A stretch of DNA of 11,882 nt from Myxococcota bacterium (lineage in GTDB: Bacteria; Myxococcota_A; UBA796; GCA-2862545): assembly GCA_039208735.1 (NCBI GenBank), contig JBCCQY010000224.1, forward strand, positions 1 through 11,882. Reading direction: 5' to 3'. The translations under genes and the position numbers were made by a program. Below, piece after piece: positions 1-11,882 of this stretch. The first letter of the stretch is position 1. Every line of letters starts with the position of its first letter. A model generated the notes under the pieces. It was not told the DNA's origin. It saw only the letters and a list, made by a program, of their open reading frames with translations, and ran no database searches.

Positions 1-1
1 G

Positions 2-154
2 ATGTCGAAGGGCGTCGCCTCCCACGAGCACCCCACCTTCGCGAAGCAGGTCGACATACTCTTGGTAGGGCGCCATGTACGCGGGCTGCCGCTCGGCATC
101 GACGCGTTGGGCGAAGTCCTCTTCGGTCTCGTAGATCAAGATGGCGTACTGCAC
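2..154 (-). CDS. YciI/DGPF-family protein, 5' part (runs off the window edge)
   Basis: Manual translation from GTG at 154: MQYAILIYETEEDFAQRVDAERQPAYMAPYQEYVDLLREGGVLVGGDALRH. This matches the YciI/DGPF N-terminus (MxYxLLIY...L..aGvlvgg.aL). Strong SD AAGGAGG at 167-161. Overlaps the GST stop codon. The DGPF motif itself would lie outside the window. Confidence 0.85.
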   Translation of the reverse strand, partial: MQYAILIYETEEDFAQRVDAERQPAYMAPYQEYVDLLREGGVLVGGDALRH

Positions 155-887
155 GAGCTTCCTCCTTCGTCGAGGGCCGTCTCGACCCGTTCTTGGTGTG
201 CGAGGAGCCCCGTGCGACGCCGGAACGCGGTCACCAACGGATCGTCGAACGTACTTCCAGCGACCTGCGCGAACAGCGCATGGCAGGAGAGGTCAGCCGC
301 CGACAGCGATTCGCCGCCAAAGAACGGTCCCTCACCAAGGGCCTGCTCGAGGGTATCGAGGTCTTCCTCAACGAGGGTGAGGATTTCGGACTCGGGCCGT
401 CGACCCATCCCCTGGCTCCATAGGTTTCCACGAACCTCCCGACGCACCATCGCGAAAACGAGCCCTCGGAGCGGCCAAGGAATGGCCCCGAAGAGTCCAT
501 CGCGCACGTCCTGGGGATGGTACGTCCACCGAAAATAGACCTGCGCCCAATAGAGGTGCTCCTCGAGAAGACGCCGCACCAGGGTCGTCTGCGCGTTTCG
601 CACGAGGACCAGCCCCGCGTGCTGCTCCAGGTGACGCTGAATGTTGACCGTGTCGCTCAACACGGCTCCGTCGGGACAGGTCACGAAGGGGATCTTCTTG
701 CGTGGCCCCGACGTCGGATTGGCGGGCTCCAGGCGATAGAGCACCTCCGCCAGCCGCAGCAAGTGCTCGGCCTTGAGCGAAAACGGGCTGGCCTGGGAGA
801 TGCCGAAGGCGGGGGGGGCGCGTGAAGCACGTACCCCCGAGGGGAAGACGGCGCTTTGGCCAGAACAGGGTCCTGATGGACAGTCAA
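136..887 (-). CDS. Glutathione S-transferase family protein, metaxin/FAX-like; apparent 1-nt frameshift in the C8 run at 811-818
   Basis: Motifs PPAFGISQASPFSLKAE, GPRKKIPFV, LSDT.NI, RRLLEEHLYW...YFRW, QGMGR and LGEGPFFGGESLSAADLS. The natural N-terminus (TTG at 887, SD GGAGG at 897-893, MTVHQDPVLAKAPSSPRGYVLHAP) is in another frame and joins the body if one base is added at 811-818. The ORF track start at 936 is doubtful. Confidence 0.85.
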
Positions 888-927
888 GGGAACCTCCGAG
901 AGGGCATAAGGGGTGGCCCTCGTGAAG

Positions 928-956
928 TCGTCGCATGACCGAGGCCCTGTTCTACA
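928..956 (-). promoter_or_regulatory. Putative ECF sigma (ECF42-like) promoter for GST-YciI
   Basis: Minus strand reads TGTAGAA-cagggcctcggtcatg-CGACGA, ending about 40 nt before the TTG start. One of three copies with identical 16-nt spacing. Confidence 0.7.
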
Positions 957-1057
957 CCGCCGCCAAGTTTTCCGGTCGAGAGGTGGAAGCATGACGTTCC
1001 GCCTCGAGAACGCCAGCCGCCGTCGACGGTCAACCCGAGGGCGATGCGGCCGAAACC

Positions 1058-2617
1058 CTACTCCACCGCGAGGACCGCCTCGATGGCCTCGGCGATCCCA
1101 AGCAGCTCGCGGTCGGCCCCCGCCGGACCCGCGATCTCGATTCCGAAGGGCAGACCATCGGCCGTCAGTCCCGCCGGCAGCGTGATGGCAGGCAGATCTG
1201 CGCTGCTGGCGACCGAGGCGTTGCGCACGTAGAGAAAGTCGGTCACCACCTCTCCATCCAGTTCGATGGGCGTCCCCAGCATGCCTTCGGGGGGCGAGGC
1301 GTCCGCTACGCGTCGCGCGGGCAGGGGCGTGGTGGGGTAGAGCATGGCGTCGAGTTCGTTGACCGCGAAGTAGCCATCCAAGAGGTCCTGGAGGGCCACG
1401 CGGGCCCCCGATGCCGCCGCGTACGACGCCTCGTCGCCGGCCGCCGGCGATAGCATCAGCTCGAAGAAGCCCCGCGTCCCCGGCGACTGGATCTGCTCGA
1501 CGAGCCCCGGAAGGCTCGGCGCGGAGGGACGCTGCTCGAGGTAGGCCGCGAGCTCCTGCTGCCCTTCGTAGAGGGCCATGCCGAAGAACACCGCCTCGTC
1601 GAGGTCGCTGACCATCTCGGGAACGTCGGCGACCACCAGCTGTGCGCCCGCCTCGGCAAGGGCGTCGAGGGCGCGCTGCACGCCGCGATCGACTTCACCA
1701 TGCAGACCCGCGTAGAACACGGGTCCGGGCAACCCGATGCGCACTTCACGCAGATCGACCGTCGGCGGTGGGACGTCGTCACCGGTCAACACGGCATCGA
1801 CGATCGCGACGTCGCGGACGGTGTGGGCGAGCGGGCCCACCGTGTCGCGCGACGAGGCCAGCGGAATCACGCCGTCCGTTGCGTAGCGGCCGAGCGAGGG
1901 CCGAAAGCCCACCACGCCGGTGAGCGCAGCGGGGATTCGGATCGAACCCGCGGTGTCCGAGCCGAGCGACATCCCGAACGCGCCGCTGGCCACCGCGACC
2001 GCGCTTCCCGAGCTGCTGCCTCCGGGAAACAGCTCGGGATTCGCCGGATGCAGGGTCGGTCCGAAAGCGCTGTCGAGTCCGGTGGCACCAGACGCGAGTT
2101 CGTGGAGGTTCGCCTTGCCCATGACGACAGCACCCGCCTCTCGTAGCGCTCGGACGACCGGAGCGTCGGCGGGTGCAATGTTGTCGGCGAGCCCCGGGGT
2201 CCCGCCGGTAGTGGGGGTGCCCGCAACGTCGATGTTGTCTTTGACGACGACGGGAACACCGAGGAGAGGCGTAGTTTCGCCCGCGGCGCGCGCGGCGTCG
2301 GCCTGTCGCGCCGCCTCGAGGCTCTCGGCCGCCCACACCACGGGAACGGCATTGAGCTCGGGCCTCGCGTCGAGGACCCGCATGGCCTCACAGACGAGCT
2401 GGACGGAGGTTGCGCCGCCGGTGGTCAACGCGGCGAGCTGCGCCTCCACCGTGGCCTCGACACCCGAAGGCTCAAGGTCATCGCAGTCAGCCGGGGGTTG
2501 GGTGGCCGACGGCGTCTCGGTGGCGTCGTCGCGGTCGGTGGCGGGTGGGGCGGGCAGCGTCTCGGCACAGGCGAAGGCGGAAAGGGCGAGGACGGACAGC
2601 CAGGACTTCTGGAACAT
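1058..2617 (-). CDS. Amidase signature family hydrolase (IaaH/mandelamidase-like), predicted lipoprotein
   Basis: Catalytic Lys in GVPVVVKDNI, GKANLHEL, PGGSSSGSAVAV and LGSDTAGSIRIPAALTGVVGFRPS (Lys-cisSer-Ser triad); C-terminal LPAITLPAG...GLPFGIEIAGP. N-terminal MFQKSWLSVLALSAFA-C lipobox followed by a Pro/Thr/Asp linker. SD GGAG at 2627-2624. Confidence 0.95.
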   Translation of the reverse strand: MFQKSWLSVLALSAFACAETLPAPPATDRDDATETPSATQPPADCDDLEPSGVEATVEAQLAALTTGGATSVQLVCEAMRVLDARPELNAVPVVWAAESLEAARQADAARAAGETTPLLGVPVVVKDNIDVAGTPTTGGTPGLADNIAPADAPVVRALREAGAVVMGKANLHELASGATGLDSAFGPTLHPANPELFPGGSSSGSAVAVASGAFGMSLGSDTAGSIRIPAALTGVVGFRPSLGRYATDGVIPLASSRDTVGPLAHTVRDVAIVDAVLTGDDVPPPTVDLREVRIGLPGPVFYAGLHGEVDRGVQRALDALAEAGAQLVVADVPEMVSDLDEAVFFGMALYEGQQELAAYLEQRPSAPSLPGLVEQIQSPGTRGFFELMLSPAAGDEASYAAASGARVALQDLLDGYFAVNELDAMLYPTTPLPARRVADASPPEGMLGTPIELDGEVVTDFLYVRNASVASSADLPAITLPAGLTADGLPFGIEIAGPAGADRELLGIAEAIEAVLAVE

Positions 2618-2659
2618 CGTGAACTCCGAGGAAGGTCGACCGAGGGGTCGGTCACCCTG

Positions 2660-2688
2660 GCGTCGCTCGACTCGGTGCCGGTTCTACA
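2660..2688 (-). promoter_or_regulatory. Putative ECF sigma (ECF42-like) promoter for the amidase
   Basis: Minus strand reads TGTAGAA-ccggcaccgagtcgag-CGACGC, ending about 42 nt before ATG 2617. Confidence 0.7.
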
Positions 2689-2773
2689 AAAGGTCTTGAG
2701 AATCCGAAAACCATAAGATGAAACATCAAATCTAGGGAATCCGAGCGAGGTGTTCGAAGAAAAACGCCCGGCC

Positions 2774-2802
2774 GGTAGAAACGGGTGGGGCTCGAACGAC
2801 GA
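2774..2802 (+). promoter_or_regulatory. Putative ECF sigma (ECF42-like) promoter for DUF2461
   Basis: GGTAGAA-acgggtggggctcgaa-CGACGA, ending 38 nt before ATG 2841. Confidence 0.7.
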
Positions 2803-2840
2803 AAGCATGACGACTCAATCGAGGTCGTCCTGGAGAACCC

Positions 2841-3560
2841 ATGACCCTCCCCGCCCCACGTCCCTGTGCGGATGCCGCTTCGTCCCGGTTTGCTGGCTTT
2901 TCGATGGCCGGCCTGGAGGCCCTCGCGGCGCTCGCGCGTGACAACACGAAGGCAACCTTCGATCTCCACCGGGAAGGCATCGACGAAGGGCTGATCGAAC
3001 CGGCCAAGCGATTCGTGACGGCCCTGGCCACGCGCCTCGGCACTGCGGTGTCTCCAGGCATCGAAGCACGGCCCCGGGTCGACGGCTCCATCTTCCGACT
3101 TCGACGGGACACCCGCTTCTCGAAGGACAAGTCGCCGTACAAGACCCGCCTGACGATGTTCGTCTGGGAGGGGGAGCATCGCAAGCGCTCACCGGGCTTC
3201 TACCTGAGCCTGTCCCCGAACCGCGTTCAGCTCGGTGTGGGTCGCATGGTCATCGACGACCTCGAGCGGTACCGCAAGGCCGTCGACGAACCGCGCTCGG
3301 GCGAGGCCCTTGTCGCTGCGATCACCAAGGCACAGAGGGCTCTTCCAGGGCTCACGCTGTCGGAGCCAGCGCTCAAGCGGGTGCCCCGCGGATTCGACCC
3401 GCTCCATCCCCGTGCCCGTTGGCTTCGGTGCAAGGTGCTCCACGCCATGCTGGACGTGCCCATGCCCGGTGCCGTGGACGGTCCCGAGTTCCTGGATTGG
3501 ACCGTGGACCGGTTCCTGCCCTTTCGTGACCTCCATCGTTGGTTCGTGGCCAACACCTGA
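2841..3560 (+). CDS. DUF2461 (TIGR02453-like) protein
   Basis: FAGFS...LAALARDNTKATFDLHR and the signature IFRLRRDTRFSKDKSPYKT, plus PGFYLSL and LKRVPRGFDPLHPRARWLR. SD GGAG at 2832-2835. Confidence 0.92.
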   Translation: MTLPAPRPCADAASSRFAGFSMAGLEALAALARDNTKATFDLHREGIDEGLIEPAKRFVTALATRLGTAVSPGIEARPRVDGSIFRLRRDTRFSKDKSPYKTRLTMFVWEGEHRKRSPGFYLSLSPNRVQLGVGRMVIDDLERYRKAVDEPRSGEALVAAITKAQRALPGLTLSEPALKRVPRGFDPLHPRARWLRCKVLHAMLDVPMPGAVDGPEFLDWTVDRFLPFRDLHRWFVANT

Positions 3561-3605
3561 TCGACTGACGGACAGCCATCCTCAATCCTGTTTCTGGAGA
3601 ATTCC

Positions 3606-3752
3606 GTGCCCCTCGTTTCCATCGTCTACCATTCGGGCTTCGGCCACACCCACAAGGTCGCGGAGCGTCTCGCCGACGGCGTTGCTCGGGTTCCTGGCGC
3701 TTCGTCAAGCCTACTTAGGATTACCGCCGACCAGATCACCGGGGGCCGGTGG
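3606..3752 (+). pseudogene. Truncated flavodoxin/WrbA-like NAD(P)H-dependent oxidoreductase, N-terminal about 49 aa only
   Basis: GTG start after GGAG. MPLVSIVYHSGFGHTHKVAERLADGV contains the FMN phosphate-binding loop (YHSGxGHT). Similarity is lost after ITGGRW and the expected DAIIFGSPTY motif is absent. The frame continues to a stop at 3929. Confidence 0.8.
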
Positions 3753-3943
3753 CGGGTCAGCAGCGCATGCTCTGGGTCGGACCCGGCGAGAATCCCTCGC
3801 CACTCACCGGCGATGGCCGTGACGTGGACCGGTAGCTCGGAAGGCACCTGGGCGAGGGTGCCGCGCGCACGCTCCAGCGCGTTGGCACCGCGATCAAGCC
3901 GATGCTCGACACGAAAGCTGCCGACTTGAAGGCGGGGGCGCAT
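3753..3943 (-). pseudogene. Possible convergent gene remnant
   Basis: From ATG 3943: MRPRLQVGSFRVEHRLDRGANALERARGTLAQVPSELPVHVTAIAGEWRGILAGSDPEHALL, with GC-rich third positions. The start loosely resembles Ser/Thr kinase subdomain I. No stop before the flavodoxin fragment. Confidence 0.3.
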
Positions 3944-4054
3944 GGGGGCTCTACGGGTTGCGACAAGCGAGCGCCAACGGTTCGACAAGCCTACCGAAAC
4001 ACCCGCACCGTCTGACCGCGCCATAACCGTGAAATCCCTCAGCCACGGTGTTTC

Positions 4055-6751
4055 ATGCGTACCACACTGCTGACGTTCCTCACGCTGTTGATGGCCTGCG
4101 ACCTTCCATCCCCAAGTTCAACCTCGGATCCAGAGTCCCCCACCCCTGTCGATGCAGCCGAGGATTTGCTGGTTTCCCTGCGCGAGGAAGCGGGGAACCG
4201 GTTCGCCGTGACCTTCCAAGAGGGACGGGTCGTCGGCCTTCAGCTCGTTCACCCCGTGACGCCCACAGTCGAGGGATTCGAGGCTGCGCTGGCCGAACTC
4301 GACGCCGTGATTGGACTGTCTGCAATAAGCGACCTTGAACCCATCGTGTTGCGGGAGGAGCGACGGGAGGACACCGCCACGACGCACGTCGTCTTCGGCT
4401 TGTCGCGCGCAGGGGTGGTTGTCGCCGACGCATCGCTCGGGATGCATGCCATCGCCACGGACCTCGCAGCGCTCGACATCCACCTCCCCGAATTGTCCAC
4501 CCTCGCGGACCCTGATGAGCGCTCCCTCGATCCTCGGCAGGCCGAATCCTTTGCCGAAGTACACGCCGCAACGACCTACCAAACCGTCGAACGCGTGGGA
4601 GAGACGCTCCTCCGCATTCGAGGACCGCATGTCGTATGGCAGGTGACGCTCTCGGTGGGCGGCGAGACGGCAGGCGGAACGCTCACCGTCGATGTCGACG
4701 CCAACACGGGAGACGTCGTCCACGAGCACCTTGAAGAAAATCCCGAGGTCGACTTCGACGTCTACGATGCGCAAGGACTGCCTGCGAGCCAGTGTTGGGA
4801 AGACCGCTGGTTTTTCTTCCCGGTTTGCGACCAGGACGGCTGCGACACCGGAGCAGCGACCGAGTCGTGGAGTGCCCGATTCCATACCGACGAGTTCAAT
4901 ACCTTCCTAAGGAACGTGCTTTCGCGTGACGGAATCGATGGCCGAGGCGGTGACCAAGTTGCCCACATCAACGTGACGCTGCCCAAGAAGAGTGGACCTG
5001 ACAACGCCTACTACTCGCCGAGCTGCGACCACATCGCGTTTTCGCCAGGCATGGCAGAACAAGAGGTGGTGGCCCATGAGTGGGGACACGGCATCCTGCG
5101 CAAGGAAGGCATCGGGTACGACGGTCGGAACGTGTCCTCGCATCGCGACGCCATCCACGAGCACATGGGCGACATGTATGGCTTCTACTACGAGCGCTGG
5201 CAGGACCAAACGGACCTCGACTTCGTGCTCGGAAGCACGCCGATCACCAACGTTCGCAACATCGACAATGGACCCACGGTCGATCATGTCTCCCAGATGG
5301 GCACCAACGACCATGCCAACGGCGAGCTGCTGACCTATGCGATGCTGCTACTCACCCGAGGAGGCACCCATTCCCGCACCCAAGTGCCCGTTCGTGCGGT
5401 GGACCCAGACGCCGTGCTGCAGATCCTCCATCGCTCCGCGGCCGACTGCTTGCCTGGCAATCCTACATTCGCCGACTACCGGAGGGGACTCCTCACAGAG
5501 GCCATCGCGGCTGGCTGGAGCGCCGAGGATCAGTGTCAGCTCGGCAACGCGCTTGGGGCCGTGGGCATCGGCGACGTCGATACGGACTGTGACGGGGTTT
5601 CCAACGCCCAGGAAACCGATGACGATGGCGATGGGGTAGGCGACGCAATCGACAATTGCCCGTTCGTGGCCAACCTCTCGCAACGGGACACTGACCTGGA
5701 CATGGCGGGAGACGCCTGCGACGATGATCTCGACAACGACGGTGTCGATAACGCGCTCGACATTTGCCCTGCGAAGGCCAATGCGGCACAGATCGACTCC
5801 GACGGTGATGGGCAAGGGGATGCCTGTGACGACTCCGACGCAGACGGTCACGAGGACGGCGTGGACAATTGCCCCCAAACCTTCAACGCGACCCAGGGGG
5901 ACCTCGATCGGGACGGCCAAGGGGATGCTTGTGACGACGACAGGGATGGAGACGGCGTAGACGACCTCTCAGACAATTGTGTCACTCGTGCCAATCCCTC
6001 CCAGGCCGACCTCAACGACGACGGCGAAGGGGACGTGTGTGACGACACCGACGATGACGGTCGCTTCGATGCGTCCGACCGCTGTCCCTTTCACGTCGAC
6101 GGCAGGGTTCCAGACCGGGACCGCGACGGTCGTTGGGACAGCTGCGAAGACGACGACGACGACGACGACACGGTACTTGACGAGGAAGACAACTGCCGAT
6201 TCGCCCCGAATCCAGGCCAGGGTGACTTCGATGAAGATGGCCTTGGCGATGCTTGTGATGCGTGCCCCGAAGACCGCAACGCCGGTCGGGATCTCGACGG
6301 AGACGGCCTGGACGATGCTTGCGATCCCTACTTCGACTTTCGCAGGGCCGACCTCAATGCAGACGTTCGCTGCTTGATGTGGGGCTGCGACGGCCAACCC
6401 GACCTGCGGGAACTCGAGATTGCGATTTGGACCGGGCAACACCTCCACGAACTCCCGGAAATCCCGTTGCCGACCTGCGTGGCGGACTGTCCCGAGCGCT
6501 ACGACGAGGATTGGACGGTGACCGTCGACGCAAGCTCGGACTATCCCTATGGCCTCGCGGTGGTCGATCAGCGCGGGAGCATCGTGGCGCGAACCGAAGG
6601 CACCGAAGGGCCGAGTTCGATCACCTTCCGCCCCGCCACGAGCACGCCACAAGGCACGCACACCTACCGCCTGGTGGTGCGACCCTACGACCTGGGCGAC
6701 GCGTTTGCGGCACCGATGGACCTCGAGGTGCGAGCGGGACGTCCCGAGTAG
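4055..6751 (+). CDS. Lipoprotein M4 (thermolysin-like) zinc metallopeptidase with thrombospondin type-3 repeats
   Basis: Lipobox MRTTLLTFLTLLMA-C; FTP-like (THVVFGLSRAGVVV) and PepSY-like (VWQV...VDANTGDVV) propeptide; RDGIDGRG, DNAYY, VVAHEWGHG (HEXXH at 5075-5089), AIHEHMGD (third zinc ligand E) and DHANG; then Asp/Cys-rich repeats and a C-terminal domain of about 140 aa. Confidence 0.92.
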   Translation: MRTTLLTFLTLLMACDLPSPSSTSDPESPTPVDAAEDLLVSLREEAGNRFAVTFQEGRVVGLQLVHPVTPTVEGFEAALAELDAVIGLSAISDLEPIVLREERREDTATTHVVFGLSRAGVVVADASLGMHAIATDLAALDIHLPELSTLADPDERSLDPRQAESFAEVHAATTYQTVERVGETLLRIRGPHVVWQVTLSVGGETAGGTLTVDVDANTGDVVHEHLEENPEVDFDVYDAQGLPASQCWEDRWFFFPVCDQDGCDTGAATESWSARFHTDEFNTFLRNVLSRDGIDGRGGDQVAHINVTLPKKSGPDNAYYSPSCDHIAFSPGMAEQEVVAHEWGHGILRKEGIGYDGRNVSSHRDAIHEHMGDMYGFYYERWQDQTDLDFVLGSTPITNVRNIDNGPTVDHVSQMGTNDHANGELLTYAMLLLTRGGTHSRTQVPVRAVDPDAVLQILHRSAADCLPGNPTFADYRRGLLTEAIAAGWSAEDQCQLGNALGAVGIGDVDTDCDGVSNAQETDDDGDGVGDAIDNCPFVANLSQRDTDLDMAGDACDDDLDNDGVDNALDICPAKANAAQIDSDGDGQGDACDDSDADGHEDGVDNCPQTFNATQGDLDRDGQGDACDDDRDGDGVDDLSDNCVTRANPSQADLNDDGEGDVCDDTDDDGRFDASDRCPFHVDGRVPDRDRDGRWDSCEDDDDDDDTVLDEEDNCRFAPNPGQGDFDEDGLGDACDACPEDRNAGRDLDGDGLDDACDPYFDFRRADLNADVRCLMWGCDGQPDLRELEIAIWTGQHLHELPEIPLPTCVADCPERYDEDWTVTVDASSDYPYGLAVVDQRGSIVARTEGTEGPSSITFRPATSTPQGTHTYRLVVRPYDLGDAFAAPMDLEVRAGRPE
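5570..6330 (+). repeat. About seven thrombospondin type-3 (Ca-binding) repeat units within the peptidase
   Basis: Recurring DxDxDGxxDxxDNCPxxxNxxQxDxDxDGxGDACD, for example DNCPFVANLSQRDTDLDMAGDACD and DNCPQTFNATQGDLDRDGQGDACD. Confidence 0.93.
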
Positions 6752-6853
6752 CGGCGTCGCAGGGCCAGCCCGGCGAGCCCCCAAAACCACGTTCCCCACG
6801 CCACTGGGGGATCCGCGCACCCACACACGACGTCGGGGTCCCCAAGCCCCCGC

Positions 6854-6886
6854 GGAGGGCCACTACCGCCGATGGCCTTTCCTTTC
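6854..6886 (+). terminator. Possible intrinsic terminator downstream of the peptidase
   Basis: GGAGGGCCA-N10-TGGCCTTTC stem with G:U pairs, followed by a pyrimidine tail (CCTTTC). The U-tract is weak. Confidence 0.3.
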
Positions 6887-7124
6887 AACCCTGGTGAGCA
6901 CCGTTCTTGCCGCTCTCCGAAGAAGGAAGCGACGAGGAGGCAAAGCATGACCGAAAGAGGGTTTGTGGTCTGGTCGTGCGCCCGTCGCGGATCTCGAGGG
7001 CCGGATGACACTCCGCTGAGCAACGATGCGGAACCCAACCGATCCTCCATCATGACTCTGAGATTCGGCGATTTATACCTTTACCCTACACTCTCTGTGA
7101 CTAGAATTTGAACAGGTGCGAAGC

Positions 7125-7441
7125 ATGGAGTCGAATGCGGACAACCATCACGATCTGGTCAATCTCCTCGCAGGGGTCGACGTAGTCTGTGACGTGGCGC
7201 TCCAGGAGATCGGAAACCGGGCGACCGTCCTGGTGGTCGACCGTGACGCACTGTCACTCATTGCAGTCGAACACCAGTTGCGCTCGCTTGGCATGGTCGT
7301 TTGGGAGCCGACCGAGTCGAGACGGCCCTCACGGAAGGCAAGATCGACCTCATGATCGTCAGCCACGAGCCAAGGGAGGCCTGTGATGGAAACGACGCCA
7401 GGCTCTCCCTCTCCGTCCGGCACAGTCCCGGACACACGTGA
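7125..7441 (+). pseudogene. Degenerate, frameshifted response-regulator receiver-like domain
   Basis: ATVLVVDRDALSLIAVEHQLRSLGMVVW (beta1-alpha1-beta2) continues in another frame from the GGG at 7303-7305 as GADRVETALTEGKIDLMIVSH (alpha2-beta3). Ser occupies the phospho-Asp position. Stop at 7439-7441, before beta4/beta5. Confidence 0.55.
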
Positions 7442-7483
7442 CTGGAATGGGCCGCTACCGTGGCTGCACCCAAGGAGGGCGCA

Positions 7484-7879
7484 ATGGTGGTGCTTTGGTT
7501 CGTGGGATGTGCAGCATTCAGTGTGGTGGGGAACTGGGAACTGACGCCAACGACTTGGCCGGTCCTGCTTCCGAAAGTCTTGGAGGCGCAAGTCCAGGTC
7601 GAGGAAGGCACCCTGTTCGTCGAACGCGGCGGCGAGGCCTTTGCGACCATCGAATTCTCCGCCCCCGATGCTACAGCGGGCTTGGAGGGACGGGCTGGTG
7701 CTTCGGTGATCGACTTGACCGGCATCTACGACGACGGCACGCTCGTACAAAATGATGCGGCGCTCGGAGGCAGCTGCCAGCTCAACGTCGACGAGTTCAC
7801 ATGCGTTGGCTCGATGACCGTTGATGGTGCAGAGCCCGAGATCTACGACGTCTCGACCGTGTGGGTCAGGGTCGACTGA
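7484..7879 (+). CDS. Hypothetical 131-aa beta-rich protein, possible lipocalin-like lipoprotein
   Basis: SD AAGGAGG before ATG 7484. Very short hydrophobic leader MVVLWFVG-C, then VVGNWEL (GxW), alternating beta-strand patterns, a Cys pair and a terminal WVRVD. Confidence 0.7.
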   Translation: MVVLWFVGCAAFSVVGNWELTPTTWPVLLPKVLEAQVQVEEGTLFVERGGEAFATIEFSAPDATAGLEGRAGASVIDLTGIYDDGTLVQNDAALGGSCQLNVDEFTCVGSMTVDGAEPEIYDVSTVWVRVD

Positions 7880-7920
7880 CCTTTGGCAGGAGTGCGTGCT
7901 ACCTGGCTTCTGGGGGCACG

Positions 7921-10518
7921 TTGGGCGAGTCCCAAGGACGGCCGAACATCCTGCGATTACGGGGTTGCACGGTAGAACTCGCGACGGGAGCGGTGCGAGG
8001 AGATCGCCCCGGTCAGCTCACCGAGCGAGAGCGCACCCTGCTCGCCTGCCTCGCCCACCAGCCAGGCCAGGTGATGTCTCAGCACGCCATCGCGCAACGG
8101 GTCTTTGGGTACGCCGAAACGACCGAGACGCGAGCCGTCGACAAAGCGATGAGCACGCTCCGCGCCAAGGTCGAAATCGACCGTCGCACGCCCGAGCACC
8201 TGCTGACGCGCCGCGGGCAGGGCTACGTCTTCGTGCCGCTGAAGACCGTTGAGCCTGCGCCCTTCGAACCCGAGTCGACCCGCAACGTTGTACGCCGGGT
8301 CCCCGCAATGCGGGATCCCTTCGTAGGGCGAGGGTCGGAGCGGGCTCGGCTCATCGAAACGGTGACCCACCATCGGCTCGTCTCACTGATCGGTCCAGGC
8401 GGAGTTGGCAAGACACGGCTCGCCGTGCAAACGGCCCTGGATCACCCAGGTCCCTGGCCCGGAGGCGTGCAGTTCTGCGACTTGACCGAGGCTCGATCCG
8501 AGGCCGAGGTCTTCCGGGTGCTTGCGCGTTCGTTGCAGCTGGTGCTCGATGAAGATCCTGCCGGGCTGATCGCCTTCGCGCTCGCGAGCCGCGAGCGTCA
8601 GCTGCTGGTGCTCGACAATGTCGAACAGATCGCCGATGTGATGCGGCCTCTGGTGGTGCGATGGACGGAAGCCGCCGCGCAGTTGCATCTGCTCCTGACC
8701 TCCCGGGAAGACCTCGATCTGCCAGCGGAGAGACGGGTCGTGCTCGATCCGATGGAGGAGGGGGACGCCAAGGCGCTCTACCTGCAGGCCGCAACCGCGG
8801 TAGGGGCCCCGACCGATCTTTCGGAGCAGGACCTTGCCGTGTTGCCCGAACTCATGGAGCGCCTCGACCGCTTGCCCCTCGCGATTGAACTCGCGGCCGC
8901 CCGCGTTCGATTGCTCCCTCCGGCACGGCTGCTCCCCCGTCTCGGGAACCGCTTCGACGTGCTCACGCGACGGCGGACCGCCCATCGTCACGACAGCCTC
9001 GGCGCGACGCTCCAGTGGAGTTGGGCCCTGCTTCGCCCCACTGCGCAAGTGGCACTCGCGCAACTGTCCGTTTTCGATGGAGGATTCTCACTCGAGGCCG
9101 CCGAGGCCGTACTCGACCACCCTGCTGCACTCGACCTGCTGCAGGAGCTGGTTGATCGCAGCTGGGTCCAACAGGTGGGAGCGGATCGCTATGGCCTGCT
9201 CGTGAGCGTCCAGGCGTACGTCAAGGAGCACGAAATCGACCTCGGATCGGCCGAGGAACGGCATGGTAACTACTTCGCACGGCTGGGTCGGGGTCTCATC
9301 GAAGGGGCTCCTCCCACGTCCCTCAAGCGCAAGATCCTCGTCGATATCGACAACGTCCTCACTGCGCTGCGCCGAGCGATCGCTCGTCGGGACCTTGGCG
9401 TCGCGTTCGAGACGCTAGTGGCCGCCTGGGTGAGCTTCACCAGGACCGGACCCTATGCCGCGTGGGAGACCTTGGCCGATGAGGTGTGCCGCACCTTCGA
9501 GCTTGGGCCGACGCAACACGCAGAGGTGACGGCCCGATGGTCCTACACGCTTCGCAGCACCGGACGGATCGAAGCGTCCCAGGCCATCATCGCGCCGGCC
9601 ATGGAGGCGGTGCGTCGCGGAACGTTGGTCGGCCTCACCGCCGTCCGCGTCCGCATGCAACACGGTCGGCTCTTGCACTGGGCCGGACAGCTGGACGAGG
9701 GTGCCCGGGAGTTCGACCTTTGCCTCGAGGAAGTCCGCCGCCTCGGCCTCCGATCCCTCGAAGCGGTGGTCCTTCGCGGCATCGGCCTGCTGAACGCGGA
9801 GCGCTCTCGCTTCGACGCGGCACGACCCGCCTACGAAGAGGCCTTGTCCATCGCACTCGACCTCGAAGACCAGGGATCCGAAGCCTGGGCTCGGTGCAAG
9901 CTCGGGATCCTGGCCTACCACCAACGCCGCTTCGAAGCTGCGCTCGCAGAGCTGAATGCGGCACTTCGGCTCGCCAAGGCGCTTGGGCATCGGGAACTCG
10001 AAGCCGAAGCCCTCCGCCATCTCGGCGGGCTGCACGAAGATATCGGGCCGCCCGAACGCACCATCGCCTATCGCGAGCGAGCGCTTGCCCTTGCGCTCTC
10101 CATCGGGAACCGCTCGATGTCCTCGAGCATCCGGGTCTCCCTCGCCCGCGCATTCACCGGGACGGGGGACCTGGCCCAAGCCCGCGCTCACATCGAGCCC
10201 GTGCTGGCCTCATTGCATCGGCTGCATTCCGCAGGGATCGCCGCGCGCGCGCACCTCGTGGCGGGCGACCTCGCCACGGCGCTACGCGATTTCGACGACG
10301 CCGATCGCCACTACCGGTTCGCGGTCGACACCTGCCGTGACGCAGGCTTTCGGATCCTCGAAGGGACGGCGCTCACCTCCTGGGCACGATCGCAGATCGC
10401 GGATGGCCAGTGGGACGGCGTCCAGATCACCATCACCGCTGCGGAGGCGCTCGTGGACAGTGTCGACGATCCAGAGTTGGCCAGGGTTGTCCGTGAGCTT
10501 CGGTCCATGATCGCATGA
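7921..10518 (+). CDS. OmpR-type winged-HTH / STAND (NB-ARC-like) ATPase / TPR transcriptional regulator
   Basis: wHTH: LTERERTLLACLA..PGQVMSQ...VFGY...RAVDKAMSTLRAKVE.D...PEHLLTRRGQGY. FVGR; Walker A GPGGVGKT (8392-8415); Walker B LLVLDNVEQ; sensor LLTSRE; LDRLPLAIELAAAR; LQWSWALL; LSVFDGGF; C-terminal 40-aa-type TPR repeats. Start uncertain (TTG 7921 preferred; the frame is open from 7861). Confidence 0.92.
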   Translation: MGESQGRPNILRLRGCTVELATGAVRGDRPGQLTERERTLLACLAHQPGQVMSQHAIAQRVFGYAETTETRAVDKAMSTLRAKVEIDRRTPEHLLTRRGQGYVFVPLKTVEPAPFEPESTRNVVRRVPAMRDPFVGRGSERARLIETVTHHRLVSLIGPGGVGKTRLAVQTALDHPGPWPGGVQFCDLTEARSEAEVFRVLARSLQLVLDEDPAGLIAFALASRERQLLVLDNVEQIADVMRPLVVRWTEAAAQLHLLLTSREDLDLPAERRVVLDPMEEGDAKALYLQAATAVGAPTDLSEQDLAVLPELMERLDRLPLAIELAAARVRLLPPARLLPRLGNRFDVLTRRRTAHRHDSLGATLQWSWALLRPTAQVALAQLSVFDGGFSLEAAEAVLDHPAALDLLQELVDRSWVQQVGADRYGLLVSVQAYVKEHEIDLGSAEERHGNYFARLGRGLIEGAPPTSLKRKILVDIDNVLTALRRAIARRDLGVAFETLVAAWVSFTRTGPYAAWETLADEVCRTFELGPTQHAEVTARWSYTLRSTGRIEASQAIIAPAMEAVRRGTLVGLTAVRVRMQHGRLLHWAGQLDEGAREFDLCLEEVRRLGLRSLEAVVLRGIGLLNAERSRFDAARPAYEEALSIALDLEDQGSEAWARCKLGILAYHQRRFEAALAELNAALRLAKALGHRELEAEALRHLGGLHEDIGPPERTIAYRERALALALSIGNRSMSSSIRVSLARAFTGTGDLAQARAHIEPVLASLHRLHSAGIAARAHLVAGDLATALRDFDDADRHYRFAVDTCRDAGFRILEGTALTSWARSQIADGQWDGVQITITAAEALVDSVDDPELARVVRELRSMIA

Positions 10519-10555
10519 CCGAACGTGCCGAATTCAAAGTGCGGTTCACGCCGCC

Positions 10556-10800
10556 GCCAGGAACGATCTCGGCGCGCCACGCTGAGTGGGGCGCGAGCAC
10601 ATCGCCACAGACGATCCGATGGGAGCGCTTCGGTGGGATCAGGGCGGCGAGGCGCGCGATGAGCGCCACGCCCGAGAACACCATCGTATGGGTGCCGTCG
10701 GACCAGGGGCGCTTCAGGCGGACCTCGACCGCCCCGTCGTCGCGCAATCGGAGCCGATCGTAGGACAACGGGGGCCGCCCGACGTAGCGGCAGAGGCGCA
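10556..10800 (-). mobile_element. IS91/ISCR-family rolling-circle transposase remnant (C-terminal fragment)
   Basis: RLCRYVGRPPLSYDRLRLRDDGAVEVRLKRPWSDGTHTMVFSGVALIARLAALIPPKRSHRIVCGDVLAPHSAWRAEIVP matches the IS91/ISCR transposase C-terminus. The YHGV motif has decayed to CGDV, and no HUH or Zn-binding N-terminal part is present. Confidence 0.9.
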
Positions 10801-11005
10801 GGTGCATCCGAACAGCTGCGCGACGAAGTCGCGTGCGAGTCGGGCAGCGCACCGGGATGCCGTGGGGGCCCGCGCAGCATTCGAGGGCGGCGCCCCGCTC
10901 GACGGCCCCCCCCCATTTGTGGCGTGACCCAAGGGGCGTCCGCGCCCTGCCGGACTGCGTAGCCGATCGGTTCGCATCGAGCACGGGCCCGGGTGACGGG
11001 TATCG

Positions 11006-11021
11006 ACAATGAACTCATTGT
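11006..11021. promoter_or_regulatory. Palindromic operator for toxin-antitoxin autorepression
   Basis: Perfect inverted repeat ACAATGA-AC-TCATTGT immediately upstream of the SD (GGAG 11022-11025) of an RHH antitoxin. Confidence 0.7.
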
Positions 11022-11031
11022 GGAGTCGTTG

Positions 11032-11259
11032 GTGGCACAGCTCACGGTCCGCGGGCTCGATGAGGGCCTGGTCAAGCAACTCAAGATTCGGGCAGCGCAC
11101 AATGGACGTTCGGCCGAGGCCGAGCACCGGATGATCCTGGAGACGGTGCTCGGAGCGCCGCCAGCAGACGAGTTGCGTGCGGTTCTCGAAGACATGCCCG
11201 AGGTGGACGACGACGTATTCCGAGGCGATCGAAGCTCGCGCCCCATCGAGTTTCCCTGA
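11032..11259 (+). CDS. FitA-like ribbon-helix-helix antitoxin (VapB role)
   Basis: GTG start after GGAG. MAQLTVRGLDEGLVKQLKIRAAHNGRSAEAEHRMIL is the FitA/Arc-like RHH pattern; acidic C-terminus; TGATG overlap with the PIN toxin gene. Confidence 0.92.
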   Translation: MAQLTVRGLDEGLVKQLKIRAAHNGRSAEAEHRMILETVLGAPPADELRAVLEDMPEVDDDVFRGDRSSRPIEFP

Positions 11260-11717
11260 TGCTTCTGCTCGATACGAACATCTTCGGGGAGATTCGGAAG
11301 GTCGCGCGGAATCACCCGAAGGCTAACTCCAGTGTCGCTGCGTGGTATCGCACGCTCGATCTGGACACCGTCCACACGAGCGTCGTCGTGATCGGGGAGA
11401 TGCACAACGGCGTCGAGCTGACCAGCCATCGAGGAGATCCGCGAGCGGCGGAGGCGCTGAGGCAATGGGTGCATCGACTCGAGGTGACGCTGGGCCCACG
11501 GATATTGCCGATCGATGTGGATGTCGCGAGGCAGTGGGCTCGACTCGGCGTGCCCAACCCGGTCGCCACGGCCGATGGTCTCATTGCCGCTACCGCTCTC
11601 GTCCACGGTATGGAAGTCGTCACCAGCAACATCGTAGATTTTTCCCCCGGCACTGGTGTTGCGATTCTCCAGGACATGCAAGAATGTCGCGCTGTGAGGC
11701 AAGGACCCACCCGCTGA
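11259..11717 (+). CDS. vapC: Type II TA system PIN-domain ribonuclease toxin
   Basis: LLDTNI, SVVVIGEM..GV, RILPID..VA..W, DGLIAATALVHGMEVVTSNIVDF; the conserved acidic residues are intact. Confidence 0.95.
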   Translation: MLLLDTNIFGEIRKVARNHPKANSSVAAWYRTLDLDTVHTSVVVIGEMHNGVELTSHRGDPRAAEALRQWVHRLEVTLGPRILPIDVDVARQWARLGVPNPVATADGLIAATALVHGMEVVTSNIVDFSPGTGVAILQDMQECRAVRQGPTR

Positions 11718-11762
11718 CCTAGCCGATTCGCAGTTTCCTTTTGTTTTGGTCGTTGGTGCCCC

Positions 11763-11882
11763 TCAGAGTTCGACGACCCAAGGGATGCGGAAGAACCAGC
11801 CGACCTCTGGTGAGCGCCCGTCTGCGCGAACCATCTCGTCTGGCAGGACGAGAACCGGTCCATCGTCATCGAAGACGGTGAA
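11763..11882 (-). CDS. 3' end of a hypothetical protein entering from the window edge
   Basis: Open frame FTVFDDDGPVLVLPDEMVRADGRSPEVGWFFRIPWVVEL ending at TGA (11765-11763), with protein-like composition and host-like codons. Confidence 0.55.
   Translation of the reverse strand, partial: FTVFDDDGPVLVLPDEMVRADGRSPEVGWFFRIPWVVEL

Follow-up and report, generated by a model that had tools for sequence, protein, structure and literature searches.

ECF42 is one of the largest groups of ECF sigma factors, and its signal and targets are still largely unknown. The published group description (Casas-Pastor 2021, PMC7826278) gives TGTCGAT and CGTC as promoter elements, a YCII gene at position -1, and a C-terminal extension of ~200 aa. 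RpoE10 of S. meliloti has a small regulon that includes remote operons and glyoxalase-like genes, with transcription starts mapped 8 to 9 nt after CGTC (PMC6180224), and ECF-10 of P. putida has been linked to antibiotic and oxidative stress (as related in PMC7826278 and PMC8999054). For promoter recognition, Table S1 of Todor 2020 (PMC7776599) pairs promoter position -33 with Gly168 and Ser172, -32 with Arg171 and Phe175, and both -31 and -30 with Arg171.

We analyzed an 11,882-nt stretch of DNA, hereafter the window, that constitutes the entire contig C224 of a 9.4-Mb, 288-contig Myxococcota assembly with 6% contamination. Three predicted promoters lie near its left end. Promoter 1 (928..956, minus strand, TGTAGAA-N16-CGACGA) heads an operon of GST, yciI, and a broken ECF42 gene. 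Promoter 2 (2660..2688, minus strand, TGTAGAA-N16-CGACGC) precedes an amidase gene and stands back to back with promoter 3 (2774..2802, plus strand, GGTAGAA-N16-CGACGA), which precedes a DUF2461 gene. An earlier note on this DNA, made from the letters alone, had given these motifs and coordinates exactly, and its statements that the sites are intergenic, that each faces a gene, and that all spacers differ were borne out. The interval between the site and the start codon, which it put at ~38 to 42 nt, is 40 nt for TTG 887, 42 nt for ATG 2617, and 38 nt for ATG 2841. Relative to the canonical ECF42 promoter, the -35 TGTCGAT is replaced by (T/G)GTAGAA, and the -10 element CG(T/A)C is present at the 16-nt spacer as CGAC in all three sites. 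Transcription would begin ~8 nt after CGAC, and the previously proposed starts near 922, 2654, and 2808 agree with this and with the 8 to 9 nt of the RpoE10 promoters (PMC6180224). We think that the three sites are probably promoters of a variant ECF42 sigma factor reading (T/G)GTAGAA-N16-CGAC, that an intact paralog encoded on contig C156 is the reader, and that the window holds a decaying regulon island.

No promoter-like sites were returned by a sigma-70 scan of window positions 1-4100, and Rfam gave no matches. The rest of the window encodes a peptidase M4 with TSP3 repeats (4055-6751), a winged-helix/NTPase/TPR regulator (7861-10518), and a FitA-like antitoxin with a PIN toxin (10993-11717); the GTAGAA motif is absent before these genes.

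Shuffling the window 200 times with dinucleotide content preserved gave a mean of 0.03 matches to the pattern, and three matches were reached in 0/200 shuffles. Since the pattern had been picked after looking at the window, it was tested outside it, genome-wide, using our own hexamer gene calls and scoring as promoter-like any match lying between genes, in sense orientation, and with a start 5-200 nt downstream. Twelve of the 22 genome matches to GTAGAA-N16-CGWC were promoter-like, compared with 9/306 at spacers of 12-15 and 17-21 (Fisher p 5e-11), which bears out the proposal that the motif would be enriched before genes. With the three window sites and a paralogous site on contig C141 removed, 8/18 were promoter-like (p 3e-7). 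The raw count was not raised (22 matches versus 31 for a backwards control), so the signal is positional; raw motif counts across 154 genomes were uninformative. A position weight matrix (PWM) was then trained on 13 sites from nine loci whose sigma factor carries the recognition-helix Trp described below, all from other genomes and metagenomes. At a 16-nt spacer, four genome positions scored 19 or more, namely, one on contig C196, which is the best site of the genome, one on contig C41, and the amidase (20.8) and DUF2461 (19.8) sites of the window. All four were promoter-like, versus 0/33 at other spacers. Promoter 1 scored 18.1 and ranked seventh in the genome at this spacer.

The predicted regulon is not confined to this locality: copies of the motif also precede the intact ECF42 operon of C156, a glyoxalase-family gene on C196, and, on C141, a paralog of the amidase gene. 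Five distal sites (86-131 nt from the start) precede genes unlike the usual ECF42 targets, e.g., those for a trypsin-like protease and a DUF5122 propeller; these five and two doubtful sites on contigs C20 and C172 are less certain members of the regulon.

The genes behind the three sites differ in condition. The metaxin-like GST gene (136..887, minus strand), identified by Pfam GST_N_4 and by alignment with intact homologs in genomes G003 and G148, is frameshifted. It has a ribosome-binding site (GGAGG, 897-893) and start codon TTG 887, followed by ~23 codons in one frame that match the first residues of the homologs; the body of the gene lies in another frame after a G run near 811-821, out of frame with TTG 887. 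Judged from the sequence, the gene is likely a pseudogene. ATG 936 was considered as the start and rejected: it is in frame, but it falls within the promoter spacer, upstream of the predicted transcription start, and would add sequence that the homologs lack. G003 and G148 both keep the order GST-yciI-sigma gene, and both have the motif, at the head of a GST-yciI-sigma operon in the former and of an SDR-GST-yciI-sigma operon in the latter. At three other loci of the Trp type, a second site precedes a classical GST gene. Outside the operon, none of 28 homologs of the window GST gene had a site.

The amidase gene (1058..2617, minus strand) has an open frame for a 519-aa protein of the amidase-signature family (PF01425, E 2e-97). 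Its best NCBIfam model, indoleacetamide hydrolase, scores below that model's cut-off, and its N terminus looks like a lipoprotein signal. The paralog on C141 is 85% identical and has kept the site though the spacer changed. None of three amidase homologs in other genomes has a site, which leaves the two copies of this genome as the only instances of the amidase link.

Downstream of the DUF2461 gene lies a flavodoxin/WrbA-like relic (3606..3952, plus strand), which retains ~50 N-terminal codons before a change of frame and a TAG at 3833-3835. A tblastn search with an intact flavodoxin showed that ~70 central residues of the homologs are gone; Pfam gave no match to the relic, and its WrbA matches were weak. 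Sequencing error was rejected as the origin of the GST and flavodoxin lesions, as the same letters occur in a second assembly from a public run, possibly of the same sample, which covers window positions 1-866 with no differences and no gaps; a contig from the run also covers 3346-4082 with no differences. The earlier note had proposed a four-gene detoxification or stress module. GST and DUF2461 stand as plausible ECF42 targets, and the working module does not, with the GST gene frameshifted and the flavodoxin gene internally deleted and carrying a stop. A detoxification role is suggested only by the target families (glyoxalase-like, GST, amidase, and flavodoxin).

At the left edge, the window ends within the 5' part of yciI (1..154, minus strand; YCII/DGPF family), which likely continues on contig C266. 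The end of C266 and the start of the window at base 1 share 19 identical nt, C266 carries the rest of yciI (PF03795), and the two halves match the yciI of G003 at 76% and 87%. The join between C266 and C224 is inferred from this overlap and from the match to G003. A 4047-nt contig from the public run also extends past the left edge. An ECF42 gene does follow yciI, as had been predicted, but in place of the predicted long C-terminal extension there is a stub ~55 codons long, in which codon 45 is TAG and homology ends ~10 codons further on. This copy is without sigma4 and without the extension, and no DUF6596 match was found on C266. The adjacent sigma factor, which had been proposed to drive the regulon, is therefore ruled out as a stub, and reading of the sites would fall to an intact copy encoded elsewhere in the genome. 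Beyond the stub lies a broken gene fragment, 65-76% like a protein of contig C64. Two repeats were also observed. The right end of the window (11720-11882) is nearly repeated within C266 (~2960-3140, with matching translations) and may bound a mobile island, and a Y2 (IS91-type) transposase fragment lies at window positions 10433-10984, with an 89-nt piece, 97% identical, near the C141 amidase paralog (~6400-6500).

In the window island, amidase, DUF2461, and yciI thus have open frames, sigma, GST, and flavodoxin are broken, and transposase fragments flank the region. These breaks and flanks would also fit orphaned relics, i.e., sites once read by the local ECF42 and now silent or drifting, with the C156 copy mainly serving its own operon. 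ECF42 factors are often local regulators (PMC7776599), and the stub and yciI match the G003 operon better (76-87%) than yciI matches its C156 counterpart (63-79%). We nevertheless consider this unlikely: the core of all three sites is perfect, the amidase site persisted on C141 while its spacer diverged, the best PWM site of the genome lies on yet another contig, and the G003 sigma, the closest relative of the stub, shares the KTMGQRLW helix of the C156 sigma, which should therefore read the same code.

The candidate for the preferred reading, an intact sigma factor acting on these sites from elsewhere, comes from a search for paralogs. Consistent with the expectation that the genome would encode an ECF42-type sigma, it encodes four DUF6596 sigmas whose frames are open, and a yciI precedes each of them. 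DUF6596 is taken here to be the ECF42 extension domain. The paralog on C156 is the only one with GTAGAA, in the site A-GTAGAA-N16-CGTC located 28 nt before yciI; this site is intergenic once the start of the divergent Hen1 gene is placed, sitting in a gap of 71 nt. It scores below 16 with the PWM, less than the window sites, all of which have CGAC. The paralog on C39 has the canonical TGTCGAT-N16-CGTC. That on C12 has TGTCCAT-N16-CGTC (8168-8194), conserved in genome G002, at the head of an operon of a zinc-dehydrogenase-family gene, yciI, and sigma, and both the C12 and G002 sigmas have Lys at the Ser172-equivalent position. No promoter was assigned to the C1 paralog; its G002 relative has a GGTAGAC-N17-CGAC candidate.

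The C156 sigma (P0001) has 403 aa. PF04542 matches above its cut-off (E 1e-7) and PF08281 weakly, under its cut-off (E 0.04); against the PDB, SigE chains aligned with residues 9-161 (E 0.013), and together these matches cover sigma2 and sigma4. Some 240 aa follow sigma4, with DUF6596 at E 2.5e-21, more than the ~200 aa expected of the extension, in which no TPR family was found at E 0.1 or better. A YCII-domain gene stands at -1 (PF03795, E 4e-18). In our own tree, the protein is nested among DUF6596 sigmas of the TGTCGA type (99 SH-aLRT clade). Two small genes lie downstream of the sigma gene. In this region of C156 (5014-8960), a Hen1 gene (Pfam Hen1_L) is transcribed divergently from the intact Trp-type yciI-ECF42 operon, and the gene after Hen1 presumably encodes a Pnkp-like protein. 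That C156 and C224 come from one cell is an assumption, given the 288 contigs and the 6% contamination.

Recognition-helix residues were compared with the spelling of the -35 element across ECF42 loci collected from relatives, the best 80 of 578 genome hits, and a metagenome scan, a sample biased to C156-like proteins. In the metagenome pattern scan, 8/80 loci with flanks were ECF42; further loci lacked flanks and so yielded no upstream DNA. The set comprised 142 distinct ECF42 loci, with a head site in 96; 21 Trp loci had no upstream DNA. Proteins were aligned to RpoE by way of SigE, with RpoE positions counted from what we take to be its helix motif. The base at -33 of the head site, A or C, follows the Phe175-equivalent residue: A versus C was 10/0 for Trp, 2/70 for Val, 4/3 for Phe, and 1/4 for Ser, and two further head-site loci with an unread helix both had A. 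All 10 Trp loci with a readable head site have GTAGAA (spacers: eight N16, one N15, and one N17), and 70/72 Val-type loci have the canonical GTCGA. Together with the positional enrichment, this supports the earlier suggestion of a TGTAGA-variant, ECF42-type promoter class. Covariation with the C/A base was strongest at columns W154 and K147, and with the seventh base at column G150; these columns align to RpoE positions 175, 168, and 171, respectively.

When all sites in 85 loci were counted (133 at N16, versus a background of 6-15 per other spacer), C versus A was 75/2 for sigmas with Val and without Lys at the Gly168 position, 14/10 for Lys with Val, 3/12 for Lys with Phe, and 1/11 for Lys with Trp. 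Lys at this position thus occurs with either base. A reading in which Trp175 alone explains the switch was weakened, for Val and Phe sigmas with Lys168 also have TGTAGAA sites, so that Trp is not required, and the Todor table places residue 175 at -32. A quick tree of 121 rows required the Trp label to change twice and is compatible with one origin of the Trp group, and the covariation accordingly falls short of showing cause. We infer that A at -33 is permitted when the RpoE-Gly168 position holds Lys and favored when the Phe175 position is aromatic (Trp here), and that Gly at the position of Arg171 accompanies A at -30.

A different sigma, either the C1 ECF42 paralog, whose promoter was not assigned, or a non-ECF42 ECF, might read the sites alone or together with the C156 sigma. 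The genome has 65 sigma4_2 matches, with ~60 further sigma4-type domains as possible readers, and the five distal sites stand before genes unlike the usual targets. We hold this to be quite improbable: promoter 1 stands before a yciI-ECF42 operon, the motif is found at the head of Trp-type operons in 10/10 loci, and no other sigma gene lay within 4.5 kb of 13 inspected sites, as judged from N-terminal sequence only in our own gene calls. Chance matches or a repressor box in place of promoters can practically be dismissed, since, for all that the raw genome count does not exceed the backwards control and the pattern was chosen after the fact, the enrichment is specific to spacer 16, sense strand, and intergenic position, and the motif is asymmetric with the geometry of mapped ECF42 promoters.

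The gene behind promoter 3 is the best-supported new target, as judged from the sequence comparisons that follow. It has an open frame (2841..3560, plus strand) for a 239-aa DUF2461/TIGR02453 protein, assigned by profile matches. Among 59 DUF2461 loci, 10 had an ECF42-type site within 1.5 kb upstream, with at most 2 at other spacers and none on the opposite strand. Such a site was found in 9/27 genomes having ECF42 and in 1/29 without it (p 0.005, with related genomes not independent). In genome G129, DUF2461 lies inside a glyoxalase-like-DUF2461-yciI-ECF42 operon, and the second DUF2461 gene of the present genome (C178) has a canonical TGTCGAT-N16-CGTC 22 nt upstream. AlphaFold2 predicted the protein with pLDDT 94, and the predicted fold is YktB/DUF1054-like (Foldseek match 2a8e, E 8e-6; VIA-align Z 14.4 and 12.4). 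Only YktB/DUF1054, without known function in those entries, came above Z 8 in the fold search, so no function follows for DUF2461. The statistical link between DUF2461 and ECF42 appears to be the first of its kind: the literature searched, which did not extend to the key papers and Todor Datasets S1/S2, held no description of it, and one paper ties DUF2461 to ECF288.

Two other genes were observed behind canonical ECF42 sites. A ~106-aa protein without Pfam match (C101:4978-5298; L275, L278, and L292; likeness judged by eye) recurs directly behind such sites, in two genomes with DUF2461 as the next gene downstream. On C3 (122080-122790), a DUF899 gene behind TGTCGAA-N16-CGTC is a candidate target of canonical ECF42.

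Under the preferred reading, the intact C156 sigma of the Trp/Lys type would act in trans, opening TGTAGAA-N16-CGAC promoters. It would be regulated through its C-terminal extension, perhaps with YciI, as proposed for the group (PMC8999054), and on an unspecified signal would transcribe its own yciI-sigma operon, the glyoxalase-family gene, the two amidase paralogs, and DUF2461, the window being a decaying copy of a target island. A parallel canonical regulon under the C39 sigma would include a glyoxalase gene of its own and probably also the second DUF2461. Tentatively, and with rather less confidence, we suggest a wider possibility, in which single-base changes in the -35 element (TGTCGAT, TGTAGAA, and TGTCCAT) separate at least three ECF42 circuits of this genome, two of these circuits each have a DUF2461 and a glyoxalase paralog, a natural series of residues at two positions of the recognition helix (non-K/V, K/V, K/F, and K/W) shifts the -33 preference stepwise from C to A, and DUF2461 is a core ECF42 effector that points to the signal of the group.

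The locus offers a predicted promoter variant, and the hypothesis that two residues account for it can be tested by a small reporter matrix; the variants are candidate orthogonal switches for synthetic circuits. As the window is a half-dead copy, the intact operons of C156, G003, and G148 are better objects of study.

Compared with the ECF42 group as described (PMC7826278), the system shares the sigma2-sigma4-DUF6596 architecture, the yciI gene directly upstream, the 16-nt spacer, and the TGT..GA and CG(A/T)C core. It differs in having A at -33 and -30 (TGTAGAA), in a -10 element that is CGAC at 9/10 Trp loci, and in targets that include DUF2461, amidase, and GST; the only amidase that the group description names as a neighbor is acetylmuramoyl-L-alanine amidase, which belongs to another family than that of the window. 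The -35 variant TGTAGAA was not described for ECF42 in the literature searched; Todor Datasets S1/S2, outside that search, may contain such promoters. RpoE10 of S. meliloti is similar in its small, partly remote regulon with glyoxalase-like genes and differs in its -35 TGTCGG and in being the single ECF42 described, and the account in PMC6180224, as far as available to us, does not mention DUF2461. S. venezuelae, with Sven_0747, Sven_4377, and Sven_7131, has several ECF42 paralogs in one genome, as here (via PMC7826278 and PMC8999054), but in Streptomyces these paralogs have the canonical promoter in common and YCII genes as targets, whereas three paralogs here have three different predicted -35 spellings. 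With respect to the code of Todor 2020 (PMC7776599), a natural K168/W175 series within ECF42 was not found in its text, as far as available to us, or in Table S1. Residue 175, tabulated there for -32, tracks -33 in our data, whereas the tabulated covariation of 168 with -33 and of 171 with -30 is seen here too.
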